A stretch of DNA of 64,000 nt from assembly GCA_964016885.1 (NCBI GenBank), contig OZ024760.1, positions 27,900,001 through 27,964,000 of the forward strand. The letters run 5' to 3'. Origin of the DNA: Eledone cirrhosa. Its lineage: Eukaryota. Under the pieces are notes generated by a model. It was given only the letters and a program-made list of their open reading frames with translations, was not told where the DNA came from and made no database searches. The translations under genes were made by a program, and so were the position numbers. This document shows, piece after piece, positions 1 to 64,000 of the stretch. Within the stretch, counting starts at the first letter, position 1. Each line of letters starts with the position of its first letter.

Positions 1-18775: not shown

Positions 18776-20196
18776 TACTTGATCACATGAATGTCTATTT
18801 TTGTTAATATTTTGAATTAATATATATATATATATATGAAAACAGGGAGAAAAAGACGATTATTAGGAAGAAAAATATATTTTTTTTCCTTTTTATTTCT
18901 TTTTCTCTTTGTGTGAAGTGTGAAGTATTTTACTTTGTGTGAAGTGTTAAGGTTAATACCTTAACACTTGATTTATTTATTAATTAACAATGGCATTTAT
19001 TTATTTATATATTTAACAATAACAAAGCGGAGATCTATGAAAAATGGATTAACTCATCCCCATTAATCATCCCCCGCAAACTACAAATTAAATCCATCCC
19101 AAACGAACCCGAGACACAAAGACCCTCCCAGGGAAAGAATGGCACTTGATAACATAAAAACCGAAATTTAACTCCTTAAATTGAGAGCCCAAACAAATGA
19201 AGATAGGATCAAAGCAATCGACGATGAGATTAATCAAGCAAATATCAATAAAGACACCACCCTAGAAAATATTTCAAAATTATGGTTAGAGGACTGTAAT
19301 AAGGAAGAATTAAAATCCCTTCAACGCTGGGAAATAAACGTAACCTGGTTCTCTAAACACTTTTCCAAAAAGAACACACATCCAAGAACCCCTTCATAAT
19401 AACAAGAAAACTCAATCAACACCCAAACACCACACAACAACCAACAACAACAAAAAGCAATACCTCCCCACATACCAAAAAAGAAGGCATCACCTCGCCC
19501 CTACCTCCTACACCCACCACATAGCTACCACACGGATTCCCAAGCAACAAATATAGTAATAGAGAAACATCAGCTACAAGATAGACACTACAACTTCTCT
19601 CCCACCAGGAGAAACCATAGAACCTCCTACACTTACAACCCCCCTAACATCCCCACACAACAAACCCACAACCATCATTACTTTCAACATAGAACCCAAA
19701 ATACACAACTACGACACATGTCACATAGGGCCTCACAACCACACACCAACTATAAGGAAACCCTAATCTACCCTCCCCCACTAACCACATCCTACTACAA
19801 CAACACCAGCAGGGGACAATACAACCACACGAGACACCCTAACCACTACAACCACCATAACTACACACCATATAACAGCAACAGCAGGACTCAATATGAC
19901 CACACAAGACAACCCTACTACAACTACCACCAAGTCTACACACCCTACAACAACAGCAGTGCTCAACACAACCACACGATACAACCCAACTTCAACAACC
20001 AGCACAACTTCACACCCTATAACCACGTCCATCAAATCTACACACCCTACAACAACATCAGCACAGCTCAATACAACCACACGATACAACCTAACTTCAA
20101 CAACCACCACAGCTACACACCATCTAACAACAACAGCAGGGGCCAATACAACCATAAGAGACATCCAAACTTCAACAGCCACCACAACTTCCGTAA

Positions 20197-22484
20197 TCAT
20201 TTTTTAGACACAGCACACACACACAGGATAACAAGATAACACAAAACACACAGGAGACACAAAATGTAATAAAAATTGTTAATTTAACCTCTAAAGAATT
20301 AACAGACCAAATCAACATACCCTCCAAAGGTCTAAAATTTACACCAACTCCCCAACAACCAAACTACCCCGAAATGAAGGAAGATATTGCAGAATTCTGT
20401 AGAAAACTAAGACTCAGCGACAAATACAATGAGGATGACTCAATAGCCAGAAATAGAAGTAACTACACCCCACCAAAAGGCAAGAACAAATTCCTTGATC
20501 AATTCTGCGAACACATTACTAATTACCCATACCACCACCTACACAGACATAAACAAAAACCAAACCTAAGCAAAAAAGAATGGAATGATCTTAACAGTCT
20601 AAAAAACGACAAAACCCTAACAATCAAAGAGGCAGATAAAGGGAGTGCAGTAGTCCTTATGGGGACAGATTATTACACGACTCTAGTACTCTCAACTCTA
20701 GAAAACCAAACATATTATGAAAAGGCCCAACACTACACACAACAGAAAATAATGAGAAACCAAAAATCCCTAACAACCCTTTACAAAGAAGGCCTTACAG
20801 ACAAAGAATACAACTACATCACCAATTTCAAAAGCAGAACCAGCCTCTTCTACAGTATCCCCAAGACACACAAAAGCGAAGTAATAGGCAGCGCCTGCAA
20901 GCAAGCCACAGACATTTACATCAATATAGCCCCTCCTGATGACCTTAAATTAAGACCCATAATAGCAGGTACCACATGTGAAACCCACCGCCTAAGCAAC
21001 TTCCTAGATATTCTGCTTAACCTTTCCTAAAATAGGTAAAAAGCTTCATAAGGGACGACCTTGACATGCTCAACCACCTCCCAACAACACTCAATAATGA
21101 ACATACCCTACCTTTGATGTCATCAATTTATATTCCAATATCCCACACAACCTAGGTATAGAGGCAATACAATTCTGGATGGAAAATTTCCCTAGTGAAC
21201 TCCCACAGCGCATCCCTAAAGAATTTGTGTTGGAGGGACTCGAATTCATCTTGGAAAACAATTTCTTCGAATTCAATGCCAAATACTACAGTCAGATATC
21301 TGGGACTGCCATGGGCACGAAAGTGGCCCCCTCATACGCCAACCTTGTCCTGGGATATTTGGAAACCCCTCTCTACTGCAAAGTTCTAGACAAATACGGC
21401 AACCACTTCTACCAACACATAGAAAAGAACTGGAAGAGATATCTGGACGAGGGTTTCATCCTCTGGCATGAAAGTATAGATAGAGTGATTGAGTTTAAAA
21501 CCCTTCTGAATGGACTCAACACAAACTTACAATTCACAATGGATTACAGCCATGAACAACTCCCTTTCCTCGACATCCCCATCAAGAAAACAAACAACAA
21601 AATAGAAACAGACATTTACTACAAACCCACAGACTCCAAACAATACCTCTCATTCAACTCGTGCCACCCAAGACACACCAAAATGGCAATTCCTTATAAC
21701 CTAGCCAGAAGGATCTGCACAATAGTTTCAGATAAATACACATGCTACACACGACTAGAAGAATTAAAAAACACATTTATCAGCAGAAACTACCCATCAT
21801 CCCTAATCAACAATGGATTCCAACGTGCCCTAAAACTCGACATCCAGGAACTCAGACACCCCAAACCCAGGAATGAACCGCAACAGAAAACTCTACCATA
21901 CATCTCCACACACAACCCCTCAACAATGAAGCATTCGACACCATACTCCAGAACATCCCTTTACTAAAAAGAGACCCTCATAAAGAGCAAAAGACAACCT
22001 AAATCCATAAAAAACATCCTCACACAAGCCAAAATCCAACAAACCCCCACAATGAACCCTACAGTAACAAAATGCAGAAGGCCCAACTGTGGCATATGCA
22101 TAAATCTAATAGAAGGTTCAACATTCCATTTTAAACAAGGACAACGTTTCACAGTTAAACACAACTTTACATGTGCATCTGAAAACCTAATCTATGTTTT
22201 GACCTGCTCAGGTTGTCAAGAGCACTACATAGGACAGACAAAAAAACAGCCTCCGACAACGTATGGCCGTCCATAAATCACAAATCAAAATTCAAGAATA
22301 CAGAAAGATTGCGTTTAGTGAACATATAGCCAATTGTGCACCCAACCAACATCCAAACTTTAAAATTTTCCCCATTTACAAATTCATAGACAACGCTACT
22401 TTCATCCATCGTACCAATAAGGAAACGTATTTCATTAACAAATTCCAACCTCTACTTAATGCACTAAACTTCGGACTAAACTAA
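20197..22484 (+). pseudogene. Frameshifted PLE RT-GIY-YIG ORF
   Basis: Collinear fragments in ORFs 20374-21030, 21179-21967, 22052-22276, 22263-22484; conserved N-terminal IVNLTSKEL...SKGLKFTPTP lies upstream of the first ATG. Confidence 0.88.
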
Positions 22485-22892
22485 AACTGGAACGAACAAT
22501 CAAACATTTACAAATACCTATGTCTCTCTAAAGAGTTACCTCCCTTAAACCCTACCTAATCCCTTTTCTTAAATAAATTAAATATCATCCAGCATGTATT
22601 ACCTCCCCCTGCATATTAACTCTCTAAAAAGGGAAATCATATCAAACCCCAGTCCACTATTTGCCTCCATCATGGATCAACTATGCACTCTTGCTAACAC
22701 ATTTTGATCTGCTTATCTTCAAGAACTATGTCTGTAAATAACATTTTTTCTTTCACATTGCCTTATTATGCTCCACATTACGCTCCTTTTTTTTCTTTTC
22801 ACTTCATAAACCTTGTTTGTAAATAACATTATTCTTTCTGCACCATTTCTTTAACATGTCCAACACCACCATTCTACACCAATACATATTAT

Positions 22893-22935
22893 TATCATTT
22901 GATAATGCATGAAAATGCTGAAACCGGTAATAGAC
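22893..22935 (+). ncRNA. HHR variant with U3-A8 core (second copy on minus at 23385-23428)
   Basis: TTGATAA-TGCA(T)..(A)TGC-GAAAC CG GTA-ATAG; both copies share the double change; stem I is weak. Confidence 0.55.
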
Positions 22936-23124
22936 AATTATTAAATATATAAATAAATAAATAAATTCCATTTTTAATTAATAAATAAATCAACTAATAC
23001 GTTAACACTTTACACAAACTAAAATATTTCGTTTTAATCTTTTTCTAACTCAGAAAAAAGTGAGAAAGAAATAAAAAGGAAAAAAAAAAATTTTTCTTCC
23101 TAATAATCGTATTTTTCTCCCTGT

Positions 23125-23156
<32 letters not shown>

Positions 23157-23160
<4 letters not shown>

Positions 23161-23192
23161 ACAGGAAGAAAGAGACGATTATGAGGAAGAAA

Positions 23193-23235
<43 letters not shown>

Positions 23236-23665
23236 TCATTTTTTTTGTCTCTCTCTCTCTTTTTTCTGGGTTAGAAAATGATTAAAACGAAATGTTTAAC
23301 TTTGTGTGAAGTGTTAAGGTATTAGTTGATTTATTTATTATTTAACAATGGCATTTATTTATCTATTTATATATTTAATTATTGTCTATTACCGGTTTCT
23401 GCATTTATATGCATTATCAAATGATAGTGAAATGTATTAGTGTGGTGTCGCACATGTTAAACAGAAGGTGCAGAAAGAATAATGTTATATACAAACAAAG
23501 TTTAAGAAATGAAAAGAAAAAAGAAAAAGGAAAAGAAAACCGTGCATAATGTGGAACGTAAAAAGTCAATGTGGAAGAAAAGTTAATGTTATTTACAAGC
23601 ACAGTCATTGAAGTTAAGCAGTTCAAAATGCGTTAATATCGCAAGAGTGTTTAGTTGAACCATGG
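23157..23665 (-). mobile_element. Second, diverged 3'-end/pLTR fragment of the same Neptune-like family, tail-to-tail with the first across a (TA)n tract
   Basis: Reverse-complement similarity to 22670-23130, including the HHR-like motif. Confidence 0.85.
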
Positions 23666-23804
23666 TTCCGTGAAAATAACAGGAGGCTGGACTGGTGTAA
23701 ATCCTTGAAAAGTTTATTATACTATGATCATTTCAGGTATTCGAAATATAAATCACTGATTTTCGGACCCATGGATTTTTATATATTCCTTTGTGATATT
23801 TCTA

Positions 23805-23860
23805 ATACCTGATGATATCACCGGATTCATACGGAACCCGGTCATTGAAATGATCAAAGT
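23805..23860 (+). ncRNA. Degenerate HHR, C.C subclass
   Basis: ATAC-CTGATGA-TAT C ACCGG...CCGGT C ATT-GAAA TGATCA; the intact 3' half GAAATGATCATAGTAT is on minus at ~23719-23737. Confidence 0.6.
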
Positions 23861-24210
23861 TTCGTTCGTATTTTGAGATATCCTATTAAGGATAAATCTC
23901 GAGTATCGAACTCATCAGGAGACAAACTCAATAGGACAGTTAATTTTCCAAAGCGATCCCGCCAGAAATATATTCAAAAAATGGCTTGACGGTATATTTG
24001 GTCGGTTTCTACATGCTGTTGAAATGTTGGGTAAATACTCTATTGTGGTCTACCGCGAAGAGGCTACTTTCGGTTAATTATCAGATATTTCTTCATAGGA
24101 GCCTTTATTCTTATAGCCTGGTCTAATTGATTTTTTATATGGTTAATTATGCTAATTGGGAGAGGAAATAGTATATATATCTTGTCTAATGATTCTAAGG
24201 ACATGATTTA

Positions 24211-24261
<51 letters not shown>

Positions 24262-24319
24262 CACCCCCCCCACACACACACGCACCCCCCCATATATATA
24301 TATATATACATATATACAC

Positions 24320-25260
24320 AGAGTGTAGTGTTCATCAATACAACCCCTAGAGGTTAATTAGCTTACACATTTAGAAGGGCCCTAGATAAACTTAAACTTA
24401 ATATTAAGATAGTAGAAAGACCAGGTACCTCCATAAAAACACTTATTAGCAATACATACCCTTTTCAAAGCCCTCCCTGTATAGATAAGAAATGCATAAT
24501 CTGTAAACTAAGCCCTATATTAACTGTAAAACTAGAAATGTAGTATATAGCATAAGATGTACTGAAGGACAATGTAAAGATAAGAATATAGTGTACATAG
24601 GTGAGACAGTTCGTAGTATAGGAGAACGGTTAAATGAACACTGGCGAGAGCTTCTAGATAAAAAAGAATCATCAATACTCCATCAACATGCTAAAATAGA
24701 AGATAAGGGTAAATTAGAGGACATAGAAATAAAAATAGAATCTACACACAGAAAAGCCGCAATGTTTAGACAAATCACAGAGGCGATAAACATAAATGAA
24801 CTCCAACCAAAATTAAATAGAAAACATGAATGGAATAGCAACATCACAACTTACAATTAAGGACAAAATGAAAACACACACACACATAGAACAAACAACC
24901 AACTAGTAACATGTAAATAAACAAATAAATAAACAAATAAAAACACACACAGGCACCCGGATGTAACACATGCGCAAACTAAGCACACAACACACACAAA
25001 AACAAGATGGCGTAGGACAGAACAAAGGAGAGGCACAAAACAAAGAAAAGAATCCCCAGTCACTGAAGAGGTCACAGAATGTATGATGAAAGAACTTTGA
25101 CAATATATGAACAACCGTCCGGTTGTGGAACTAACCAAGCAACCGGAAATTTATAAATTCTTAAATTTATAAATTTAATTTATAATAAATTGGAGTAAAA
25201 GCAACTGGTGCGTGTGTTTCTTATTGGCAACATGACCCTCCCAAAGTATAACAATATCGG
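24320..25260 (+). mobile_element. 3' fragment of a relative of the 9262-11045 PLE family (GIY-YIG + 3' region + HHR)
   Basis: CKTRNVVYSIRCTEG...YIGETVRSIGERLNEH...RQITEA...LNRKHEW; shared tail ATGACCCTCCC(C)AA. Confidence 0.85.
25059..25101 (+). ncRNA. Minimal HHR variant (GAAAGAACUU); relatives at 9478-9518 (-), 46193-46231 (-), 46339-46376 (+)
   Basis: GTCA-CTGAAGA-G GTCA...TGAT-GAAAG AA CTT-TGAC; stem II is a different sequence (GTTGCA/TGCAAC) in the relatives but still pairs. Confidence 0.65.
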
Positions 25261-25327
25261 TTTCAACACACGTTTTCAGATAAAGAATCTTGCTAAATAA
25301 ATTCAGAAACGAAATACATATATATAT

Positions 25328-25392
<65 letters not shown>

Positions 25393-25393
25393 T

Positions 25394-25460
<67 letters not shown>

Positions 25461-25462
<2 letters not shown>

Positions 25463-28359
25463 AGGGTGTTAAAGTTTGCTTGAAGCATTGTGAAATGTGT
25501 AAAAATACGTATTTAAGAAAGCCACAACAATGCAAAGGGAAATCTCGAGGTAGGAAGTGAAATATAGATAGGAAAAACAGGTGAAAGTGAAAGTTGAGAG
25601 AGACAAAGATGAAAACAAAACAAAGGTAGAGATTTGGCTAACCGCCATCCAAAACAACACCGAGATCGATTACAACCCCACAACCCACCCCACACTCCCC
25701 ACGTATCACCTCGACAACCCACTCCACCCCCACCCACCAACCACGAACTTGACACAAAACTACTCAGGTTGAAACATTCTATCTCTAACATCCTTTCCCA
25801 ACACACACACACACACAATAAACGCAACCCCACCAATGCACAATTTAATACTCTCACCAACCTAAGATCCAGGAACCTTGTGTACCTTCCCTCTGACAAG
25901 GGGAAAGAATTCTGTGTCATCTCGAGAGAGACCTACAATAACTTAGCTCTCCAACATCTTAATGACCACAGCCTCTACTCGAAAGTCACAGGGACCTCCT
26001 CGACTCTAATCGAGGAAGGCATTAACACCATATGGACTAACATCTGTGTCCAACGAAAACTGCCAAAGAAGGTAAAAAACAACATAATGACTCGAAACAG
26101 CAAATTACCCACCTTCTACCACCTGGTCAAAACACATAAACAAGGACCCGATTTGAAAATCAGGCCCATTGTCTCTAGCGTGGAGGGCCCACTCTATAAA
26201 ATATCGTGGCTGCTCTCCACACTACTGAAACCTATTCTACACACACTACCAGCCCACGTCTGCAGCTCAAAGGAGGTCTTGGAGCGACTACACCATTTGG
26301 CGCCCAACACCAGAAAGGACAACGGTTATGCCTTCAGTCTTGATGTGGTCGCCCTTTATACCTCCGTACCAGCATCCCCAGCTGTCGACCTGTTGACCGA
26401 ACGAGTCCGAGCATCTAACTTACACTGCTTCGGACTCACACACACGGACATCCACCAACTCCTCTCCTTCGTTGTGGATAATGCACTCTTCATTTTCCTC
26501 GGCCACACGTACAAACAAATCTCTGGGCTACCTATGGGCTCTAGTCTGTCCGGCATACTTGCGATCTCGTACATGGACCATCTGGAACGCAAGGCACTCA
26601 ATACCTGCCAACCCAACGCCGTCGCCTTCTACTCCAGATACGTTGATGATATCCTGATACTTACTTCTTCCCGGGAGATGGCGAATGAAATTCACCAAAT
26701 CTTCAACGATACTGACCAACACATCGATTTCACCATCGAACACCCAGGAGAAGACGGGTCACTCGCCCTCCTCGACTTCCGTATCAACATCTCGGAAGAA
26801 GGAGACATAAACACCACTTTCTACCGCAAAGCAGCGTGCAAGGACTTATTTGTGCATTATAACTCAGCCCTCCCCAACAACGCTAAGAGAGGCTATGTCC
26901 TAAATGAACTGACACGGATCACTAACAGATGCAGCGACCCGATGGGTGGTCTCACCCATACCACGCAATTCCGTAATCTACTCAGATCTAATGGTTATCC
27001 CAAGCGACTGATTAACGGAATTAGAGACCCCAGACCCAGTAGACTGACACCCACTAGAAAACTTAATTTTAGCAGGTGCTTCTTTAAAATCCCCCACCTG
27101 AGTGAATATACCACGAACGCCATCCGCAGGGCCATACGGACGGAGGGACTTGACATACATTTGGCCCACACAGGACCTTCGCTGCGAAGATGCCTCTCCA
27201 ACAAACCCTACGAGGCAGATGGCACGTGTTCCCTCAGCAACTGCCCGATACGGGGGGCAGATTGCCTACGCACCTATGTCGTATATAAGATTCAATGCGA
27301 TAAATGTAACAAGTTTTACATAGGTAGCACCATCCGACCCCTACATGTTCGTATCAAGGAACATATCAACACCAACGCATCTTCCTTCCGTAAACATATC
27401 CTTAAATGCGGAAACCCACAAGGTAGACCCTTGGTCACAGTCCTAGCGACTGAACGCAGCATCGGATCCTTAAGGATAAAGGAAGCACTTGTTATTAAGA
27501 ACCTCAGACCCCCACTTAACAACCGGGCTGAGAGAAATGAGCTGACATGGCTAACTTAACCATAATGACCATTCACAGCCTACGGCCTGCTATCTTCACA
27601 CACACGCACGTATATGCATACCCATACGCATGCACACACACTTCTATATTTTACACGCACACATGTTTTTACAACCTACCACCTTTCACACCCTTTGATT
27701 TCCAGCTTCTACAGCCCACTATCTTTCACACACAAACGCACTCACACATATACACACACAGTTACACACACACATGTATACCCATACGCTTACACACACA
27801 CACATCTATATTTATACACGCACACATATTTTACAACCTACCACCTTTCACACCCTTTCATTTCCAACTTCTACAGCCCACTATCTTTCACACACACACA
27901 CACTCACAGATATACACACTTACACTTATACACACACAGTCACACACACATATATATTTACATACACATATCTTACGGCTTTCACACGCTAACGCACCCT
28001 CTTGATTTAACCCATTTGGTCAGTAGCTTTTGCCACAGCTTATCACGCGCACGCGCATTCTTTCCTTCGTTTAAATTTTAAATATTTTTCTCCCCATAAC
28101 GGCATTCCTGTCTTAACGACATCACCACTTTCTCCGCTTGGCCTGTTTTTCCCCCCTTTTGGAACTTTTCCCCCGTTGATGGGCGTGAGCCCGAAATATT
28201 GGGATTAAATCTCTACTACGGTAACCCTTCTACCTTTGTTTTGTTTTCATCTTTGTCTCTCTCAACTTTCACTTTCACCTGTTTTTCCTATCTATATTTC
28301 ACTTCCTACCTCGAGATTTCCCTTTGCATTGTTGTGGCTTTCTTAAATACGTATTTTTA
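25461..28359 (+). mobile_element. Penelope-like retroelement (Penelope/Poseidon-like), 5'-truncated, with inverted pLTR copy at the 5' end, inserted in (TA)n
   Basis: RT+GIY-YIG ORF; 131-bp inverted repeat 25500-25630 / 28229-28359; the left arm extends ~40 bp further to the (TA)n tract; degenerate HHR at 28169-28204. Confidence 0.93.
25634..27559 (+). CDS. PLE reverse transcriptase + C-terminal GIY-YIG endonuclease (uninterrupted 641-codon frame, no true ATG at 5' end)
   Basis: Motifs LPSDKG, PTFYHLVKTHK, IRPIVSS, SLDVVALYTSV, QISGLPMGSSLS, YSRYVDD, FYRK, VVYKIQCDKC...YIGST..L..RIKEH, E.L.I....P.LN. Confidence 0.93.
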   Translation: MANRHPKQHRDRLQPHNPPHTPHVSPRQPTPPPPTNHELDTKLLRLKHSISNILSQHTHTHNKRNPTNAQFNTLTNLRSRNLVYLPSDKGKEFCVISRETYNNLALQHLNDHSLYSKVTGTSSTLIEEGINTIWTNICVQRKLPKKVKNNIMTRNSKLPTFYHLVKTHKQGPDLKIRPIVSSVEGPLYKISWLLSTLLKPILHTLPAHVCSSKEVLERLHHLAPNTRKDNGYAFSLDVVALYTSVPASPAVDLLTERVRASNLHCFGLTHTDIHQLLSFVVDNALFIFLGHTYKQISGLPMGSSLSGILAISYMDHLERKALNTCQPNAVAFYSRYVDDILILTSSREMANEIHQIFNDTDQHIDFTIEHPGEDGSLALLDFRINISEEGDINTTFYRKAACKDLFVHYNSALPNNAKRGYVLNELTRITNRCSDPMGGLTHTTQFRNLLRSNGYPKRLINGIRDPRPSRLTPTRKLNFSRCFFKIPHLSEYTTNAIRRAIRTEGLDIHLAHTGPSLRRCLSNKPYEADGTCSLSNCPIRGADCLRTYVVYKIQCDKCNKFYIGSTIRPLHVRIKEHINTNASSFRKHILKCGNPQGRPLVTVLATERSIGSLRIKEALVIKNLRPPLNNRAERNELTWLT

Positions 28360-30017
28360 TATATATATATATATATATACATATTTATGCACACACAAAC
28401 ATATGTAGGTATTTATAGGTATATATATATATGTATGTATATGTATATATATTTCCTCCACTTCTTACTCTTTCCCTCACCTTACGAGTAATGGACCTGT
28501 CATTTTTCTCTAAACCCCCCCCTTTTTTTTCCATTTCCGCCCACCCTGTCTCCTCATTTTTTTCATTCTTTCTTTTGATGAAGGACTAGTGTCCGAAACG
28601 TTAAACTACAATAATTGTTTCCACTTTTGGCACAAGGCCATCAATTACCCAGTACATTACTGGTACTTTATTTTATCGACCCCGTAAGGATGAAAGGGAA
28701 AGTTAACCTCGGCGGGATTTGAACTCAGATCATAAAGGGCCGTAACTCTATGCGGCAAAACGTGGTGTCCGACGCTCTACTGATTCTGCCAATCCCCATA
28801 TACCTTTCATGTACTGTGCCTTTTGTTAATGTTGTTCTTTCTATTTACCTTTCACACACACAGACACACACATACTCACACAAACACACGCAAACGCACA
28901 CACACACACACTCACAGAGACATAATACACACACACACACTCACACACACATACACACACTCACAGAGAAATACACACACAGACACATACATACGCACAC
29001 AAACACAGACACATACAGACATACACACACACACACACAAACAAACTCACACACACACAGAAACACACGCAAACACACTCACACACACACATACAGACAC
29101 ACACACACACAGCCCCCCCCCCACACACACACAGACACTCACAAACACACCCACACACACACGTAAACACTCACACTCACACCAGACACACACACACACA
29201 CACACGTAAACACTCACACACAGACAGAGACACACACACACACTCACAAACACACCCACACACGCGTAAACACTCACAAACGCACCCAGACACACACACA
29301 CTCACAAACACCCCCCCCAACACACACACGCGTAAACACTCACACTCACACCCAGACACACACACAAGTAAACACTCACACTCACACCCAGACACACAGA
29401 CAGACACACACCCACACACACATACACGTAAACACTCCCAAACACACAGCCAGAGACACACACACACTCACACGTAAACACTCACACCCAGACACACACA
29501 CACACTCACAACCCCCCACACACACGTAAACACTCACACTCACACCCAGACACACAGACACACACACACTCACAAACACACCCACACACACACTCACGTA
29601 AACACTCACAAACACACCCAGACACGCAGACAGAGACACACACACACACTCACAAACACACCCAGACACGCAGACAGACACACACACACACACTCACAAA
29701 CACACCCAGACACGCAGACAGACAGACACACACACACTCACAAATACACCCACACTCACACCCAGACACACAGCCAGAGACACATATGGTAATGAAAGTG
29801 TTAATGTAACGGTCAGGTGGAAACAATTGTCACCTGTAATCAGTATATAGACGTGAAAATCTGAAAAGCTAGAAGCTACAATAGAAAGTTATTTCACCTA
29901 AACACACAGTTACCATGGTTACTGCAATCTAGTTATTTACTGCATGTTGATTGGTTGATATAAAACTTCTGCTAAATAAGCGGAAATATTTCTTGATAGA
30001 ATAAGTGTGTGTGTATG

Positions 30018-30122
<105 letters not shown>

Positions 30123-30176
30123 ATGTGTGTGTATGTATGTATGTATATATATATATATATATGTATATGTATGTAT

Positions 30177-30224
<48 letters not shown>

Positions 30225-30248
30225 ATATATATATATATATATATGTAA

Positions 30249-30288
<40 letters not shown>

Positions 30289-30470
30289 ACATATGTATAT
30301 GTATGTATATATATATATGTATATATATTTATATATATATATATGTACATATATATGTATATATATATAAATATATATAAATATATATATTTATATATAT
30401 AAATATATATAAATACATATATATGTATATATATATATGTGTATATATATATATGTATATATATATAAAT

Positions 30471-31287
30471 ATAAGTATGTATACGTACATACATATATGT
30501 ATACAGACGTACAGTAGTATGTATATATATATACATACATGTACACATATATCTGTACGTATGGATTCACCACACATTTATTATAATGCTCGGTGTGTTT
30601 GTAAACAAACATCCCGTATTAAGCCGCAGTCTATAGCAACGACCGTTGCTCGTTTGTTCAACACTGACAAAGGAACGCTCCACTAGTTTCAAGCTTGTTA
30701 GCTATCGTCAGCAACATATACCTTCCTGCCAGATAGTTGAACGTCCGAAAGTATATACTTTCCTTATGCATATTAACGGCTGAGCAGCCTAATTTGCATA
30801 TCGAGTGGGTTAATCGGCCGGGTGCACCGAAAACGATAAACGGAAAAAATGAAACGAAATTTCATTTCCCACTCTTAGTACGGCTGTTACTTAACTATAA
30901 GTATGTATACGTACATACATATGTGTATACAGACGTACAGTAGTATGTATATATATATATACATACATGCACACATATATATATGTACGTATGGATTCAC
31001 CAAACATTTATTATAATGCTCGGTGTGTTTGTAAACAAACATCCCGTATTAAGCCGCAGTGTCTAACAAGCTTGAAACTAGTACAGCGTTCCTTTGTCAG
31101 TGTCGAACAAACGAGCAACGGTGGTTGCTAGACTTAATACGGGATGTTTGTTTACAAACACACTGAGCATTATAATAAATGTTTGGTGAATCCATACGTA
31201 CATATATATATGTGTGCATGTATGTATATATATATACATACTACTGTACGTATGTATATATATATGTATGTACGTGTACATACTTAT
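30471..31287 (-). mobile_element. Second array of the ~421-bp HHR unit (about 1.4 units on minus, then an inverted partial unit from ~31066)
   Basis: Period ~426 bp; HHR at 30671-30727 on minus (GUG at the cleavage triplet); 3' half HHR on plus at 31066-31092. Confidence 0.8.
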
Positions 31288-59615: not shown

Positions 59616-60714
59616 ACACACACAATGCTGCAGTTTTTAATTACAATGTTAGCAGAAGTATATTAAAAAAATGTGTATCTGTGGGTTTGTTTACAGCTGT
59701 GTGTGTGGGTGTGTATGCAGCTGTATGTGTGTGTGTGTGTGTGTGTGGGTTTGTTTACAACTGTGTGTACGTGTGTATGTGTGTGTGTGTGTGTGGGGGG
59801 GGGGGGGTTGTTTACAGCTGTGTGTGTATAACTGTATCTGTGTATGCGTGTACGTGTGTGTATACGTTTGTTTACAACTGTGTGTATAACTGTATAACTG
59901 TATACGCGCGCGCGTCTGTACGCGTGTGTGTATCTGTACGCGTGTGTGTGTATCTGTACGTGTGTGTTTGTCTGTGTGTGTGTGTATGCCTGTATGTGTA
60001 TGTCTGTGCGTGTGTCTGTGTGTGCGTGTGTGTGTGTGTGTGTCTGTCTGTACGTGTGTGTGTGTGTGTCTATAGGTCTGTTTACAACTGTATGTGCATG
60101 TGTCTGTGTGAATGTGTGTGTATGTATATGTAGGTATTTGTGTGAATGTGTAGAACTGTATGCATGTGTGTCTGTATATATATGTGTGTGTATGTATATG
60201 TATGTATATATATATAAATGTGTATGTATATGTGTGTTCATGTGTGTATGTATATGTATATTCATGTGTGTATGTATATGTGTGTATGCAGGTATGAGTC
60301 TGTATGTGTGTGTGTAGGTATGTATGTGTGTGTGTAGGTATGTATGTGTGTGTATGCACGTATGTGTGTGTATTTATGTGTGAGAGTATATATATCAGTG
60401 TGTGTGTGTGTGTTTCTGATATTGTTTACATGCCCTTGGTTCATACACACTCACATACACACATACACACATATACACACTCACATACACACACGCTCAC
60501 ATACACACATACACACGCTCACATACACACATACACACGCTCACACACATATATACAGACGCTCATATACACACATACACACGCTCACACACACACGCTC
60601 ACATACACACATACACACACGCTCACATAGACATACACACACTCACACACACGCTCAGACACCTCTAAATATATACGTGTGTATATATATATACATATAT
60701 ACATATATGTAAGT

Positions 60715-60875
60715 GTGTATGTATGTATACGTACATACATATATGTATACAGACGTACATATATGTGTGCATGTATGTATATATACATACTACTGTATAT
60801 ATGTATGTACGTATACATACTTACATTTAAGTAACTGCCGTACTAAGAGTGAGAAATGAAATTTCGTTTCATTCT
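60715..60875. repeat. Fragment of the ~421-bp unit (another at ~17411-17470)
   Basis: Shares GTACTAAGAGTG.GAAATGAAATTTCGTTTCATT and the GTATACAGACGTACA block. Confidence 0.7.
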
Positions 60876-60903
60876 ATTCCATATATACATATATATATAT
60901 ATG

Positions 60904-60954
<51 letters not shown>

Positions 60955-61164
60955 GTATATATATATGTATATATATATGTATATATATATGTATATATAT
61001 ATGTATATGTATATATATATGTATATATATACATATATGCAAACTTGTATATATATACACAGATAGATAAAAACATACGATTGATATTTATGTTTTATGT
61101 GTACACACTCATGCTTATATACGCACATATATCTACACACAGACACGCACACATATATATATAC

Positions 61165-61760
<596 letters not shown>

Positions 61761-61917
61761 ACACACACACACCCACACACATATATATAACCAAATTAAA
61801 AGATATTTAATGCGATATTTAAAAGATATTTAAGTTTATATTTAATTTGGTTATTACGGCTCTAGATAAGATCCATTGCGATGTTTTGATTCATCATATA
61901 TATATATATATATATAT

Positions 61918-62445
61918 GGAAAGTTATATTTAAATTGTTGGGTTACAACTAGTAAATATTTATAACTGATATAAAAGCACTCAACAAGTATTTGGAGTAT
62001 ATTTACGATATTAAATAAATGGAAACTATATTTATAAAACCATATTTATTTCATTATATATATTTCAGGGATATCATATTAACAATATGTTATGCCTTCT
62101 TCAGACAAAATACAATATAGACAGTTTTATAGATAAATAGATTTGACATACCGTTCAACATCGACTTGTATTTGAAAAAGTTGATTTTCAAATACAAGTC
62201 GATGTTGAACGGTATGTCAAATCTATTTATCTATAAAACTGTCTATATTGTATTTTGTCTGAAGAAGGCATAACATATTGTTAATATGATATCCCTGAAA
62301 TATATATAATGAAATAAATATGGTTTTATAAATATAGTTTCCATTTATTTAATATCGTAAATATACTCCAAATACTTGTTGAGTGCTTTTATATCAGTTA
62401 TAAATATTTACTAGTTGTAACCCAACAATTTAAATATAACTTTCC
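61918..62445. repeat. Inverted repeat, 261-bp arms, 6-nt spacer, between (TA)n tracts
   Basis: Arms 61918-62178 / 62185-62445, no mismatch seen; one HHR per arm; relatives at 47581-47998 and 41460-41535. Confidence 0.95.
62251..62316 (+). ncRNA. Type-I HHR, C.C subclass (mirror copy on minus at 62047-62112)
   Basis: TATTTTGT-CTGAAGA-AGG C ATAACATATT gtt AATATGATAT C CCT-GAAA TATATATA-ATGAAATA. Confidence 0.82.
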
Positions 62446-62487
<42 letters not shown>

Positions 62488-62575
62488 GATTACTGGTTAT
62501 ACATACATACATACGCACATACATACATACATGCATATACACATACATAAACACAGACATACACATACATAGACA

Positions 62576-62623
<48 letters not shown>

Positions 62624-63250
62624 GTGTAAACAAACAAAGATGGTGAATATATATATATAATAAAGACTTTTGATGTATTGAAGGCTTCTTTGTTTTACTT
62701 TCTTAATTCTTCGGCTCTGTTTAACCACATTGAGCTATACCTTTTACTGTCATTTCTATAATACGAAGAGGGTGTTTAACTCCAACACGCTCCAGTATTT
62801 TAACCCTTATATATATATATATATATTCACCATCTTTGTTTGTTTACACTCTCGCTGTCCCCTTTATTTACATGTCCCAACGACTTTCTTTAGCCGTTGC
62901 TCGCACCAACCGGAGGTATATGGTCTTTAAAGCGAAGAAATACCGATGATGGTTGGAAGATCACTGATGAAGGACCACTTTATTCATATATATATATATA
63001 TATATATATACAAATATAAATTTAGCGAGAATCGCATTTCGGCGGGTAGTATATATGTATATATAGGAAAAAGTATGACCCCCGACGGCAGAGCTCAAGC
63101 CGTTTCGACGGCTATTTCGAAACGGCTTGAGCTCTGCCGTCGGGGTCATACTTTTTCCTATTACCCACTCTACTACCCTAAGTATTGAGTACTCTGGTGC
63201 GTTATGGTCCATCTGGTTCCTTACCACACCTCCTTCGTTATATATATATA

Positions 63251-63436
63251 GGGCGGTGGATTGGCAGTATCGGTAGAGCGTCAGACGCCATGCTTTCCAG
63301 CATAGTTACGTCCCTTTACGATCTGAGTTCAAATCCCGCCGAGGTTGACTTTGCCTTTCATCCTTACGGGGTCGATAAAATAAAGTACCAGTAATGTACT
63401 GGGTAATTGCTGGCCTTGTGCCTAAAGTAGAAACAG

Positions 63437-63440
<4 letters not shown>
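63251..63440 (+). mobile_element. tRNA-derived SINE with a Meta-like central domain; copies at 3400-3605 (+), 28612-28795 (-), 39975-40168 (-), 63731-63915 (-), fragment 2938-3000
   Basis: A-box-like TGGCAGTATCGG, B box GTTCAAATCC, central CTTTCATCCTTACGGGGTCGATAAAATAAAGTACCAG; resembles known octopus SINEs (from recall). Confidence 0.85.
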
Positions 63441-63475
<35 letters not shown>

Positions 63476-63521
63476 GGAATACTGTTGGCTTCTTGCTACA
63501 ATACTTTCTATACCTTTCATT

Positions 63522-63580
<59 letters not shown>

Positions 63581-63633
63581 GCCAAGACTGGAATTGAACC
63601 ATCAGCACGGTTGAGGTATGTCAGACATTAATT

Positions 63634-63699
63634 TATTTTATCTGATGAGGACGTACCGAGGAAACACCACAGTACCTCTGAAATATATATAATAAAATA
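63634..63699 (+). ncRNA. Type-I HHR, C.C subclass, same family as 18709
   Basis: TATTTTAT-CTGATGA-GGA C GTAC...GTAC C TCT-GAAA TATATATA-ATAAAATA. Confidence 0.82.
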
Positions 63700-63730
63700 T
63701 TTGATCACATGAATGTCTATATTTATTAAT

Positions 63731-63915
63731 TGTTTCTACGTTAGGCACAAGGCCAGAAATTAGCCAGTGTATTACTGGTACTATATTTTATCGACCCCGT
63801 AAGGATGAAAGGCAAAGTCAACCTCGGCGGGATTTGAACTCAGATCGTAAAGGGACGTAACTAGGCTGGAAAGCATGGCGTCCGACCCTCTACCGATACT
63901 GCCAATCCACCGCCT
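63731..63915 (-). mobile_element. SINE copy with an 18-bp target-site duplication, nested in an HHR element
   Basis: ATGTCTATATTTATTAAT at 63713-63730 and 63916-63933. Confidence 0.9.
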
Positions 63916-64000
63916 ATGTCTATATTTATTAATATTTTGAATTAATATATATATATATATAACCAAATTAAAAGATATTTAATGCGATATTTAAAAGATG

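Follow-up and report, generated by a model that had tools for sequence, protein, structure and literature searches.

The window analysed here, 64,000 nucleotides of the Eledone cirrhosa genome, contains a Penelope-like element (PLE) in which the reverse transcriptase (RT) frame opens within the end of an upstream ORF, in the -1 frame and at a T TTT TTA heptamer. As far as the available text of PMC8557442, PMC11167929 and PMC3846280 goes, canonical endonuclease-bearing (EN+) PLEs are described as single-ORF elements. The locus raises the question of whether its two frames are joined during expression, as in gag-pol, or reflect the decay of a single-ORF copy. A preliminary description of the junction proposed the former, and listed a splice acceptor and a chance indel as alternatives.

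The element and its junction in the window

The element (Table 1) is a PLE of Neptune type, with an endonuclease; this copy is dead and lacks its 5' part, being cut off at about 19020. ORF2 is present as four frame segments, separated by three frame breaks and interrupted by in-frame stops, and in the upstream frame a break near 19125 accompanies four stops, at 19064, 19169, 19397 and 19400. A PLE-type RT followed by a GIY-YIG endonuclease at the C-terminus is recognised by tblastn to intact relatives; Pfam RVT_1 and GIY-YIG domains are both found on the intact relative P0003, and the window piece gives a weak GIY-YIG match. The linker between RT and endonuclease has the CX2-5CxxC form of Neptune, the motif is kept across the RT alignment and, by eye, the spacing from linker to GIY-YIG resembles that of the Neptune rows, and not the Nematis rows, of Fig. 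S2 of PMC8557442. The Neptune clade (Arkhipova 2006) is paraphyletic according to the available text of that paper (Craig et al. 2021), and the closest named RT proteins, from oyster, are 34-42% identical. A pseudo-LTR, tandem or inverted ends and 5' truncation, as in EN+ PLEs, are all found, with tandem ORF1 copies in two related loci (L001 and L004). The hammerhead-like core in the window pseudo-LTR, near 22898-22925, is degenerate and has no Rfam hammerhead match, the Rfam search returning only (TA)n artefacts; a CTGANGA...GAAA pattern is present 3' of ORF2 in 6 of 10 relatives checked.

Table 1. Parts of the Penelope-like element copy, in window coordinates
Feature	Position	Strand	Basis or remark
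Whole element	~18820-23664		Bounded by (TA)n runs; self-BLAST and sequence
Inverted copy of 3' tail, at the 5' truncation point	18820..19020	-	Adjoins (TA)n; self-BLAST, 79% to 22937-23146
Helical ORF1 domain remnant, 5'-truncated	19030..19396	+	tblastn with ORF1 relatives; profile matches E 1e-14 to 1e-15; alignment
ORF1 tail, low-complexity, N/H/Y/Q-rich	19403..20239	+	Last 173 codons are the upstream ORF of the preliminary description
Degenerate 72-75 bp repeats inside the ORF1 tail	19795-20186	+	
Slippery heptamer T TTT TTA	20200..20206	+	T6 invariant in 11/11 aligned junctions
ORF1 stop TAA	20237..20239	+	12 codons past the slippery Phe codon; 33 nt past the Leu codon
ORF2, RT and C-terminal GIY-YIG endonuclease	20197..22484	+	tblastn with P0002, 49-76% identity
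Cys-x4-Cys-xx-Cys linker preceding the endonuclease (CRRPNCGIC), Neptune/Nematis type	22073..22099	+	Motif as in PMC8557442
3' pseudo-LTR, terminating in (TA)n	22671..23146	+	Self-BLAST
Inverted pseudo-LTR copy	23139..23664	-	Palindromic self-match 77%, 22671-23664

All of the coordinates originally given for the junction proved accurate: an ATG at 19718, TAA at 20194-20196, the heptamer at 20200-20206, the upstream stop at 20237-20239 and the next ATG at 20374. The heptamer is in phase with the upstream frame (CAT TTT TTA GAC), and is read as His-Phe-Leu in ORF1 and as Phe-Phe-Arg in the frame of ORF2. The -1 frame opens past the TAA at 20194-20196 and remains open for 277 codons, reaching the conserved IVNLTSKEL...SKGLKFTPTP region at the N-terminus of the PLE RT, with the ATG at 20374 as its first. 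The ATG at 19718 is present, but is not the start of the gene, as the frame reaches back into a helical ORF1 domain, the remnant of which matches relatives by tblastn with E values of 1e-10 to 1e-26. As originally noted, no obvious stimulatory hairpin is present, the minimum free energy being 0.0 in ten 60-nt windows 3' of the heptamer. Taken alone the window heptamer is weak evidence, as the element contains 23 heptamers of the X XXY YYZ form and three further breaks in ORF2; it is conservation among relatives that raises it above chance.

Other PLE sequences are present in the window. A second, open PLE frame of 648 aa (25613-27559) encodes an RT and, at its C-terminal end, a GIY-YIG domain, sits on a long tree branch and, with SDKGKEF and YHLVKTHK motifs, is Nematis-like by eye. 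There is also a PLE fragment with a piece of GIY-YIG (24507-24860), and an RT thumb piece on the minus strand (10330-11175) that recalls Naiad elements. A CTGATGA...GAAG hammerhead-like core just to the left of the element (18717-18742) is probably the end of another PLE, and LINE fragments are RTE-like (31138-32677) and CR1/Jockey-like (11700-12164).

Conservation of the junction and alternative explanations

Scans of metagenome and genome contigs returned 82 loci, of which 61, together with the window, match at the RT N-terminus. In a FastTree phylogeny in which all loci are unnamed, the window RT belongs to a branch of 27 rows that has 100% SH-like support and is separate from the single-ORF elements. 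Eleven loci of the group pass the junction. Five of these are in the 27-row branch; the other six, too broken for the tree, were assigned by RT identity and, except for L059, by ORF1 homology. Five loci (L005, L006, L012, L023 and L082) end short of the junction site. Counts by locus include close kin (L008/L009 and L001/L007) and five loci from one metagenome sample. Two loci, L081 and L082, are found in records of bacteria, one a Bacteroidota MAG and one a genome of SUP05, and host contamination is the likely reason.

T TTT TTR is present in phase, and is overlapped by an ORF2 in the -1 frame, in 10 of the 11 clade loci that reach the junction (L001-L004, L007-L011 and L081). The eleventh, L059, is a decayed member of the clade that has neither heptamer nor ORF1 and looks truncated. 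The same T TTT TTA site is found in L041, which lies outside the clade and whose ORF1 is a different one, and the window, the ten clade loci and L041 provide 12 sites for comparison. At all 12 (11 aligned, and L009 separately) the run of T residues is exactly six, and at all 12 the -1 frame is closed by a stop 0-15 codons 5' of the heptamer and is free of stops from the heptamer to the ORF1 stop. At the upstream stop rate of 0.079, the chance of such a stop-free overlap is ~5e-6 for 10 families. Only nine further TTTTTTR runs occur in the 32,278 bases surrounding the 12 sites, and none of the sites has an ATG in the 45 ORF2 codons from the heptamer. The overlap and the heptamer are therefore conserved in relatives, and the element has a conserved in-phase X XXY YYZ heptamer within an ORF overlap, as at a frameshift site.

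Sister-copy reads and contigs from four runs were mapped to 20130-20520, one run (X1, 173 contigs) being possibly from the window's own sample. Depth in X1 increases at 20200, from 1967 to 5282, and decreases again past 20242; loose ends are found 5' of 20198 and 3' of 20248. Between subfamilies, the region from the heptamer to just 3' of the stop forms an island of conservation. One 709-nt contig covers 20196-20356 with a net in-frame difference of 3 bases. No heptamer substitution is present among 40 of the 74 variant rows, and the indels listed are of 3 or 12 bases, together with a 7-base deletion in one low-depth X4 contig that does not fuse the frames.

Fused proteins were sought from both sides. 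The 162 ORF1 proteins listed come from one search limited to 301-2000 aa and another from which the best 150 were taken, and an infrequent fusion might have escaped both. They reach 546 aa at most, and no RT match is present in any of them; the ORF1-domain profile search gave 1098 clusters at 50% identity, a part of which was checked. Conversely, the upstream ORF1 domain is present in none of the 44 longer RT relatives (557-923 aa). These counts favour gag-pol-like expression over one continuous ORF. The suggestion that the junction arose by chance, through a one-base indel in a single-ORF copy undergoing decay, agrees with the four other frame breaks and several stops in the window copy, but the same junction is repeated in 10 other loci and in the sister copies, and no fused relative is present among the 162 listed ORF1 and 44 RT proteins, making such an accident hardly credible.

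A U UUU UUR site excludes Q, E, K, M and W from the position preceding Phe, and the site can be sought in proteins. Among the 120 listed ORF1 proteins with a tail of at least 60 aa, 73 have Phe-Leu within the last 30 aa (~4% expected), and in 72 of these 73 the residue before Phe has a codon able to end in U (p 6e-7). The 42 short-tailed proteins, 8 of which have Phe-Leu, were left out of this count. Of the 47 proteins with no Phe-Leu in the last 30 aa, 13 have the pair at 31-42 and 6 have F at -11; truncation or breakage probably accounts for some of the 47. In one subclade (P0114, P0141, P0172, P0178, P0180 and P0094) x-Phe at -12/-11 replaces Phe-Leu, which would fit the use of another heptamer (NNU UUY) at an equal distance from the stop.

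A G often follows the heptamer. Under the splice-acceptor alternative listed in the preliminary description, TTTTTTAG would provide the AG at the end of the T-run, and an intron with an upstream donor would remove part or all of ORF1, joining an upstream exon to ORF2. Eight of the 12 DNA sites read TTTTTTAG, G follows Phe-Leu in 41 of 73 proteins against a background of 19%, and PLEs are known to retain introns (PMC8557442, in the text available). The AG is, however, not conserved. Four of the 12 sites do not have it, the first AG being 29 (L003), 25 (L010), 81 (L011) and 18 (L081) bases off, and in 32 of 73 proteins the residue after Phe-Leu rules out TTAG. The run consists of exactly six T residues preceded by a purine and is not part of a more extended pyrimidine tract, and an acceptor needs neither the fixed Phe-Leu phase nor a stop 12 codons on (see below). 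We consider splicing at this position most unlikely. The G after T TTT TTA also generates a TAG in the third frame, at 20205-20207 in the window and at seven related sites, that would immediately end -2 slips.

ORF2 could also be made separately. Termination-reinitiation is known from LINE-1 and SART1, and a similar event, or a near-cognate start near the ORF1 stop, would leave the U-tract as a spacing element. The distance from U-tract to stop is fixed, CTG or GTG followed by G is present inside the overlap at 5 of 12 sites, and 16 of the 44 gene-called RT proteins have a Met start before the N-terminal motif, with a G-initial codon next in 15 (the Met-G starts), although at the protein level a true ATG start looks the same as an NTG codon imposed by Trp codons in ORF1. 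Against a separate start, ATG is absent at 12/12 sites, and the window, L008, L009 and L041 have no start codon of any kind in the 45 codons. ORF1 ends in TAA or TAG at each of the 12 sites, hence there is no ATGA overlap, and the -1 frame opens at the heptamer rather than at the stop. Separate initiation is thus a very improbable source of the RT. A decayed ATGA stop-start overlap at 20236-20239 was also considered in the window and was dropped, given these stops and the lack of a nearby ATG.

An invariant T6 would similarly suit slippage by RNA polymerase, in which the addition of one U fuses the frames in the RNA; the protein would be identical and no RNA fold would be required. Any codon phase would then do, yet the phase is always x-Phe-Leu after a U-ending codon, and the stop spacing is left unexplained. 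Outside lineages have A AAA AAC with a covarying pseudoknot, which is a ribosomal signal. Transcriptional slippage is accordingly highly improbable. The conserved overlap, the -1 phase, the heptamer and the missing ORF2 ATG all support gag-pol-like expression as originally proposed, and from this comparative evidence we infer that the RT-endonuclease is very probably made as an ORF1-ORF2 fusion by programmed -1 ribosomal frameshifting at U UUU UUA/G.

Stop spacing, the ORF1 protein and a proposed mechanism

A stimulatory hairpin or pseudoknot was sought 5-9 nt downstream of the heptamer. There is no shared fold; candidates are present at ~2 of the 12 sites, with none in the window. Hairpins have z < -1.9 at two sites (L002 and L004), and the pseudoknot scan beats all shuffles at one (L002). 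Applied to the A AAA AAC group the scan places 7 of 9 at or below 2%, and recovery of this group establishes that the scan works.

The A AAA AAC group consists of EN-less PLEs from freshwater metagenomes (L029, L038, L051, L054, L061, L064, L065, L069, L071, L072, L074 and L079), in which an ORF1 of 590-810 aa is overlapped by ORF2 for ~200 codons. The heptamer is invariant and is followed, after a 6-nt spacer, by an H-type pseudoknot in which 98.8% of cells are paired and 9 of 15 pairs have two-sided changes. This is probably the known pseudoknot-type PLE frameshift.

The distance from the heptamer to the ORF1 stop is, in contrast to any fold, shared. Of 109 cluster representatives, 75 have a compatible Phe-Leu at most 50 residues from the end; the stop is exactly 12 codons past the slippery Phe in 27 of these 75 and closer than 12 in none. 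The 12-codon spacing is found in several separate ORF1 clades, as taken from a quick tree, and in 10 of 22 clusters at 45% identity, and the peptide between Phe-Leu and the stop is not conserved. Secondary heaps at 22-25 codons (n=16) and 31-34 codons (n=9) fit two and three ribosome lengths, a pattern noticed post hoc that weakens as kin are pooled; heap significance is p 0.001-0.002, 0.01-0.02 and 0.16-0.23 with clustering at 45, 40 and 36%, respectively. The 12-codon spacing is also present in two outside lineages with unrelated ORF1. L041 (1417-5176) has T TTT TTA and an ORF1 end that looks SGNH/GDSL esterase-like by eye (with no Pfam match), and L055 (67-3344) is an EN-less PLE with A AAA AAC and no fold 3' of it.

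Twelve codons from Phe put the stop 33 nt past the Leu codon, A-site to A-site. In yeast, disomes accumulate at stop codons, with footprints of 58 and 61 nt that correspond to spacings of 30 and 33 nt, as given in the available text of PMC7784341. In human cells lacking ABCE1, a second ribosome is positioned ~30 nt 5' of the stop and frameshifted readthrough is increased, with the leading ribosome being the one thought to be pushed (PMC7544199, text available in part). As 33 nt is the disome distance, a ribosome behind a terminating one would hold UUU in its P site and UUR in its A site. We hypothesise that the stimulator may be the ribosome terminating at the ORF1 stop, rather than an RNA fold, a reading that the spacing renders plausible and to which we would give somewhat less than even chances. 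Tentatively, the clade as a whole might use a structure-free, collision-driven -1 frameshift, with the roadblock one ribosome length on and, in derived families, two or three. Other readings of the 12-codon floor are that a loosely conserved RNA element ending at the stop, as in L004, has maintained an ancestral spacing, or that the floor could reflect an effect on refolding of the kind proposed for SARS-CoV-2 (PMC8168617).

The sequence of events would then be as follows. A majority of ribosomes would terminate 12 codons past the heptamer and release free ORF1, a long-helix protein that may be an abundant structural or RNA-binding partner. The ribosome terminating at the ORF1 stop would hold the next one with UUU in its P site and UUR in its A site, and a minority would slip, with tRNA-Phe and tRNA-Leu re-pairing on UUU UUU. 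The slipped ribosomes would produce the enzyme as an extension of ORF1, at a ratio like that of gag-pol, and some families may have added a hairpin.

An AlphaFold2 model of ORF1, from a 120-sequence alignment, is all-helical, with helices at 28-149, 169-215 and 218-260 predicted with high confidence, a disordered tail and a mean pLDDT of 77. ORF1 has no Pfam match, no Foldseek match to PDB or viral structure libraries at E 0.001 and no usable match in the ESM Atlas; no relative was found in the viral contigs searched, and the window ORF1 fragment as sole query gave no match. No gag capsid fold or zinc knuckle was detected in the Pfam, PDB and viral library searches and, judged from the predicted fold, ORF1 is not a gag; we infer that it serves in structure or in the packaging of RNA. 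The N-terminus of single-ORF Penelope proteins is a long helix for which dimerisation is predicted (PMC11167929, text available in part). Alignment of ORF1 with this N-terminal domain by hhalign is not significant (probability 2.2%, E 0.022), with an IP[RKS] motif and the helices that follow lining up, and with the EN-minus group the probability is 0.2%.

Relation to known frameshifting elements

To our knowledge, programmed frameshifting is rare in non-LTR retroelements. The description of EN-bearing PLEs as single-ORF holds for the published accounts cited above but not for this clade, a large group of EN+ PLEs with a gag-pol-like layout. The family to which ORF1 belongs is unnamed in Pfam, PDB and the ESM Atlas, and such elements are consequently annotated without their first gene. 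If the queue model is correct, the ratio of enzyme to ORF1 would track ribosome load and termination speed, and the site would be a natural collision-driven recoding signal. The fixed 12-codon stop makes the long-discussed question of frameshifting by collision at a stop testable, with a 60-base cassette and dozens of natural variants.

In the literature searched, no published account of a slippery site in Neptune or other EN+ PLEs was found; an earlier description may exist in Repbase reports or in the primary Neptune and Terminon papers. The available text of PMC3846280, PMC4700185, PMC5718144, PMC6431247, PMC8969392 and PMC7544508 has no account of a PLE slippery site. Two non-overlapping ORFs are described for a killifish Neptune (PMC12602865), and esterase-bearing Neptune-like PLEs have been reported (PMC5408684), with no frameshift mentioned in the available text of either paper. 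The available Fig. 1 legend of PMC8557442 describes some PLE ORF1 as 'separated by a frameshift with a pseudoknot'. Such PLEs have, in common with this clade, a coiled-coil ORF1 upstream of the RT and joined to it by a frameshift, a probable one in the clade; the clade differs by its endonuclease, its U6R heptamer and the constancy of its stop distance, and has no shared pseudoknot. The legend reportedly refers to EN-minus Athena/Terminon and Coprina, and the figure may already mark a Neptune frameshift.

Like Neptune EN+ PLEs the clade has a Neptune-type linker and endonuclease; unlike canonical EN+ PLEs it encodes a helical ORF1 separately, in a different frame, and, in contrast to single-ORF coral elements with the same linker, it forms a 27-row branch of its own. 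In SARS-CoV-2 1a/1b, the 0-frame stop is five codons away and, as proposed by Bhatt et al. 2021 (PMC8168617, text available in part), allows refolding of the pseudoknot, whereas in this clade there is no shared fold and the stop is 12 codons on, at the disome distance. HIV-1 gag-pol has a stem-loop, and ORF1 of the clade has no gag or zinc-knuckle match, but the clade has in common with HIV-1 the U UUU UUA site (PMC4373837), a structural ORF before the RT and a preference for G immediately after the site.
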